NCBI GenBank assembly: GCA_902779765.1
Contig: CACZCQ010000007.1
Location: forward strand, 114,138-178,137
DNA: 64,000 nt
Reading direction: 5' to 3'
DNA from: an uncultured Bacteroidia bacterium
Lineage (GTDB): Bacteria > Bacteroidota > Bacteroidia > Bacteroidales > UBA932
Shown: positions 1 through 64,000 of the stretch, in pieces
How the letters are laid out: the number at the start of each line of letters is the position of its first letter
Position numbering within the stretch: position 1 is the stretch's first letter
The notes under the pieces: generated by a model
What the model was told of the DNA's origin: nothing
The model's input: only the letters and a program-made list of their open reading frames with translations
The model's database searches: none
Position numbers and translations under genes: made by a program

Positions 1-906
1 ACCGAAGTGGGTCTGGTACATCATCTCGCCGACAGTCTCGTAGTCACCCCTTTCAAGGGCGTCGCAGACGTCGAGAACCCTCTGGACCTCTCCGATGACA
101 TATTCCGCCCTGAGGAAATCCTCCTCGGGGATCTCTTCGCGTACTTCTTCGAGCCAAACCCTCTTGGCGTCACTCAGGAAGTCGACCTCAGGATGGTTCT
201 TCTTGATGGCTGCGGCGGCATTCTCGCAGGATTCGCGCCTTTTGTTATAAGCCGAGGATGCGAGTTCGTGCTTCACACAGGAATCGATGAGAACCAGCTT
301 GTATCCCTTGGGATCGAAGGGAAAATACTTGTATTCGAGAGTCTTGCAGTTCAGGCGGATCAGGCAGCCCTTCTTGCCGAAAATGGAAGCGAACTGGTCC
401 ATGATGCCGCATTTCACGCCGCAATAGTTATGCTCGGTGCTCTGGCCGATCTTGGCAAGCTCGAACTTGTCGATATTGTTGCCGAAGAGCTCGTTGATGG
501 CAAAGGCGAACGTGCTCTCAAGGGCAGCGGAAGAAGACAGACCGGCTCCAAGGGGAACGTCTCCGGCGAATACGCAGTCGAAACCTTCCACCTTTCCGCC
601 ACGCTTGATGGTCTCGCGGCAGACTCCGAAGATATAGCGGGCCCACTGCTGCTGGGGCTTGTCCTCCTCGGAAAGTCCGAATTCGACATATTCGTCATAG
701 TCGATGGAGAAAGCCTTGACCTTGTTGGTGCCGTTGAGCTTGATTTCTGTCATGATGCCGCAATCGATGGCGCCCGGGAACACATATCCTCCGTTATAGT
801 CGGTATGCTCACCGATAAGGTTCACCCTTCCCGCCGAAGCGAAAACTTCTCCCTCGGTTCCGAATAAAGTCTTGAATTTTTCCCTGATTTTGGTTTTCAT
901 ATCCAT
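1..906 (-). CDS. galK: Galactokinase (partial, runs off the left edge)
   Basis: Not in the ORF track. Manual minus-strand translation from 906 gives MDMKTKIREKFKTLFGTEGEVFASAGRVNLIGEHTDYNGGYVFPGAID; GRVNLIGEHTDY is the galactokinase signature. Alternative ATG at 900. Confidence 0.93.
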   Translation of the reverse strand, partial: MDMKTKIREKFKTLFGTEGEVFASAGRVNLIGEHTDYNGGYVFPGAIDCGIMTEIKLNGTNKVKAFSIDYDEYVEFGLSEEDKPQQQWARYIFGVCRETIKRGGKVEGFDCVFAGDVPLGAGLSSSAALESTFAFAINELFGNNIDKFELAKIGQSTEHNYCGVKCGIMDQFASIFGKKGCLIRLNCKTLEYKYFPFDPKGYKLVLIDSCVKHELASSAYNKRRESCENAAAAIKKNHPEVDFLSDAKRVWLEEVREEIPEEDFLRAEYVIGEVQRVLDVCDALERGDYETVGEMMYQTHFG

Positions 907-942
907 GGTATTTATGTGATTATTATATTCTTTCCCGCGAAT

Positions 943-1932
943 TTACTGAAATAATCGGATTTCCCCAACAACCTTCAGGACTATGGGACGATGATCGCTC
1001 ACTCCCCCCGAGTATCTCGGGCCGCTGTATGTCCGGAACGGTTTTTCTCCCGAATGGGCATTATCCTTGACCGTAAGGAAGGGTATGCTTAGTATTTTCA
1101 TCTCCGCCCCGGCCGCAGCCATGGAAGGTGAGACGAAAAACATGTCTATCAGTTCCCATCGGCCGGAATACTTGATGGTCCCCTTCCCTTTCCGGGCAAG
1201 CGGAATGGCGAGGTTGACCATGGTTCGGGAGTATTCTTCAGTGGACTCCGGTACATCGTTGAAGTCTCCCATGGAGACGATGTTCCTCCAGCCGTAGGCT
1301 TTCATGGAATCCGTGGCCTCCTTCAGCCGGCGCAGTGCAGTTTCCCTCCTTCCTGATGATCCTCCGCCGTATTTGGATGGATGGTGGTTGACCAGGACCG
1401 CCAGGCTGTCCCCTCCCGGACCGATGAATTCCGCCAGAAGGATATCCCTCGTATGGAATTCCGGATCGTAATAATCCGCGACTTTCAAGGGTTTGGATGA
1501 CCGTAGAGTCAGACGGTCCTTACGGTAAAGCATGGCTGCGTCTATTCCCCTTGGGTCCGGTGAGTCATAGTGGATTATTCCATATCCCGCCTTTGAAAGG
1601 GGGGTGTCCCCAGTTAGCCTCTCGAGCACGAAACGGTTCTCGACTTCCGCCACTCCTATAACATCCGGAAGCATCCCTTCCCTGTCCGCTATCCACAAGA
1701 CCGTCTTCGCAATGGCAAGCGATTTCCTCATGAATTTCCTCTTCGTCCAGTGTTTCTTTCCATAGGAAGTGAATTCTTCTTCCGAAGCATTGCAAAGTAC
1801 CGTGTCCCTGCGCCAGTCGAAGTAATTCTCAAGGTTCCAGAACATCATGAACAAAGAATCCCTCCCCGGTTCCGGATATGGATCCGGGACTATCAAGGGA
1901 AGGGCAGTAACTATGAATTCGATTATCTTCAT
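943..1932 (-). CDS. Endonuclease/exonuclease/phosphatase (EEP) family protein
   Basis: Motifs FWNLENYFD, GVAEVEN, MGDFND, SDHRP. Start taken at MKII (1932); ORF track extends to 1950. Confidence 0.85.
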   Translation of the reverse strand: MKIIEFIVTALPLIVPDPYPEPGRDSLFMMFWNLENYFDWRRDTVLCNASEEEFTSYGKKHWTKRKFMRKSLAIAKTVLWIADREGMLPDVIGVAEVENRFVLERLTGDTPLSKAGYGIIHYDSPDPRGIDAAMLYRKDRLTLRSSKPLKVADYYDPEFHTRDILLAEFIGPGGDSLAVLVNHHPSKYGGGSSGRRETALRRLKEATDSMKAYGWRNIVSMGDFNDVPESTEEYSRTMVNLAIPLARKGKGTIKYSGRWELIDMFFVSPSMAAAGAEMKILSIPFLTVKDNAHSGEKPFRTYSGPRYSGGVSDHRPIVLKVVGEIRLFQ

Positions 1933-1998
1933 GGCCAAAGATGGAGGCACAAAACAGAAAAAAGGAAAAGAAACGGAAAAACATTTTCTTTAGATTCG

Positions 1999-2006
1999 TA
2001 TCTTTG
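1999..2006 (+). promoter_or_regulatory. Bacteroidota sigma-A -7 element for ychF
   Basis: TATCTTTG matches TAnnTTTG, 40 nt upstream of the ychF ATG. Confidence 0.65.
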
Positions 2007-2046
2007 TCTTCATCAAAAGATAACTGACTTTATAAATCAACGGTTT

Positions 2047-3150
2047 ATGTCTTTGAAGTGCGGAATAGTAGGGCTTCCTAACGTTGGAAAGTCAACCTTG
2101 TTCAACTGCGTCAGCTCGGGCAAGGCCCAGAGCGCCAACTTCCCTTTCTGTACCATTGAGCCCAACCTGGGTTCCACCAATGTGCCGGACAAGCGGTTGG
2201 AGGTGCTTGCCGATATGTGCAAGCCAAAGAGCGTTGTCCCGGCAACGGTCGACATAGTGGACATCGCCGGCCTCGTCAAAGGAGCGAGCAAGGGTGAAGG
2301 ACTTGGCAACCAGTTCCTAGCCAACATCCGCGAGACGGATGCCATCCTTCACGTACTGAGGTGTTTCGACGACGGAAACGTAGTACACGTGGACGGCAGC
2401 GTGGATCCGGTAAGGGATAAGGAAGTCGTGGACATGGAACTCCAGATCAAAGACCTGGAGACCGTGGAGTCAAGGCTTGCCAAGGCGACCAAGCAGGCAA
2501 CGACCGGCGGGGACAAGAACGCAAAAAAGCTGGTTGACCTGCTGCTTCGTTACAAGGAGGCCCTGGAGCAGGGCAAATCCTGCAGGACGGTAAGCCTCAA
2601 CAACGAGGAAGAGGTTTCCCTGTCACATGACCTGTTCCTCCTTACCAACAAGCCGGTCATGTACATCTGCAACGTAGATGATGCCTCCGCAGCCTCCGGC
2701 AACGGATATGTGGATGCTGTCCGCGAGGCGGTAAAGGATGAGGATGCCGAAATCCTTGTCATTTCCGCCAAGACTGAGTCGGAGATTGCCGAAATGGACA
2801 GCTACGAGGACCGCCAGATGTTCCTTGAAGAGATGGGGCTTCACGAGTCCGGTGTAGTCAGGCTGATCCAGGGAGCGTATCATCTCCTCGGACTTCAGAC
2901 GTTCTTCACCGCCGGTGCCGACGAATGCCGGGCCTGGACGATCCACAAGGGAGACAAGGCGCCCAAGGCTGCAGGAGTCATCCACACGGATTTTGAAAAA
3001 GGCTTCATAAGGGCGGAAGTCATCAAATACGAGGACTATGTCTCCCTCGGAAGCGAGAGTGCCGCCAGGGCTGCAGGAAAGCTTGCGACTGAAGGCAAGG
3101 AATATGTAGTACAGGATGGCGACATCATGCATTTCTTGTTCAATGTATAA
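2047..3150 (+). CDS. ychF: Redox-regulated ATPase YchF
   Basis: GIVGLPNVGKST, ANFPFCTIEPN, DIAGLVKGAS, C-terminal TGS domain. True start MSLKC at 2047; the ORF-track extension from 1750 overlaps the EEP gene. Confidence 0.97.
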   Translation: MSLKCGIVGLPNVGKSTLFNCVSSGKAQSANFPFCTIEPNLGSTNVPDKRLEVLADMCKPKSVVPATVDIVDIAGLVKGASKGEGLGNQFLANIRETDAILHVLRCFDDGNVVHVDGSVDPVRDKEVVDMELQIKDLETVESRLAKATKQATTGGDKNAKKLVDLLLRYKEALEQGKSCRTVSLNNEEEVSLSHDLFLLTNKPVMYICNVDDASAASGNGYVDAVREAVKDEDAEILVISAKTESEIAEMDSYEDRQMFLEEMGLHESGVVRLIQGAYHLLGLQTFFTAGADECRAWTIHKGDKAPKAAGVIHTDFEKGFIRAEVIKYEDYVSLGSESAARAAGKLATEGKEYVVQDGDIMHFLFNV

Positions 3151-3163
3151 AAAACCCAAGGAT

Positions 3164-3694
3164 ATGAAAAAGACAACATTGGCAACCTTATTCGCAGCCC
3201 TAGTCATATCTGTCGGCTGCGCTACGACGGTCAGCCTTCCCGACCGTCTCGACAAATTCGTCGAAAAGACAGAGAAGGAGTACAAGAATTATACTGAAGA
3301 GGATTGGGAGAAGTCCCGTGCAGAGTATGATGCTCTGGTGGCGGAAATGAAAGAGAACTATGATTCCTATACAACCTCTGAGAAGGTCCGCACCATGCAG
3401 GCTATAGGGCGCTACAGCACCATGGTTCTTGGCAGTGAGATCTCCAATGCTTCCGATGCCGTCGGTGATGTCCTGCAGCAGATTCCCGAGACAATCAACG
3501 GAATAATCAACGATATCGACACCGCTTCGCTGCGCAAGTCGGTCGAAGGGATCAAGAACGGAATCGAGGGACTTGTCGAAAGTATCGACACAGCAAAGAT
3601 CCGCAAATCCATCGAGAGCATCACGGAGAACATCGACACCGCCAAACTCCGCGAGAAGATCGAGGCTATCGTAAAGATCCTTGAGGGAGAATAA
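3164..3694 (+). CDS. Hypothetical helical lipoprotein (DUF6565-like N-terminal part) with three C-terminal IDTA repeats
   Basis: Signal peptide ending VISVG-C; acidic helical body (YTEEDWEK); IDTAxxR motif three times. DUF assignment is from memory only. Confidence 0.7.
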   Translation: MKKTTLATLFAALVISVGCATTVSLPDRLDKFVEKTEKEYKNYTEEDWEKSRAEYDALVAEMKENYDSYTTSEKVRTMQAIGRYSTMVLGSEISNASDAVGDVLQQIPETINGIINDIDTASLRKSVEGIKNGIEGLVESIDTAKIRKSIESITENIDTAKLREKIEAIVKILEGE

Positions 3695-3711
3695 TCATCC
3701 CCTCCATAAAA

Positions 3712-3748
3712 GAAAAAGAGTGGCTGAAAAATCAGTCACTCTTTTTTT
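3712..3748. terminator. Bidirectional intrinsic terminator
   Basis: AAAAAGAGTGGCTGA-AAAA-TCAGTCACTCTTTTTTT hairpin with A- and T-tracts, between convergent genes. Confidence 0.9.
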
Positions 3749-3762
3749 CGCTTTGTCTTCTG

Positions 3763-5859
3763 CTAGAAGAAACGGGCCCTGTGGTCCTTTACATCCGCCT
3801 CCTGCATCATGACAGGAAGGATCATCTGAGCGTTGTAGCTACCCATCTGGAGAGCGCTGTTCTTTGCGTCTTCTTCGGTATAGAAAGCGCCCATGTCGCG
3901 GGAATTGACCTTGAAGAAGTAGGTTCCGATCGTTCCGGCAACGGGACCGCACAGCTGGCCTTCGGGAGCTACTGAAACAGCACCGATGAACTTGGGATCG
4001 AGACCCTGTCCGGCCATTGTGGCAAACCTTACATCAACGTCTGAACTTACCACGGAATGCAGGGTGTCGGCAATAACCTGAAGGTCGGTCATTCCCTTGA
4101 CCTGCTCGGCGAGCCTTTCCGCAGCCTTCTCGCTGGCAAGCTCACTGTAGAGCTGCTGGTTGATGACATCCTTGACCTCTTCGAGGCTGGCTATTCCTTC
4201 CTCGTGGATACCCTTGACGGTAGCGACGAAGAAATAGTTGTTGTTCACGGTGATGATAGGGGAAACCTTTCCGACCTTGTTGTCGAATATCCACCTGGTA
4301 ACCTCCTTGGCCTGGTCGATAGCTCCATAGCTGGAAGTGCTCTCGAGGACGCCGTTCATCGGATGTGAATAGACTCCGCAGGAATCGACGGCAGCGACGT
4401 AGTCACGATATCCACCGGCTGCAAGCTTTGCAAACTTGCTGGCATTGGCATAATAGTCATTGTAAGTCTCTCCGCTGGGAACGGCGGTCTTCGAAAGGAT
4501 GGCGACCTGCTTCTTGGTTACAGGTGCAGTCCTCTTGGTGACTTCCACAAGGTGGGTTCCGTACTGGGTCTTGAGGGCAAAGGGCTTTCCGACCTGAGCA
4601 GTCATCACGGACTCCATTCCGGGAATCATGAAGGTCTGGGTCATCCAGCCGATATTTCCGAGCTCGCCGTCAGCTGCAGACTGGGTGTCTGCGGAATAGG
4701 AAGCGACGAGGTTGGAGAAGTTCTCTCCCTTGGCAAGGACGCTGAGAAGGCTGTCAGCCTGCTTGTCAGCGGTAGCTCCACGGAGAAGGATGTGCCTTAC
4801 ATAGACGGAATCGGGAACCTGTGCGGTTTCCATGATCCTGCCGGCGTAGAACACGTTGTTGTTGTCCGAAATGATGGGAGAGGTACCGGCAGCGTTGCCG
4901 AACACGAATGAATTCAGCTCGGAATTGACAGTGTTGAGCTCTCCGTCCTTGTACCAGAGACCGTCGAGGGGTTTCTCGGAATTCTTGGCAAGGAAGGACT
5001 TCATGCCTTCCGTGGTGCTGAACTCGTCATAGAGGTCGGTCATGGCCTGGTTGGTTGCAGCGATGTCGGCTTCTGAAGGCTTGACTTCATAAACGACATA
5101 TTCCATATCCCTGGAAGCAGTCTGCTTGAACAGGTTCTTGTGGCTGTCGTAGAACTTCTTGATGGCTTCGTTCGTCACCTTGACGGTGGTGTCGGTCACG
5201 AATCCGTGGGGAACCATCACGAAATCAACATTTGTAGTATTGTTGTTCTCCTCGATAGCCCTCTTGAGCATCAAGGGGTTCTGGATGTTGCTGTTGTTGA
5301 AGAGAGAGCCGTACTTGGCATAGAACTGCTGGGTATTGACAGAATTCTGGATATAATCCCAGTATGCCTTGAGCCTTCCTGTTCCATCCTGTGCGGCGCT
5401 GGAAATGAGGTTCTGGAGGGCTTCCTTGGAGAAGTTCCCGTTCTCGTCCATGAACGCGGGGTTCTGGGCGACGATCGGGGATACCATGTCTCCTGCAAGG
5501 AGTTCTTTCATTTCTTCCTCTCCTACCCTGATTCCGGCATCCTTGGCCTTCTTGGTGAACAGGTACCTGTCCACAAGGTTCTGCCAAGCGGCATTGCGGA
5601 TCTGCTCCTGCTGCTGCTCGTTCTGGGCGGTGGTTCCGGTAACCATCTCGTTGATCGTGGTGAAATTGTCGATATCCTGCTGGAAGTCGGTAAAGGAAAC
5701 CGCCTTGCCGTTGATTTCACCTACATTGTTCTTGGAAGACATCATCTGGAACGCGGACTCAAGAGTCCCCGGGTCGACGATGAATGACAGAAGGGCTATT
5801 GCGATGATTATGGACACCGCAAGTCCGGCCTTCTCGCGAGTTTTTTGAAGAATCGCCAT
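3763..5859 (-). CDS. SurA/PpiD-type periplasmic peptidyl-prolyl isomerase/chaperone
   Basis: N-terminal membrane anchor, SurA_N-like region, parvulin motif VRHILL...YSAD...GNIGW; 698 aa. Confidence 0.9.
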   Translation of the reverse strand: MAILQKTREKAGLAVSIIIAIALLSFIVDPGTLESAFQMMSSKNNVGEINGKAVSFTDFQQDIDNFTTINEMVTGTTAQNEQQQEQIRNAAWQNLVDRYLFTKKAKDAGIRVGEEEMKELLAGDMVSPIVAQNPAFMDENGNFSKEALQNLISSAAQDGTGRLKAYWDYIQNSVNTQQFYAKYGSLFNNSNIQNPLMLKRAIEENNNTTNVDFVMVPHGFVTDTTVKVTNEAIKKFYDSHKNLFKQTASRDMEYVVYEVKPSEADIAATNQAMTDLYDEFSTTEGMKSFLAKNSEKPLDGLWYKDGELNTVNSELNSFVFGNAAGTSPIISDNNNVFYAGRIMETAQVPDSVYVRHILLRGATADKQADSLLSVLAKGENFSNLVASYSADTQSAADGELGNIGWMTQTFMIPGMESVMTAQVGKPFALKTQYGTHLVEVTKRTAPVTKKQVAILSKTAVPSGETYNDYYANASKFAKLAAGGYRDYVAAVDSCGVYSHPMNGVLESTSSYGAIDQAKEVTRWIFDNKVGKVSPIITVNNNYFFVATVKGIHEEGIASLEEVKDVINQQLYSELASEKAAERLAEQVKGMTDLQVIADTLHSVVSSDVDVRFATMAGQGLDPKFIGAVSVAPEGQLCGPVAGTIGTYFFKVNSRDMGAFYTEEDAKNSALQMGSYNAQMILPVMMQEADVKDHRARFF

Positions 5860-5933
5860 TTCGTATTGTTTTATTCAATAATTTCCAACTAATCGATATT
5901 GGGGTGCGAAGATAGTGATTTTTATTCAATTAA

Positions 5934-6566
5934 TCACTTTTTTTTGAGCAAAGGCCCAATAAAGTTGACCGAATCGATTATCACCCTGGTGGAGTCCTGT
6001 ATCACATACACATAACTGTTGAATGGCCTGAACAGTATGGCGTTGCGTGCCATCTCGTCAGACCTCATGCCGAACCCCTGCATGAAATCGTCGTTCGTGA
6101 ACATCCTCACGTAACAATCCGTATATATCTCCTTATTGGCCTGGTCCCAATACAGGGTATCGGTCTCCAGGGTCTGCTGTTTCATTATATTCTGGACAAT
6201 GACATTGCCGAAGGCAGACCACATTTCGGTATTGCTCTTCTTGCTCTTGAAATGCCTGGCGTTGTTGGAGTGGAGCACCGTTTCAAGCATGTCTTCCTCC
6301 GAATATGCGAACACATGAAGCCCTTTCGGGAACAGTTCATATGAGCAGGTGTCATTGTCATATCTCTCCATCACATCAGCTTCTACCCGCATCTTGAGGC
6401 CGCCGTTGTCTGTCTGGACCATGAACAGGCTGTCAACAACCTGTACCGGGGTTTCAGACAGGTTGAGCTGGGCCGCCTCACTGAGCTTTCCTCCGCAGGA
6501 ATATACGACGAAAGCAACCGCAAGCGCGGTTGCAATCGTCAATAGCTTATGTTTCAGGAGTCTCAC
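5934..6566 (-). CDS. lptC: LPS export periplasmic protein LptC
   Basis: Lipoprotein-like signal, TLETDTLYWDQ and FMQGFGMRSD motifs, typical position between a TPR gene and surA. GTG start. Confidence 0.85.
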   Translation of the reverse strand: MRLLKHKLLTIATALAVAFVVYSCGGKLSEAAQLNLSETPVQVVDSLFMVQTDNGGLKMRVEADVMERYDNDTCSYELFPKGLHVFAYSEEDMLETVLHSNNARHFKSKKSNTEMWSAFGNVIVQNIMKQQTLETDTLYWDQANKEIYTDCYVRMFTNDDFMQGFGMRSDEMARNAILFRPFNSYVYVIQDSTRVIIDSVNFIGPLLKKK

Positions 6567-6580
6567 TCCGTGCTTTTCTT

Positions 6581-7882
6581 TTATTTCTGGGTCCTGACCG
6601 TCGTGGTGGCGTGCATTCCTCCGCAGTTGACGCTGTAGGACTGTCCGTCCACTACGTCATACATGAAAGCCTCGGCCTTCTGAGGATAGTATACACTGTA
6701 GGAACCGATGAGCCTGTTGCAGTCTGCGGTAAGGGAAGCATCTGCATTCTTGGCCTTCTGGAGGTAGTCGACAGCCACCCAGTAGTTGGCCCTTCTTTCA
6801 ACCTCATTGCCACCGCAACGTACGGAGCCCCAAATGGTTCCGATGATATAATAAGCCTTGCCCTGGTTTGCGGGATCAAGTTCTGCGGCTCTCTGGGCTG
6901 CGGCGAACGCCTTTGCGTTCATTCCGCTCTTGAGGGCGAAGGCAGCAAGTTCCAACTGGTAGTTGGCCTTGGTCTGGACGTCAAGGTCGTCGAACTTAAG
7001 GGCCTCCTCGAGATAATTGACAGCAGTCGTATTCTCGTCCTTTGCGGCATGCAGTTTATAAAGGTAATAGGCCGATGCTGCGGAAGGCTCGTTGGCGTGC
7101 ATCTTGGTGACAGCCTTGAGGAAGAGGTCGTTGTTCTGGCAACCTTCGGTGTTACCCATCATCTTGACGATGTTGGTGACGAGATCGATGTTATCGGGAT
7201 CGGCCTCATATCGGGGGGTGAACAGTGCGATAAGGTTGTCGCAGCTTGCCACCTGGCTGGTGATGAACAGTCCCTCGATGTCAGCCTTTGTTTTGACCAC
7301 TTCTTCGGTCTGCTCAGCCTTGCCTATGAGGGCGATGGCGTTCTGGTATGTATTGATGACATCCTCGGCGCCAAGCTTGTCGGCCTTGAAGAGATCGATG
7401 GCTGAATTCAGCTGAAGAAGCAGAAGGCTGGGCTTCGTCTTCTCCTGGTTGGTTTCCACTATCTTGCCAAGACCCTCATAGATATCCTTGGGATCCTTAT
7501 AGAACTGGGTCATGTACTGTCCCTTCGTGTTCATGGCTGCGACCGCATAGTTGGGATAATACTCAGCCCTGAGGTCGTTCAAGGTAAGGAGCGAATCCAC
7601 AAGCGCCTGACGCGCTGCGGCATCCTTGGTCTTGTTGATCTCCCTGCCCAGAAGGGTCATACCGTTCAGAAGCATGTTCTGGCTGGCGGTAGGAGGGCAA
7701 AGCTTCATTGCCTTCCTCCAGTTGGGAAGGGCGTCGTCATAATTCTTCTGCTTGTAGTACTCCTGATAGTAGGACAGGTACTTGATGCATTCGTCCTTGT
7801 TGGGACCGTACTTATCCTGCGCGGAAAGATTCATTCCGAGCATCATAGCTAAGCTTAGCAATACAAGAGCAATCTTTTTCAT
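6581..7882 (-). CDS. TPR-containing exported protein, conserved in Bacteroidota
   Basis: Signal peptide MKKIALV, helical TPR-like repeats, conserved C-terminus YWVAVD...YPQKAEAFM. Confidence 0.8.
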   Translation of the reverse strand: MKKIALVLLSLAMMLGMNLSAQDKYGPNKDECIKYLSYYQEYYKQKNYDDALPNWRKAMKLCPPTASQNMLLNGMTLLGREINKTKDAAARQALVDSLLTLNDLRAEYYPNYAVAAMNTKGQYMTQFYKDPKDIYEGLGKIVETNQEKTKPSLLLLQLNSAIDLFKADKLGAEDVINTYQNAIALIGKAEQTEEVVKTKADIEGLFITSQVASCDNLIALFTPRYEADPDNIDLVTNIVKMMGNTEGCQNNDLFLKAVTKMHANEPSAASAYYLYKLHAAKDENTTAVNYLEEALKFDDLDVQTKANYQLELAAFALKSGMNAKAFAAAQRAAELDPANQGKAYYIIGTIWGSVRCGGNEVERRANYWVAVDYLQKAKNADASLTADCNRLIGSYSVYYPQKAEAFMYDVVDGQSYSVNCGGMHATTTVRTQK

Positions 7883-7918
7883 GGTGTTATGGATTAGCAA
7901 GTTAATATTCTTTTTATC

Positions 7919-9244
7919 CTATTCGTACCTGGTCTTCAAGAACCAGATGTCGTAAATATTCAATCCTATGTTAAAGTTCACGTATCTTTCCCTGATCAGA
8001 TTGCCGGTCTTTGACCCCCTCTGTCCGACATCTATTCCCAGTGTCAATCCGTTACTCAACCTGTATACCGGAAGCGTAACACCAAAAGTCAGGCCAAACG
8101 CATTCAGGTCCAATCCGTCTATCTTGCAGTAGGCCTGATCCCAATACGCTCCTCCTCTATAAGTTATCCTCCTGCGGTAGTATCTGATGTCGTTCCTGTT
8201 GGGTACGATGGAGAAGCCGGCCCTCACGGACTGCGCCATTGAGGCGGCGAAGACGGAATTGCCCACATTGGCAAAACCGATGGTATTGTCAAGTCCGGAA
8301 GAAGTCCAGTCCGAACGGCTGTAATTGACTTCCGCGGTCCACTTGTCATTCCCCTTCAAAGCAAGGCCGAATCCCATCTCGCCGGCAAGGGTTACCTTAC
8401 CCTTCGCAAGTTTTTCATTGAACGTCCTGGGTGAAGGGGTTGAGTCGTTGATCGAAGAGATGGTCTGGATCTCGAACCTGTCAACCTCACCGCTGAGATT
8501 GGCTTTCAACTTGTAAGTCGCGCCTACTACGGCGGAAACATTCTTGCCCATGGGCACTTCATACTGCATTCCGAACTTTCCGGTCAAGGCATGGAGATGC
8601 ATGGTGTAACCGCTGCTGATGCTCCTGTAGGAGTTGGAGGCCATCGTGAACTTGTTGTCCTTGTGCAGGGTTCCGAAAATATAGTCAAATTCTCCGCCTA
8701 CCGAGAATCCCTTGAATACATTTACTCCGGCTCCGATGAAAGCATTGGTCAGGCTGCCGTAACCCTGTACTGTATTGAGTATGGATTCCGTCTTGGCTAT
8801 TATCTCCGGATCGGTCTCCCACGCCGAAATCTTGTATCCCACATCACTGTACGGAGCCAGGCCGACATACATTGCAAGGGGCTTGCAGATCGGGAACGAC
8901 ATCGCAACGCTGCTGAGGTTGAACGTGTTGTTCGAGCTGTGCATGTCTCCCTGTGCGTAATAGCGGTTTCCCTGGGCTACGCTGAAATCGAACATGAATG
9001 ATTTCGTATCCCTTTCGGTAACCGCCGCCGGGTTGAGAAGGTTTATGTTCCTTTTGTCGCGTGTGGCGATACCCGTCCCACCCATGCTGCGGTTATAGGC
9101 TGTTCCGAATTTGGATATGTCACCTATGCCGTACATGGAATACGGGGAATATGAATTATACGCCTCGTTCTGCGCACCCAGAGGGAGCACACAGAAAGCC
9201 AGCGCTACGGCCAGGAGTATCTTGTCAAACTTTCCTTTCAGCAT
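7919..9244 (-). CDS. Outer-membrane beta-barrel protein (FadL/PorV-like)
   Basis: Signal peptide, SPYSMYGIG and MGGTGIA motifs, NPAA, alternating beta-strand pattern, aromatic C-terminus. Confidence 0.75.
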   Translation of the reverse strand: MLKGKFDKILLAVALAFCVLPLGAQNEAYNSYSPYSMYGIGDISKFGTAYNRSMGGTGIATRDKRNINLLNPAAVTERDTKSFMFDFSVAQGNRYYAQGDMHSSNNTFNLSSVAMSFPICKPLAMYVGLAPYSDVGYKISAWETDPEIIAKTESILNTVQGYGSLTNAFIGAGVNVFKGFSVGGEFDYIFGTLHKDNKFTMASNSYRSISSGYTMHLHALTGKFGMQYEVPMGKNVSAVVGATYKLKANLSGEVDRFEIQTISSINDSTPSPRTFNEKLAKGKVTLAGEMGFGLALKGNDKWTAEVNYSRSDWTSSGLDNTIGFANVGNSVFAASMAQSVRAGFSIVPNRNDIRYYRRRITYRGGAYWDQAYCKIDGLDLNAFGLTFGVTLPVYRLSNGLTLGIDVGQRGSKTGNLIRERYVNFNIGLNIYDIWFLKTRYE

Positions 9245-9950
9245 AATTGTCAGCTATTAAGGCCAACCCCATCAGCACAAGATTACAGACTACAAAGATG
9301 GAGTTTTTCATTCTTTTTGCAAAATATAACGCGTCTCCTCCGGTAAAAACGGCTACTTTTTCCGGAAAAAGCGACAAGTACCCAAGTATTTCAAACATTA
9401 TGCCGCCCACAACTCCGTCTTCTATGGAAGAAATCAGGGAATCTCCCGTCTGGCTGACTGTCGAAGGGGTATTCACGAGCGGCAGCGTCCTTGAATACCT
9501 GTTAAGCGCCTTGAATCTGGTCCGGCAGCCGAGGGATATATTTCCACCAGTATATTCCCCGTCCTCACCGGTAACGTCCACCGTCAGGGTTGTTCCGAAA
9601 TCGAATACCACACAGCCCTTTCCTTTGAAAAGATGCCCGGCGGCGAGTACGGAAGCCGCCCTGTCCGAAGACAGATAGGCAGGGAGTCCGTATTCCTCTA
9701 TTATTTCAGTATGTTTCCTGTCCATTACCAGAAGGGTCCTGCAGCCGGAACGCAGTCTCTCCTCTTTCTTGGTATCTATCTCTATTGTGGAGGAAACGAC
9801 CATCACATCAGCTTTTTCCCTGGCCACTATGGAGTCAATGAAATCGAACATCTTCTCCCCCTGGTAACGGAAGGTTTTTCCGAGCGTCATTCCGTCCGCC
9901 CAGGCAGCCTTCAAGGCCGTGTTTCCTATTTCGATCAAAAGATTGGACAT
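9225..9950 (-). CDS. coaX: Type III pantothenate kinase
   Basis: IEIGNTALK, SDR, VFDFGTTLT, GGNISLG, FTGGDA motifs. Confidence 0.9.
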   Translation of the reverse strand: MSNLLIEIGNTALKAAWADGMTLGKTFRYQGEKMFDFIDSIVAREKADVMVVSSTIEIDTKKEERLRSGCRTLLVMDRKHTEIIEEYGLPAYLSSDRAASVLAAGHLFKGKGCVVFDFGTTLTVDVTGEDGEYTGGNISLGCRTRFKALNRYSRTLPLVNTPSTVSQTGDSLISSIEDGVVGGIMFEILGYLSLFPEKVAVFTGGDALYFAKRMKNSIFVVCNLVLMGLALIADNYAERKV

Positions 9951-9954
9951 GGTA

Positions 9955-12900
9955 TCATTGGAGTTTTCTGAGGGTATTGAGAGCCAGAGGCAGGGAGTCT
10001 ATTCCCCTGGAAACTATCTTCAACTTGCCTTCGGTCTGTTTCAGATTGAACAGCCTTTCGTTGGCATTTATCCTGGACAGGATACTTGAGAATACACCTG
10101 ATTTATAATATGGCGACATAGGATTCGAAATGAAGAACATTATCATCATTCCGTTCTTTATTATTATTTTCTCGAAACCGAGTTTTCCTCCCAGATTCCT
10201 TATCTTCACGACATTGAACAGGTTGTCCACCTCCGGAGGCATCTGGCCGAAACGGTCTGTAAGACGCTCCCTGGCCCTGTCTATTTCCTTGTCGTTCGGC
10301 AGGCTGTCAAGCTGCTTGTAAATCCTTATTTTCTCTGCGGTAATATCTATATATGAATCAGGGATCATGGCCATCTGGTCCGTCTCGATGGTACAATCCT
10401 CGATGAACGAATCGTCCTTCTTCCTCGTTACGAGACCGGTTTCCATACCCAGTTCCTCCATGGCTTCGGCAAGGATCTTCTGATATGTCTCATAACCCAT
10501 ATCCATGATGAAGCCGCTCTGTTCGGCACCGAGCAGGTTTCCTGCTCCCCTTATGTCAAGGTCCTGCATTGCGATATTGAAACCGCTTCCCAGGTCCGAA
10601 AATTCCTCTATCGCCTTGAGTCTTCTCCTTGCATCATCGGTGATGGATACCAGCGGAGGCACAATAAGATAGCAGAAAGCCTTCCTGTTGGAACGCCCGA
10701 CACGGCCTCTCAACTGGTGCAGGTCGCTCAGGCCGATATTCTGCGCCTGATTAATAATGATGGTGTTCGCATTTGGAATATCCAGTCCGTTCTCGATGAT
10801 GGTGGTGCAGAGGAGCATGTCGTAATCACCCCTGATGAAATCCAGCATCCTGTTCTCGAGTTCCTTGGATTCCATCTGACCGTGGGCGACGCATATCCTC
10901 ATGTCCGGAACCAGCCGGTGCAGGATTTCATAAATGGAATTCAATTCTTCTACCTTGTTGTGAAGGAAGAACAGCTGGCCTCCCCTGTTGAGTTCGTAAT
11001 TGATGATGCTCTTTATCTCCTCCTTATTGAACAGGATTATCTCTGTCTGCGTCGGAATCCTGTTGGGCGGAGGGGTATTGATTATGGAAAGATCCCTAGC
11101 TCCCAGCAGGGAGAACTGAAGGGTCCTCGGTATAGGTGTGGCAGTTAGGGTGAGAGTGTCAACCGAAGATTTCAGCTGACGGAGTTTTTCCTTGGCCGAT
11201 ACTCCGAATTTCTGTTCTTCATCTATGACCAGGAGTCCAAGGTCATGGAATTCAAAACCTTTCCCGAGCATCTTGTGGGTGCCTATCACAATATCAAGGC
11301 TTCCGCTCTTGAGCCTGGCCTTTATTTCATTCACTTCCTTTGTCGTCCTGAGACGGCTTATATAGTCGACTGTACAGGGAAAATCCTTCAACCTGGAAGA
11401 GAAAGTGGTGTAATGCTGAAGGGCAAGGATAGTGGTAGGTACAAGAACCACCACCTGTTTTCCGTCAGTGACAGCCTTGAATGCGGCCCTGATAGCTATT
11501 TCGGTCTTTCCGAATCCTACATCGCCGCAGATCAGCCTGTCCATCGGGCTCTGGTCCTCCATATCCTGTTTGACAGCCTTGGTAGCCGTTTCCTGGTCGG
11601 GAGTATCCTCATACATGAATGAAGATTCCAATTCCTCCTGGAGATAAGTGTCGGGAGAGAAAGCGAAACCTTTGGAAGCCTTTCGCTTGGCGTACAGCTG
11701 TATGAGATCCTTGGCTATATCCTTTATCCTGGACTTGGCACTCGTCTTCAACGTCTGCCAGGTCTTGGATCCGAGCTTGTTAATTTTCGGAGCCTCTCCG
11801 TCCTTGGAACGGAAACGGGAAATCTTGTTCAGAGAATGGACGGATACGAACACCACGTCGCCGTCCTTATACATAAGCTTCACCACCTCATGCATCCGCC
11901 CTTTGTCGTCCTTCATCCTGACAAGGCCTCCGAATACACCTACACCATGGTCGATATGGACCACATAATCACCTATATTGAAAGCGGTAAGGTCATTCAG
12001 TGTAAGCTGCTCGCTCTTTTCCACCGTCCTGCGGATACTCACCCTGTGGAAACGGTCGAAAATCTCATGGTCGGAATAGCAGCATACCTTGTCTTCATGG
12101 TCTATGAAGCCGGAATGGATATTCTTCCCGGAAACGAATTCCGGAACCAGGCCTTTATTCTCCGTAAGTATGGATTTGAGCCTTTCAACCTGGGATTTCT
12201 TTTCACTGAAAATGAACACCCTGTATCCATTTTCAATATTCTTCCTTATATCGGCAGAAAGTATCTCGAAATTCTTGTTGAAAACCGGCTGTGGAGAAAT
12301 ACTGAACTTTATAATCTCATCGTTGTCCACCTCGAGGGGAACGTCAAGGAAGACTTTCCTGAAATGATCGAGTTCCTTGAAGAAATCCTCCTTCCTGTAC
12401 ATATCAGAGGAGTCCGCCCAGACAACCGTTCCTTCAGGAAACAAGTCGGATATGTTTATCCCCGAATCGGAACCATCCTCCGTAACCAGGTCGGGAAATA
12501 TCTCTATCTCATCCTTTTCCTCCTTGGAAAGCTGTGTATTGCAGTCGAATACGTGGATTTTCTCTATCTCGTTACCGAAGAAAGAAATCCTGTATGGATT
12601 ATTGAAAGAGAAAGAGAATATATCTATTATGGATCCCCTTATACTGTACTGACCCGGAGCTGAAACGAAGTCTACCTTTTCGAATCCTTGTTCTGCAAGT
12701 GTCTCCTTTATCTGATCGTGCGATATTTCTTGTCCGACGGATACCTTTAGGAGTGAAGAACTAATATTTTTGGAAGAAGGTATCTTCTCTTTCAGGGCTT
12801 CAGGATAAGTAACTATGAAAAGCCTTTCAGAATTTTCGGAATTGGACATCAATTTTCCGATAGCCGAAGTCCTCTGGACTCCGACGGAAGACTTGTAGTT

Positions 12901-13149
12901 ACTTCTTTCCACCGCTTTTCCGCTGTCCGGAAGATAAAATACAATATCCCCGTCTACAAGTGAATACAGATCGGAAGAACAGTATTCAGCACTCTCCCTG
13001 TCAGGTAACAGAACTACGTGGGTACCCTTCTTGGCAACCTCGCTCAGCACAAACCATCTCGCGGAAAGGAAGAGTCCCCTGCAATAGTTTTCCTTCCTTT
13101 TCGCAAGCCCTTCTTCGAGTTTCCTTCCCGATTCTGAACTTATCAACAT
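9955..13149 (-). CDS. mfd: Transcription-repair coupling factor
   Basis: CarD-like VVHIDHGVG, GDVGFGKTE, DEEQKFG, TATPIPRTL, QLRGRVGRS, TRCF domain. Confidence 0.97.
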   Translation of the reverse strand: MLISSESGRKLEEGLAKRKENYCRGLFLSARWFVLSEVAKKGTHVVLLPDRESAEYCSSDLYSLVDGDIVFYLPDSGKAVERSNYKSSVGVQRTSAIGKLMSNSENSERLFIVTYPEALKEKIPSSKNISSSLLKVSVGQEISHDQIKETLAEQGFEKVDFVSAPGQYSIRGSIIDIFSFSFNNPYRISFFGNEIEKIHVFDCNTQLSKEEKDEIEIFPDLVTEDGSDSGINISDLFPEGTVVWADSSDMYRKEDFFKELDHFRKVFLDVPLEVDNDEIIKFSISPQPVFNKNFEILSADIRKNIENGYRVFIFSEKKSQVERLKSILTENKGLVPEFVSGKNIHSGFIDHEDKVCCYSDHEIFDRFHRVSIRRTVEKSEQLTLNDLTAFNIGDYVVHIDHGVGVFGGLVRMKDDKGRMHEVVKLMYKDGDVVFVSVHSLNKISRFRSKDGEAPKINKLGSKTWQTLKTSAKSRIKDIAKDLIQLYAKRKASKGFAFSPDTYLQEELESSFMYEDTPDQETATKAVKQDMEDQSPMDRLICGDVGFGKTEIAIRAAFKAVTDGKQVVVLVPTTILALQHYTTFSSRLKDFPCTVDYISRLRTTKEVNEIKARLKSGSLDIVIGTHKMLGKGFEFHDLGLLVIDEEQKFGVSAKEKLRQLKSSVDTLTLTATPIPRTLQFSLLGARDLSIINTPPPNRIPTQTEIILFNKEEIKSIINYELNRGGQLFFLHNKVEELNSIYEILHRLVPDMRICVAHGQMESKELENRMLDFIRGDYDMLLCTTIIENGLDIPNANTIIINQAQNIGLSDLHQLRGRVGRSNRKAFCYLIVPPLVSITDDARRRLKAIEEFSDLGSGFNIAMQDLDIRGAGNLLGAEQSGFIMDMGYETYQKILAEAMEELGMETGLVTRKKDDSFIEDCTIETDQMAMIPDSYIDITAEKIRIYKQLDSLPNDKEIDRARERLTDRFGQMPPEVDNLFNVVKIRNLGGKLGFEKIIIKNGMMIMFFISNPMSPYYKSGVFSSILSRINANERLFNLKQTEGKLKIVSRGIDSLPLALNTLRKLQ

Positions 13150-13400
13150 TACTGTCAGGATGGTGTTTAAAAGCTGTTGATAATCTTGTTGATTAAAGCC
13201 TGTTTCCTGTTAGTTCTCCGAAGCGGTTCTTTTTCAACTTTCCATTATAGGTTTTTCAAAAACTCACAATAGATGAAATACTAACAGAAATAATTGAATA
13301 ATAAATAATTATAAACTTATCAACTTTTCAACAAACTATAAAGAACCATCAAATCATATAAAAATAAATCAATATATTTGTATTGACTAATATTCTCTCC
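13140..13400. other. Candidate chromosomal replication origin (oriC)
   Basis: Very AT-rich intergenic stretch with clustered TTWTCAACW 9-mers (13140, 13175 reverse, 13231, 13317, 13325; near-match 13187 reverse) and a run of NAN trinucleotides at 13267-13320. Gene orientation switches here. Confidence 0.6.
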
Positions 13401-13401
13401 G

Positions 13402-14433
13402 ATGACAGAGTTCGATCCGCACAATACAATCGAAAGCAAAGATAAGGATTTGGACGGAATAATCCGACCGCAGGAACTGGAAGACTTCACTGGCCAGAAA
13501 GAGATCGTATCCAACCTGAACATATATATAAAGGCGGCCAAGATGAGGGGTGAAGCCCTCGACCACGTACTTTTCCACGGTCCTCCCGGACTCGGAAAAA
13601 CCACGTTGGCACATATCATTGCCAATGAGATGGGAGTGAATATGAAGATCACTTCCGGACCTGTCCTGGACAAGCCCGGCGACCTGGCCGGACTGCTCAC
13701 TTCCCTTGAAACCGGAGACGTACTGTTCATTGACGAGATCCATAGGCTCTCCCCTGAAGTTGAGGAGTACCTGTATTCAGCCATGGAGGATTATGTGATA
13801 GATATCATGATAGACAAAGGGCCCGGCGCCCGTTCAGTCAGGATATCCCTCAATCCTTTCACGCTTGTGGGTGCAACTACCAGGAGCGGACTGCTTACAG
13901 CTCCTTTAAGGGAGAGATTCGGAATAACCTGTCCTCTGGAATATTACGACACATCCGAACTCATAAGGATAGTGAAAAGGAGTTCCAGGATACTGAAAGT
14001 TACCATCGATGATGAAGCATCGATGGAGATAGCATTGAGGAGCCGCGGTACACCCCGAATAGCCAATGCGCTGCTCAAGAGGGTCAGGGATTTCGCCCAG
14101 GTTATGGGAGACGGACATATCGACCTGGATATAGCCAGGTATGCCCTCAATAAACTGAAGATCGATACCCGTGGATTGGATTCGATAGACAACAAGATAC
14201 TCAGAACCATAATATCAACTTTCAAGGGAGGACCTGTCGGTGCCAACACCATAGCTACGGCTATCAGCGAGGATCAGGGCACATTCGAGGAAGTATATGA
14301 ACCGTTCCTCATAAAGGAAGGTTTCATAGTCCGTACCCAGAGGGGCAGGATAGCTACCGAGATGGCTTACAAGCATCTGGGTATGGAAGCCGAACTTGAA
14401 GCAAACAAGACGGAAAATGGTACGTTATTCTAG
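13402..14433 (+). CDS. ruvB: Holliday junction branch migration helicase RuvB
   Basis: [34 protein letters not shown] motifs. Confidence 0.97.
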
Positions 14434-15478
14434 GATTGCCATCTTTTTGGCTACCCTGCTTCTTCCGATACAGTCTTTTTGCTGTACTTCGGTGATAATA
14501 TCCGGCAATGCCCGCGCTGACGGACGTCCCGTCATGCTCAAGCACCGTGACACAGGGGAAGTAAACAACAGGATGCAGTGGTTCAGCGGTCCTTCCTACA
14601 ATTTCATAGGACTTGTAAATTCCTCTTCGAAAGGAGGAGAGGTCTGGGCAGGACATAATTCTGCCGGTTTCTGCATCATGAATACCGCCACATATGATCT
14701 AAAGGATGACAATGTTCCTGAATCCGATATGGATAAGGAAGGCATCCTGATGTTCAAGGCATTGGGAATATGTGCGGACCTGAGGGATTTCGAACATCTG
14801 CTTGACACCCTTCCCAAACCATGGGGAGTGGAAGCCAATTTCGGGATAATAGATGCCAAGGGCGGTGCGGCATATTATGAAGTAAACAATCATTCTTATA
14901 AGAAATACAACGTCTCTGAAGAGCCCGAAGGTTATATGCTGGTGACAAATTTCACCAGGAGCGGCAGGCCAGCCGACCGCAAGGGAGTTGATAGGTTTGA
15001 AGCAGCTGCCGGAATACTGAAAGGTATTGATATATCTACAGCCGGTCATTATGAACTGCTGAACGGGATATCCCGCTCCGGAAAGCCGATTTTAAGGGAT
15101 ATTTCATCATCATCGATAGTTTTCGAGGGAGTAGTTCCTGGAGAGGATCCGCTTCTGACAGTGGCCTGGACCATACTTGGCTGCCCTTCCACAAGTATAT
15201 ATATTCCTTTGAAAGTATTCGGAAGCGACCATATTCCCGCTTTCATGAAGGAATACAAGGATGGTGACAATGCCCAGATCTGCAGCCAGGCCCTTGTGAT
15301 AAAGGGAATATATGGATTTGAAAAAGGCTGTGCCGAAGAATGTCGTGAAGTGGAAAAGATAGTGGACAATGGTTTTTCGAGGGGTATGTCTCCTTCCAGG
15401 TATGACCGTTTCGTAAAAAAGGTATACAGGAAATATAGGTTGATGTATCTTAGAAAACTGCCGAAAGTGGTTCATTGA
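14417..15478 (+). CDS. Exported Ntn-hydrolase (C45 / isopenicillin-N acyltransferase-like)
   Basis: Signal peptide followed by C-CTSVIISG (N-terminal Cys nucleophile), [16 protein letters not shown]. Overlaps ruvB by 17 nt. Confidence 0.75.
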
Positions 15479-15556
15479 ATTGCGGAATCCGATAAAAATC
15501 ATTAAAATTGCAGACTAAAAGACAATAACCTGAAAAATCAACTAACACACTGAAAT

Positions 15557-17503
15557 ATGGCCGATAAATTAATCTCAAAGATTCCTGACGGACCTTTGGC
15601 TGAAAAATGGACCAAACGTAAGTCGGAACTTCGTCTTGTCAATCCGAACAACAGGAGAAAACTCGAGATTATAGTTGTCGGAACGGGCCTTGGTGGCGCG
15701 TCCGCAGCTGCTTCTCTCGGAGAGCTTGGCTACAATGTCAAAGTCTTCTGTATCAGCGATTCGCCCCGTAGGGCCCACTCAATTGCAGCTCAGGGAGGTA
15801 TCAACGCTGCCAAGAACTATCAGAACGACAATGATGCCGTGTATCGTCTTTTCTATGATACCATCAAGGGAGGCGACTACCGCAGCCGTGAAGCCAATGT
15901 ATATCGTCTGGCGGAAGTCAGTGCAGCTATTATCGACCAGTGTGTCGCACAGGGAGTTCCTTTTGCCCGTGAATACGGCGGATATCTTGCCAACCGTTCC
16001 TTCGGAGGTGTACAGGTAAGCCGTACTTTCTATGCCCGCGGACAAACCGGACAGCAGCTTCTTCTCGGAGCATATGCAGCCCTTAACCGTCAGATCGCTG
16101 CCGGAACCGTGACGAGCTATCCCCGTCACGAGATGCTCGACCTTGTCATCGTCAACGGTCAGGCCAAGGGTATCATCGCCCGCAACCTTGTGACCGGCAA
16201 GCTTGAAAGGTTCGGTGCCCACGCCGTCGTCATCGCCACCGGAGGTTATGGAAATACCTATTTCCTTTCCACCAACGCTATGAACAGCAACGGTTCAGCC
16301 GCCTGGCAGTGCTACAAGAAGGGAGCATATTTCGCAAATCCCTGCTTCGCCCAGATCCATCCTACATGTATTCCGGTCCACGGAGAGCAGCAGTGCAAGC
16401 TTACCCTTATGTCAGAGTCACTCCGTAACGACGGCCGCATCTGGGTACCCAAGAAGATGGAGGACGTGATCAAACTTCGCAAGAAAGAGAAGAAACCTTC
16501 ACAGATTCCTGAAGAGGATCGTGACTACTATCTCGAGCGTCGTTATCCTGCTTTCGGAAACCTTGTTCCCCGTGACGTGGCTTCCAGGGCAGCTAAGGAA
16601 AGGTGCGATGCCGGCTACGGTGTAAATGAAACCGGTCTTGCAGTATTCCTCGATTTCGCTGATGCCATCAAAAGGCTCGGTCACCAGAGGGTTCAGGAGC
16701 GCTATGGCAACCTCTTCGACATGTATTACAAGATCAACAATGTCAGCCCTTGGGAAGAGCCTATGATGATATATCCCGCCATCCACTACACCATGGGAGG
16801 TATCTGGGTAGACTACGATCTCCAGACCACGATTCCCGGCCTGTACGCGATCGGTGAGGCCAACTTCTCCGACCACGGCGGAAACCGTCTCGGCGCTTCG
16901 GCCCTCATGCAGGGTTTGGCCGACGGTTACTTCGTACTTCCCGTTACCATTGCCGACTATCTCTCCAATAAGTTCGCAGAGCCCAAGACCGACATCAACG
17001 ATCCGGCTTTCGACGAGGCTGAGAAGGCAGTCCAGGCCAGGATTGACAGACTCTTCTCCATCAAGGGAAAGCGTACCGTCGATTCCCTCCACAAGAAACT
17101 TGGAAACATAATGTGGGACTATGTGGGAATGGCCCGAAACGAAGCCGGACTGAAGAAAGCCATCGAAGAGATAAGGGAACTCAAGAAAGAATTCTACGAG
17201 GATGTCTGCGTTCCCGGAGAGCAGAACCAGTTCAACCAGGAACTTGAGAAAGCCCTCAGGCTCGAAGACTTCTTCGAGATTGGCGAGCTCATGGCACGCG
17301 ACGCCCTTAACAGGAAAGAATCCTGCGGTGGTCATTTCCGTGAGGAAAGCCAGACCGAGGAAGGAGAGGCCAAGAGGGACGACGCCAACTACATGTATGT
17401 CGCCGCCTGGGAGTACAAGGGAGAGGACAAGGAACCCGAACTCCACAAGGAGCCGCTCAAGTACGAGTTTATCGAAGTCAAAACCAGAAACTACAAAGAA
17501 TAA
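15557..17503 (+). CDS. sdhA: Fumarate reductase/succinate dehydrogenase flavoprotein subunit
   Basis: [11 protein letters not shown] motif, [44 protein letters not shown]. Confidence 0.96.
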
Positions 17504-17509
17504 CCGGAT

Positions 17510-18289
17510 ATGGATTTCAATCTTAAGATATGGCGTCAGAAGAACGCCAGTGAAAAGGGTCATTTCGAGACCTATCACATCTCAGGTATTGAAGAGGACG
17601 CATCGTTCCTCGAGATGCTTGACATCCTGAACGAGCAGCTCATCCGTGAAGGCAATGATCCTGTAGCAGTTGAAAGGGGTTGCCAGAGCAGCGGTCCAGT
17701 TTCTTTCGACCACGACTGCCGCGAAGGAATCTGCGGAGCATGCTCCCTCTATATCGACGGCCGCGCCCATGGTCCGGACGACCATGTGACTACCTGTCAG
17801 CTTTTCATGCGTCACTTCAAGAACGGTGCTACCATTACGGTCGAACCTTTCAGGAGTCCTGCATTCCCTATCATCAAGGACCTCGTGGTGGATCGCAGTG
17901 CATTTGACAAGATCCTACAGGCCGGCGGATTCATTTCCGTCCGTACCGGAGCGGCCCAGGACGGTAACGCCATCCTTATTTCCCACGAGAATGCTGAGAA
18001 GAGCATGGATGCAGCAGCCTGTGTCGGTTGCGGAGCTTGCGTTGCCACCTGCAAGAACGGATCGGCAATGCTGTTCGTCGCAGCCCGTGTGTCATCCCTT
18101 GCCCTCCTTCCCCAGGGTCGTCCCGAGGCAGCCAGAAGGGCCAAGAATATGGTAGCAAAGATGGAGGAACTCGGATTCGGAGGCTGCACCAACACCCGCG
18201 CCTGCGAAATGGAATGCCCTAAGGGTATATCGATCGAGCACATCGCCCGTCTCAACCGTGAGTTCCTCAAGGCAAAGTTCAGGGAGTAG
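17510..18289 (+). CDS. sdhB: Fumarate reductase/succinate dehydrogenase iron-sulfur subunit, with an apparent 12-aa insertion
   Basis: [34 protein letters not shown] clusters. Confidence 0.95.
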
Positions 18290-18296
18290 GATTATT
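18233..18296 (+). repeat. Left 64-bp direct repeat (3' end of sdhB; attL-like)
   Basis: ATCGAGCACATCGCCCGTCTCAACCGTGAGTTCCTCAAGGCAAAGTTCAGGGAGTAGGATTATT; 60/64 identical to 24320-24383. Confidence 0.95.
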
Positions 18297-19968
18297 CGAC
18301 AACCTCAAAGGTAAATTCATAATGGATTGCCGTGCCGTCGTCAGCAAGACCTTCTGCGACGGCACGGAATTTTCCTGTATACCCAGGAGTATGGAGGATA
18401 AGTCTTTTATTCTCTCCTGTAGCAAGTCGTAGGACAGGATTCCAATAGAGTAGTTGCCTTACATCTTCGACATCTTCCGGGGGCCTTTCTCCATAATATG
18501 CGACCGGATATGAGACTCCTTTGAAATCCACAACCTTTACACTCTCAGGAAAAGGAAGGGTCGTAACATAATTCTTCTTCGTGATGAAATTGACTATTCC
18601 GGAGAAGGAAACCTTTCCGCATGCAATAGCTTGTGTATATACGTCAATATCCTCAATAAGCATAGCGTCAAAATCCAACAGCAAGTCGAGGTCGCTAATC
18701 ACCACCCCGTCCATCATAACAAGAAGATTCTCAACACTTGTCTTATAGTAATCCGTTGCGTCAGTGGCTACCATTACCAACTTTTGTTTTCCCTTTTCGC
18801 GACGCAGGCTCACATATGGAATGATTTCTACCAGGACCTCACGTACCGAAGGAAACCTGACAAAGTTGTCCAAGTGATAATGCTTGCAAGTAGCGGTTTC
18901 AAGCAGCAGGTCTTCACGATGTCTCAACAGGGAAGTCAACGTATCCAACCTCATTGTATTGCTGCTTCTCAAAGCCGCTTTACGGGTGGAAAGGTCTTTT
19001 TGGATTATCCTGTTCATTTGCAGTTGCGGCAACTTTCCTGCTCCGGCCCCGATGAAAGGACTTTCTATATCGATCGACCCCTTTTCCAAATCGACATTTG
19101 AAACCTCACATACGATTTCCCTGTCTCCATAGATATTATTGGTATAGAAGCTGACGTTGTCATTATCCGTGACTCCTATGTACAAGTTGGACGGAGCTCC
19201 TGCCGAGGATAAGGTAGCTACCACCTTATTATTATTTTCCATTATATTCCCTTTGATCCTGGCAGATATTATCTCTCCATCGTAGTCTATTTGGCGGACT
19301 CCGGTAAATTCTGGTTTAGAAGAAGATAATGAATTCAGGAAAACTTCCATTGAGTTATCCTGATGTGCCGGAATGATATCATCTTCATGATAAACCGAGA
19401 ACGATAAATCAGCGCCAGCACCGTTGTTCTCCATGAATATTGTGTAGTCTGATCCTTTACGGACACGTACTGTGGAGTTGAAAAGTATTTTGCCGCAGTT
19501 ATCAGCATCTTCTCTTCTCAAAGACATGTATTCATCTTCATCGACTATCTCCACTCCATCCTTGACTTTGGCCACGGAAATGGTATTGAAAATAGTGAGA
19601 ATCCGCGATCCTAAAATCCATGGTGTACCTGACTCATTGGCGTTGCTGGAGGTGTAGGCAATCAAGCGGTATACTCCGGTGGGAGTAGAAACAGGAATCA
19701 GGAAAGATCCGGCTCCCCTTCCACCCAGCAATCCTATTTTTGACTCAGCAGCAGTACCCTCAGAGGATACCAACTCGAGATATGATACGGCACAGGCATT
19801 AGAAGGATTACCCTGAAGGTCAAGACAAAACAAGGAACATAAAACCACATCCCCGGCAACATAAACCTCCCTGTCCGTAGATATGAATACACGTTCTACC
19901 GGATTATTCTCGGCTAGTAGGGAAATAGAAAACGTCGCCGCCAATATAACTGTATAAAATGCCTTCAT
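18292..19968 (-). CDS. Exported hypothetical protein with MG2-like N-terminus
   Basis: Signal peptide; ERVFISTDREVYVAGD resembles the MG2 FxxTDKxxYxPGE motif; C-terminal LLYWNP motif. Stop codon lies inside the left repeat. Confidence 0.6.
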   Translation of the reverse strand: MKAFYTVILAATFSISLLAENNPVERVFISTDREVYVAGDVVLCSLFCLDLQGNPSNACAVSYLELVSSEGTAAESKIGLLGGRGAGSFLIPVSTPTGVYRLIAYTSSNANESGTPWILGSRILTIFNTISVAKVKDGVEIVDEDEYMSLRREDADNCGKILFNSTVRVRKGSDYTIFMENNGAGADLSFSVYHEDDIIPAHQDNSMEVFLNSLSSSKPEFTGVRQIDYDGEIISARIKGNIMENNNKVVATLSSAGAPSNLYIGVTDNDNVSFYTNNIYGDREIVCEVSNVDLEKGSIDIESPFIGAGAGKLPQLQMNRIIQKDLSTRKAALRSSNTMRLDTLTSLLRHREDLLLETATCKHYHLDNFVRFPSVREVLVEIIPYVSLRREKGKQKLVMVATDATDYYKTSVENLLVMMDGVVISDLDLLLDFDAMLIEDIDVYTQAIACGKVSFSGIVNFITKKNYVTTLPFPESVKVVDFKGVSYPVAYYGERPPEDVEDVRQLLYWNPVLRLATGENKRLILHTPGYTGKFRAVAEGLADDGTAIHYEFTFEVVE

Positions 19969-22900
19969 CAGAAAGATAAGTTAAGGTTGATAAATGGAAC
20001 AGGAACGGCAAAAACAGAGAGCAGATGACCTTTGGGAGTTGCCCTGAAACCAGTGTCCTGGATACCCGAATCAAAGAAAACCGAATAAGGATTCTTACGT
20101 CCCGTAATATTGTACACCCCTATGTTGATGGTAGTATGCATTCTCGCGACAAGGGAATGTCCAGGGTCTATGTTCACGGCAACGTCCATCCGGAAATAAT
20201 CCGGAATGCGATAGAAATTACGCTCAGAGTATGCCATCCTCCAGACACCATCATAAAGATAAGAACCATAAGGCACGGTTACCGGCCGCCCGGTGGAGTA
20301 GTCAACATTGACAGAAAGACTGTAACGTCTGGTAAAAGCATAATTACCAACCAATTTAGCCTCATGTGGCTTGTCGTAAGGTGCATTGTACCAATTGCCG
20401 TGAGCTATCGTCTCATAACCACGGTCCTGCATCTCCTTGTATTTGGCCCTGGAATATGAATAGGACAGCCATCCAGTAAGCTTTCCGTTAGTTTTCCTGG
20501 CCATCAACTCAATTCCATAAGAGCGAAGGAATACAGGAGCCAGATCCTGATGAATCTTGTCGTTCATGGACAGTGTAGCTCCAGGCTTGTAGTCAAGGTG
20601 GTTATCTGCTTCCTTATAATACGCCTCTGCAGATATTTCAATCCCGGTCGCGAGATGTGTCCAATAAGCACCGCCGGCTCCTTGCCAACCGGTGGTTGGT
20701 TTGATTTTGTCTGAGGATAGTCTCCAGGTATCCATCGGAGATATAGATGAAGTATTGGATATCAAATGGATATTCTGCCTCATAGTGTTAAGCCCACCCT
20801 TGATTGAGAAATTGTCAGCCAAGGAATATTTACCAGACAGACGGAATTCCGGTCCGTAATAATAAGTATTGGATTCTAAGCCATAGAAACCTGTCATCCT
20901 TATACCTCCTTCCAACGAAAACTTGTCGGAAATGTTCCAGGTATCGGATACGAATACCGCCGGTTCCAGACCGTATTCCCTCTTCAATGTATCAGGAATG
21001 ACATTGGAGACAGCTGCATAAGGCCTCATGATTCCAGGGTCCAAGGCATAACCCAAAAGGTGTACTCCGTAATCTATTTTGTGCGACGTCCCGACCGGAC
21101 GGACCCTGTTGGCTTTGATAAACACCTGTCTTATGTATGTACTGAGATCATATGATCCCTGATCCCAGCCATACACAGCAACCATGTTGTTGTACTGGTC
21201 GTATCCGGTGCTGATATCCAGCGACCCGCCTTCTGTATCCTTATGCTTGAATAGCAATGAAGCGTTGTAGCTGGTGTAATTGAATGTTGTGTCACCGCCA
21301 AAAATGAATTTATCCTTGGCATAATAACCGAAAGCCTGGAGGGTATTGTTCTGGTTGAAGCGGTGTGTTATTCCAAAGTTTGCATCCATGAAGTTTGCAG
21401 AACCTCCTGCATAGTCGCTGTTCTGGGGAAGCAGGCCGAGCATCCAATCAGAGTATGAAATGCGTGCTCCTGCCGCTATCGAAGTCTTTCCTCTTTTCAA
21501 AGGACCTTCGAGATGCAGACGGCTTGTCATAGGGCCTATTCCGGCAGATCCTTTCCATCGCAGGAAATCTCCTTCCCTGGAGCGTACATTAAGGACCGAA
21601 GACACCCGGCCCCCATATTCCACCGGGATTGAACTCTTGTAGAGTTCCACATCACTTATTAAATCAGGGTTGAAAGCCGATAGGATCCCAAACATATGTG
21701 TAGGATAGTATATCGTACTTCCATTGAACAAGATAAGATTCTGGTCGGCAGAACCTCCACGGACATTGAATCCGGAAGAGGCTTCCCCGGAACTCTTAAC
21801 TCCGGGAAGAGTCAGGATTGCTTTGAGCACATCCCCTTCTCCAAAGGGCGTTGGGATCTTGTTGAGAGTTTTTACACCAAGCCTTTCTATTCCCAGGGTT
21901 GTGGTGCGGTGGTTTGAGATGTTTTCTGAGGATATGAAAGATTCTTTAAGCATGGTTACTTTCTCTGCCATCATAACATTGAAATAGCCATCTGAAAGCA
22001 GGTTTATCCGGAAAGACAACGGTTCTTTGGCTTCGGCACTGAAATTAAGCACATTCTGACCCTGCGGGAGTTGGATTCTGTAGCGCCCCTTGGAATCTGA
22101 CCGAACGTATGTTGATGTACTGTCGTCGTAAATAACCACTCCGGCAAGAGGTTCATCAGACTCATATTCGATGATAATACCTTTGATTGTTCTCTTCCCT
22201 GGCCTGGAATGGCTTGAAGTGCCAATCGAATATACTTTATTCTTGTAGGATGCGGTAACGGATTCTTCATAAATGACAGACACGGTGTCTTCCTTCTCTA
22301 ACTCAAAATAACCAGTCGGAAGACCTGTTCCTGTTCCGGGAAGGTTGCCAGTTAACACAGGACCTTTAGTAGCCTTCTCGGATGCCGGGTGCCAGGAAAC
22401 AGCCAGTTCGCCCAATGTTGGTTCGCCGGCAGGTTGTTTCAGTCTTTTCTTCAAGCCCTTCTTGCTGATTTTATGTATTTTATTCCCATCAAGAACATAA
22501 AAGGACTCAAGGATCTTGAAATATGAAGATACGGATACGTCGTATTTTGGATCATGGTAACCGATTGGTTTGCCGTTGTGGTTATTTCCGTCGGAATACA
22601 ACAGTTTCCTCACTTTTCGAAGCAACGGGGTTTTGCCATCACGGATAACTTCAAAAATACCATTTGGGGCACCTGGATAGCCCAAGTACCGTAAATTAAT
22701 AAACCTCTGTTCCTCCATGGTGAACCACGCAACCTGGTCGGTGAATACAGCGATAGGGGTAGACTGTTCAGTTATACAGACGAGAAGTTCGTTGCGATAA
22801 GCATCAAAATTGAGGAATATCCCATCATAACGTTTCCCGTTATAGAACACATTTCCTTTGTAAAAACCGTTTCTGGACCAAAAATAAGTTCCGTTGAATT

Positions 22901-23060
22901 TGAAAGGATATGTCTTTGGCAGAGGCCCCCTGAACAAGGAAGCCTCTCCATCTGCGACCTCAAGATTTACAAAGCTTTGTGCATTCGCACCAAGGCATAG
23001 AATCAAGGCCATGTTGACAAGCAGGGCCTTGATGTGACTTTTATTCGTGAACATTACCAA
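19968..23060 (-). CDS. TonB-dependent receptor with carboxypeptidase-like domain and extra N-terminal domain
   Basis: Plug motifs GEGDVLKAILTLPGV, GFNVRGGSADQN; barrel end YRIPDYFRMD, GVYNITGRKN; C-terminal F. Confidence 0.88.
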   Translation of the reverse strand: MVMFTNKSHIKALLVNMALILCLGANAQSFVNLEVADGEASLFRGPLPKTYPFKFNGTYFWSRNGFYKGNVFYNGKRYDGIFLNFDAYRNELLVCITEQSTPIAVFTDQVAWFTMEEQRFINLRYLGYPGAPNGIFEVIRDGKTPLLRKVRKLLYSDGNNHNGKPIGYHDPKYDVSVSSYFKILESFYVLDGNKIHKISKKGLKKRLKQPAGEPTLGELAVSWHPASEKATKGPVLTGNLPGTGTGLPTGYFELEKEDTVSVIYEESVTASYKNKVYSIGTSSHSRPGKRTIKGIIIEYESDEPLAGVVIYDDSTSTYVRSDSKGRYRIQLPQGQNVLNFSAEAKEPLSFRINLLSDGYFNVMMAEKVTMLKESFISSENISNHRTTTLGIERLGVKTLNKIPTPFGEGDVLKAILTLPGVKSSGEASSGFNVRGGSADQNLILFNGSTIYYPTHMFGILSAFNPDLISDVELYKSSIPVEYGGRVSSVLNVRSREGDFLRWKGSAGIGPMTSRLHLEGPLKRGKTSIAAGARISYSDWMLGLLPQNSDYAGGSANFMDANFGITHRFNQNNTLQAFGYYAKDKFIFGGDTTFNYTSYNASLLFKHKDTEGGSLDISTGYDQYNNMVAVYGWDQGSYDLSTYIRQVFIKANRVRPVGTSHKIDYGVHLLGYALDPGIMRPYAAVSNVIPDTLKREYGLEPAVFVSDTWNISDKFSLEGGIRMTGFYGLESNTYYYGPEFRLSGKYSLADNFSIKGGLNTMRQNIHLISNTSSISPMDTWRLSSDKIKPTTGWQGAGGAYWTHLATGIEISAEAYYKEADNHLDYKPGATLSMNDKIHQDLAPVFLRSYGIELMARKTNGKLTGWLSYSYSRAKYKEMQDRGYETIAHGNWYNAPYDKPHEAKLVGNYAFTRRYSLSVNVDYSTGRPVTVPYGSYLYDGVWRMAYSERNFYRIPDYFRMDVAVNIDPGHSLVARMHTTINIGVYNITGRKNPYSVFFDSGIQDTGFRATPKGHLLSVFAVPVPFINLNLSF

Positions 23061-24193
23061 AAATCGGGTTTTTCTTTAGTACCTCCTGCCGCGATGCAGT
23101 CGCATAAATGCATAGGAGCCCAATACATCCCTTTAATTATAGTTCCATAATTACCTTTTGGCAAGGCCATTGTATCAATAGGATGACCGTCAATCTCCGG
23201 TTTTCCCCAAGGATACCGTGGATTGACAACAAGACCTGTCGGATCGAAGACTTCAATAAGATATCTGGAATCCAGGAACGCTCTCAAGGGAGAAGATACC
23301 CTACTGGCTGTCACATATCCGGCAACCATCCTTGCCGGATCAGAATCACAGTAGATGTTACAAGGAACCTCGCCTGGATTCGGACTGAAAAGGCTTTGGT
23401 CTCCTTCGGAAATTTTCTTAAGGTTCTTAAGGAACAAATAAGATTGTTCAGACAGCGTCATCGCCTTCACTTCTATAGAATATTTTTTATGATTACGTTG
23501 ATCTGTCCTTGGAAAAGACTGCAGAGGGTAGTGAATCTTTCCGTCGTTATAGAGATCTGTGTAATCCAGTAAAACCATCGGATGAGACTTGTTTCTCCAG
23601 CACCAATAATTCTCATATTCCACATCCCTGAATATGTAATGTCCATACAGAATAGAAGGATTATAAAGTGGTACATAATAAAATAAACTCTTATACTGTG
23701 CATGAAACTCCCATGTCTCATCAAAATAAACACCTAAATAACCCGTCGCGTCTTTTCCCGTGTCAAATGTCACATCGACATTCACATCATCATAGTCAGT
23801 CGAGAATGACACTTCCTCTATCTCAGGAGGTTCTAACGGTTTCAGCCAATCGCTCACATAGGTTATACCATTCACTTCGGCTTTTATTCGGTATTTCAAG
23901 GAAGGATCGGCATTGTCCATTGGGATTTCCTGATACATGCCAGGAATCGAAGAGGACGATTCATATAAACCGCCCTTTTCATCCTCCACGACCGCGGTCC
24001 CTAGCACTGCGACAAAATCAGTATCCTCAGAAGTGTAAACCTTTGAGAACTTGATAGTTGATGTTCCTCCGACTGCAATATTTCCTTCAATCACCACAAC
24101 CATATCATCAATGCCATCCAAAGATACTTGATATGGATAGACGCAGGATGTCAGGGACACCAATAATGTTATGATCGTAAAAGTTTTTTTCAC
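23054..24193 (-). CDS. DUF4249-family lipoprotein
   Basis: Lipobox LTS-C followed by V-Y-P-Y, VVIEGNI, SLFSPNPGEVPCNI...AGYVTAS. GTG start. Confidence 0.8.
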   Translation of the reverse strand: MKKTFTIITLLVSLTSCVYPYQVSLDGIDDMVVVIEGNIAVGGTSTIKFSKVYTSEDTDFVAVLGTAVVEDEKGGLYESSSSIPGMYQEIPMDNADPSLKYRIKAEVNGITYVSDWLKPLEPPEIEEVSFSTDYDDVNVDVTFDTGKDATGYLGVYFDETWEFHAQYKSLFYYVPLYNPSILYGHYIFRDVEYENYWCWRNKSHPMVLLDYTDLYNDGKIHYPLQSFPRTDQRNHKKYSIEVKAMTLSEQSYLFLKNLKKISEGDQSLFSPNPGEVPCNIYCDSDPARMVAGYVTASRVSSPLRAFLDSRYLIEVFDPTGLVVNPRYPWGKPEIDGHPIDTMALPKGNYGTIIKGMYWAPMHLCDCIAAGGTKEKPDFW

Positions 24194-24319
24194 AATTATA
24201 TAGAACTAAAGTCGTTATTCGAGGACATAATTATAGATCCTACAGTTAACGCCGCCATAAATGTGGTTAGCACTCCAATTAATAACATCTGTATTTAACC
24301 AGAGATTGTCATATTGACC

Positions 24320-24383
24320 ATCGAGCACATCGCCCGTCTCAACCGTGATTTCCTCAAGGCTAAGTTCAGGGATTAGGTTTATT
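24320..24383 (+). repeat. Right 64-bp direct repeat (orphan sdhB 3' end; attR-like)
   Basis: Reads [18 protein letters not shown] versus [18 protein letters not shown] in sdhB; no upstream homology to sdhB. Confidence 0.95.
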
Positions 24384-25567
24384 TACCACAAGAAATTATT
24401 AAAGGGATATCTTCCCGCGTGGATCTCCGCAACCATCTTGTAGATGTCGTTGCGGAGTTTCTCGATATTGGTCTTGTTGATGGCTGACATGAATATGCAC
24501 GGGGTCTTTTCCTGGGCAATCCAGGAATTCTTCAACTCTTCCAGGGTGAGGTTTTCCTTGCCCTTCGGAGTTAGTGAGAATTCATCATATTCCTCATATT
24601 CATAAGCGTCTATCTTGTTGAAAATGACGTAGACAGGCTTGTTGGCAGCACCGATGTCCCGAAGGGTTTTCTCGACAACCTCCATCTGTTCTTCGAAGCC
24701 GGGATGGGAAATGTCAACCACGTGGAGCAGGATGTCCGCTTCGCGTACTTCATCAAGGGTGCTCTTGAAAGCCTCTACGAGTTGGGTGGGCAGCTTCCTT
24801 ATGAATCCGACGGTGTCGCTGAGAAGGAAGGGAACGTTCTCGATGACCACCTTCCTTACGGTAGTATCAAGGGTTGCGAACAACTTGTTTTCAGCGAAGA
24901 CGTCAGATTTGGCCAACAGGTTCATGATGGTGCTCTTGCCTACATTCGTGTAGCCGACAAGGGAAAGCCTTACCATCGATCCCCTGTTACTGCGCTGCGT
25001 GGCCATCTGCCGGTCAACCTTCTTAAGCTGTTCCTTCAGCTTGGAAATCCTTTCCTTGACGATACGGCGGTCGATCTCAATCTGGGTTTCACCCATACCT
25101 CCGCGGGTTCCCATACCGCCCCTCTGCCTCTCGAGGTGGGTCCACATGCCTGCGAGCCGAGGGAGCATATAGTTGTACCTGGCCAGTTCCACCTGCATCT
25201 TGGCGTACGAAGTCTTGGCCCTTTGTGCGAATATTTCAAGTATGAGACTTGTCCTGTCAATTACGGCTCCGCATTTTATGACCTTCTCGATATTCCTCTG
25301 CTGCATACCGGTCAGCTCGTCGTCGAAGATTACATATGCGATTTCGTTTTCCTCGCAGTAATCGGCGATTTCCTGAAGTTTTCCACTCCTGATGTAGGTT
25401 GCCTTCTCTGGCTTGTCGAGGCGCTGGACGAATTTACGGTCTCCTGTCGCTCCGGCCGTCTCGGCCAGGAATTCCAGTTCGTCAAGGTATTCCATTACCT
25501 TGCGCTCGTCATCATTCTGCCGTATTATTCCGACAAATACGGCTTTTTCTATCTTTTCTTCTGTCAT
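24383..25567 (-). CDS. hflX: GTPase HflX
   Basis: GETQIEIDRR, VGYTNVGKST, LFATLDTT, DTVGFI, FNKID. Confidence 0.97.
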   Translation of the reverse strand: MTEEKIEKAVFVGIIRQNDDERKVMEYLDELEFLAETAGATGDRKFVQRLDKPEKATYIRSGKLQEIADYCEENEIAYVIFDDELTGMQQRNIEKVIKCGAVIDRTSLILEIFAQRAKTSYAKMQVELARYNYMLPRLAGMWTHLERQRGGMGTRGGMGETQIEIDRRIVKERISKLKEQLKKVDRQMATQRSNRGSMVRLSLVGYTNVGKSTIMNLLAKSDVFAENKLFATLDTTVRKVVIENVPFLLSDTVGFIRKLPTQLVEAFKSTLDEVREADILLHVVDISHPGFEEQMEVVEKTLRDIGAANKPVYVIFNKIDAYEYEEYDEFSLTPKGKENLTLEELKNSWIAQEKTPCIFMSAINKTNIEKLRNDIYKMVAEIHAGRYPFNNFLW

Positions 25568-25581
25568 ACTTTATCCTTATC

Positions 25582-25612
25582 AAAAAAGGCCATCCGGTTG
25601 GGGACGGCCTTT
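25582..25612 (-). terminator. Intrinsic terminator after tonB
   Basis: On the minus strand AAAGGCCGTCC-CCAACC-GGATGGCC followed by a T-tract. Confidence 0.7.
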
Positions 25613-25630
25613 GAATTCTTCTTTACCGCA

Positions 25631-26320
25631 TTAGCGGAGCTGGAAGATCACAGGGAAGGTATAAGTAACCTTGACCGGCCGGTCACGCTGCTTTCCGGGC
25701 TTCCACTTCGGAGAGCTCTGAACAACGCGGACAGCCTCCTTGTCGAGCGAAGAGTCGACGCCACGAAGAACCTTTACGTTGGTCACGGAACCGTCCTTCT
25801 CCACCGTGAACTGAAGGGTAACACGGCCCTGAACACCATTTTCCTTAGCGATTTCAGGATAGACAAGTTTGGAATTGACCCACTTCGAGAACTCGTTGGC
25901 ATCTCCGCCGTTGAATGACGGCTTCTCCTCTACCAACTGGAAAGGAATAGCCTCTTCTTCCACGACCTCTTCCTTGACTTCTTCAACGTAGTCCATGATT
26001 TCGACACCAAGGTTGGCGTCATCCTCAAGGCTCATGAAGTTGTCTTCAACCTTGATGTCATCCTCGACGATGTCGATCTGGTCTGACAGGACAGGAATCT
26101 GGGGTGCCTCGGGCGGCGGCGGAGGTGTCTCCTGGGTAATAGGAACCATATCCTCTACTTCCACGACCTCAGCTTCGTTGCCGAATACTGCAACAGTCTT
26201 CTCCTTTGTTCCATAGGAGAAAGCTCCCCAGACAAGAAGAAGTGCAGCGGCGAGTCCGATCTCTGTAAAGAGCAGTCTCCTGTTCTCAAGATTGGCTTTT
26301 TCGGTTTTCTTTACTTCCAT
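25631..26320 (-). CDS. tonB: Energy transducer TonB
   Basis: N-terminal TM helix, Pro-rich linker, YPEIA...GVQGRV...GVDSSLDKEAVRVV C-domain. Start MEVKK. Confidence 0.92.
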   Translation of the reverse strand: MEVKKTEKANLENRRLLFTEIGLAAALLLVWGAFSYGTKEKTVAVFGNEAEVVEVEDMVPITQETPPPPPEAPQIPVLSDQIDIVEDDIKVEDNFMSLEDDANLGVEIMDYVEEVKEEVVEEEAIPFQLVEEKPSFNGGDANEFSKWVNSKLVYPEIAKENGVQGRVTLQFTVEKDGSVTNVKVLRGVDSSLDKEAVRVVQSSPKWKPGKQRDRPVKVTYTFPVIFQLR

Positions 26321-26351
26321 ATTCAGTGAATTTAAATCCAATACAGGCTCT

Positions 26352-26409
26352 CAAAGTTATAAATAATAATTTTCATTTCAAATTTTTTGGATTAATAGTT
26401 GTAGATTTG
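26352..26409. promoter_or_regulatory. Divergent -7 elements for tonB and ybeY-mnmG
   Basis: CAAAGTTA at 26352 (TAACTTTG on the minus strand) and TAGATTTG at 26402. Confidence 0.65.
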
Positions 26410-26424
26410 TGGAAACTTTTGGTC

Positions 26425-26844
26425 ATGATCAGGTATTATTGCGAGGATGTAAAGTTTGTTTTCAAGAACAAACAGGCGAACAACCGTTGGCTGAAAATGG
26501 TCGCTGGCAGCGAAATCAAAATCATCGGAGACATTAACATAATATTCTGTTCCGACAACTACATCCTCGATGTGAACATGCGTTACCTTCAGCATGACTA
26601 TTTCACTGACATCATCACTTTCGACTATTGTGAAGGGAACCGACTGTCCGGGGACCTTTTCATAAGTATCGACACGGTCCGAGAGAATGCCTTGGAATAT
26701 GGGGCCGAGTTTGATGAGGAACTCCACAGGGTGATAGTCCACGGACTCCTCCATCTTATCGGTTATGACGACCATACTCCGGAAGAGGAAAAGCAGATCC
26801 ATCAGAAGGAAGACTATTACCTCGGCCTGCGGAATTTTGTTTAG
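26425..26844 (+). CDS. ybeY: rRNA maturation RNase YbeY
   Basis: TDIITF, GDLFIS, HGLLHLIGYDDH. Confidence 0.95.
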   Translation: MIRYYCEDVKFVFKNKQANNRWLKMVAGSEIKIIGDINIIFCSDNYILDVNMRYLQHDYFTDIITFDYCEGNRLSGDLFISIDTVRENALEYGAEFDEELHRVIVHGLLHLIGYDDHTPEEEKQIHQKEDYYLGLRNFV

Positions 26845-26847
26845 AAG

Positions 26848-28710
26848 ATGCTTGGAACTTACGACATAATTGTCGTCGGCGGCGGACATGCCGGCTGCGA
26901 GGCCGCAGTTGCGGCTGCAAACCTGGGATCATCCGTCCTATTGCTGAATGCAGACCTGCTGAGTTTTGCCAGAATGTCCTGCAATCCGGCTGTTGGTGGA
27001 ATAGCTAAAGGTCAGATAGTCAGGGAAATAGATGCTTTGGGCGGTATGATGGGACTGGTTACCGACGCCTGCACTTTGCAGTTTCGGATGCTCAACAGGT
27101 CCAAAGGACCGGCAATGTGGAGCCCCAGGGCGCAGTGTGACAAACAGGCTTTTTCCCGACGCTGGAGAAATATTCTCGAAACTCATTGTAAATTAGATAT
27201 TTACGCGGATTTCGCAACATCTTTCCTCTTTGAGAATTCAAAAATCTGCGGCGTCCGCACGACTACTGGGGCAATTTTCAAGTCTCAAGCGGTTATTTTG
27301 ACCGCCGGAACCTTCCTCGGCGGCAAGCTTTTCATCGGCAGGACGGTTTTTGAAGGAGGAAGGATCGGCGAGCTTCCATCACATGGTCTGACTGAGCAAC
27401 TGGTCAGTCTGGGACTCCGTACCGGAAGGATGAAAACAGGAACACCTCCAAGGATCGACATTTCTTCGGTTGATACCTCAAGACTTCTTCCGCAGCTTGG
27501 AGATCCAGAACCGGAAAGGTTTTCTTATCTGGATATCCCGTCTTCCGTTCAGGGAGATAATCCCCAGATGCCTTGCTTCATCCTTCACACCAATGAGAAA
27601 GTCCACGATATCCTTCGTTCCGGATTCAAGGACTCCCCTCTCTTGAACGGACTGATCACAGGACGTGGCCCAAGGTATTGTCCGAGTATCGAAGACAAAC
27701 TCCGCGTCTTCCCTGACAACGATTCTCACCAGCTTTTCCTGGAACCGGAAGGCCGTGACATCAATGAATATTATCTCCAGGGCTTCTCTTCCTCGCTTTC
27801 ATTGGATACCCAGATCGAGGCGCTCCATTCGATCGAAGGCCTGGAGAATGCCAAGATATTCAAGCCGGCGTATGCAGTCGAGTATGATTATTTCGATCCC
27901 ACCCAGCTAAAGGATACACTTGAACTCAAGGATATCGATAATCTGTACTTCGCCGGCCAGGTGAACGGCACAACCGGTTATGAAGAAGCCGCAGCACAGG
28001 GGCTTATGGCCGGTATCAACGCAGCCTTGAAAGTACAAGAAAAAGATCCTTTCATCCTAAAACGCGACGAATCTTATATAGGAGTCCTCATTGATGACCT
28101 TGTTACCAAGGGAGTAGATGAACCCTATAGGATGTTCACTTCTAGGGCGGAATATCGAATCCTGCTTCGTCAGGATAACGCCGACTTCAGGCTGACCGAA
28201 AAGGCCTACAAAATAGGCCTCGCTTCAGAAAAGCGTTACACAAATATGCTTTTGAAGCGCTCTCAAGCGGCAGAATTAAAAGAAAGGTGTTACAACACCA
28301 AGATGCGGGCCGATGTCGTCAACGACTATTTGGAGTCCTGTGGTTCTACAGTTATTACTGACTCCAAGAAGGTATCCGAGCTTGCTTCACGGCCGGAGAC
28401 CAGTCTATCTGAATTGTTAAAAATTGTTCCACGTGGAACAATTTATCCTAAGGAGGTTGTCGATTCGGTCGAGATCGAGATAAAATATAAGGGCTACATT
28501 GAGCGAGAAAAACTCGCCGCAGAAAAGTTGTCCAGGCTTGAGAATCTGATTATACCTGACGACTTTGATTTTGACAGGGTTTCCGGCCTTTCGATAGAAT
28601 GCCGCCAGAAACTCAAGTCTTACAAGCCCAGAACCATCGCCCAGGCCTCCAGGATATCCGGCGTCTCCCCTTCCGACATCTCCATCCTTCTCGTCTATTT
28701 CGGACGATAG
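26848..28710 (+). CDS. mnmG: tRNA modification enzyme MnmG (GidA)
   Basis: [58 protein letters not shown]. Confidence 0.97.
28425..28440. other. parS site inside mnmG
   Basis: TGTTCCACGTGGAACA, a perfect parS-type palindrome extended to 24 bp (28421-28444). Confidence 0.85.
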
Positions 28711-28718
28711 TTTATTCT

Positions 28719-28848
28719 CCGGGGGAAGTACTACCTCTGAAACCTTCCTCGCTTCGCTCGTCACCCTTCCCACTCGCAAAGCGAGCGGGCCCCTCCCTCT
28801 GGCAAGGCCGAGGGCGGCCATGGGTTTCAGAGGTAGTACTTCCCCTGG
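28719..28848. repeat. Cruciform miniature inverted-repeat element (MITE/REP-like)
   Basis: Perfect 23-bp inverted repeats at 28722-28744 and 28823-28845 enclosing two internal hairpins; lies between convergent mnmG and ruvA. Confidence 0.75.
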
Positions 28849-28857
28849 ATGATTAAT

Positions 28858-29448
28858 TTACATCATCTGGAGGGCGGACTTGATGATTTGTTCGACCTTG
28901 GCGTTTGGATTGGCCTTGAGAATGGCGTGGATGGCTTTGTTCACGGCTGGTTTTGCGAATCCGAGCATGATCAGGGCCCTGGAAGCCTCTTCAACGATTT
29001 CGTTGCGGTCAGATCCTCCGAACAGTTCGGTTGCGGCCGAGCCCTCGCCCTTGACTACCTTGTCCTTGAGTTCTATGATCAGACGCTGTGCGCTTTTTAC
29101 TCCGATTCCTTTTATGCTCTTGATCCTGGCCACATCTTCGGACAGGATAGCCTGACGGATCTCTTCAGCCGAAAGGGACGAAAGCATCATCCTGGCTGAA
29201 GCTACACCTATTCCAGAAACACTTATAAGGAGCTCGAAAAGTTCCCTTTCATCCTTCGTGGCGAAACCATAATATTCTTCCATGTCTTCGCGCAGGTAAT
29301 GGAAGATATATGCCGTAGCCTCTTTCTTGTCCTGAAGGGCCTGGTAAGTCTGCAATGAGATGAGTATGCTGTAACCGATACCATTGTTTTCAAGTATCAG
29401 CACGGCAGGGGAGAGCTCCACTATGGTTCCTTTGATGTAGTCTATCAT
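28858..29448 (-). CDS. ruvA: Holliday junction DNA-binding protein RuvA
   Basis: MIDYIKG, GIGYSI, LISVSGIG, IKGIGVKSAQR, LIMLGF. Confidence 0.96.
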   Translation of the reverse strand: MIDYIKGTIVELSPAVLILENNGIGYSILISLQTYQALQDKKEATAYIFHYLREDMEEYYGFATKDERELFELLISVSGIGVASARMMLSSLSAEEIRQAILSEDVARIKSIKGIGVKSAQRLIIELKDKVVKGEGSAATELFGGSDRNEIVEEASRALIMLGFAKPAVNKAIHAILKANPNAKVEQIIKSALQMM

Positions 29449-29467
29449 GATCCGGATGTTTACGAGT

Positions 29468-29532
29468 CAAATTTACAAAATGTTTAACATTTAATAAACT
29501 ATGTGATTTACGGATTTGATTTGTTAAATTTG
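29468..29532. promoter_or_regulatory. Divergent -7 elements for ruvA and sufS with an intervening 15-bp palindrome
   Basis: CAAATTTA at 29468 (minus), TAAATTTG at 29525 (plus), AAATGTT-T-AACATTT at 29478-29492. Confidence 0.6.
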
Positions 29533-29555
29533 TAGGATAAAGGCAGTAGATTCAG

Positions 29556-30764
29556 ATGAATATTCAGGACATAAGGAATATGTTTCCGGCGCTGTCACAG
29601 ACGGTCTATGGCAAACCGCTGGTTTATTTCGACAATGCAGCGACTTCTCAAAGGCTTGAATCCGTCGTACGCAGGATGGACAGACTCTCCCTGGGAACGA
29701 ATGCGAATATACATCGTGCCGTTCACAAGCTTGCCACGGAAGCGACCGAAGAATATGAAAGCACCCGCGATGCTGTCAGGGACTTTCTTAACGCCGGTTC
29801 TCGTGAAGAGATTGTATTTACCTCTGGCACAACGGCTTCCATCAATCTGGTGGCATATTCCTTCGGAGAGACGTTCGTCCACGAAGGGGACGAGATCATA
29901 GTCTCGGAAGAGGAACATCATTCCAATATCGTTCCCTGGCAACTGCTCTGTGAGAGAAAGGGAGCCATACTAAAGGTCCTGGGAATCGATGATGAAGGGC
30001 ACCTCAAAGTTGATGACCTTAAGGCACTGATCACATCGCGGACAAAGTTGGCATGCATAGCACATGTTTCCAATGTCCTGGGTATTGTAAATCCGGTTAA
30101 GGAGATTGTAAATATTTGTCATTCAGCGAGTTGTCCTGTATTGGTCGATGGTGCCCAGGGTATTGTGCACCAGAGGGTGGATGTCCGTGACCTCGATTGT
30201 GATTTCTATGCGTTTTCCGGTCATAAGATGTATGCGGCGACCGGCACCGGAGTCCTGTACGGCAAGAAAGAATGGCTCGACAGGATGGTTCCGTTCATGG
30301 GCGGGGGAGAGATGATTGAAACTGTCAAGTTCTCCGGAACCACCTATGCCCCTCTGCCCGGGAAATTCGAAGCGGGTACACAGAATATCAACGCCATTCC
30401 GACCCTCAAGGACGCGATCGCCTTCATGGGATTGCTTGAAGACAAGGAGTTGCAGGCCGAGATGAAAGAAGTAGAACAATTCTTGACGAGGGAATTGTCG
30501 TTGGTTTATGGGGTTCCACGTGGAACAGAAAAAAAGATACCGCTGTATTCATTTGTAGTGAAGGGTGCGCACCATGAGGACCTTGCCCTGATCCTGGATA
30601 AGATGGGAATAGCGGTCCGGTCAGGACAGATGTGTGCCGAACCGTTGATGGACCGGTTCGGTGTCACGGGAATGGTCAGAGTATCAATAGCTCCATACAA
30701 CACCCTCCAGGAGGCGGAGTATTTCATCAAATCACTTGACAAAGCTGTATCGATGCTTGTATAA
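29556..30764 (+). CDS. sufS: Cysteine desulfurase, SufS type
   Basis: YFDNAATSQ, EHHSNIVPW, FSGHKM (PLP Lys), RSGQMCA (catalytic Cys). Confidence 0.95.
   Translation: MNIQDIRNMFPALSQTVYGKPLVYFDNAATSQRLESVVRRMDRLSLGTNANIHRAVHKLATEATEEYESTRDAVRDFLNAGSREEIVFTSGTTASINLVAYSFGETFVHEGDEIIVSEEEHHSNIVPWQLLCERKGAILKVLGIDDEGHLKVDDLKALITSRTKLACIAHVSNVLGIVNPVKEIVNICHSASCPVLVDGAQGIVHQRVDVRDLDCDFYAFSGHKMYAATGTGVLYGKKEWLDRMVPFMGGGEMIETVKFSGTTYAPLPGKFEAGTQNINAIPTLKDAIAFMGLLEDKELQAEMKEVEQFLTRELSLVYGVPRGTEKKIPLYSFVVKGAHHEDLALILDKMGIAVRSGQMCAEPLMDRFGVTGMVRVSIAPYNTLQEAEYFIKSLDKAVSMLV
30512..30527. other. parS site inside sufS
   Basis: GGTTCCACGTGGAACA; 14-bp perfect core GTTCCACGTGGAAC. Confidence 0.75.
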
Positions 30765-30775
30765 TACAGATTGAA

Positions 30776-31561
30776 ATGAAGACATTGGAAGAAGCCAAAC
30801 AGGCTGTCATAGATGATTTTTCGATGTACGACGAGTGGCTCGACAAGTATGAGTATCTCATCGAGTTGGGCAAGAATCTCGAAGAATATCCGGAAGAAAG
30901 CAAAACCGAAGATAAATTAATAAAGGGCTGTCAATCAAGGGTTTGGCTTGATTCAAAAGTAGAGGACGGAAAGATTTGGTTCAAGGCTGACAGCGATGCG
31001 ATAATTACCAAGGGTATAATCTCCCTCTTGATAAGTGTTTATTCAGGAAGGGATCCGAAAGAAATAGCCGAAGATGATTTCGGTTTCATCAGCCAGATCG
31101 GCCTGAAGGAGAACCTGTCTCCGACAAGGGCCAACGGCCTGGTCTCAATGATCGCCAGGATAAAGGAACTCGCTGCAGAAATGGTAAAGGTCGAGGATAC
31201 CAAGAGTAATGGGCAGGAGGTTCTGACCGCTGAAGATGCAGCCGAACTCGCTCCTTTGTACGACAATGTGGTCCTGGCGATCAAGCAGGTATATGATCCG
31301 GAAATACCGGTGAACGTCTATGACCTCGGACTGATATATGAGCTTGTCATAAACAAGAAGCACGAGGCATATATCAAGATGACCTTCACGGCGCCGACCT
31401 GCCCGATGGCTGACGAGGTCCTTGCCGAAGTGAAGAAAAGTGTAGCCGATGTTCCGGGTATAACGGGCTGCGAGGTTGAGCTTACCTTTGAGCCACCGTG
31501 GGACCAGAGCATGCTTTCCGACGAAGCGAGAGTAGAACTTGGATTGGATTTAAACGATTGA
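30776..31561 (+). CDS. sufE: SufE-SufT (DUF59) fusion protein
   Basis: N-terminal IKGCQSRVW and LSPTRANGL (SufE); C-terminal VYDPEIPVNVYDLGLIY, TAPTCP, FEPPW (DUF59). Confidence 0.9.
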   Translation: MKTLEEAKQAVIDDFSMYDEWLDKYEYLIELGKNLEEYPEESKTEDKLIKGCQSRVWLDSKVEDGKIWFKADSDAIITKGIISLLISVYSGRDPKEIAEDDFGFISQIGLKENLSPTRANGLVSMIARIKELAAEMVKVEDTKSNGQEVLTAEDAAELAPLYDNVVLAIKQVYDPEIPVNVYDLGLIYELVINKKHEAYIKMTFTAPTCPMADEVLAEVKKSVADVPGITGCEVELTFEPPWDQSMLSDEARVELGLDLND

Positions 31562-31568
31562 TAATCAG

Positions 31569-32612
31569 ATGAAAAGAGCCTACACTTACATCATTCTAGC
31601 CCTCATCCTGGCTGTTGTTTCTGCAGTCGGATGCGTGTCGGTGAAGGATGCAGGAACGACAGTTCCCATCAACCTTATCATGGAGACCGACATAGGTAAC
31701 GACGTCGACGACGCCCTTGCGATGGATCTGCTTTATAAATATTCCGATGAGGGGCTTATCGACCTCAAGGCCGTCTGCATCAACAAGGAAGGCTCGGCTC
31801 CGGCGGAATTCACAGATATCCTGAACACCTGGTATGGATATCCCGATATTCCCATCGGTATCGTCCACAACGGTGCGGACTGCGAAACGGATGCGATCAA
31901 TTATGCCAAGGCAGTCGTGGACCTGAATGATGCCACCGGAGCACAATTATTCGTCCGTTCCAGGAACGGTTATGATGACCTTCCTGAAGCTCCGGTCCTG
32001 TACAGGAAGCTGTTGGCAGCCTCTGCCGACAGTTCCGTGACGATAGCTTCCGTTGGTTTTTCGACAAACCTTGCAAGGTTGCTGGATACCCCCGGAGACG
32101 GATATTCCGAACTTTCCGGGAAGGATCTGGTCGCCAGGAAGGTCAAGCTTCTCGTGACCATGGCGGGCAATTTCGAGGATGCCAACAATCATGAATACAA
32201 CATCGTGAAGGATATCCCGGCCGCTAAAAAAGTATTCGAAGAGTGGCCGACCCCGATAGTGACATCTCCTTTCGAGCTGGGAATAAAGGTCCAGTATCCG
32301 GCTACAAGCATCGAGAATGATTTCGGCTGGGCTGGCCCGCATCCTGTCGTGGAAGCCTACAAGGCTTATAAGAAAATGCCGTATGACCGTCCGACGTGGG
32401 ATCCTACCGCCGTCCTGTATGCCGTGGAAGGGGAGTCCTGGTTCAATGTTTCCGAACCGGGGTTCATTTCTGTGACAGATGAGGGTTCGACGCTTTTCAC
32501 TCCGGATGAAAACGGTACCAGGAGATATCTGTACGTGGACGATGCTCAGGCGGATGCCATCCGCGACCATTTCGTAAAGGTTATTTCTTCCGTTCCGGCC
32601 AAGAGACAATAA
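31569..32612 (+). CDS. Nucleoside hydrolase (IU-NH family) lipoprotein
   Basis: Lipobox AVG-C; ETDIGNDVDD, EYNIVKD, WDP motifs. Confidence 0.88.
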   Translation: MKRAYTYIILALILAVVSAVGCVSVKDAGTTVPINLIMETDIGNDVDDALAMDLLYKYSDEGLIDLKAVCINKEGSAPAEFTDILNTWYGYPDIPIGIVHNGADCETDAINYAKAVVDLNDATGAQLFVRSRNGYDDLPEAPVLYRKLLAASADSSVTIASVGFSTNLARLLDTPGDGYSELSGKDLVARKVKLLVTMAGNFEDANNHEYNIVKDIPAAKKVFEEWPTPIVTSPFELGIKVQYPATSIENDFGWAGPHPVVEAYKAYKKMPYDRPTWDPTAVLYAVEGESWFNVSEPGFISVTDEGSTLFTPDENGTRRYLYVDDAQADAIRDHFVKVISSVPAKRQ

Positions 32613-32627
32613 TAAATAATACCAGAT

Positions 32628-33527
32628 ATGAAAGGAAAGATCCTGGTGATAGGCAGCACCAACACCGATATGACTGCATTCTGCCCCAAGATGCCCGTTC
32701 CCGGAGAAACTGTCCTGGGCAATGATTTCACAATGGGCCCCGGAGGAAAGGGTGCCAACCAGGCGGTGGCTGCCAAACGGCTCGGCGGAGACGTTTCTTT
32801 CATCTGCAAGGTTGGAAAGGACATTTTCGGAGAGAATACCATAAGGCATTTCAAGGAAGAAGGACTGGATACCGCCGGAGTGATGATTTCGTCGAAACCC
32901 TCCGGTGTTGCCCTGATAACGGTTGACAAGGATGCTGAGAACTGCATCGTGGTAGCTTCCGGAGCCAACAACGACTACACGGAAGAAGATATCCGCAGCT
33001 GCTCGGACATGATTGACGGATGTGACATTCTCCTGATGCAGCTTGAGATTCCCGTTCCCGCAGTTCTGGAGGCCGCAAGGCTTGGACACAAGGCGGGAAA
33101 GTTCGTGGTCCTCAATCCTGCACCGGCCTGCGAGCTGCCGGAAGAGATATTCGGATATCTTTCATTGTTCATTCCCAATGAGACGGAGCTGGCCAAATAT
33201 TCCGGAATGGAGGTGAATGATGAACAATCTGCCGCAAAAGCAGCCAAGTGCCTGATGGACAAGGGAGTAGGCAATATCATCGTCACCATGGGCAGCAAGG
33301 GTTCGCTCATCTGTCAGGACGGAGGTTCCGTCTTCGTGAAGGCCAGGAAGGTAGAGGCCGTGGATACCACCGGAGCAGGGGACTGCTACTGCGGGGCGTT
33401 GTGTGTCGCCCTTTCCGAAGGCAGAAATCTGACAGAGGCGGCAGAATTCGCCACGAAGGCAGCTGCACAGTCCGTACGCAAGGCGGGCGCCCAGAATGCC
33501 ATGCCGTTCAGGAACGAAGTGGAATAA
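32628..33527 (+). CDS. rbsK: Ribokinase
   Basis: PGGKGANQAVA, PNETE, VDTTGAGDCY. Confidence 0.95.
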   Translation: MKGKILVIGSTNTDMTAFCPKMPVPGETVLGNDFTMGPGGKGANQAVAAKRLGGDVSFICKVGKDIFGENTIRHFKEEGLDTAGVMISSKPSGVALITVDKDAENCIVVASGANNDYTEEDIRSCSDMIDGCDILLMQLEIPVPAVLEAARLGHKAGKFVVLNPAPACELPEEIFGYLSLFIPNETELAKYSGMEVNDEQSAAKAAKCLMDKGVGNIIVTMGSKGSLICQDGGSVFVKARKVEAVDTTGAGDCYCGALCVALSEGRNLTEAAEFATKAAAQSVRKAGAQNAMPFRNEVE

Positions 33528-33543
33528 AAGACAGGTTACGGAT

Positions 33544-34617
33544 ATGGACAGAAGGGATTTTTTGAAGAATTCAGCTACTGCCGCCATAGCCGGGGCGGCA
33601 ATGGCCATCCCGGGAGTGGATGCGCTGGCTTCAGGGAATGCCGGGCCGGCGGACAAGACCCCTGCCGACGGCATAGCATACAGGCTTAAGTACAACAAGG
33701 ACGGAAAGATCAAGATTCTACAGTTCACGGATACCCATTATATCGAAGGAGACGAACGTTCCGAGCGTGCGCTCAGGAATGTCATCCAGATGCTGGACAC
33801 GGAGAAACCCGATTTCGTGATCCATACGGGGGATATTGTCTTCGGGAAGCCGGCGGAAGCCTCTGCAAGGCATATCCTGCAACCCCTGGTGGACAGGAAA
33901 ATCCCATTCGCCGTTGCCATGGGCAATCACGACAGTGACTACGACCTGACCAGGACCGAGATGTTCAAGGTCCTTCGCTCGATTCCGGGCAATGTCAACA
34001 CCATAGACGACGACGGAATATCCGGATGTTCCAATGACATCATAACTCTCTCAGGAAAGAACGGGGTGGACAGGATATTCTACCTGTTCGATTCCGGCAA
34101 CAGGGATGAGATCGCCGGTGTCAAGGGCTGGAGCTATGTCAAGCAGGACCAGATAGCATGGTACAAGAAACACAGCCGCAAATTCACCGAGGCAAACGGC
34201 GGTAAGCCTGTTCCGGCGCTCGCTTTCTTCCATATTCCGGTTCCTGAATACAAAGAGGCGATTAGGGATACTTCGAGGGTCATGATGGGCAATATCGGGG
34301 AAGAACCCGGTGCTCCCAAGTTCAATTCAGGCCTCTATCTGGCCATGAGGGAAATGGGCGATGTCCAGGGAATCGTGACCGGGCATGACCATAACAGCGA
34401 TTATGTGATGCTATGGCAGAAGTTCTTCCTGATTTACGGACGTTTCAGCGGTTGTGATACCGTATACAACGACCTGAAACCGAACGGGGCCCGTGTATTC
34501 GAGTTCACGGAAGGTGACGAGGGCTTCCGTACCTGGGTCAGACTCTACGGCGGCAAGGTGGAGCAGGACCTCTATCTCTATCCTGAAATGAAAAACCTCA
34601 CATCACCAAGACCATAA
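33544..34617 (+). CDS. Tat-exported calcineurin-like metallophosphoesterase
   Basis: MDRRDFLK twin-arginine signal; FTDTH, HTGD, GNHD, FFHIP, GHDH. Confidence 0.88.
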   Translation: MDRRDFLKNSATAAIAGAAMAIPGVDALASGNAGPADKTPADGIAYRLKYNKDGKIKILQFTDTHYIEGDERSERALRNVIQMLDTEKPDFVIHTGDIVFGKPAEASARHILQPLVDRKIPFAVAMGNHDSDYDLTRTEMFKVLRSIPGNVNTIDDDGISGCSNDIITLSGKNGVDRIFYLFDSGNRDEIAGVKGWSYVKQDQIAWYKKHSRKFTEANGGKPVPALAFFHIPVPEYKEAIRDTSRVMMGNIGEEPGAPKFNSGLYLAMREMGDVQGIVTGHDHNSDYVMLWQKFFLIYGRFSGCDTVYNDLKPNGARVFEFTEGDEGFRTWVRLYGGKVEQDLYLYPEMKNLTSPRP

Positions 34618-34629
34618 AACAATACTGAT

Positions 34630-36165
34630 ATGAAAAGAACCGTACTCATTTCACTGGCTGCCATGGCCCTGCTGGCCGTTGGCTGCGTTACCAAGAAGAC
34701 GGTGCCCGCTCCGACCGAGGTCACGATCACCAAGGAACAGCTTATGGACAAGATCAAGGGAGGCTGGGCAGGCCAGGCTATCGGATGTACCTATGGCGGT
34801 CCCACGGAATTCCGCTACAGTACGTTCATGAACAGGAATATCCCCATCATCTGGCCGGACCATCGTATCGAGTGGTACTATGACCATGCTCCCGGACTGT
34901 ACGACGATATCTACATGGACCTGACTTTCGTGGATGTATTTGAGAAAGAGGGACTTGATGCACCGATTGAATCCTTTGCGAAGGCTTTCTCCACTGCGGC
35001 ATATCCCCTTTGGCACGCAAACCAGGCCGCCCGGTACAACATCCAGCAAGGCATTATGCCCCCCGAGTCAGGATTCTGGAAGAACAATCCCCATTCGGAC
35101 GACATCGACTTCCAGATCGAGGCGGATTATGCCGGCCTGATGGCTCCCGGAATGCCGAATGCCGCAGTTCATTTTTCGGATGAGATCGGACATATGATGA
35201 ATTATGGCGACGGCTGGTACGGCGGTGTCTATGTCGCGGCCATGTATGCCCTGGCTTTCGTTTCAAACGATATCGATTATGTCGTCACCGAAGCTCTCAA
35301 GACGATTCCGGAGCAGAGCAAGTATTACAAGTGCATGGCAGATGTCATCCGCTGGCACAAGCAGTATCCGAACGACTGGGAAATCACCTGGGCGCTGGTC
35401 GAGAGGGAGTGGGGTTTCGACATCGGCTGCTCTGAAGGAGTATATGGAACCACGAATATCGATGCGGTCATCAACAGCGCATATATTCTCATGGGACTCC
35501 TTTACGGAGAGGGTGATTTCTACAAGACGATCGATGTCTCCACCCGCTGCGGAAAGGATTCTGACTGCAATCCGGCCTCCGCAGGAGGTATCCTGGGCGT
35601 GATGCTGGGTTACAGTGGTATTCCCGAATACTGGAAAAAGAATCTGTATGAGGTTGAGGACAGGAATTTCGCATATACCGATATCTCCCTCAACAAGGTC
35701 TACCAGATGTCCTACAACCAGGCTCTCAAGGTCATAGAAAGATATGACGGAAAAGTCGGAGAAGATGATGTCACCATCAGGCTTCAGACACCTGAAACAG
35801 TCCGCCTTGAGGAAGGATTCAAGGGACACTGGCCCATAAGCAAACAGGACCTGAGGAAACATATAGATGATTGCGGTGAACTTGAATTCACCGGAAACGG
35901 AGTCGTATTCACCTATCTGATGCCGATGGATCATTCGAACTATGCCGCCAGGGTCGAGATATACCTTGACGGCGAGCTTGACAGGACGATGGTCCTTCCC
36001 GCCCAGAACAACCGCAGGAGCCTTGACCTGTACTACAAGTATGACCTGCCTCTCGGCAACCATAAGGTGTCATTCAAGGTCCTTAATCCCGACAGGGTCC
36101 ATCCCATCGAGGTCCGCAGCATGATAGTTTACTCGGACAAGCCTGAACCGGTCCCGCATCAGTAG
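34630..36165 (+). CDS. ADP-ribosylglycohydrolase (DraG-like) family lipoprotein
   Basis: Lipobox AVG-C; DKIKGGWAGQAIG, DDIYMD, DSDCN. Confidence 0.82.
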   Translation: MKRTVLISLAAMALLAVGCVTKKTVPAPTEVTITKEQLMDKIKGGWAGQAIGCTYGGPTEFRYSTFMNRNIPIIWPDHRIEWYYDHAPGLYDDIYMDLTFVDVFEKEGLDAPIESFAKAFSTAAYPLWHANQAARYNIQQGIMPPESGFWKNNPHSDDIDFQIEADYAGLMAPGMPNAAVHFSDEIGHMMNYGDGWYGGVYVAAMYALAFVSNDIDYVVTEALKTIPEQSKYYKCMADVIRWHKQYPNDWEITWALVEREWGFDIGCSEGVYGTTNIDAVINSAYILMGLLYGEGDFYKTIDVSTRCGKDSDCNPASAGGILGVMLGYSGIPEYWKKNLYEVEDRNFAYTDISLNKVYQMSYNQALKVIERYDGKVGEDDVTIRLQTPETVRLEEGFKGHWPISKQDLRKHIDDCGELEFTGNGVVFTYLMPMDHSNYAARVEIYLDGELDRTMVLPAQNNRRSLDLYYKYDLPLGNHKVSFKVLNPDRVHPIEVRSMIVYSDKPEPVPHQ

Positions 36166-36169
36166 CATT

Positions 36170-37441
36170 ATGAAAAGACGGTCTTTTTTGAAAGGGTTGG
36201 CTGCTGCCGGAGTCGTGCTTCCAACCGGAGCCTGGTTCCCATCCTGTTCTGCGGACAAGCCGGAAGGATTATCCTGGGATTTTGACAAGGTTATCGACAG
36301 GTTCGGTTCCTGGAGCATCAAGTATGGCCGCCTGGAGGATCTCGGAGAAAAGGGATCCACGAAACTGTCGATGTGGATCGCGGACATGGATTTCATGACC
36401 GACCCGCTGGTATCCAAGGCCCTTCGGGACCGGGTGGACAATTATGTCCTCGGATATACCCGTACTCCCGTGGAATTCCTCGACTCTGTGGTTTCCTGGG
36501 AAAAGAGGATGCATGGTTACGATGTTGCAAGGGAGTGGGTAGCCCCTTGTCCTGGTGTGATAGCTTCACTTAACCAGGCTTACCTGACGTTCACCGAACC
36601 AGGAGACACGATTGTTCTCCAGACACCTGTCTACGACCATTTCAGGATATATATCGAGAAGATGGGAAGGATACCCGTAGAGAACCCTCTCATTGAGGAA
36701 AACGGTCACTACAGGATGGATTTCGACGGGCTGGAGAGAATCTTTGAGGAAGGATCCAAGGTACTTGTGCTGTGCAACCCTCAGAATCCGGTAGGTATCC
36801 TCTGGGATAAGGAAACCCTTTCAACGCTTGCCGGGATCTGTGAAAGGCACGGCGTTATGGTATTCTCGGACGAGATACATTCAGACCTCACCCTGCGTGG
36901 CAGGAAGCATATTCCTTTCTGCAGCGTAAGCGAGGCCGCCGCCCGAGTCGGCCTTATTTTCGGCAGCCCTACAAAGTCTTTCAACTTCGCAGGTCTGTCC
37001 GGAACGGCATGGTGCATAATCCCGGACAGGGAGAAGAGGGAAAAGCTGCTTGGGACGCTAGAAAAGTCCAAATTGGATGAACCGTCCATCATGTCCCTTA
37101 CCGCTACTATCGCTGCATATTCCCATGAACCGGTATGGCTTGACGCTGTTAAGGAATACATACAAGGCAATCTGGACCTTGTGTATGATTTCTTTAAGGA
37201 CAACGACTTAGGAATCAAGGCCGTCATGCCGGAAGCCTCCTTCCTGATCTGGCTGGACTGTCGTTCATTGGGCCTGTCCCAGGCTGAACTGATGAGCCGG
37301 TTCAGCGATGACGCAGGTATCATCCTCAACGACGGTATTTCGTACGGAACAGGTGGGGAAGGTTTCGTCAGGATGAATGTCGGATGTCCCCGGTCAGTCG
37401 TCGAGGAAGCCCTTTCGAGGATACGAAAAACCTTTGGTTGA
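36170..37441 (+). CDS. PatB/MalY-family PLP C-S lyase with a Tat-lipoprotein signal
   Basis: MKRRSFLK...FPS-C; MWIADMDF, LCNPQNPVG, SDEIHSD, SPTKSFN, FVRMNVGC. Confidence 0.88.
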   Translation: MKRRSFLKGLAAAGVVLPTGAWFPSCSADKPEGLSWDFDKVIDRFGSWSIKYGRLEDLGEKGSTKLSMWIADMDFMTDPLVSKALRDRVDNYVLGYTRTPVEFLDSVVSWEKRMHGYDVAREWVAPCPGVIASLNQAYLTFTEPGDTIVLQTPVYDHFRIYIEKMGRIPVENPLIEENGHYRMDFDGLERIFEEGSKVLVLCNPQNPVGILWDKETLSTLAGICERHGVMVFSDEIHSDLTLRGRKHIPFCSVSEAAARVGLIFGSPTKSFNFAGLSGTAWCIIPDREKREKLLGTLEKSKLDEPSIMSLTATIAAYSHEPVWLDAVKEYIQGNLDLVYDFFKDNDLGIKAVMPEASFLIWLDCRSLGLSQAELMSRFSDDAGIILNDGISYGTGGEGFVRMNVGCPRSVVEEALSRIRKTFG

Positions 37442-37451
37442 CCTGGAGGAC

Positions 37452-37964
37452 ATGGCTTATGTGAACATATATTTCTCCCTGGGGAGCAATCTCGGAGACA
37501 GGGAAGGCAACATCCTCGAGGCTTTGCGCCGGATGGATGATGCTTTCGGGGTCCATTATTCGGCTTTGTCAAAACTTATCGAGACGAAGCCGATGGGGTT
37601 CTCCGGGGGGAAGTTCCTTAATGCTGCCGTCCTTTACAGGGTTCCGATGCACCGGTTGCTGAGTGACGCTTCCGTGGACACGGAAAGGATTGAAGGCCCA
37701 GGGCTTGTCCTTGGAAAGATAAAGGAAATCGAGAGGTCGATGGGACGTACGGATCCTCCGGAATATGATGCCTCCGGAAAGCGGATTTACCATTCCCGCA
37801 TCATAGATATCGATATCCTCTTCTATGGGAGGGAAATAATTGATACTCCTGAACTTACAATCCCGCACAAGGATATTGCCTCCAGATCTTTCGTCTTTAT
37901 TCCACTGCGTGAAATCGCCCGTCCTTCACTTATAAACGCTTTCCCTGATATATTTAACCACTAA
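37452..37964 (+). CDS. folK: Hydroxymethyldihydropterin pyrophosphokinase
   Basis: SLGSNLGDR, FLNAAV, SRIIDIDIL, LTIPH. Start MAYV at 37452. Confidence 0.9.
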   Translation: MAYVNIYFSLGSNLGDREGNILEALRRMDDAFGVHYSALSKLIETKPMGFSGGKFLNAAVLYRVPMHRLLSDASVDTERIEGPGLVLGKIKEIERSMGRTDPPEYDASGKRIYHSRIIDIDILFYGREIIDTPELTIPHKDIASRSFVFIPLREIARPSLINAFPDIFNH

Positions 37965-37985
37965 CAAATAATAAAACCATCAACG

Positions 37986-38471
37986 ATGAAAAAGATCCTT
38001 ATGTTCACCCTTCTTGCAATGTGTGTCGCTGCCATTGCATCGTGTTCCAAGTACAATGTCGATTGCTCGGGAGATTGGTCCAACGCGGAAGACCGGTTGA
38101 GATACATTTCCGTTGACGACGACGGGTTCATGACAGAGTACTACCTGAGCGCCGAATACAAATATTCAAATGTCGCAAACTACGGCGTGACGGATTTTGT
38201 CACGTTTAAGGACGGTGTACTCCACATCTCGACGAAGGCCGTGACAACCAAGGACAATGACGGAGTCAAGGCCGGAACGGAAATCACGTTCAAGCCCCGT
38301 TGGGTCGTTACAAGCGACAAAGATACACAGATCAGGGACGGAATGGCGTTCTGGGGGACCGCAAAGGTCGGAGATGTGAAGAAAAAGGGCAAGAAACTAT
38401 TCCTGCCCAGCATAGGTGCCGGTCACGGAGCATACGAGTACGACAGGCTCAATAAGATAGAGATGGATTAG
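37986..38471 (+). CDS. Hypothetical lipoprotein
   Basis: Lipobox IAS-C; 161 aa; family not recognised. Confidence 0.7.
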   Translation: MKKILMFTLLAMCVAAIASCSKYNVDCSGDWSNAEDRLRYISVDDDGFMTEYYLSAEYKYSNVANYGVTDFVTFKDGVLHISTKAVTTKDNDGVKAGTEITFKPRWVVTSDKDTQIRDGMAFWGTAKVGDVKKKGKKLFLPSIGAGHGAYEYDRLNKIEMD

Positions 38472-38472
38472 T

Positions 38473-39099
38473 TTACCGGGCTTTCGTCAGGTAGATATTC
38501 CGGAATTCAATAGGACCTCCTTCGCTCTGGATGCCGATGTATCCCTCGGAGGCCTGGCATTTGGCCTCGTTCACGAGGACTCCGTTGAGCCAGGCTTTTA
38601 CGACTCCTTCCTTGCATTCGAAATCGAGGTCATTCCATTCCCCGAGAGGTTTTTCCGGGCTTTCTTCGACAAGCCTGGCCTTCCTGTAGAATGAAGGGCC
38701 CTCCACTCCTTCGATAGGGATTCCTCCCATGAGGAATCCCATATCTTTTGAAGTCATCTGGAACTGTATTCCCTGGGGCCATACCTTGTCGGCTCCCTGG
38801 AGGAAATGGAATACTCCTCCGTCTGCGCTTTCTTCCCCCGCCCAGCGCCATTCAAGATGGAGCTTATAGTTGGAGAATACCTTTTCCGTGCGGATATAGC
38901 CGAAGGGTGTTCCGGTAATGTATATCACGCCGTCCTTGGCGCTGAATGTAGACGGACCGGTTATGGCATCGGGGTCATCCCTGAGAACGGTCTTCCAACC
39001 GTCCAGGTTCTCTCCGTTGAACAGGTAGACTTTCCTGTCTGAGCAGGAAATAATCGTTACCGCGGCAAGGACCGCTGCCAGGAATGACCTTGTTTTCAC
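38473..39099 (-). CDS. DUF1080 (3-keto-disaccharide hydrolase) lipoprotein
   Basis: LFNGENLDGW, LHLEWRW, GEWN, GYIGIQSEG, FRNI. Confidence 0.88.
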   Translation of the reverse strand: MKTRSFLAAVLAAVTIISCSDRKVYLFNGENLDGWKTVLRDDPDAITGPSTFSAKDGVIYITGTPFGYIRTEKVFSNYKLHLEWRWAGEESADGGVFHFLQGADKVWPQGIQFQMTSKDMGFLMGGIPIEGVEGPSFYRKARLVEESPEKPLGEWNDLDFECKEGVVKAWLNGVLVNEAKCQASEGYIGIQSEGGPIEFRNIYLTKAR

Positions 39100-39101
39100 G
39101 A

Positions 39102-40640
39102 TTAAAGTTTCCTGAGGAGGTTGGACATGTTGACTTTCCTGTCGATCATCGCGCGCAGTTCGGAAATCGGGACGCGGGTCTGCTCCATGGTGTCGCGGTC
39201 GCGCACGGTCACGCTGTTGTCGGTCATGGTGTCATTGTCGATCGTTACGCAGAAAGGCGTGCCTATGGCATCCTGACGGCGATACCTCTTACCGATGGAG
39301 TCTTTCTCGTCGTACTGGTAGGCGAAGTCATACTTCAGTTCATTGACCACCTCCTGGGCTTTCTCGGGAAGGCCGTCTTTCTTTACGAGAGGGAGTATGG
39401 CCACCTTGACGGGTGCAAGGGGAGCGGGGATGCTGAGCACGACGCGGGATTCTCCGCCTTCGAGCTGTTCGACCTTATAGGAGTGGCTGAGGATTGCCAG
39501 GAACATACGGTCGACACCGATGGAGGTTTCGACACAGTACGGAACATAGCTCTCGCCAGTTTCAGGATCGAAGTACTGGATCTTCTTTCCGCTGATCTTC
39601 TGGTGGTTTCCGAGGTCGAAGTCGGTCCTTGAATGGATGCCTTCAAGCTCCTTGAATCCGAACGGGAAGTTGAATTCGATGTCGGTGGCGGCGTTGGCGT
39701 AGTGGGCCAGTTTCTCGTGGTCGTGGAAGCGGTAGTTCTCCGCACCCATTCCGAGGCTGACATGCCACTTCATGCGGTTCTCCTTCCACTTTGCGAACCA
39801 TTCCATCTCGGTTCCGGGGCGGCAGAAGAACTCCATCTCCATCTGTTCGAATTCCTTCATGCGGAAAATGAACTGCCTGGCCACGATCTCGTTGCGGAAG
39901 GCCTTGCCGATCTGGGCGATTCCGAAAGGAATCTTCATACGGCCGGTCTTCTGGACGTTGAGATATTCGACGAATATACCCTGGGCCGTTTCAGGACGGA
40001 GATAAAGGACATCGTCGGAGTTGCCTGTCGTGGAGCCCTGGGTGCTGAACATGAGGTTGAACTGACGCACCTCGGTCCAGTTGGCGGTTCCGGAAATGGG
40101 GCAGACGATTCCGCAGTCGATGATTATGTCCCTGTAAGCCTTGAGGTCGTTGGCATCTTCCGCTGCCTTGTAACGGGCGTGGACCTCGTCGTATTTCTTC
40201 TTTTCACGGAGGACGTTGGGATTCGTAGCCCTGAACTGCTCCTCGTTGAAGGCGTCACCGAACTTCTTGCGGCCCTTGGCCACTTCCTTCTCTATTTTCT
40301 CCTCGATCTTGCCGAGATAGTCTTCGATGAGGTTGTCGGCACGGTAGCGCTTCTTTGAATCCTTGTTGTCGATCAGGGGGTCGTTGAAGGCGGCGACGTG
40401 ACCTGAAGCGACCCAGGTCTTGGGATGCATGAAAACGCAGGAGTCGATACCTACGACATTCTCGTTCAGGCGGGTCATAGCCTCCCACCAGTAACGCTTG
40501 ATGTTGTTCTTAAGTTCCACACCCATCTGGCCATAGTCATAAACAGCAGCCAGTCCGTCGTAAATCTCGCTTGAAGGGAAGATGAATCCGTATTCCTTGC
40601 AATGTGCGACAAGCACCTTGAAGAGTTCGTCCTGTGTCAT
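39102..40640 (-). CDS. glyQS: Glycine--tRNA ligase (alpha2 type)
   Basis: YLRPETAQG, GKAFRNE, LAHYA, GIHSRTDFD, IGKRYRRQD. Confidence 0.96.
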   Translation of the reverse strand: MTQDELFKVLVAHCKEYGFIFPSSEIYDGLAAVYDYGQMGVELKNNIKRYWWEAMTRLNENVVGIDSCVFMHPKTWVASGHVAAFNDPLIDNKDSKKRYRADNLIEDYLGKIEEKIEKEVAKGRKKFGDAFNEEQFRATNPNVLREKKKYDEVHARYKAAEDANDLKAYRDIIIDCGIVCPISGTANWTEVRQFNLMFSTQGSTTGNSDDVLYLRPETAQGIFVEYLNVQKTGRMKIPFGIAQIGKAFRNEIVARQFIFRMKEFEQMEMEFFCRPGTEMEWFAKWKENRMKWHVSLGMGAENYRFHDHEKLAHYANAATDIEFNFPFGFKELEGIHSRTDFDLGNHQKISGKKIQYFDPETGESYVPYCVETSIGVDRMFLAILSHSYKVEQLEGGESRVVLSIPAPLAPVKVAILPLVKKDGLPEKAQEVVNELKYDFAYQYDEKDSIGKRYRRQDAIGTPFCVTIDNDTMTDNSVTVRDRDTMEQTRVPISELRAMIDRKVNMSNLLRKL

Positions 40641-40678
40641 TTTATCTTGAGTTATTTAAAATTCTATAATCCAACCCG

Positions 40679-40686
40679 CAAAGGTA
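40679..40686 (-). promoter_or_regulatory. -7 element for glyQS
   Basis: TACCTTTG on the minus strand. Confidence 0.6.
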
Positions 40687-40697
40687 ATCATTTTCTA

Positions 40698-42107
40698 CTA
40701 TTTCCGGTAAGGTGAATATACCCCTATTTCGACAATTGCGAGCGTACCGTCCCATTCCTTGAAACGGACCCGGACGGCATCGGCCGGAACCGTCGGGAAG
40801 CGGTGGATATGTACGCGGCCGGTCACCTCCGGTCCCCGAGCTTGTCGAAGGGCCGGTGTTTGCATCCAATGGCCGCCGTCAAGATATTCGATGACAAAAT
40901 CCTTAATGGATCCGGCTTCTTTCTCCGTGACCACCACCATGTTTACAGGGGTTTTCCTGTCCAGGCTGACCATCCACCACGGGTCTTTTACCGCGGGGCT
41001 GGACACCCAGCATGTCCCGAAGTTGTCATCGTTAGCGAAATCCATTATGTTCATGTCGTCCGACCAGGATGAGTCACAAGGCCTGCCAACAGCTATGTTG
41101 ATGTCGGTGATCGGAGCGGGAGCCTGCGGTACATCCACGATATGCCCCGAGTTCTTCCAGATGCTGCCGATCCTCTTCATGGCCGCAACTGCGTTTTCAT
41201 CGATCAGGCCGTCCTTGTTGGGTGCGGCGTTGAGGATGTAGGTGCAATAGGCTTCATTATAAGGGATTATGTTCTCCCTTACGATCCTGTCCACATCCTT
41301 CAGTTCGTCGGAGGGGAAGGATTCCTTCCAGAACCAGGTCCTCTGGAGGGGATAGCAGGACATTGCCGGGAGGCGGTTGGTCTCGGCCGATATCTTCTGT
41401 CCGGCGCCCTGCTCATAACACCTAATATCCGAGTAGAACAGGGCTTCCTGGGGATATTTCGCCCCGTTGAGGTCCATGACCAGGCAGTTGGGCTGAAGCT
41501 CCTTCACGAATGAATATATCTCCGGAAAAGGAACGTCGGTGTAGGATATGCGGCCCCACGGAGCGTCCCATCCGTCGAACATGATGGTGTTGACAGGGCC
41601 GTAGTTTGTCAGGAGTTCACGTAACTGCTCCTTGATGAAGTCCACTTTCTCCCTGTTGAAGGGGATTGTCGGGCGGATCCTGTGATGGGTGTCCAGGATT
41701 GAGAAATGGAACATCACCTGCATCCCTTCCTTTTGAAGGGACGTGACAAGTTCTCCCAGGACATCCCTGTGAAGGGGAGACGACATAACGCTGTAATCGG
41801 TCGTCTTCGTATTCCACATGCAGAACCCGGCATGGTGCTTCACGGACACGCAGATGAACCTGCATCCGGCGGCCTTGGCGGTCCTGACCCACTGGTCGGT
41901 GTCCAGTTTCGCCGGGAGGAAAACCTCCGGGCCGACATTCGGATCCGTCCAGTCCGCCCCCTGGTATGTAGGAAGGCCGAAATGAACGAACATTCCGAAC
42001 CTGAGGTCCACGAATTCCTGCTGAAGCCTGTGGAGGTCCTTGTCCTGCCCGGATGAGGCAAAGCATGAAACGGCAAGGAACGATAAGATGGTCAAAAGCT
42101 TCTTCAT
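40698..42107 (-). CDS. GH29 alpha-L-fucosidase with C-terminal F5/8 (CBM32-like) domain
   Basis: RFGMFVHFG, KHHAGFCMW, IMFDGW; C-terminal discoidin-like NIAVGRP...WWMVSL. Confidence 0.88.
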   Translation of the reverse strand: MKKLLTILSFLAVSCFASSGQDKDLHRLQQEFVDLRFGMFVHFGLPTYQGADWTDPNVGPEVFLPAKLDTDQWVRTAKAAGCRFICVSVKHHAGFCMWNTKTTDYSVMSSPLHRDVLGELVTSLQKEGMQVMFHFSILDTHHRIRPTIPFNREKVDFIKEQLRELLTNYGPVNTIMFDGWDAPWGRISYTDVPFPEIYSFVKELQPNCLVMDLNGAKYPQEALFYSDIRCYEQGAGQKISAETNRLPAMSCYPLQRTWFWKESFPSDELKDVDRIVRENIIPYNEAYCTYILNAAPNKDGLIDENAVAAMKRIGSIWKNSGHIVDVPQAPAPITDINIAVGRPCDSSWSDDMNIMDFANDDNFGTCWVSSPAVKDPWWMVSLDRKTPVNMVVVTEKEAGSIKDFVIEYLDGGHWMQTPALRQARGPEVTGRVHIHRFPTVPADAVRVRFKEWDGTLAIVEIGVYSPYRK

Positions 42108-42156
42108 ATCGCTAAGGTACTAAAATAATTTGTACCTTTATGGTCAAGACTGTTCT

Positions 42157-43497
42157 ATGATGGATTCAAAGCAAAGGATTGCGAACGCACTCAAGGTTGC
42201 GTCTGACACCAAGGTGTTCGAAATGGGAGGTGGAGTCAGCAGTCTCGCCCCCGAGGTTTTCAAGGGTTTGTTTCCGGGCCGCAAGGCTAAGGTGATCGCG
42301 GACATCAACACGTGGCCCGCGCTTGGCGAGAAGGTGTTCTCCCTTTTCCAGGAAGCCGGTATTCCTACCGAGAAATTCATTATTTGGGAAAAGGAGTTCC
42401 ACGCCGAATGGGAATATGTCGAAATGGTCGACAAGGAACTGGACGGAGGATACATTGCCGTCTCCGTCGGTTCAGGAGTCATCAACGACCTTTGCAAGCT
42501 TTGCTCCCATCACCATAACCAGCAATATCTTACGCTTCCTACTGCGGCTTCCGTGGATGGATATTCATCTTTCGGGGCATCGATCTCCTATCAGAATTCC
42601 AAGCAGACGTTTTCCTGCCCTGCGCCGGTGGCCATCATCGCCGATATCGACGTGATTGCCGCCGCTCCCAAGGAGATGACGGCCGCAGGTTATGCCGACC
42701 TTGCCGCCAAGGTTCCTGCCGGCGCGGAATGGATGGTGGCGGACCTTATGGGCACTGCTCCCATAAAGCCTGATGCCTGGCATGTCCTGCAGGACTACCT
42801 GGACGACCTTCTGGCAAATCCCGAAGGTGTGGCTGCCGGAGATCCCGGTGCCGTTGCAGACCTTTTCGAAGGCCTGACCCTCAGCGGAATCGCCATGCAG
42901 GCGGCCCAGTCAAGCCGTCCAGCTTCCTGCTGCGACCACCTGTTCAGCCATATCCTGGATATGACCCATCACCGCTACCAGGGCAAGCTCCAGTCGCACG
43001 GTTTCCAGGTGGCGATAGGCACCCTGACCATGTGTGCCGTATTTGACGAACTGTTCAAGATGGACCTGACGAAGCTCGATGTGGATGCCTGCGTGAAGGC
43101 CTGGCCGACATTGGAGCAGGAGCAGCAGAGAGCCGTCGAAATATTCAAGGACTTCCCGGCTCCGACGTTGGGGTACGACAATATCACCAAGAAATACAAC
43201 GACGCCGCAACGGTAGGCGAGCAGCTTGCGAGGTTCCGTGACACCTGGCCGGAGTTCAAGGAGAAGCTGCAGGGTCAGGTATATCCTTTCAGGAAGATGC
43301 AGGACCTGTTCAAGGCTGCCGGAGCGCCGTATGACCCTTCAATGATAGGTGTAACCAGGGAGCAACTCAGGGATATGTTCCCCATCGTCCAGCTAATGCG
43401 TCACAGGATGAACGTCCTTGACCTTGCCAAGAGGGGAATGTTCTATGACACTCTGGTTGAAGGAGTATTCGCCCGCGGTGGAGCGTGGGAGATCTAA
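42157..43497 (+). CDS. sn-glycerol-1-phosphate dehydrogenase (AraM/EgsA-like)
   Basis: SVGSGVINDLCK, PTAASVDGY, GYADL, SRPAS..HLFSH, HGFQV. Confidence 0.8.
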   Translation: MMDSKQRIANALKVASDTKVFEMGGGVSSLAPEVFKGLFPGRKAKVIADINTWPALGEKVFSLFQEAGIPTEKFIIWEKEFHAEWEYVEMVDKELDGGYIAVSVGSGVINDLCKLCSHHHNQQYLTLPTAASVDGYSSFGASISYQNSKQTFSCPAPVAIIADIDVIAAAPKEMTAAGYADLAAKVPAGAEWMVADLMGTAPIKPDAWHVLQDYLDDLLANPEGVAAGDPGAVADLFEGLTLSGIAMQAAQSSRPASCCDHLFSHILDMTHHRYQGKLQSHGFQVAIGTLTMCAVFDELFKMDLTKLDVDACVKAWPTLEQEQQRAVEIFKDFPAPTLGYDNITKKYNDAATVGEQLARFRDTWPEFKEKLQGQVYPFRKMQDLFKAAGAPYDPSMIGVTREQLRDMFPIVQLMRHRMNVLDLAKRGMFYDTLVEGVFARGGAWEI

Positions 43498-43507
43498 AGC
43501 TTGACGG

Positions 43508-43906
43508 ATGACAGTCAGAGGTAAAGGAGAACCCGGTTTTGCAAAAGGGAGGGCGTTCGTGGTGGATGACCGCGGACAGAGGAATCCTTTCGAGGATATT
43601 CCCCCGGGCAGCGTGCTGATTGCCAAGACCATCTCCTTGTCTGATTCCGTGATGATCGATTTCAAGAAGGTTGTCGGAATGGTTACTGAGGAGGAGGATT
43701 ACGCCGGGCACGTGGGTCTTCTTTCCAGAGGGCTGGGTATTCCGGCTGTAGTCGGTGTCGGCGGTTGCATGAGCGATATCTTCAACGGGGACAGGATCCT
43801 TATCCGGAACCTGGATGTCCTGGTCAATCCGGACCTGTCGGAGGTCGAGGAGTTCGACAGGCTCAGGAGGGAGGCCGATCCCCAGCTCAGTCTTGACCTG
43901 CAATAG
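43508..43906 (+). CDS. Stand-alone PEP-utilising enzyme mobile (swivelling His) domain protein
   Basis: VLIA, GMVT..AGHVGLLSRGLGIPAVVG, GDRILI, VLVNPD; 132 aa. Confidence 0.75.
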   Translation: MTVRGKGEPGFAKGRAFVVDDRGQRNPFEDIPPGSVLIAKTISLSDSVMIDFKKVVGMVTEEEDYAGHVGLLSRGLGIPAVVGVGGCMSDIFNGDRILIRNLDVLVNPDLSEVEEFDRLRREADPQLSLDLQ

Positions 43907-45410
43907 ACTGGACTTCCTTCATCACCCTCATGAAATTACCTCCCCAGAAGCCTCTGATCTGGTCTCTGGTATAGCCGTGTTCCAGCATTTTCACAGTGAT
44001 GTTGATGAGGTCGTTGTCGCCGTTGCAGCCGATGACACCGCCACCTCCATCGAAATCGCTTCCGATACCGACATGTTCAACACCAGCAACTTCTACACAA
44101 TGGTTGAAATGGGACATCATGTCGTCGATGGAAGACTTGCCGGGGTTCCTTGTCAGGAATTCCGATACGGTGTATACCTGAATCACGCCGCCTTTTTCCG
44201 CAAGGGCCTTCAGCTGCCTGTCGTCCAGGCCGCGGTCGTGACCGTAGATCGCCTTCGCGCCGGAGTGGGAGCATATTATTGGAGCCTTGCTGTACTTGAT
44301 GCAGTCCCAGAATGTCCCGGCTGAAGGATGTGACAGGTCTATCATCAGACCCTGGCGGTTCATCTCTTCAACGACTTTGATTCCGAAGTCGGTAAGTCCT
44401 TTCGAAGGGTTGCTCCCGTGTTTTGATGAGGTATTGCAGACAGCATTGTCCCGGAAGTGGCAGAGAGTGATATAGACAACTCCCAGGTCCCTCATCTTCT
44501 TTATGTTACTAATATCGTTACCGATACCGTAGGCATTTTCCAACCCTATGAAGAAGGCCTTCCTGCCTTGCTTGACCAGAGCCTCCGCCTCTTCCGGAGA
44601 GGTGGCAAGCCCGCAGGCTTCAGGGTACTTCCCGATATCCTCCTTAATTTCCCTGATCTGTTTCAGGTTCTTTTCCACTGCACGCCTGGAAGAAACCTCA
44701 TTCGAAGGTCCCTGCCATAGAAAACTGATGAGGACTTGTGAATCAAGGCCGCCTTCGTCCATCTTCTGGATGCTGCTTTGACTTAATGAGCGTTTCCCTA
44801 CAGAGGCTCCAGGATATCCCTCGGGAAGGTCACAGTGGGTGTCGACCGTGAAGATTTCGCCCATCAGTTCTTTCGCCATACGGAATGTAAAGGCCTTGGA
44901 TGAGAGATCTTCCATAGTAAGGATATCACCCGGCATCCTCCTGAGCCCGGAATCTATGGCCCTGGTCAGCGGGGAAGAACCGATATGCGGTATATTCCTG
45001 TCGGCTACGGCCTTATAGAACAGGACGGAATAAAGGTCGTCTTTCCTGACCCATCCTTCAGGCATCACCGCTCCGTCCCACATCGCAGCCATATCCCTTA
45101 TCCGGGCATAGGGATTGTCCAGCGATTCCAACGGAGGAACGTCAATGGGTCGTGCTCCGGCCAGTCGGACCATGGTCTTGAGATATTCCTTTTCCGGGCA
45201 GTCCGGAATGGCGATCCGTGATTCCAGCAAACCGGTTTCTGCCGTACCTGGAATGTCTGCAATATCCTTGGGGATGTACAGGGAAGCTTCCGAGTCCGCC
45301 TTGTTGAAAATCTTCCGGACTTCTTCAGGATAGCTAAGGGTCTGGCCTCCTGACGAAAGGGAGATCAGCAAGGAAGATATTACCGGAAATATGATGCGCG
45401 GCAGTTTCAT
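43887..45410 (-). CDS. Membrane dipeptidase (M19) with degenerate N-terminal domain
   Basis: VDTHCD, GLENA, LCH, IDLSH, CSHSG, HVGIGSDFDG, GGNFMRV. Confidence 0.88.
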   Translation of the reverse strand: MKLPRIIFPVISSLLISLSSGGQTLSYPEEVRKIFNKADSEASLYIPKDIADIPGTAETGLLESRIAIPDCPEKEYLKTMVRLAGARPIDVPPLESLDNPYARIRDMAAMWDGAVMPEGWVRKDDLYSVLFYKAVADRNIPHIGSSPLTRAIDSGLRRMPGDILTMEDLSSKAFTFRMAKELMGEIFTVDTHCDLPEGYPGASVGKRSLSQSSIQKMDEGGLDSQVLISFLWQGPSNEVSSRRAVEKNLKQIREIKEDIGKYPEACGLATSPEEAEALVKQGRKAFFIGLENAYGIGNDISNIKKMRDLGVVYITLCHFRDNAVCNTSSKHGSNPSKGLTDFGIKVVEEMNRQGLMIDLSHPSAGTFWDCIKYSKAPIICSHSGAKAIYGHDRGLDDRQLKALAEKGGVIQVYTVSEFLTRNPGKSSIDDMMSHFNHCVEVAGVEHVGIGSDFDGGGGVIGCNGDNDLINITVKMLEHGYTRDQIRGFWGGNFMRVMKEVQSIAGQD

Positions 45411-45484
45411 GAAGCGGACAAAATTACGGAAAAATCATTAAATTGCAGTTGTCTGTTGACCTTGTATTAATAACGCTTGACATT

Positions 45485-47995
45485 ATGAGAAGAATCCTCG
45501 TTCTGGCTGCAGTGCTTTCTTCAGCAGCTCTTTCTGCACAGGAATGGAAGCCATCGGAATGGCCCGTTATGACTCACTATGACTCCGCCCATCTGAGGGA
45601 AGTCGCCCTGCCTCTCGGCGGGATCGGTACCGGCACCGTGTCGCTCGGAGGGCGAGGGGAACTTCGTGACTGGGAGATAATGAATGTTCCGGGGATCCAT
45701 TTCAATACCGGGGTTTCTGCTAGGAACGCTCCGTTCTTCGCGATACATACCGAGGATACAAAGGGGAACAAGACCACCGCCATGCTGGCCGGACCGCTGC
45801 TGCCGGGAGAATTCAACCATGGCTTCGGGGAGCCAGTCGACAATTTCGGAATGCCGAGGTTCCGCGATGCGTCATTCGATGCCGCATATCCTTTCGGCCA
45901 GGTCCATCTCTCGGACGAGGACTTGCCCGTAGCGGTGACGATAAAGGGCTTCAATCCCATGGTGCCGACGGATGCAGATGCCAGCGGTCTTCCCGTGGCG
46001 GTTCTGTCATATCAGGTAAGGAACCTTTCAAATGTCCCAATTGAAGTGTCGGTAAGCGGGTCTTTGCGCAACTTCATAGGCCGTGACGGAGTGGCCAATG
46101 ATGCAAAGGACAACAGGAACGAGTACCGTACTGGAACCGGACTGTCGGGTATTTATTTTTATTCCGAAGGTGTGCCAAAGGACCATCAGGCGTGGGGAAC
46201 GATCGCTTTGACGACGACTGCGACTGAAAACGTGAGCTTCCGTACTTCCTCCAAACGCAACGACTGGAATCAGGCCATACTGAACTTTTGGGACGATTTC
46301 AGTGCCGACGGGGTCTTGACGGAGAGGGATCCTTCAGGGGAACCTGACCCCATGGCCTCCCTGGCGGTCAAGAAGACTGTAGCCCCCGGAGCGGAGGAAT
46401 CGTTCACCTTCTACCTGACCTGGAGCTTCCCCAACAGGAAGGCCTGGTCGACACGCGTCGAAGGCAACTATTATTGCAAGGAATATCCTGACGCCTGGAC
46501 TGCCGCGGAAAAGATCATCCCCAGGATCCCGGACCTCGAGCGTCAGACCATCGGATTCGTGAATGCAATCAAGGAAAGCACTTTCCCTGACGCTGTCAAG
46601 GAAGCCGCCCTTTACAACCTTTCTGCTCTTCGCTCACAGACGGTGTTCCGTCTGCCTGACGGACATATGATGGGATGGGAAGGAACCGGCAACAATGCCG
46701 GTTCCTGCTACGGGTCGTGCACCCACGTATGGAACTATGAAGTTGCTACTCCGTTCCTTTTCGGAGAACTGGCTCAAAGCATGCGCGACGTGGAGTTCAC
46801 CTATGCCACCCGAGAAGATGACGGCTGCATGAATTTCCGTGCAACTCTTCCTTTGTCCACTGCCGCAGACGGTCATTCGGCCGCGGCTGACGGCCAGATG
46901 GGAACCATAATGAAAGCCTACAGGGAGTGGCAGCTGAGCGGAGATTCCGGTTTTCTTTCCAGCCACTGGCCCAGGATCAAGAAGGCACTTTCCTATGCGT
47001 GGGTAGAAAAAGGCTGGGACGGCAATCAGGACGGAGTTATGGAGGGCTCACAACATAATACGATGGATGTCAACTACTTCGGTCCCAATCCCCAGATGCA
47101 GTTCTGGTATATGGGGGCTCTCAGGGCAGCCGAGGAGATGGCCGTAGCAATGAAGGACAAGGCTTTCGCGAAGAAATGCCGGGAACTGTTCCTGAAGGGG
47201 AGTGCATGGACGGATGCCAATCTGTTCAACGGGGAATACTATGAGCAGAAGATTACTTCTCCCGAGACATTCGAATTCCTGGATATGGACGATCCGTATG
47301 TACGGATTCCGGATTACCAGCTCGGCAGGGGCTGCCTGGTGGACCAGCTTGTGGGGCAGTACATGGCCCATATTTGCGGCCTCGGGTATCTTGGTGACGA
47401 GGAACACATAAAGACGACCCTCCGCAGTATAATGAAATACAATTATGTCGAGGGAATAGGCCGTCGTTTCAACAACATGCGTTCCTATGCCCTCGGAGAC
47501 GAGAATGCCTTGCTTATGGCCGCCTGGCCCCACGGGCGCCTCGAGGTTCCTTTCCCCTATTTCGGAGAATGCATGACCGGCTTCGAATACTGCGCTGCAA
47601 CCGGGATGCTTTATGAAGGCCAGGTGGAGAACGGCCTCAAATGCATCATGTCGATCCGTGAACGTTACGAAGGCGCTAAAAGGAATCCTTTCAATGAACC
47701 GGAATGCGGATGGCACTATTCCCGTTCGATGGCCAGCTGGTCGGCTATCCTGGCTTTGAGTGATTTCCATTATTCAGGAGTCAGCAGGACCATGAACTTC
47801 ACCTCGTCTCCGGGTGTTTATTTTTGGAGCAACGGGTATTCTTACGGCACCTGCGAGGTCTCCGACACCTCAGTCAGGCTGAAGGTGATCAAGGGTTCAC
47901 TGAACCTGAAGACCCTTACCCTGACCGGTCGCAAAAAGGCTGTCGCCGAAGGAGTCGTATTGTCAGAAGGAGAGTCCGGTTCGTTCAGGATTTAA
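45485..47995 (+). CDS. GH116 (non-lysosomal glucosylceramidase-like) glycoside hydrolase
   Basis: PLGGIGTG, DGQMG, HNTMD, DQLVGQ, NPFNEPECG..YSRSMASW; signal peptide from MRRIL. Confidence 0.85.
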   Translation: MRRILVLAAVLSSAALSAQEWKPSEWPVMTHYDSAHLREVALPLGGIGTGTVSLGGRGELRDWEIMNVPGIHFNTGVSARNAPFFAIHTEDTKGNKTTAMLAGPLLPGEFNHGFGEPVDNFGMPRFRDASFDAAYPFGQVHLSDEDLPVAVTIKGFNPMVPTDADASGLPVAVLSYQVRNLSNVPIEVSVSGSLRNFIGRDGVANDAKDNRNEYRTGTGLSGIYFYSEGVPKDHQAWGTIALTTTATENVSFRTSSKRNDWNQAILNFWDDFSADGVLTERDPSGEPDPMASLAVKKTVAPGAEESFTFYLTWSFPNRKAWSTRVEGNYYCKEYPDAWTAAEKIIPRIPDLERQTIGFVNAIKESTFPDAVKEAALYNLSALRSQTVFRLPDGHMMGWEGTGNNAGSCYGSCTHVWNYEVATPFLFGELAQSMRDVEFTYATREDDGCMNFRATLPLSTAADGHSAAADGQMGTIMKAYREWQLSGDSGFLSSHWPRIKKALSYAWVEKGWDGNQDGVMEGSQHNTMDVNYFGPNPQMQFWYMGALRAAEEMAVAMKDKAFAKKCRELFLKGSAWTDANLFNGEYYEQKITSPETFEFLDMDDPYVRIPDYQLGRGCLVDQLVGQYMAHICGLGYLGDEEHIKTTLRSIMKYNYVEGIGRRFNNMRSYALGDENALLMAAWPHGRLEVPFPYFGECMTGFEYCAATGMLYEGQVENGLKCIMSIRERYEGAKRNPFNEPECGWHYSRSMASWSAILALSDFHYSGVSRTMNFTSSPGVYFWSNGYSYGTCEVSDTSVRLKVIKGSLNLKTLTLTGRKKAVAEGVVLSEGESGSFRI

Positions 47996-48002
47996 TGGTA
48001 TG

Positions 48003-48035
48003 AAAAAACTCGCATGGAGTCACACCAGGCGAGTT
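48003..48035 (-). terminator. Intrinsic terminator oriented for a minus-strand transcript
   Basis: Stem AACTCGC/GCGAGTT; the 6-nt A-tract at 48003-48008 gives a U-tract only on the minus strand. Confidence 0.7.
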
Positions 48036-48113
48036 CTGCAAAATAACCACTTATTCTAATGTCCCTGGTTTTGGATAGTTTGTTTTTGAATGAAACACCA
48101 GGGTCATCACTAA
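48003..48113 (-). ncRNA. Candidate ~110-nt sRNA or 18-aa small ORF transcript
   Basis: Minus-strand promoter ATTG-N20-TAGATTTG (48150-48119), internal hairpin, terminator; ORF 48107-48051 MTLVFHSKTNYPKPGTLE. Confidence 0.45.
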
Positions 48114-48183
48114 CGCCGCAAATCTAATTACATCCCTTGTGGAAGGCAATAGTAATTTATTGCTAATCAACTGGTAAATTATT

Positions 48184-48942
48184 GTGAGTAATATTTTGGC
48201 ACAAGCAAACTTCCGCACGGCGCTTCTGGACATCCTGATGCCCAGAAGGTGTATCGTTTGCAACGGTGTCCTTTCGTTGAAGGAAGACCATATATGTGCG
48301 TTCTGCCTTGCGGACATGCCAAGGACTTGCTTTGCCGGTCAACGGAACAACCAGATGTCCGGGCGGTTCAACGCCTTGGTCCAACGGGATTTGAATGGGA
48401 AGGGATTGGATCGTCCGGTGCCGTATTCATACGCCACTTCGCTGTTCTATTATCGTCCTGGTACCGGATACCGTGATATCACAAGGAGATTGAAATATCA
48501 TTCTGACCTTTCGGCAGGTCGCTATTTTGCCGGAATGCTCGGCCGCGAAATGGCGAGTTCTCCTCTGTTTTCAGATGTCGATGCCATAGTTTCCGTCCCT
48601 CTTCACTGGACAAGGAGATGGTCCAGGGGATATAACCAGGCTGAGTTAATTGCCAAGGTACTGTCCTCTTCACTTGGCAATGTCAGGGTTGCGGACATCC
48701 TGGTACGTCGCCGTAGGACCAGGACTCAGACACGGTTGGATCCGGAAAGTAAGATTGCGAACGTGTCCGGAGCTTTTCGATTGAAAAAGGGTGTGCGGTT
48801 GTCCGGATACAGGCATATATTGCTTGTAGACGATGTGTTTACTACAGGCGGAACCCTTCATGCATGCTACGTTGCCTTGAAAGATTCCTGTCCGGACAAT
48901 ACTAGGATTTCGGTCGCCACACTGGCTTTCGTAGGCTCTTGA
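48184..48942 (+). CDS. ComF-family double zinc ribbon/phosphoribosyltransferase protein
   Basis: CIVC...CAFC, VPLHW, RGYNQAE, LLVDDVFTTGGT. Confidence 0.9.
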   Translation: MSNILAQANFRTALLDILMPRRCIVCNGVLSLKEDHICAFCLADMPRTCFAGQRNNQMSGRFNALVQRDLNGKGLDRPVPYSYATSLFYYRPGTGYRDITRRLKYHSDLSAGRYFAGMLGREMASSPLFSDVDAIVSVPLHWTRRWSRGYNQAELIAKVLSSSLGNVRVADILVRRRRTRTQTRLDPESKIANVSGAFRLKKGVRLSGYRHILLVDDVFTTGGTLHACYVALKDSCPDNTRISVATLAFVGS

Positions 48943-49118
48943 TAAATTGTAAGCAATAAGGTTTTAAAATTTATTTTAAACGTTTTTATAGGCCTTGTAC
49001 GGCCCTGTAATGGGTGTTATTAAAACGGATTATAAAAATACCTTATTGTTTATATCTCTGTTCTTCAAGAGGTTGCAGGTAATATTCTGCACTTTAACAA
49101 AAAAAAGTTATAAAATAT

Positions 49119-49149
49119 TTTGCACAATTGAAAAAATGATATAACTTTG
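49119..49149 (+). promoter_or_regulatory. Canonical Bacteroidota promoter with no downstream annotated gene
   Basis: TTTG (49119) - 19 nt - TAACTTTG (49142). Confidence 0.75.
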
Positions 49150-49154
49150 TAATC

Positions 49155-49270
49155 GGGTTGAGTAATGAGGTTCTCTCACCAATCAACCTATTGGTTATTA
49201 GTTTTAGTGTTATTAATTATGTGGTTAGAGTGAGGGTCCACGCGGGAAGCGTCGACACTCATTTTTTTTT
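49155..49270 (+). ncRNA. Candidate ~115-nt sRNA or 22-aa hydrophobic small ORF transcript
   Basis: 5' hairpin, U/G-rich linker, GC-rich terminator with T-tract; ORF 49165-49233 MRFSHQSTYWLLVLVLLIMWLE. Confidence 0.6.
49228..49270 (+). terminator. Intrinsic terminator of the candidate small transcript
   Basis: GAGTG..GTC-C-ACGC-GGGAA-GCGT-C-GAC-ACTC followed by ATTTTTTTTT. Confidence 0.75.
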
Positions 49271-50684
49271 ATGCCTTTTTCTGCATCCTGTTGAACAGGG
49301 AAATCAGGACACATCCCAGGATTCCTGAGCAAAGCGATCCCATCAGGACGGCGACCTTGCCCATGTCGCGCAGTTTGGCCGTTATTTCCGGAGCTTGTTC
49401 ACCGAAGGACAGGGTGTCCACGAAGATGGACATCGTGAATCCGATACCTCCTAGACAGGCTACGGCGACAAGCATTTTCCAAGTGGCTCTGGCAGGCATT
49501 TCGCCGGCCTTCAGTTTGACTGCGATAAAACTGGCAAGCGAGATTCCAAGAGGTTTTCCGACCAGCAGGCCCAGGAATATTCCCATGCTTACTCCACCGA
49601 GGGCCGGATCTATGTGGAATACGTTGAAATAGGAGAGGTCCGGTATTTCCACTCCGGCATTCGCCAGAGCGAACAGCGGCATTATCAAGAAATTGACCCA
49701 CGGCTCCAGGGTGTGCTCCAGCCTGTAGCTCACAGGTATCGCTCCCTTGGAGATTGTGCTCATCCTTCTCAGGCAGTGCCTTTGCGGACCATTCGGGAAC
49801 TCTGTCGATGAAGATTCGATGAGGTTGTATTCGTTAAGCCTCTTGATATACTGAAGTCTCTTCCTGCGGAAGTAAGCCTCGTTGTAGCGAGGTACCATGG
49901 GGACCAGGAAAGCCATCACTACACCGGACATGGTCGAGTGTATGCCCGCATAATAGAACAGGGCCCAAATCGCGAGTCCCGGGAAGAAATAATACCAGCT
50001 TCTCTTCTCTCCCAGCTTGTTCATGATCAGGATGACGATGATCAGGAGGAATGCAATGCCCAGGAGAGGGAGGTTGATAGTGCCTCCGTAGAATATTGCG
50101 ACCACGAGGATGGCGATCAGGTCGTCTGCAATGGCCAGGGCGGTAAGGAAGACCTTGAGGGATACCGGGACCTTGTCGCCCAGGATTGAAAGGATACCTA
50201 CCGCAAAGGCTATATCGGTGGCCGTAGGGATTCCCCATCCGGATGCGGCGGCCGTTCCGTGGTTGACGATTGCGAATATGGCTGCAGGAGCTACGACTCC
50301 TCCGAAGGCCGCGATCACGGGCATCAGGGCCTTCTTCACACTTGAAAGTTCCCCATGCTTCATCTCACGCCGGATTTCCAGTCCGACCGTGAAGAAGAAA
50401 ATGGTCATCAGGATGTCATTGATGAATTTTTCGATGGTCATCCCATCCGGGAACATGACGTCCCTGCCACCGGGTACCTTGAAAAACAGTGAGAACTGGG
50501 TCTCGAGTACGCTGTGATAAAAATCTTTGGTAAAAGGCAGGTTGGCCAGGAGCATCGCAATGACCACACAGGCGAGGAGGATCACTCCCTGCGACCAGGG
50601 TTGCCTGGAGAAGCTGCGTCTGCGGCGTTTGAAGTTCCTGATTCCTTTAGTCCAAGTGTATAGGGGAAATAGTCTCATGATCAT
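49269..50684 (-). CDS. nhaA: Na+/H+ antiporter NhaA
   Basis: INDILM, FFFTVGLE, GWGIPTATDIAF, LAIADD, LGGIGFTMS. Confidence 0.95.
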   Translation of the reverse strand: MIMRLFPLYTWTKGIRNFKRRRRSFSRQPWSQGVILLACVVIAMLLANLPFTKDFYHSVLETQFSLFFKVPGGRDVMFPDGMTIEKFINDILMTIFFFTVGLEIRREMKHGELSSVKKALMPVIAAFGGVVAPAAIFAIVNHGTAAASGWGIPTATDIAFAVGILSILGDKVPVSLKVFLTALAIADDLIAILVVAIFYGGTINLPLLGIAFLLIIVILIMNKLGEKRSWYYFFPGLAIWALFYYAGIHSTMSGVVMAFLVPMVPRYNEAYFRRKRLQYIKRLNEYNLIESSSTEFPNGPQRHCLRRMSTISKGAIPVSYRLEHTLEPWVNFLIMPLFALANAGVEIPDLSYFNVFHIDPALGGVSMGIFLGLLVGKPLGISLASFIAVKLKAGEMPARATWKMLVAVACLGGIGFTMSIFVDTLSFGEQAPEITAKLRDMGKVAVLMGSLCSGILGCVLISLFNRMQKKA

Positions 50685-51947
50685 TTATTCTCCGTATAAA
50701 TATTTCTTTTGTCTTTCAGTCAGTCTGTCGATCGTGACGCCCCAGGTGCCAAGCTTGCGGAGTGCCACCTCCCGGTCGATTTCCTCGGGAACGCGGTGCA
50801 GCATGCTTACCGGTTCCTGAGCTTGTCGAAGGGCCTCCCTGTTGTCGGCCAGATATTTTGCACTCAAAGCCTGGATGGCGAAGGACATGTCCATGATCTC
50901 TGCAGGATGGCCGTCTCCGGCGGCAAGGTTGACAAGACGTCCTTCCGCCAGTAAATAAATGCGGCGTCCGTCCTCGAGAACATATTCCATGATATTGTTC
51001 CTGGCCGGTTTGATGTCGACGGCGATCTCCTTCAGCTGCCTTACGGACACTTCACAGTCGAAATGACCGGCGTTGCAGCATATGGCACCGTCCTTCATGA
51101 CCAGGAAATGCTCCCTGGTGATCACATCCTCGCATCCTGTCACAGTCACGAATATATCCCCGACCTTGGCAGCCTCGGCCATGGTCATTACCCTGAAACC
51201 GTCCATGACGGCCTCCATGGCCTTTACCGGATCCACTTCGGTGACAATCACCCTGGCTCCGAGGCCCTTGGCCCTCATGGCAACGCCTTTGCCGCACCAG
51301 CCATAACCGGCCACGACCACATCCTTGCCTGCCACTATGAGGTTGGTTGTCCTGTCAATCCCGTCCCAGACCGACTGGCCGGTGCCGTAACGGTTGTCAA
51401 AAAGATGCTTGCAGTCAGCGTCATTGACCAGCATCATCGGGAACAGCAGTTTCCGCTCACGGTCCATGGCTTCCAGCCGGAGGATTCCGGTCGTAGTCTC
51501 CTCGCATCCTCCGATCACATTCGGAATAAACTGGGGATAATTGTCATGGATCATGGTCACAAGGTCACCTCCGTCATCGATGATGATGTTCGGTCCGGCT
51601 TCGATGACCCGGCGGATGCCGTGCTCATACTCTTCAGGAGAAGCCCCGTGGACGGCGAATACGTTCAGGCCTTCGTGAACAAGGGCGGCCGCCACGTCAT
51701 CCTGGGTCGACAGTGGATTGCTGCCGGTGATGAACATCTCGGCTCCGCCTTCTGCCAGGACTTCGCAGAGATGGGCTGTCTTGGCTTCAAGATGCACCGA
51801 AAGGGCGATTTTCAGTCCTTTGAATGGTTTGTTTTCCTTGAATTCTTTCTCGAGTCCTTCCAGCAGGGGCATATGGTTCCTTACCCAGCTGATTTTCAGC
51901 TCTCCGCTCTCCCACGACCCGGGGTCCCGAATTTCGCTTTTAATCAC
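50685..51947 (-). CDS. ahcY: Adenosylhomocysteinase
   Basis: SNPLSTQD, DDGGD, EETTTG, KHLFDNRYGTGQS, GYGWCGKG, NAGHF, GHPAEIMDMSF. GTG start. Confidence 0.95.
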   Translation of the reverse strand: MIKSEIRDPGSWESGELKISWVRNHMPLLEGLEKEFKENKPFKGLKIALSVHLEAKTAHLCEVLAEGGAEMFITGSNPLSTQDDVAAALVHEGLNVFAVHGASPEEYEHGIRRVIEAGPNIIIDDGGDLVTMIHDNYPQFIPNVIGGCEETTTGILRLEAMDRERKLLFPMMLVNDADCKHLFDNRYGTGQSVWDGIDRTTNLIVAGKDVVVAGYGWCGKGVAMRAKGLGARVIVTEVDPVKAMEAVMDGFRVMTMAEAAKVGDIFVTVTGCEDVITREHFLVMKDGAICCNAGHFDCEVSVRQLKEIAVDIKPARNNIMEYVLEDGRRIYLLAEGRLVNLAAGDGHPAEIMDMSFAIQALSAKYLADNREALRQAQEPVSMLHRVPEEIDREVALRKLGTWGVTIDRLTERQKKYLYGE

Positions 51948-51969
51948 AGTTCCTTATTATTACGTAGTG

Positions 51970-52019
51970 CAAATATAGCCAATTATTTTTGCCCGTCTTG
52001 ATAATAAACCCTAATTTTG
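51970..52019. promoter_or_regulatory. Divergent promoters for ahcY and fabG
   Basis: CAAATATA at 51970 (minus); TTTG at 51988 - 20 nt - TAATTTTG at 52012 (plus). Confidence 0.7.
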
Positions 52020-52097
52020 TCGCTCGCCGGGAGGGAGGAGTTGTACCGTTGGCACCACTGCCACCCTCGGAGATACAGAATTTATAAAATCGATATT

Positions 52098-52844
52098 ATG
52101 GGATTATTGGAAGGAAAAGTCGCCCTTGTGACGGGCGCTGCAAGAGGAATCGGCAAGGCGATAGCCCTTAAGTTCGCCTCCGAAGGAGCAGACGTGGCAT
52201 TCACCGACCTCGTGATCAACGAGGCTGCAGAGGAAACTATCAAGGAGCTTGAGGCTTTCGGCCACAAGGTCAGGGGATATGCCTCCAACGCAGCTGATTT
52301 CGAGCAGACCCATGCCGTGGTCGAGCAGATTGTCGCCGATTTCGGAAGGGTTGACATCCTTGTCAACAACGCAGGCATCACCAAGGACGGACTTATGATG
52401 AGGATGACCGAACAGCAGTGGGATGCCGTCATCGGCGTCAACCTAAAGTCGGCATTCAACTTCATCCATGCCCTCACTCCCATCATGGCACGCCAGAGGG
52501 GTGGAAGCATCATCAACATGTCTTCTGTCGTGGGTGTTTCCGGAAATGCAGGACAGTGCAACTATTCCGCATCGAAGGCCGGAATGATCGGACTCGCCAA
52601 GTCCATAGCCAAGGAAATGGGACCCCGTGGAATCAGGGCGAACTGCATCGCTCCCGGATTCATCATTTCCGACATGACCAACGCCCTTCCCCAGGACGTC
52701 CGTGACGCCTGGACGAAGCAGATCCCTCTCCGCAGGGGTGGAACTCCCGAGGATGTCGCCAATGTGGCCCTCTTCCTCGCCAGTGACCTTTCAAGCTATG
52801 TCAGCGGCCAGGTCATCCACTGCTGCGGCGCAATGAACTGCTAA
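52098..52844 (+). CDS. fabG: 3-oxoacyl-ACP reductase
   Basis: TGAARGIG, NNAGITKD, NYSASKAG, APGFI. Start MGLL at 52098. Confidence 0.95.
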   Translation: MGLLEGKVALVTGAARGIGKAIALKFASEGADVAFTDLVINEAAEETIKELEAFGHKVRGYASNAADFEQTHAVVEQIVADFGRVDILVNNAGITKDGLMMRMTEQQWDAVIGVNLKSAFNFIHALTPIMARQRGGSIINMSSVVGVSGNAGQCNYSASKAGMIGLAKSIAKEMGPRGIRANCIAPGFIISDMTNALPQDVRDAWTKQIPLRRGGTPEDVANVALFLASDLSSYVSGQVIHCCGAMNC

Positions 52845-52848
52845 TCCT

Positions 52849-53943
52849 TTAACGGAAATCTTCGTAGCCCGGCATTCCCAGGCCTGAGATGAACTCCCTG
52901 AACTGCTTGTCGTCACGCGGGCAGATCAGGAGTGCATCTTCCATATCGATCACAAGGTAATCCTTGAGCCCCTTGATGGCGTAGATCTTCTTCTTGTTCT
53001 CGGTGATGACCAGGTTGTTCCTGTCTTCGGTGAACAGGTTGTTGTCCGTGTTGACGGCATTGCCTTTCTCATCCTTGCTGACAATCGCATTGAAAAGGGA
53101 ATTCCAGCTGTCGATATCGGACCAGCCGAACTTCACCGGGTACAGCCAGGCGAGATCAGTCTTTTCCATCACTCCATAGTCTATGGAAATCTTCGGGCAG
53201 TCGGAATAGACCTTTTCAAGGAATACGGCCTCGTCAGGACGTCCCAGGTGATTCTCCCAACCGTTGAATAGAGAGATGACGTCGGGAATATACTTCTCCA
53301 TCTCTTCCTTGATCACGGAAGCCTTCCAGGCGAAAATACCGGAGTTCCAGAAAAACTCACCGCTCTTGCAGAATACCTCGGCCAGTGTCTTGTCCGGTTT
53401 CTCAGTGAAGGTCTTGACCTTTACAGGCCGGTCGGACTGGGCGGCTGCCTTGCCTCCTGCCACCTGGATGTATCCATAACCGGTGTCCGGTCCGGTAGGA
53501 GTGATGCCCATGGTCATCAGGGCATTGCAGTTCTCGGCATATTCCATGATTTCCAGCACGGCCTTCCTGAAAGCTTCTTCATCCGTGATGATATGGTCTG
53601 CAGGGGTGGCCACGATGGTGGCGTCGGGGTTTTTCCGGATAATCCTGAATGTCGAATACGCAAGGCAGGGGGCAGTATTTCGGCTGTATGGCTCAAGCAG
53701 AAGATTTTCCTTTGGGAGTTCAGGGATCTGTTCCCTGACCAGTTCACCGAATTTGTTGAGGGTTACGACCAGGATGTTTTCGGGAGGGACAATCCTTGAG
53801 AAACGGTCGTAAGTCATCCTTATGAAAGATCTTCCAGTGCTGGCAATATCCAGGAACTGTTTCGGGCGGGACTCCCGGCTTATCGGCCAAAAATGGTTTG
53901 CGGAGCCTCCGGCCATGATGACACAGTAACGATTGTCATTCAT
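52849..53943 (-). CDS. manC: Mannose-1-phosphate guanylyltransferase
   Basis: IMAGGS...WPISR..PKQF, RNTAP, PADH, GYGYI, FTEKP, WNSG, GWSD. Start MNDNRY. Confidence 0.9.
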   Translation of the reverse strand: MNDNRYCVIMAGGSANHFWPISRESRPKQFLDIASTGRSFIRMTYDRFSRIVPPENILVVTLNKFGELVREQIPELPKENLLLEPYSRNTAPCLAYSTFRIIRKNPDATIVATPADHIITDEEAFRKAVLEIMEYAENCNALMTMGITPTGPDTGYGYIQVAGGKAAAQSDRPVKVKTFTEKPDKTLAEVFCKSGEFFWNSGIFAWKASVIKEEMEKYIPDVISLFNGWENHLGRPDEAVFLEKVYSDCPKISIDYGVMEKTDLAWLYPVKFGWSDIDSWNSLFNAIVSKDEKGNAVNTDNNLFTEDRNNLVITENKKKIYAIKGLKDYLVIDMEDALLICPRDDKQFREFISGLGMPGYEDFR

Positions 53944-53973
53944 ATGAAATGGATCAGAGCTGTTTGTCAAAAT

Positions 53974-54375
53974 CTATACATATAGTGGAATGTAAGCGCC
54001 AGGGAACCATTCCACACGTTCTTCCCCCTTGTCGAATGTCACTGCCAGCACATCGAAGAAAACCTCCCGGGCTTCCCTTTCCGAGCTTCTCCCATATCTA
54101 TGGAGATAACGCAAGGCTGCCGTGGTTATCTTTCTCTGTTTCAGCCGTGTAACACTCTCTTCCGGTTCTGCGGCAACAGGAGCCACACGACTCTTAACCT
54201 CTACAAAATGCACGCCGTAGCCATCGACCGAAATTATGTCAATCTCCAGATGTCCCGACCTGTAATTCCTTTCCAGTATCCGGTGTCCCATCCTTTCCAG
54301 GAAAGAGCAGGCCACATCTTCACCCCTCTTCCCCAACAGCATCCTCGCTGTCGGTTTCCTTTCCTTGTCTTTCAT
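53974..54375 (-). CDS. yraN: YraN family protein
   Basis: LGKRGED, ERNYR, EIDII, FVEVKSR, FDV. Confidence 0.92.
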   Translation of the reverse strand: MKDKERKPTARMLLGKRGEDVACSFLERMGHRILERNYRSGHLEIDIISVDGYGVHFVEVKSRVAPVAAEPEESVTRLKQRKITTAALRYLHRYGRSSEREAREVFFDVLAVTFDKGEERVEWFPGAYIPLYV

Positions 54376-54392
54376 AGTCCTTATATGTTCTG

Positions 54393-56912
54393 TTATTCAA
54401 ATTGCACAATGGTGACTCCCGATCCTCCGAACTGGATATGTTCGTCATGTACAGAAGTCACACCGGGAATGGTCCGCAGATATTTCTGGAGTTCATCCCG
54501 CAGGGCTCCCGTGCCCTTGCCGTGGATGATCCGGACCGACCCGACACCCAGCATTATGGCGTCATCTATATAATGGATGACTATGTCAAGGGCATCTGAA
54601 ACCCTTTCTCCCCTGACATCCAGTTCGGGGGAGAAGCGAAGCCTCCTTTCCCGAAGTCCGGAGTTGTCTATCCCGGACCTGGGCTGCAGCGTTTCCTTCC
54701 TTGCGGCCTTGAATTCGTTGGACGATATCCTGTCCACCTTGTCAAGGGGCATCTTGCTCGTTATGTTTCCGATGGCAACCGTGACGGCCTTGTTGGACAC
54801 ACGGACCACCTCTCCTACCATGCCGTTGTCCTTGACCTTCACCTTCTCCCCGACCTTGAGCGGACCGGACCGGAACTGATCGGGGGAAGGAGCCGTCTCC
54901 GTTTCCGGACGGTTTCCTTTCCGCGCGGCGGAACGCTGCCTGCGGTCGGACAGTTGCTTCAGCTTCTTTTCGATGTAATCGTCATGGGTCTTCTGTTCGC
55001 TTTCCTTCTTTGTCTGGAGGGCGGTCAGGAATTCCTGGAGATCTTTCCTTGCGCCGGAGGTCTTCTCCTTGTCTGCCTGGGATTCCTTGATGGTCCTGAT
55101 TGTGTTTTCAACGGTCCTGTTCGCTCCCTGGACTATCTCCTGGGCTTCCTTCTTGGCCTGGTCCAGGATCTCTTTCTTGGTCTGCTTGATTCCTTCCAGC
55201 TCTTTCTGGTAACGTTCAGTCAGGCTGTCCAGGGTCTTGTCGGTATTCTTGATTTTCTGGAGCTTCTCATCAAGGGCCCTCCTGTTGCGGACGATCTTGC
55301 GGAGATTCCTCTCCATTCCTACGAATTCTTCCCCGGCCCGGTTCTCGGCATCCTTCACGATATTCTCCGGAAGTCCCATCTTCCTTGCCAGTTCGAAGGC
55401 GAAGGAATTGCCCGGCAGGCCGATGTCCAGCTTGAACAGAGGCTGGATCTTGGCCGCGTCGAACTGCATTGCTCCGTTGATCACCCCTGTTTCGGAACCG
55501 GAGGCGTAAAGCTTCAGGTTGGTGTAATGGGTCGTGATCACTCCGTAGGTCCCCCTCTTGTCCATTTCGCTCAGGATAGCCTCCGCTATGGCTCCTCCGG
55601 CTGCCGGTTCGGTGCCGGAGCCGAACTCGTCGATCAGGATAAGCGTCCTGTCATCGGCTTCCTTGAGCATGGTCTTCATATCCTCGAGGAAAGAACTGTA
55701 TGTGCTGAGGTCGTTCTCGATGCTCTGGTCATCGCCTATGCTGACCATGATCCGGTCGAAGACAGGAAGTTCGGAAGTTTCCGAAGTCGGTACCAGCATA
55801 CCCCACTGGAACATGTACTGGAGCAGTCCGGCAGTCTTGAGGCATACGGACTTGCCACCAGCGTTCGGGCCGGAAATGAGAAGGATATGCTTTGCTGGGG
55901 TCAGCTTGACGGTCACCGGTACGATGGTCCTTTTCTCCCTTGCAAGAGCCTTCTCCAGCAAAGGGTGCCTGGCCTTGCGCAGGTTCATCTCCCCGTTGTC
56001 GGAAATAAGGGGCATCCCAGCCTTGAAATCCAGGGAAACCTGGGCTTTCGCCACCAGGAAATCTATCTCTCCAAGATACTCTGCGGAATTAATCAGGCTG
56101 GGAACATATGGCCTGACGAAGTCGCTGAATGCGGCAAGGATACGCTGTATTTCCTGGACTTCTTCAGATCGGAGGGTGACTATCTCGTTTTCAAGTTCTA
56201 TGATTTCGGCAGGTTCCACGAACGCGGTCTTGCCGGTCGCGGAAGTGTCGTATACGAATCCCTGGATCTTTTTCTTGCTGGAACTGTTGACGGGTATCAG
56301 CAGCTTTCCGTCGCGTACGGACAGGCTGGCATCCTCGTCCACGATCCCGTCTGCCTGGGCCTGCTTGAGGATTGCATTGGCTCTCTTTGAAATCGCCCCT
56401 TCCTTTGACTTGAGGCTCCTGCGTATCTGTAGGAGGGCGTCGGAAGCAGTGTCCTTGACGTCTCCGTATTTGTCGAGGATTACATCGATACGTCTCTGTA
56501 CTTCGGGGAAGCTCATGACGGGAGCGCTCATCTTCTTCAGGTTCGGGTATATCCCGTCCTTTATGGACATGAAGAAATTGGTGAGCTTCCGCACTGTCTC
56601 GACCATGGTGCGGAGTTTGCCCAGGGATCCCAGGTCGATGTTCCATCCTTCGTTGGAGAGGGGTTCGAGGAAATCCAGGCAGTCGATGTAGCCGTTGGTC
56701 GGGAAGCTCTCCTCGAACATCATGATGAGCCTCATCTCGTCCGTAAGGGCGAGCCTGCGGGATATTTCATCAGGGTCACTGGAGAACGACTCTTCCGCCA
56801 CGCGGGCTACGGCATACTCGGTCGAGCAACGGTCGGACACCATGGTCCTGACCTTGTCGAACCCCAATTTGCCTTCAAGCCTCCTGTCAATTACTTTTTC
56901 TGTCCCCTCCAT
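54393..56912 (-). CDS. mutS2: Endonuclease MutS2
   Basis: ISGPNAGGKS, LSTYSS, DEFGSGTEP, TTHY; C-terminal Smr domain IIHGKGTG. Confidence 0.95.
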   Translation of the reverse strand: MEGTEKVIDRRLEGKLGFDKVRTMVSDRCSTEYAVARVAEESFSSDPDEISRRLALTDEMRLIMMFEESFPTNGYIDCLDFLEPLSNEGWNIDLGSLGKLRTMVETVRKLTNFFMSIKDGIYPNLKKMSAPVMSFPEVQRRIDVILDKYGDVKDTASDALLQIRRSLKSKEGAISKRANAILKQAQADGIVDEDASLSVRDGKLLIPVNSSSKKKIQGFVYDTSATGKTAFVEPAEIIELENEIVTLRSEEVQEIQRILAAFSDFVRPYVPSLINSAEYLGEIDFLVAKAQVSLDFKAGMPLISDNGEMNLRKARHPLLEKALAREKRTIVPVTVKLTPAKHILLISGPNAGGKSVCLKTAGLLQYMFQWGMLVPTSETSELPVFDRIMVSIGDDQSIENDLSTYSSFLEDMKTMLKEADDRTLILIDEFGSGTEPAAGGAIAEAILSEMDKRGTYGVITTHYTNLKLYASGSETGVINGAMQFDAAKIQPLFKLDIGLPGNSFAFELARKMGLPENIVKDAENRAGEEFVGMERNLRKIVRNRRALDEKLQKIKNTDKTLDSLTERYQKELEGIKQTKKEILDQAKKEAQEIVQGANRTVENTIRTIKESQADKEKTSGARKDLQEFLTALQTKKESEQKTHDDYIEKKLKQLSDRRQRSAARKGNRPETETAPSPDQFRSGPLKVGEKVKVKDNGMVGEVVRVSNKAVTVAIGNITSKMPLDKVDRISSNEFKAARKETLQPRSGIDNSGLRERRLRFSPELDVRGERVSDALDIVIHYIDDAIMLGVGSVRIIHGKGTGALRDELQKYLRTIPGVTSVHDEHIQFGGSGVTIVQFE

Positions 56913-56918
56913 GTCGCC

Positions 56919-57728
56919 CTATGCTTTTTCTTCCTGCGGTCCAAGCTTGAGTTTGAGTTCGTTTATATTGCCGATACCTGTCAGCACCCCTTCGTGGACG
57001 AATGAGATGTCACCGGTTTCCTCGGAGACCACAATCACATTGGCATCGGTCTCCTCGGATATTCCTATGGCAGCCTTGTGTCTCATGCCGAACTCGGGAG
57101 GTATGTCGGTCCTCTGCGTGATGGGCAGGGTGCAACGAGCGGCCGTGACACGGTCGCCTTCGATGACCATCGCTCCGTCGTGGAGAGGGGAATTCTTGAA
57201 GAAGATATTCATGATCAACCTCCTGGAGACCTTGGCATCGACGATGTCTCCGGTCTCGGCTATGTAGTTCAGGGAATCCTTGCGCGGAAGGACGATAAGC
57301 GCTCCAGTCCTCTCGGCCGACATGGCCCTGCAAGCCTCGGCGATCTCATTGACCGTTTCGTTGGCAAGCTTCTGTTCCTCGACTCCGAACAACCGTCCGA
57401 GAAGGTCCCTTCCCTTGCCTGCAACACCGTTCCTGGATCCGAGCCTCATCAGGAAGTGCCTGACCTCCGGCTGGAAGATCACGATCAACGCCAGCACACC
57501 TACATCTATAAATGTACCGAGCAGGGCGTTCATCAGCCTCATGTTGAAGGCCGCAACCAGCACCCGCAATACGAACAGCAGGATGATGGCAATGAATATG
57601 CTCATGGCAGCAGATCCCCTGATCCAGCGGAAAACGAGGTAGATCAGGATGGCCACCATCAGGATGTCCAGGCAGTCGGCGAACGACAGGTTCAGGAAAC
57701 CGAATATCGATAATGGAGCGACAGTCAT
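56919..57728 (-). CDS. cdaA: Diadenylate cyclase CdaA
   Basis: Three TM helices, IFQPEVR, PLHDGA, GMRHKAA, VSEETG. Confidence 0.93.
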   Translation of the reverse strand: MTVAPLSIFGFLNLSFADCLDILMVAILIYLVFRWIRGSAAMSIFIAIILLFVLRVLVAAFNMRLMNALLGTFIDVGVLALIVIFQPEVRHFLMRLGSRNGVAGKGRDLLGRLFGVEEQKLANETVNEIAEACRAMSAERTGALIVLPRKDSLNYIAETGDIVDAKVSRRLIMNIFFKNSPLHDGAMVIEGDRVTAARCTLPITQRTDIPPEFGMRHKAAIGISEETDANVIVVSEETGDISFVHEGVLTGIGNINELKLKLGPQEEKA

Positions 57729-57749
57729 TCCGTTCTTTTATCAGTGCTG

Positions 57750-57830
57750 CAAAGATAGCGATTTCTCTTTGATTATTAGGGATTAGCGTTGTTGAAAACT
57801 TTGTTAATTGAAAAATAATTCGTACATTTG
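57750..57830. promoter_or_regulatory. Divergent promoters for cdaA and rplC
   Basis: CAAAGATA at 57750 (minus); TTTG at 57800 - 19 nt - TACATTTG at 57823 (plus). Confidence 0.75.
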
Positions 57831-57890
57831 CTGCCCGCAAAATTGTGCGGAATAACGTAAAGTATTTAGTTACAATTAATTAATCAACCA

Positions 57891-58470
57891 ATGCCTGGAT
57901 TAATTGGAAAGAAAATCGGAATGACTTCCGTTTTCGGTGCTGATGGAAAAAATATTCCATGCACCGTCATCGAGGCTGGTCCGTGAGGCCGTGCAGCTTG
58001 CCTATGACGAAATCAAGGAGATACACGCCAGCGAGCCCCTCAAGGGCCATTTCAAAAAGGCAGGGACCACCCCCAAGCGCAAGCTCGTCGAATTCCCGGC
58101 GGACTTCCAGGGTGAGCTCAAGCTCGGAGACACCATCACCGTAGACGTCATGAACGGCGTCAAGTTCGTTGATGTTGTCGGTACTTCTAAAGGTAAAGGT
58201 TTCCAGGGCGTTGTCCACCGTTATCACTTCGCCGGTGTCGGTGGTGCGACCCATGGACAGCACAACAGGCTTCGCAAGCCCGGTTCCCTCGGTGCTTCAT
58301 CTTGGCCTTCCCGCGTATTCCCCGGTATGAGGATGGGCGGCCACATGGGCAACGAAAGGGTAAAGGTCTTCAACCTCGAGGTTGTTAAGGTTATCCCTGA
58401 AAACAATCTTCTCGTCATCAAGGGTTCCGTTCCCGGAGCCAAGGGTTCATACGTAGCATTGGAGTTTTAG
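57891..58470 (+). pseudogene. rplC: 50S ribosomal protein L3, frameshifted as sequenced (real lesion or assembly artefact)
   Basis: [15 protein letters not shown]...TVIEAGP then TGA at 57984; L3 resumes in another frame as EAVQLAY...; the usual ~14-codon CVVTQ...DGY segment is missing. Confidence 0.85.
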
Positions 58471-58472
58471 TT

Positions 58473-59102
58473 ATGGAATTGCCAGTATTGAAAATAGACG
58501 GAACTGATTCCGGAAAGAAGGTCGTCCTCGATGAGAAGGTCTTCGGTATAGAGCCCAATGACCACGCTATCTATCTTGACGTCGTACAGTACCTCGCCAA
58601 CCAGCGCCAGGGTACCGCCAAGACAAAGGACCGCAGCGAAATCGCTCATTCAACCAAGAAGCTCGGTCGCCAGAAAGGCGGCGGCGGAGCACGTCACGGT
58701 AGCTTGAAGGCTAATATCTTCGTAGGCGGTGGCCGCGTATTCGGCCCCAAGCCCCGTCTTTACAGGACCAAGCTCAACAAGAAGGTAAAGGCTCTCGCCC
58801 GCTACTCCGCTCTTACATACAAGGCTCAGGAGAACGCCATCGTTTTCGTAGAGCCCTTCACGATGGAAGCTCCCAAGACAAAGGAATTCATGCACATCAT
58901 CGAGTCCCTCAAGGCCGGTGACCGCAAGGTTCTCTTCGTCCTTCCCGAGAATTCCACCAACATTTATCTTTCATCCCGCAACCTTCCCGAGGTAAAGGTC
59001 ATCACCGTTGATGAACTCAACACCTACGCCATCATGAACGCCAATTCCATGGTATTCGTCGACGGTGTACAGGATGTCCTCTCTGAAAGGGCCAACCGTT
59101 AA
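58473..59102 (+). CDS. rplD: 50S ribosomal protein L4
   Basis: [35 protein letters not shown]. Confidence 0.97.
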
Positions 59103-59114
59103 AAGAGCAAAGAG

Positions 59115-59405
59115 ATGGGTATTTTAATCAAGCCAATAGTTACCGAGAAGATGACGGCTGAGACTGAAAAGAACAACCGTTATGGCTTCATCGTGGACAA
59201 GGACGCCAACAAGCTCCAGATAAAGGCTGCCGTCGAGCAGATGTACAATGTCACCGTGAAGGACGTCAACACCATGAACTATCATGGAAAGAGGAAGTCC
59301 CGTTACAGCAAGTCGGGTATGCTCCGCGGACGTGCCAATCACTTCAAGAAGGCTTACGTAACCGTAGCCGGTGATGACAAGATCGATTTCTACGCTAACA
59401 TTTAA
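59115..59405 (+). CDS. rplW: 50S ribosomal protein L23
   Basis: KPIVTEK, ANKLQIK, KKAYVT. Confidence 0.97.
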
Positions 59406-59419
59406 GGAGGAACAAGGCA

Positions 59420-60247
59420 ATGGCAATTAGGAAATTCAAGCCGACGACTCCTGGTCAAAGGAACAAGGCTATCAGCGCTTTTGACGAAATCACCGCCAAA
59501 AAGCCATACAAACCGCTGCTTGAACCTCTCAAGAGCACTGGCGGAAGGAACAACACCGGTCAGATGACCGTTCGCTACCGTGGTGGCGGACACAAGAGGA
59601 TGTACCGTGTGATCGACTTCCTCCGCGACAAGGACAATGTCAAGGCTACTGTCAAGACGATCGAATACGATCCCAACCGCAGCGCCCGCATCGCCCTCGT
59701 TGAATACGAAGACGGAGTCAAGAAGTACATCATCGCTCCTGCAGGAATGAAGGTTGGTCAGGTTATCGAGTCCGGTTCGGGTGTTTCTCCCGATATGGGC
59801 AACTGCCTCCCTCTCGCAGAGATCCCTGTAGGTACTCTTGTACACAACATCGAGCTCCGTCCCGGACAGGGTGCCGCTATGGCCCGCTCCGCCGGAACTT
59901 TCGCTCAGCTCGCAGCCCGCGAAGGCAACTACGCTATCCTCCGCCTCCCTTCGGGTGAGACCAGGATGGTGCTCGTAGCCTGCCGCGCTACAGTAGGTAC
60001 CGTTTCCAACGGCGACCACAATCTTGAATCCCACGGTAAGGCAGGACGCCGCCGCTGGTTGGGCCGCAGGCCTCACAACCGTGGTGTCGTCATGAACCCT
60101 CACGACCATCCTATGGGTGGTGGTGAAGGCCGCGCCTCCGGAGGACACCCTCGTTCCCGCAAGGGTCTGCCTGCAAAGGGTTACAAGACACGTAATCCCA
60201 AGGCTACCTCCAGCAAGTTCATCATCGAAAGGAGAAAGAAGAAGTAA
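59420..60247 (+). CDS. rplB: 50S ribosomal protein L2
   Basis: [33 protein letters not shown]. Confidence 0.98.
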
Positions 60248-60266
60248 TTAAACAGAAATCAAGATT

Positions 60267-60536
60267 ATGAGTCGTTCATTAAGAAAAGGACCGTACATCC
60301 AGGAAGCACTGGAAAAGAGAATTCTTGCTATGAATGATGGTAGCAAGAAGAAGGAGGTCGTAAAGACCTGGTCCCGCGCCAGCATGATCTCCCCTGACTT
60401 CGTCGGCCACACTGTCGCAGTTCATAATGGAAACAAGTTCATTCCTGTTTACATTACTGAGAACATGGTCGGCCACAAACTTGGCGAATTCGCACCTACC
60501 AGAACATTCAAAGGCCATTCGGGCAACAATAAGTAA
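60267..60536 (+). CDS. rpsS: 30S ribosomal protein S19
   Basis: [26 protein letters not shown]. Confidence 0.98.
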
Positions 60537-60556
60537 TGATTAAAAAGAATTAAGTT

Positions 60557-60976
60557 ATGGGAGCTCGTAAAAGACTGATGGCTGAGAAGTTAAAGGAAGC
60601 CAAGAAAAACATAGCGATAACCAAGCTCAATGATGTGCCTACATCTCCCCGCAAGATGCGCCTTGTCGCTGACACTGTGAGGGGTGTTGAGGTAAACCGT
60701 GCACTTGACCTTCTTCATTATTCGAAGAAGCATCCTTCTATCCGTCTGGAGAAGCTTCTCCGCAGCGCTATCGCCAACTGGGAAGCCAAGAATCCTGACA
60801 AGACCAAGGAGCTGGACAATGGTAATGTCTATGTCAAGACTATCATGGTCGACGAAGGCCGTACGCTCAAGAGAATCCGTCCCTGCCCTCAGGGCCGCGC
60901 CGGAAGGATCCGCAAGCGTTCGAACCACGTCACGATCATTCTCGATGTCAAACCCGCAACCGTAGAGGAGAATTAA
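60557..60976 (+). CDS. rplV: 50S ribosomal protein L22
   Basis: [25 protein letters not shown]. Confidence 0.97.
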
Positions 60977-60978
60977 TT

Positions 60979-61755
60979 ATGGGACAGAAAACTAATCCTA
61001 TTTCTAACAGAATCGGTATCACCCGTGGTTGGGACTCCAACTGGTGCGGTGGCAACTATGCAGAGAAGATCGCTGAGGACTATGAGATCCGCAAGTATCT
61101 GACCAACCGACTCGCGAAGGCCAGCATCTCCAAGATCGTCATCGAAAGGACCCTCAAGCTCATAACCGTGACCATCCACGCCGCAAGGCCCGGATTCATC
61201 ATCGGTAAGGGTGGACAGGAAGTCGACAAGCTCAAGGAAGAGCTCAAGAAGGTCACCAAGAAGGATGTCCAGATCAACATCTTCGAGGTCAAGAGGCCTG
61301 AGGTCGACGCTACGATCGTTGCTGACAGCATCGCCCGTCAGATCGAGGGCCGCGTATCCTACCGCAGGGCCATCAAGATGGCCATCGCTTCTGCGATGAG
61401 GGTAGGTGCCGAAGGCATCAAGATCCAGATCAGCGGTCGCGTCGGTGGAGCCGAAATGGCACGCAGCGAGATGTTCAAGGAAGGCCGTACTCCTCTGCAC
61501 ACTTTCCGTGCAGACATCGACTACGCACTGGCAGTCGCCAGCACCAAGGTCGGTGCCCTCGGAATCAAGGTGTGGATCTGCAACGGCGAGCGTTACGGCA
61601 AGCAGGATCTTACCCCCAACGCCCCTACGGCAGCCAATGCCCAGGGTGGCGGACGTCCCCGCTCTGACCGCGGAGACCGCAGGGGAGACCGCGGAGACCG
61701 TCGTGGAGGTCGCGGAGGCCGCGGAGGCCGTCGTGATTCACGCAACGCCGAGTAA
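60979..61755 (+). CDS. rpsC: 30S ribosomal protein S3
   Basis: [28 protein letters not shown]; RG-rich tail. Confidence 0.98.
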
Positions 61756-61774
61756 GGTTATTCCTTATAATGGT

Positions 61775-61807
61775 AAGGCCGGTGCTTCAAGCTCCGGCCT
61801 TTTTTAT
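61775..61807 (+). terminator. Intrinsic terminator after rpsC
   Basis: AAGGCCGG-TGCTTCAAGCT-CCGGCCTT followed by a T-tract. Confidence 0.88.
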
Positions 61808-61855
61808 TGTCCAGATGACGATAATTGACGATTATTTTGGTAACTTTATACCACT

Positions 61856-62689
61856 ATGTCAAGGATCCAGAGATTTCCGTTGCTTTTTTCCGCAGTTCTG
61901 TTATGCTGCGCGTGCACATCATCGTTCAAGCCTTTCAAGTTCGCCCACCTTACGGACACACAGATCGGTTTCATTGACCAGTCCGAAGGCTATGCCCATT
62001 CGGATTCGCTTTTCCGTGCAGCGGCCGGATGTGTCAACGCCGAGCAACCGGACCTTGTATTCATCACCGGTGACCTTCTGGACAATCCTGCGGACTCCCT
62101 TCAGAACGCCGTCTTCGAAACCGGAGTCGCCAGGCTGGAATCTCCGGTCTGGCTCGTACCGGGCAATCATGATTACGGCAAAGCCTGGTCCGAAGAAATC
62201 CGCGACCGGTATGTCGCGCTCAGGGGCTATGAAAGATTTGCTTTCAGGCACAACAAATGTGCGTTCATCGGACTTGACACGAACTGCATAATGGAAGACG
62301 CCGCCCAGGAAGAGGCCGTCCAGAAGGAATGGCTCCGCAAGGAACTTTCAAAGGCGCGCAGATGCAGGTATATTTTCATTTTCTTCCATTGTCCCATTTT
62401 CAGGAAAAGCATCGATGAACCTCATGACTATTCCAATTTCCCCGAGGCGAAACGGGAGGAATATATCTCTCTGTTCAAGGAATTCGGAGTATCTGCCGTT
62501 TTCACCGGGCATACCCATGCGGACTATGATTTCGAATATGAAGGGATCCGTTTCGTAACGGGCAATCCTATATGCAATGCCCTGGGACATGGATATCCCG
62601 GTTACAACATCATCGATGTCGGCAAGGACGGCTTCGATGTCAGAAGCTACCGCACCCCCGGGTTTGATCTTGAAAAATGTAGATTTTAA
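61856..62689 (+). CDS. Calcineurin-like metallophosphoesterase lipoprotein
   Basis: LTDTQ, TGD, PGNHD, FFHCP, GHTH; Cys-rich lipobox region. Confidence 0.85.
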   Translation: MSRIQRFPLLFSAVLLCCACTSSFKPFKFAHLTDTQIGFIDQSEGYAHSDSLFRAAAGCVNAEQPDLVFITGDLLDNPADSLQNAVFETGVARLESPVWLVPGNHDYGKAWSEEIRDRYVALRGYERFAFRHNKCAFIGLDTNCIMEDAAQEEAVQKEWLRKELSKARRCRYIFIFFHCPIFRKSIDEPHDYSNFPEAKREEYISLFKEFGVSAVFTGHTHADYDFEYEGIRFVTGNPICNALGHGYPGYNIIDVGKDGFDVRSYRTPGFDLEKCRF

Positions 62690-62702
62690 TATTAATTCTG
62701 AA

Positions 62703-63530
62703 ATGAAAAGGTATTATTCATCATTATTGGCCGTCTTTGCAGGGCTGTCTCTGTTCAGCTGCGGAGGACCGCAGGAAAAGACCAACTCCTCCGAGTCCGA
62801 CATTTATCCCAAGGCCAAGGGAGTGACCCGTATCGCACATTACAATGTCGGTGTGTTTTCAAAGGAGATTGACAACAGCATACCGATGGTGGCTGCCATG
62901 ATGAAGGAGATAGGTGCGGATGCTCTTTCCCTCAACGAGCTTGACAGCTGCAATACCCGCCATGAAAACTATCAGCTGGCTGACCTGGCCAAGGAAATGG
63001 GAGGTTGGAACTACTGGTTCAGCAGGGCGATGCCTTATCGTGAAGGCGCCTATGGTGTCGGAATAGCCGTGCCGAACGAGATAATCGACAGTTTCACGAT
63101 TCCTCTCGCCAAGGGCGACGGTTCGGAACCGAGGGCTTGCAGCGTGGTGGAGACCAAGTACTATGTGATCGCCTCGACGCACCTGGACCACAGGGCCGAG
63201 TCTTCTGTACTCGACCAGGCACAGACGATCAACGATGTCCTGGCAAAGAAATATGCAAAGTCCCGGAAGCCGGTATTCCTTTGCGGGGACATGAACTCCC
63301 GTCCTGAAAGCGAGACCCTCAAGGTTCTCAAGAAGGAATGGGATGTTCTTTCCGTGGAAAAATTCACAATCCCGCCCAAGGAGCCCAGGGCATGCATCGA
63401 TTTTATCCTTGCCCTCCGCAACAAGGCCAAGTTCAAGTTCGTCGGTTCCGACGTCCCTACCGTTTTCAAGAACGGCGACGTGACGATAGCTTCGGACCAC
63501 CTCCCGGTATACGTGGATGTGAAACTCTGA
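62703..63530 (+). CDS. EEP-family lipoprotein
   Basis: Lipobox LFS-C; HYNV, LNELD, GDMNS, SDHLP. Start MKRYY at 62703. Confidence 0.85.
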   Translation: MKRYYSSLLAVFAGLSLFSCGGPQEKTNSSESDIYPKAKGVTRIAHYNVGVFSKEIDNSIPMVAAMMKEIGADALSLNELDSCNTRHENYQLADLAKEMGGWNYWFSRAMPYREGAYGVGIAVPNEIIDSFTIPLAKGDGSEPRACSVVETKYYVIASTHLDHRAESSVLDQAQTINDVLAKKYAKSRKPVFLCGDMNSRPESETLKVLKKEWDVLSVEKFTIPPKEPRACIDFILALRNKAKFKFVGSDVPTVFKNGDVTIASDHLPVYVDVKL

Positions 63531-63602
63531 CCTGCCGTTGACATATTCCGCGGTTTTTCCTAAATTAGCAAACAGAATATTCATTAACTCACATAATTGA
63601 TT

Positions 63603-64000
63603 ATGGCACAATCCAGAAGAGATTTCATCAAGAAAGCTGGCCTTGGATTGGGCGCTTTGACCATCCTTCCGCGTGAAGTGTTCGGAAAGATGGGCGACCC
63701 TTCCAGCAAGCTTGTTGCGCCGAGTGACCAGATGACCCGTGGCATTATCGGAGTCGGAGGCATCGGTATGAGCAACCTGCACTTCGCAAGTGACGAGCGC
63801 TGCCGCCTCGTCGCAGTCTGCGATGTGGACCAGAAGCACCTTGACAACGCCCTCCAGAAGGGCCAGGAAAGGTTCGGAACGAAACTTCAGTCCTACCATG
63901 ACTGGAGGGACCTGGTTCATGACCCCAACGTGGACATAGTCCATATTGCCACTCCTTCCCACTGGCATGGCCTGATGGCGGTGGAATCCGCCAAGGCCGG
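63603..64000 (+). CDS. Tat-exported Gfo/Idh/MocA oxidoreductase (partial, runs off the right edge)
   Basis: Not in the ORF track. Manual translation MAQSRRDFIKKAG...APSDQMTRGIIGVGGIG...VAVCDVD...IATPSHWH. Confidence 0.88.
   Translation, partial: MAQSRRDFIKKAGLGLGALTILPREVFGKMGDPSSKLVAPSDQMTRGIIGVGGIGMSNLHFASDERCRLVAVCDVDQKHLDNALQKGQERFGTKLQSYHDWRDLVHDPNVDIVHIATPSHWHGLMAVESAKA

Follow-up and report, generated by a model that had tools for sequence, protein, structure and literature searches.

A 6-kb uptake cassette between sdhB and hflX in a rumen Bacteroidales genome: probable microhomology-mediated insertion with duplication of 64 bp of the target

Between the convergent core genes sdhB and hflX of an uncultured Bacteroidia bacterium, we observed a cassette of three genes flanked on both sides by the same 64-nt sequence, which corresponds to the 3' end of sdhB. 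Islands, ICEs and IMEs integrate at the 3' ends of genes leaving att direct repeats, as Bacteroides NBU1 and NBU2 do at tRNA 3' ends, and integrase-less derivatives of the CIME type are known. The question raised by this locus is whether its repeats are att sites of this kind or have another origin. All coordinates refer to the stretch of DNA analysed, 64,000 nt in length and hereafter called the window. The left core flank consists of sdhA/frdA, coding for the flavoprotein subunit (15557-17503, plus strand; Pfam FAD_binding_2 and Succ_DH_flav_C), and of sdhB/frdB, coding for the iron-sulfur subunit (17510-18289, plus strand; Fer2_3 and Fer4_8). The latter gene is intact: its full-length product is 78-95% identical in amino acid sequence to those of same-genus relatives and its TAG stop codon lies at 18287-18289. 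The right core flank is the GTPase gene hflX (24383-25567, minus strand), located upstream of the cassette and on the same strand, with a tonB-family gene (25631-26341, minus strand) further upstream.

The two copies of the repeat (18233-18296 and 24320-24383, plus strand) are identical at 60 of 64 positions (94%), the longest uninterrupted match being 28 nt; they lie 6,087 nt apart from start to start and enclose exactly 6,023 nt with three minus-strand genes. The four differences consist of two GAG/GAT changes (E/D), one synonymous GCA/GCT change and one base 3' of the stop codon. In the 2.48-Mb genome the 64-nt sequence is present in these two copies only (E = 1.9e-27 and 3.1e-22), and therefore a chance origin of the pair is excluded. 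The left copy is the functional end of sdhB, containing the last 57 nt of the gene with its stop codon plus 7 nt, and the stop codon of the last cargo gene (TAA, 18292-18294) falls within it. Upstream of the right copy, homology to sdhB is absent. At its other end the copy overlaps the hflX stop codon (24383-24385) by one base, and it is still joined to hflX as in the junction that preceded the insertion. An initial annotation of this DNA had described the repeat pair with its coordinates, the nature of the four differences, the abrupt start of the right copy against the hflX stop and the end of the last cargo gene inside the left copy, and sequence comparison confirmed all of these points. 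The contrast in GC content that it had pointed out is also real (44.2% in the cargo vs. 53.4% in sdhAB), but the values of 37-40% vs. 50-65% given at that time overstated it; the whole genome has 53.2% and its own paralogous cassette 53.7%.

The first gene of the cassette (23054-24193, minus strand) codes for a 379-aa DUF4249 lipoprotein with the lipobox LTSC, and is preceded by 126 nt (24194-24319, minus strand) that arrived together with the cassette and are homologous to the region upstream of the DUF4249 gene at the donor-type locus described below. The second (19968-23060, minus strand) codes for a TonB-dependent transporter (TBDT) of 1030 aa, with a signal peptide, a CarboxypepD_reg-like domain, a plug and a divergent barrel, and with an N-terminal extension of about 290 aa that has no Pfam match; this transporter is outside the SusC family. 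The adjacency of a TBDT and a same-strand DUF4249 lipoprotein (Pfam Plug, CarbopepD_reg_2 and DUF4249, plus the lipobox) fits the TBDT/DUF4249-lid class, in which the lipoprotein would be the putative surface 'lid' of the transporter (bioRxiv 10.1101/2023.03.17.533168). The arrangement resembles that of BT2172/BT2173 (Price et al., bioRxiv 10.1101/2023.03.17.533168), where a non-SusC TBDT with a CarboxypepD_reg-like domain and a plug also adjoins a DUF4249 lipoprotein, but here the lid gene comes first, the transporter carries the N-terminal extension and a third, secreted protein is encoded. This protein of 558 aa (c558; 18292-19968, minus strand) has a weak MG2 (macroglobulin-like) domain, and its gene, whose stop codon sits in host-derived sequence, is the one that varies most between strains. 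Its AlphaFold2 model has a mean pLDDT of 56, and a scan of the genome contigs with the protein gave only two distant loci, at 46-47% identity. With the cargo proteins, NCBIfam gave sub-threshold TBDT matches only and a PDB sequence search gave no usable match. A dN/dS of 0.15-0.20 for all three genes points to purifying selection, and therefore they are presumably functional. As for their expression, the stretch separating hflX from the cassette yielded no terminator-like site, Rfam gave no riboswitch or other RNA in 17000-27000, the leader folded no better than shuffled sequence (z = -1.3), and a scan for sigma-70 promoters, a model that does not apply to Bacteroidota, gave hits at shuffle level.

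The filled arrangement, or its junctions, was found in at least 20 contigs (ENA, JGI, NCBI and Logan; different assemblers). An exact look-up of HflX also retrieved four conspecific contigs from four samples (L093, L094, L096 and L099) with an empty allele, in which the sdhB-hflX spacer is 9 nt; these contigs encode an identical HflX protein and are 96-98% identical to the window in nucleotide sequence over 4-9 kb of flanks. Filled and empty alleles coexist within the species. In the empty allele, a single stretch of 53 nt aligns both to 18233-18285 and to 24320-24372. Since conspecific empty sites exist and their single sdhB end matches both copies, the cassette is an insertion. Likewise, in 11 species of the genus sdhB and hflX are adjacent and convergent, with spacers of 8-406 nt and a single sdhB end. 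The expectation that removing one repeat with the interval restores a compact junction is thus borne out, and the empty sites that the initial annotation proposed to look for in relatives exist both in the genus and in the species. The empty contigs bear a different junction allele (TAA AACCTGTTT TTA), and two pattern scans of JGI metagenome contigs for empty sites joined as in the window (TAG GTTTAT TTA) were negative. The left copy is itself polymorphic between strains, with four haplotypes, and the GCT and GAT-TAG of the right copy are also present in haplotypes 3 and 4. The right copy is thus a fossil of the former 3' end of sdhB, now without function.

A cassette with the gene order DUF4249>TBDT>c558 is found between queH and a macB operon in three loci of another species (L077, L078 and L079). 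The segment 9861-15901 of L077 aligns with 24324-18296 of the window at 90.6% nucleotide identity, which makes L077 a proxy and not the true donor; this BLAST homology spans exactly the interval between the repeats, that is, the inserted minus-strand segment at 18297-24319. The closest relatives of the cassette (DUF4249 79-89% identical in amino acid sequence) are at the queH-macB site, with no adjoining sdhB-like sequence, and in a second lineage (L082; DUF4249 79% identical) the cassette is also adjacent to queH. The flanks of L077 match queH and macB of G000:C7; in this genome the two genes are adjacent (about 140 nt apart) and the site is empty. Within the cassette, dS lies at 0.20-0.46 and two stretches, of 449 and 272 nt, match exactly, whereas the flanking macB and queH are saturated (pS 0.68-0.79). 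Therefore, the cassette moved between species. Among the 301 species of the genus, no other species contained this cassette type. The cassette is a mosaic (78-100% identity in 300-nt windows); in view of this, a move within the genome, from the species' own queH site with subsequent loss there, is conceivable although less likely.

A three-way comparison allowed us to define the joints. At the right joint, the donor-type locus and sdhB have the microhomology ATCGA in common (24320-24324, plus strand). At the left joint, where at most 2 nt are shared, the homology to the donor type breaks off at 2 nt from the stop of c558. This stop lies in host-derived sequence; the C-terminus of c558 is ..FEVVE here and ..FEVVDSKE in the donor type, each followed by the stop. 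The tail of the left copy after the stop codon (TAGGATTATT) matches the host fossil (TAGGTTTATT) and no donor sequence. The donor-type locus lacks anything resembling sdhB, and the one sdhB end of the empty allele can be aligned with either copy; both copies are therefore a duplication of the host target. The same evidence gives no support to the earlier suggestion that the element itself supplied a replacement 3' end for sdhB. What was found is what characterises an illegitimate, microhomology-mediated insertion: joints of a few bases, an empty allele with a single target and a foreign insert.

We consider it probable that a horizontally acquired cassette was inserted by microhomology-mediated illegitimate recombination with duplication of 64 bp of the target, and was then spread and reshuffled by homologous recombination. 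The 6.02-kb outer-membrane uptake cassette (DUF4249 'lid', non-SusC TBDT and MG2-like protein) would derive from a related rumen Bacteroidales lineage, in which this cassette type normally lies between queH and a macB-type ABC operon, and one illegitimate event would have placed it in the gap of a few nucleotides between sdhB and hflX. Joining would have relied on ATCGA at one end and on at most 1-2 nt at the other, and a site-specific recombinase would not have been involved. On the target, a distance of 64 nt separates the two joints, and for this reason the sdhB region now has its final 64 nt in duplicate; the left copy keeps sdhB intact and the right one persists as a dead fossil on hflX. 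The event would have survived because only such a duplication admits DNA at this site without truncating sdhB or hflX. Two routes may be envisaged: either replication switched template onto the incoming DNA and returned 64 nt behind the point of departure (MMBIR-like), or a linear fragment was joined illegitimately at both ends across a staggered break. Both the template switch and the double end-joining are deduced from the end product, in which the left joint has almost no microhomology. The filled allele would then have spread between strain backgrounds, and ordinary homologous recombination would continue to swap segments between it and the cassettes of other species. The cassette is a clean natural case of a known process and not a new kind of mobile element.

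A different course of events would be a Campbell-type, RecA-mediated integration of a circle carrying the cassette together with a captured 64-nt fragment of sdhB. The cassette would then be flanked by precisely two copies, alleles would be sorted on either side of the crossover, and a circle looped out between the copies of a filled strain would explain a secondary spread into empty strains. One contig, L100, has a fossil of the empty type at the right joint of the filled allele, as expected of integration into an empty-type chromosome; this combination can arise only through a crossover within the repeat or through chimeric assembly, and L100 is a single contig of 1.4 kb. However, the first event would be left without explanation, since the sdhB piece of the circle needs an earlier filled site, and the 28-53 nt of identity are a poor RecA substrate when ordinary allelic replacement can draw on kilobases of homologous flanks. 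We therefore regard integration of a circle as improbable.

We give still less credence to homology-facilitated illegitimate recombination, in which the donor cassette already lay beside sdhB or hflX, the homology there served as anchor and only one joint was illegitimate. Related cassettes do occur in such positions: a whole subclade of the genus has them directly downstream of hflX, in a conserved tonB>hflX>TBDT>DUF4249>c558 cluster, and RUG487 has sdhB>TBDT>DUF4249>c558. The variation of the left-copy haplotypes between strains is also compatible with this view. But the cassettes adjacent to hflX or sdhB are only 35-60% identical in amino acid sequence and have another gene order, whereas the relatives with 90% identity are those at queH-macB; in addition, the tail of the left copy fits the host fossil and not a donor. 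The initial annotation had considered a homology-anchored acquisition from a related donor. The related donor is upheld by our data; a homologous anchor is not visible, because the homology between window and donor stops exactly at the repeat boundaries.

That the cassette is an integrase-less mobile element (CIME- or IME-like), with the 64-nt sdhB end as att site and a recombinase encoded elsewhere in the genome, appears very unlikely. The locus resembles the 3'-end islands and CIMEs in that the insert lies at the 3' end of a conserved gene, is flanked by direct repeats, leaves the target intact and has no recombinase inside; moreover, filled and empty sites are polymorphic within the species, and nine tyrosine recombinases are encoded on other contigs of the genome. 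As the initial annotation had claimed, the islet is integrase-free: the 205-kb contig gave no match to PF00589 or PF00239 (tyrosine and serine recombinases), and the cargo consists of a TBDT, a DUF4249 and an MG2-like protein, which led us to reject a site-specific integrative element with its own recombinase. Unlike in the known islands, neither a cognate recombinase nor a parent element could be detected, the repeats are host-derived and measure 64 nt at 94% identity rather than being a short identical core, and the ends are not conserved, one lying within 2 nt of the c558 stop and the other being a 5-nt microhomology. An element recurring at an att site was rejected as well, since the closest cassettes are at queH-macB, with no sdhB-like attP beside them. 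These observations, and the absence of the cassette type from the other species among the 301 of the genus, argue against the proposals of sdhB as att site for a recombinase acting in trans and of an sdhB-targeted islet family. Transposons are recognised by a transposase gene, terminal inverted repeats and a short (2-14 bp) target-site duplication; here there are no terminal inverted repeats at the cassette ends and no transposase among the three genes, and the duplication is 64 bp, so that a transposon or insertion sequence was also discarded.

Finally, that the cassette is ancestral at this site and was lost in relatives, as the related cassettes beside hflX in another subclade could suggest, or that the contig is mis-assembled, is scarcely credible, given the target-duplication signature with respect to conspecific empty alleles, the complete lack of this cassette type in the closest species and a cassette dS far below the species-level dS on the one hand, and on the other the recurrence of both junctions in at least 20 independent metagenome assemblies, which excludes the mis-join of the right repeat contemplated by the initial annotation.

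Across the genus, the distance between sdhB and hflX varies between 8 nt and about 22 kb, and the interval appears to be a genus-wide insertion hotspot. The alternative cargo that the initial annotation had proposed to look for was found at this site in other species; it consists of genes unrelated from species to species and to this cassette, without duplication of sdhB. Since a related cassette family lies downstream of hflX in the subclade mentioned above, the choice of the site may not be purely accidental. A tentative and somewhat doubtful extension is that TBDT/DUF4249/MG2-like cassettes were recruited more than once downstream of tonB-hflX, in the same orientation, this subtype independently of the others. 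If so, selection may act on transporter and energiser being expressed together through read-through from tonB-hflX; another possibility is that fork collapse or template switching is concentrated at the convergent sdhB/hflX terminus and captures foreign DNA there.

Template switching of the MMBIR/FoSTeS type is an established process, and variable hotspots of genome plasticity are known between conserved core genes. The concept of double illegitimate recombination and of SPDIR comes from Acinetobacter baylyi (bioRxiv 10.1101/2023.11.22.568220). With these systems the insertion that we favour would share joints with a few bases of microhomology, the lack of a recombinase and of defined ends, and arbitrary target joints that result in deletion or duplication. 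It would differ from them in being a natural 6-kb functional operon, present at appreciable frequency in a wild gut population and with a mechanism deduced from the product, and in that the duplication is what preserves two convergent core genes. In comparison with the core-gene hotspots, whose variable extent and unrelated cargo it shares, one insertion can be resolved here to the nucleotide. All three states (donor-type locus, empty allele and filled allele) are known, which is rare for a natural recombinase-independent acquisition, and therefore both joints can be read to the base. The locus illustrates how a functional operon can enter a near-zero gap between core genes leaving both undamaged, at the cost of a 64-bp target duplication that mimics att sites; methods of island finding that take direct repeats flanking a gene 3' end as evidence of site-specific integration should be used with caution. 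It further singles out the sdhB-hflX interval as a probable hotspot of insertion within a large genus of rumen Bacteroidales, and it reveals that a surface transporter cassette undergoes intense recombination between species. At the same interval in G007, the 28-nt repeat that seems to bracket a 16-kb insert is a dispersed REP-like palindrome and not an att site.

The two 64-nt direct repeats lie at 18233-18296 and 24320-24383, exactly where the initial annotation had placed them, with an identity of 60/64, and every structural detail it gave for them was confirmed. The whole 2.48-Mb assembly contains no further copy. The left one forms the true 3' terminus of sdhB (17510-18289); the right one has an abrupt start, and its last base is the first base of the hflX stop codon. 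The 6,023-nt segment between them contains three tightly packed genes on the minus strand, encoding a 379-aa DUF4249 lipoprotein (lipobox LTSC), a 1030-aa TonB-dependent transporter (TBDT; 19968-23060), and a secreted 558-aa protein carrying a weak MG2 domain. At 44.2%, the GC content of this cargo differs from that of sdhAB (53.4%) and of the genome as a whole (53.2%), a real contrast, although smaller than in the first hand counts. No terminal inverted repeats were found at the cargo ends, and the whole 205-kb contig is devoid of tyrosine and serine recombinase genes, in agreement with the original description of the islet as integrase-free.

Eleven further species of the genus have sdhB and hflX side by side in convergent orientation, 8-406 nt apart, with one sdhB end each. 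Moreover, four contigs from four samples encode an HflX protein identical to that of the window, have flanks that are 96-98% identical in nucleotide sequence over 4-9 kb, and show a sdhB-hflX spacing of 9 nt. When these empty contigs were compared with the window by megablast, a single 53-nt stretch aligned with both 18233-18285 and 24320-24372, which is the decisive signature of an insertion with target duplication. The insertion of the cassette is thus polymorphic within the species, as the four conspecific empty contigs demonstrate. Pattern scans of JGI metagenome contigs did not turn up an empty allele whose junction is of the window type. A mis-join is excluded, because the full arrangement or one of its junctions recurs in at least 20 contigs from varied samples, assemblers and sources (ENA, JGI, NCBI, Logan).

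Away from the sdhB-hflX locus, the cargo proteins have their nearest relatives on contigs of another species (89% at the amino acid level for the DUF4249 protein and 84% for the 558-aa protein), where the three genes, in the same DUF4249>TBDT>558-aa order, are flanked by queH on one side and a macB-type ABC efflux operon on the other. In a further lineage, whose DUF4249 protein is at 79%, the cassette is likewise adjacent to queH. BLASTN of the donor-type locus of the former species (L077) against the window's genome aligned L077 9861-15901 with window 24324-18296 at 90.6% identity, a span that is exactly the inter-repeat interval. The flanks of L077 matched queH and the macB operon on contig C7 of the same genome at 70-77%; since these are directly adjacent there, the queH-macB site is empty in this genome. 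The cassette genes showed dS values of 0.20-0.46 and exact runs of 449 and 272 nt, whereas the synonymous divergence of the flanking macB and queH is saturated (pS 0.68-0.79), and therefore the cassette moved between species long after these had split. Its dN/dS of 0.15-0.20 indicates purifying selection.

At the right joint, the window reads ...CATATTGACC-ATCGA-GCACATCGCC, the donor-type locus ...CATATTGACC-ATCGA-ATCCCCAATT and sdhB ...GGTATATCG-ATCGA-GCACATCGCC, so that ATCGA is a 5-nt microhomology. At the left joint, homology to the donor-type locus breaks off at a distance of 2 nt from the 558-aa gene's stop codon. The protein encoded in the window ends in ..FEVVE*, as compared to ..FEVVDSKE* in the donor type, and its TAA stop falls in sequence matching the host spacer kept in the right copy (TAGGATTATT vs TAGGTTTATT). 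No sdhB-like sequence adjoins the cassette at the donor-type locus, and therefore both 64-nt copies derive from the host target and not from an att site borne by the element. Among strains, the left, functional copy occurs as four haplotypes, two of which have GCT and GAT-TAG in common with the right copy. The latter is identical in all filled contigs except one; being near-invariant and sharing these positions, it preserves, as a fossil, the sdhB end that existed when the cassette was inserted. A short filled contig (L100; ENA ERZ28612984, 1,386 nt) combines the filled right joint with a fossil and hflX end of the empty-allele type (GAC TAA AACCTGTTT), which points to either a crossover within the repeat or a chimeric assembly.

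These data show that foreign DNA with arbitrary ends was inserted once, through a microhomology joint and with a 64-bp target duplication, without recombinase or terminal repeats. We infer an illegitimate recombination event, in which replication may have switched to incoming DNA as template and come back 64 nt behind the point where it had left, or a staggered break may have been bridged by double illegitimate joining. Because just 6-9 nt separate the stop codons of sdhB and hflX, both genes are kept intact only by an event that duplicates the sdhB end, and therefore selection would retain just such products. The filled allele later spread through strain backgrounds via ordinary homologous recombination, which accounts for the varied haplotypes of the left copy and flank around a near-invariant right cassette part and fossil. 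Of the initial interpretation, the integrase-free, horizontally acquired uptake islet and the existence of empty sites stand; the replacement sdhB 3' end supplied by the element and the sdhB-targeting family do not, the islet being instead the product of a single microhomology-mediated insertion event, with a target duplication that mimics att sites. As such, it is a well-resolved new example of an already known process.

Identity of the cassette to L077 per 300-nt window swings between 78% and 100%, and conspecific filled alleles show the same mosaic pattern of differences (window 18292-23060 against loci L072, L063 and L077), the 558-aa gene being the most variable part. Judging from these alignments, the cassette evidently undergoes ongoing recombination with alleles in other genomes, and the fine-scale mosaic, seen between strains as well as between species, fits a surface-exposed system that is under diversifying selection or recombines frequently. 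Two P0003 contigs (L074 and L075) have the same cassette allele and a common 70-aa ORF downstream of the 558-aa gene, and diverge right after the stop codon of this ORF, one leading into a macB-type ATPase gene and the other into an ORF unrelated to it; in both contigs, the TBDT gene is apparently frameshifted. The window's genome also contains a paralogous second cassette (contig C21, 4427-10304; locus L051) in the canonical TBDT>DUF4249>558-aa order, at 64/39/61% aa to the respective genes of the window, with a genome-typical GC content of 53.7% vs. 44% for the cassette at sdhB.

In Bacteroides, DUF4249 lipoproteins have been proposed to act as lids on the surface of non-SusC TonB-dependent transporters, with support from the cofitness of BT2172/BT2173 (bioRxiv 10.1101/2023.03.17.533168). 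The cassette most likely encodes an outer-membrane uptake unit for a small substrate. In the TBDT, a signal peptide and a conserved N-terminal extension of about 290 aa (residues 1-290), with no Pfam or NCBIfam matches, precede the CarboxypepD_reg-like domain and plug. Searches of NCBIfam, PDB and Rfam and an AlphaFold2 model of the 558-aa protein (pLDDT 56) gave no further functional clue.

In a subclade whose HflX is 82-85% identical, a distantly related cassette (35-60% aa) in canonical order is conserved, collinear and directly after tonB>hflX, with a hflX-TBDT gap of 13-140 nt (loci L101-L106 in the species genomes G121, G255, G102, G131, G155 and G169, and also contig C86 of G007). In G155, the cassette after hflX is inverted. 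This gene order suggests a TonB-dependent transporter unit co-transcribed with tonB-hflX. The window's cassette likewise lies downstream of tonB-hflX on the same strand, and no terminator-like site was found between hflX and the cassette. Convergence on this position may stem from selection for expressing the cassette together with tonB, or the position may be a mechanistic hotspot.

The sdhB-hflX interval is an insertion hotspot in this large genus. Unrelated cargo of 1.2-22 kb occupies it in G021, G008, G006, G010, G007, G134, G048 and G249, and no sdhB duplication was found at these eight filled intervals. Examples from six of the inserts (L107 in G134, L109 in G048, L108 in G249, L048 in G008, L050 in G006 and L049 in G021) are an AAA-ATPase with lipoproteins, ABC-type genes, a 1065-aa TolB/peptidase-like protein with a TIM-barrel isomerase, and a phosphoesterase with a large glycoside-hydrolase-like protein. 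The inserts of G007 and G010 contain SusC/SusD loci adjoined by a small serine recombinase gene (resolvase/invertase-like, YIRVSTxxQ motif; L045 12350-12952 and L047 2192-2518, respectively), and these recombinases could be invertases controlling the neighbouring loci. G007 also harbours a family of dispersed REP-like palindromes (AGATGGCCGATCAGGTCGGCCATGACGA), often followed by a second hairpin (GTCATTCCCGGCTTGACCGGGAATC), at positions 2150, 18201, 29803, 30296 and 31190 of the joined L045/L046 region. In the closest empty species (L004 in G015, L005 in G004 and L006 in G018), the 216-406-nt spacers have in common a conserved long hairpin (AAAAGTCTCTACTCGAAATTTTTGTAACGTGAAAAATTTCGAGAGAGACTTTT), which may act as a bidirectional terminator or else be a small mobile repeat.

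Follow-up and report, generated by a model that had tools for sequence, protein, structure and literature searches.

What is made from a promoter of complete consensus when it stands in a gap on which two genes converge, so that nothing annotated needs it? The question was raised by the region 48943-49270 of the stretch of uncultured Bacteroidia DNA analysed here (64,000 nucleotides, hereafter the window), for which a first reading of the letters, without database searches (the sequence-only reading), had proposed a small RNA, a small membrane peptide or an RNA serving as both. In the present study we compared the locus with more than 170 copies of the same element. We put at roughly 0.6 the probability that the product is an antisense RNA of a new family which, in the manner of the FopS RNAs of Bacteroides, blocks translation in trans, with the mRNA of an EF-G2-like protein as its best candidate target.

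The locus and its predicted transcript

The intergenic gap measures 326 bp and lies between an ORF for a ComF-like phosphoribosyltransferase (48184-48942, plus strand) and the gene for NhaA (49269-50684, minus strand; stop codon 49269-49271). The ORF list and Pfam bear out that the two converge on it. On the plus strand, the gap holds a -33 element TTTG (49119-49122) and, after a spacer of 19 nt, the -7 element TAACTTTG of the Bacteroidota TAnnTTTG type (49142-49149), and the full-consensus promoter claimed for this site is therefore exact over 49119-49149. The 64-kb window contains four matches to TTTG-N18-21-TAnnTTTG where 0.36 would be expected, a count reached by none of 100 shuffles. From the promoter geometry, the primary transcript is predicted to start at 49154 and to run on the plus strand to 49270, a length of about 117 nt.

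Folding recovered all three parts that had been described from the sequence, namely a 5' hairpin, a U/G-rich unpaired linker and a terminator. The 5' stem-loop (49155-49189) is built from an outer stem (49155-49161 with 49183-49189), an inner stem (49166-49169 with 49175-49178) and the loop GUUCU (49170-49174). It is followed by a C-free single-stranded core, GGUUAUUAGUUUUAGUGUUAUUAAUUAUGUGGUUAG (49193-49228), which we propose as the seed of the RNA; it is unpaired in the fold, invariant in homologs, and contains two GUUAUUA repeats and the motif UUAG three times. A G+C-rich hairpin (49231-49261) and a U-tract (T9, 49262-49270) complete the intrinsic terminator, and the T-run overlaps the nhaA stop codon on the opposite strand, just as the sequence-only reading had it for the 3' end of the RNA. 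The fold z-score of the window RNA, taken alone, is modest (-2.2). Two palindromes farther upstream, TTTAAAAT-TT-ATTTTAAA starting at 48963 and TGCAG-N8-CTGCA at 49074, are present as reported, but neither is kept in the syntenic relatives compared.

Conservation of the RNA gene

A BLAST search with 49100-49275 was positive in 30 of 36 genomes belonging to the window's genus; 24 further groups of Bacteroidales gave no convincing match. The window's own genome (97.8% complete) carries a single copy. When the 36-mer core GGTTATTAGTTTTAGTGTTATTAATTATGTGGTTAG was searched for with three mismatches allowed, it was recovered, almost always with none, from 247 of 301 species-level genomes of Cryptobacteroides, including 125 of the 137 of high quality, at 1-6 and usually 1-3 copies per genome; the reversed pattern gave 0 matches in these genomes. 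At the same threshold (up to 3 mismatches), none of 115 genomes from 36 further genera of the family contained the core.

When 96 distinct copies were aligned, all 36 columns of the core proved invariant in 96/96, and the flanks average 73% identity. A covariance model (R1) of these 96 homologs matches the window at 49154-49271 with 121.8 bits (E = 5e-24). Pairing is seen in 92.9% of cells across the two terminator helices and the outer stem of the 5' hairpin, compared with 35-53% when the partners are slid, and 192 cells are changed on both sides of the stems, compared with 9-23 in the slid controls; the observed values were reached by 0 of 500 shuffles. Each of the 7 base pairs in the outer 5' stem, and each of the 4 in the inner terminator helix, shows such two-sided changes; helices 2 and 3 of the terminator are 97% paired over the 96 copies, and in the alignment the terminator hairpin is followed by a T-run. 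Of 93 distinct 5' sequences, nearly all fold alike, with an outer stem, an internal loop, an inner stem and a loop. Among 115 distinct copies of the hairpin type, the loop reads GTTCT in 88; 101 have TACCTTTG as their -7 box and 7 have TAACTTTG, at a constant distance to the RNA, and in 93 TTTG stands exactly 19 nt 5' of that box.

The genes beside the element are diverse housekeeping genes which vary between genomes, synteny with comF being only partial. The element is therefore an independent unit, and a functional link of the RNA to its adjoining genes was rejected on the same grounds. Its promoter and terminator are conserved independently of the neighbours, and an unpaired conserved seed is flanked by covarying structure, as is expected of a trans-acting sRNA. 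The recurrence in 247 of 301 genomes, the conserved promoter and the covarying stems take the locus beyond chance. Judged by this comparison, the window locus is very probably a real, free-standing gene for a small RNA of about 117 nt, and the prediction that the orphan promoter drives a terminator-ended, trans-acting RNA of roughly 115 nt is strongly supported by conservation, covariation and the conserved promoter.

Architectures and paralogs

The 151 copies that we surveyed in bacterial genomes fall into four types, and viral contigs supply a fifth. The window copy belongs to the largest type (122 copies), with a sigma-A-type promoter and the 5' hairpin. Nine copies have the same -7 box and no hairpin, so that the core begins a few nucleotides past the start site of an RNA of ~70 nt. 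In a third type the core lies directly 3' of a tRNA-Cys(GCA) gene, three copies being confirmed by ARAGORN, and in a fourth, represented by at least six copies, the sigma-54 consensus TGGCAC-N5-TTGC stands directly upstream; RpoN is encoded in the window's own genome. The fifth has no promoter and lies in the 3' end of a ligase-like phage gene. Because core and terminator are kept in the hairpin-less, sigma-54-like, tRNA-Cys-linked and phage 3'-end copies, we regard these two parts as the functional unit, and the 5' hairpin is probably a stabilising or processing module. The copies directly behind tRNA-Cys would be released by tRNA processing, and in their placement they resemble the sRNAs known to derive from tRNA trailers, such as 3'ETS-leuZ.

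Outside the genus, the covariance model built from the alignment gave one weak match (34.7 bits). A sister genus (g40) possesses a shorter, diverged core, UGGUUUUUAGUUUUAGGUUAUUAGUUUG, with a terminator, in three copies from two genomes, all three behind a sigma-54-type promoter. These diverged copies indicate that the family is older than the genus and that its seed differs between lineages.

Relation to known small RNAs

No Rfam family was found in the whole window at gathering thresholds, nor in the locus at E <= 10 or in representative copies; the comparison with Rfam, which the sequence-only reading had named as a check on novelty, thus brought up no characterised family for the window RNA. 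The closest system is that of FopS and GibS in Bacteroides. These RNAs measure ~65-70 nt, begin with a long single-stranded seed, have a sigma-ABfr promoter, and exist as many paralogs and phage-borne copies; experiments have shown that FopS RNAs block translation initiation on susC mRNAs, and the RRM protein RbpB binds them (PMC11697453). The likeness is considerable. Both belong to Bacteroidales hosts, use the canonical TAnnTTTG promoter, and have a long, near-invariant, C-poor single-stranded seed that leads directly into an intrinsic terminator whose loop is of the CGUGAG type; both have paralogs, 3'-end-derived ones included, as well as phage copies; and pairing beside start codons to block initiation, demonstrated for FopS, is what we propose here. 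The hairpin-less Cryptobacteroides copies share even the layout of roughly 70 nt, and FopS-like loci of 24 Bacteroidales genera have the general layout and the CGUGAG terminator loop in common with the Cryptobacteroides family.

The differences are as plain. The seed sequence is another one, and the covariance models of FopS (RF04319) and GibS (RF04182) gave no match at E <= 10 in the window copy or in hairpin-less, sigma-54-type, tRNA-linked and sister-genus copies; a control FopS locus (L206) scored 77.5 bits with the FopS model (cut-off 56). The R1/R1' seed of FopS, CATRGTATTAGATTTAAGGTTAAC, was found with up to 3 mismatches in 24 other Bacteroidales genera and 0 times in the own genome and a second genome of the genus. 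The best manual alignment of this seed with the core reaches about 17/24, in low-complexity sequence, and homology to FopS was rejected, given that an nhmmer profile of FopS scored the Cryptobacteroides RNAs no better than shuffled decoys. Promoter and terminator conform to the FopS-like layout, but the seed is 5'-terminal only in the nine hairpin-less copies; most Cryptobacteroides copies are about 117 nt long with an extra 5' hairpin, and that of the window places 35 nt ahead of the seed. Furthermore, a Cryptobacteroides genome usually has 1-3 copies rather than 12-15, some of its paralogs have a sigma-54-like promoter or belong to a tRNA-Cys precursor, the EF-G2 gene and not susC is the leading target candidate, and the window's own genome encodes no RbpB-type RRM protein, a search with PF00076 (RRM_1) finding nothing there and matching in the B. 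thetaiotaomicron control.

The Qrr RNAs of Vibrio, which are Hfq-dependent, also exist as several paralogs with a perfectly conserved unpaired region, there of ~32 nt, followed by a terminator. The sigma-54-dependent-type promoters of some Cryptobacteroides paralogs, and of all three g40 copies, add to this likeness, but sequence and phylum are unrelated and the promoter of the window copy is of the sigma-A type. As far as sequence can tell, the RNA represents a new family, with FopS/GibS as the closest known system.

Candidate pairing partners

Perfect complements of the core were counted between -40 and +10 of start codons and compared with 300 dinucleotide shuffles. In the own genome (about 1900 genes) there were 27 complements of at least 10 nt against 7.3 +/- 3.6, and 15 of at least 11 nt against 2.2 +/- 1.7, neither count being reached by any of the 300 shuffles; all were positioned at -25 to -9, and coding-region controls from the same genome showed no enrichment. 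A 1.2-Mb portion of a second, complete genome (G444; 911 genes) replicated this modestly, with 10 complements of at least 10 nt against 4.3 +/- 2.3 (11/300 shuffles reached the count), and 845 leaders from about 170 other genomes gave 6 against 3.0 +/- 2.0, which is not significant (27/300). Since the complement of the core is AU-rich and internally repetitive, some of these matches may reflect a common leader motif and not selection for pairing.

The genes matched in the own genome include those for GH92, a fucosidase, two GFO/IDH/MocA oxidoreductases, NagB, an FGGY kinase, GcvT, a 2-oxoacid:ferredoxin oxidoreductase, a class-IV aminotransferase and an EF-G-like protein. The longest match, 15 nt, is to the leader of the aminotransferase gene ilvE; it is specific to this genome, the longest matches in 24 orthologs averaging about 7, and ilvE was rejected as a target and served as a negative control for the EF-G2-like orthologs. 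For 12 SusC-like leaders, the median duplex energy is -16.05 compared with -12.8 kcal/mol for other genes (p = 0.03), a difference equalled by 1 of 6 shuffled cores, and two SusC-like leaders are matched in the second genome. Two other kinds of partner were dismissed. A search for a long antisense partner in the own genome yielded only the opposite strand of the core itself, its top scores being no better than those of shuffled cores. The own metagenome-assembled genome is missing its rRNA genes except for the 3' end of 16S, and the rRNA operon of a complete genus genome was therefore used; its 16S-ITS-23S sequence scored 25 against a shuffle mean of 28.8.

The EF-G2-like gene as candidate target

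A gene of the own genome (contig C9:5549-7657), which has a complement of the core in its leader, emerged as the best candidate target. It is the only one of 384 reciprocal-best pairs with at least 10 nt in both genomes (0.05 expected), and it ranks 18 of 1900 by duplex energy in the own genome. Its product has the full EF-G domain set, but with GSSKSGKT and DAPGS where the canonical EF-G of the genome has AHIDAGKT and DTPGH, the catalytic histidine being missing. The closest solved structure is 7uvp/8dmf (718-residue chain, 788 bits), deposited as 'TetQ', which we take to be the EF-G2 of Bacteroides thetaiotaomicron.

Among 21 orthologs whose start could be placed, the leader contains a perfect complement of at least 9 nt in 19 and of at least 10 nt in 18, at -25 to -7. 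The longest match averages 11.1 nt, compared with 6.6 +/- 0.7 for shuffled cores (0/200 reach it), and the duplex energy -17.4 compared with -12.6 +/- 1.3 kcal/mol. The orthologs have about ten distinct leader sequences, which use about five registers of the core (CACATAATT, CATAATTAATAAC, ATAACACTAAAAC, AAACTAATAAC and AATAACCAAT(A)); many of these leaders are related by descent, so that they are not independent observations. UAAUAAC, the complement of the GUUAUUA repeats, is present in most EF-G2-like leaders; of the 1900 leaders in the own genome, no more than 27 have it. Conserved complementarity to a target mRNA, which is expected of a trans-acting sRNA, is seen at the level of predicted pairing for the EF-G2-like leader.

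In four outgroup genomes, the longest core matches of the fusA2 leaders were 9, 5, 10 and 6 nt, and a match of 10 nt was found in one sister genus which does not have the RNA. In g40, the diverged core does not match the fusA2 leader of the same lineage, so that co-evolution was not seen there.

No gene of B. thetaiotaomicron is induced more strongly by carbon limitation or starvation than that of EF-G2 (fusA2), which is required for gut colonisation (PMC6989115) and whose mRNA has been co-purified with another sRNA there (PMC10994844).

Proposed mechanism

We propose that a housekeeping-type Bacteroidota promoter drives a 117-nt non-coding RNA consisting of the 5' hairpin, the unpaired core and the intrinsic terminator, and that the core, with its two GUUAUUA repeats, would pair with A/C-rich sequences of the UAAUAAC type about 9-25 nt upstream of start codons. 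Such pairing would cover the stretch on which Bacteroidota ribosomes depend when they initiate, and translation would be repressed, with the EF-G2/fusA2-like mRNA as the best candidate. The register in which the core pairs would change from species to species, and this would account for all 36 nt being frozen; the paralogs would give the same RNA other inputs, namely sigma-54-like promoters, a tRNA-Cys precursor and the 3' end of a phage mRNA. We lean slightly towards translational blocking with fusA2 as a main target.

A more far-reaching version is tentative and, taken as a whole, rather doubtful. The 36-nt core would be a multi-register 'sliding' seed controlling translation of EF-G2 and of a set of genes for glycan and amino-acid metabolism, and temperate phages would integrate at the sRNA gene and carry a promoterless, ligase-fused copy which rewrites or supplements the host regulator.

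A protein-binding role

Could the 36 nt instead be a surface recognised by a protein? The RNA would then mainly bind and titrate a protein, such as an RNase, ribosomal protein S1 or one that binds single-stranded RNA, or act as a decoy. An absolute invariance over 36 nt exceeds the needs of most seeds, the internal repeats (GUUAUUA twice, UUAG three times) resemble those of multi-site sponges, the target enrichment is weak outside the own genome, and RbpB is known to bind FopS RNAs over a 41-nt motif (PMC11697453). However, the own genome, at 97.8% completeness, encodes no RRM_1 protein, and a pure sponge does not predict leader complementarity that is specific in position (-25 to -9) and that the EF-G2-like gene conserves in shifting registers. 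We consider a primarily protein-binding role unlikely.

Copies on phage genomes

Eight IMG/VR contigs contain the exact core. Four of these have a 642-residue NAD-ligase-like ORF whose stop codon is overlapped by a small hairpin, again with the loop GUUCU; the core, the terminator and a Phage_integrase gene follow, with no promoter, and a Mu-type portal gene lies 4 kb upstream of this layout. Two other contigs have a copy with a promoter, and a 488-residue integrase ORF terminates a few bases ahead of it. An identical segment thus adjoins an integrase gene on phage DNA, as is expected of an attachment site, and many genomic copies are found at contig ends, which is a sign of repeats. It might be argued from this that the core functions chiefly at the DNA level, as the attachment site used by temperate phages or integrative elements, and that its copies are att scars or element-borne.

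The bacterial copies speak against such an origin. An integrase-like ORF flanks only 1 of 172 genomic copies, at a distance of 3.4 kb. In genome G357, two copies 52 kb apart turned out to be paralogs of different types, with ordinary genes and no phage genes in the interval. No lysogen with core repeats flanking a prophage was seen among the 172 copies, a count from which contig breaks at the core may hide cases. Hosts would not preserve att sites to the benefit of a phage, and the conserved promoter, the covarying hairpin and the terminator point to an expressed RNA; the GUUCU hairpin is kept by compensatory changes even in the phage copies, whose arms read CGTTC/GAACG, CTGTC/GACGG and CAAATC/GATTTG. 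A primary role as attachment site is therefore very unlikely.

Genes for tRNA and tmRNA serve as phage attachment sites, and here too a conserved RNA gene has its 3' part on phages beside an integrase gene, but no attL/attR lysogen was found and the phage copy retains nearly the whole RNA, the hairpin included. Use of the RNA gene as attB by phages is likely a secondary feature, as it is for tRNA genes, and the phage layout is what would be expected of an attP that regenerates the RNA gene or of a phage-borne copy of the regulator.

The 22-residue ORF

The sequence-only reading had also pointed to a 22-codon ORF, MRFSHQSTYWLLVLVLLIMWLE (49165-49233, plus strand), for which a dual-function RNA or an mRNA for a hydrophobic peptide resembling a type I toxin had been considered. 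The ORF exists (it is in the ORF list), its ATG lies inside the hairpin, and in one frame the core translates as YWLLVLVLLIMWL. In these respects, a short hydrophobic ORF with its start in a 5' hairpin, the window genome does resemble type I toxin mRNAs and those for small hydrophobic peptides, but it does so alone. The start codon is confined to few copies: an ATG-started ORF in the window frame occurs in 8 of 138, with unrelated N-termini, most of the others having GCAAGG or GCAAGT where the window genome has ATG, and in common variants a TGA just upstream closes the frame. Over the stretch covered by the ORF, there is no synonymous change in the 36 invariant columns of the 96 distinct copies, and the adjoining stems vary freely. 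The pattern is that of a constraint on the RNA and not on codons, which answers the question of codon-level as against structure-level conservation that had been posed for this locus. In the copies without a hairpin, the RNA starts only a few nucleotides before the core, and, unlike type I toxin mRNAs, the window RNA has no evident overlapping antisense partner.

The peptide, dual-function and toxin-like readings therefore fall away, being very improbable, and the suspicion voiced along with them, that the hydrophobicity is a by-product of U-richness, was the right one. In the light of the homologs, the 22-residue peptide is an accident of the window genome, and the ORF is judged non-functional.

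That the hairpin and T-run are nothing but a bidirectional terminator shared by the comF-like gene and nhaA, with a fortuitous promoter match, hardly deserves belief: the two genes do converge and the T-run does overlap the nhaA stop codon, but the unit of promoter, hairpin, core and terminator recurs in many unrelated gene contexts, the minus strand shows no U-run after the hairpin, and the comparative data already contradict it.

Significance

Cryptobacteroides, of the family UBA932 and formerly known as the 'RC9 gut group', is among the most abundant uncultured lineages of the rumen and hindgut. A full-text search of the literature on the genus found nothing relevant on small RNAs or post-transcriptional regulation. 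What stands out in the present RNA is the combination of 36 nt that are invariant over about 250 species, a plural promoter wiring, phage copies adjacent to integrase genes and EF-G2 as candidate target. One seed appears to have been plugged into sigma-A, sigma-54, tRNA-processing and phage outputs, and the switching of registers between species may offer an explanation for a frozen seed of such unusual length. Within the Bacteroidota, the locus would add a clear case to an emerging pattern, in which each lineage has made a FopS-like RNA with a frozen single-stranded seed its own. For Cryptobacteroides, it provides a predicted regulatory RNA that is near-universal in the genus, easily recognised, and accompanied by a candidate target which can be tested.

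Phage-borne and paralogous copies

On four viral contigs from IMG/VR (L244, L247, L249 and L250; e.g., L247:7100-8054), the GUUCU hairpin, the core and the terminator of the sRNA occur together without a promoter. This promoterless copy overlaps an NAD-ligase-like ORF (642 residues) at the stop codon, an integrase gene comes after the two of them, and the arms of the GUUCU hairpin carry compensatory changes between the phages. The copy may represent either an attP located in the sRNA gene or a regulator borne by the phage. On L245 and L248 (L248:6080-7672), also from IMG/VR, the ORF of a 488-residue phage-type integrase stops about 5 nt ahead of the -7 box, and the sRNA copy that follows is complete and promoter-bearing, with a minimal 5' hairpin.

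At three further loci (L081:2775-2930, L099 and L115), a tRNA-Cys(GCA) gene stands directly 5' of the core and terminator, so that the paralog would come out of the 3' trailer of the tRNA precursor. Promoters of the sigma-54 type (TGGCAC-N5-TTGC) belong to paralogs L025, L040, L080, L120, L130, L138 and L084; this type was also found at the sister-genus loci L199 and L256-L258, and it accounts for the diverged-variant copies in sister genus g40 (3/3). At L021 (G028:C17:26780-26884), one palindromic terminator hairpin is common to two convergent sRNA copies. In many genomes, copies are frequently located at extreme contig ends (e.g., G022:C33:1-168, G016:C5:1-129, G357:C31:44-75 and G383:C104:14-45), a sign of assemblies broken by the repeated core, and paralogs or prophage junctions may therefore be under-counted.

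Putative regulation and targets

At 49262-49271 of the window, the U-tract of the sRNA overlaps the nhaA stop codon, and read-through of nhaA, if any, would in this genome yield a transcript antisense to the sRNA over its whole length. Some 100-135 nt 5' of the start site lies the block TATTAAAACGGATTATAAAAATACCTTATTGTTTATA (window 49019-49056), kept in the comF-linked loci (L003-L006 and L009). This block may serve to bind a regulator or to mark the end of comF. The hairpin-less copies L030, L034, L060, L078, L079, L114 and L119 have in common the motif GTAACAATTnnTTAACA, approximately 35 nt upstream of the -7 box, a candidate transcription-factor binding site.

With regard to targets, the leader of a GH92 alpha-mannosidase gene matches the core at about -19 to -13 both in the window's own genome (C7:4236-7079; AACACTAAAAC) and in its ortholog in G444, a complete Cryptobacteroides genome (ATAACACTgAAAC), making this enzyme a possible second conserved target.

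Among the FopS-like genes fetched from other Bacteroidales, approximately 10 of 25 (including those at L205, L208, L211, L212, L215, L224, L227 and L228) carry ATGTTnTAnAACAT immediately 5' of the -7 box. This sequence agrees with the published Cur/BT4338 consensus, wwwTATGTTnTAnAACATAwww (PMC6989115), a fit hinting that the FopS-like genes bearing it are under carbon-limitation control.
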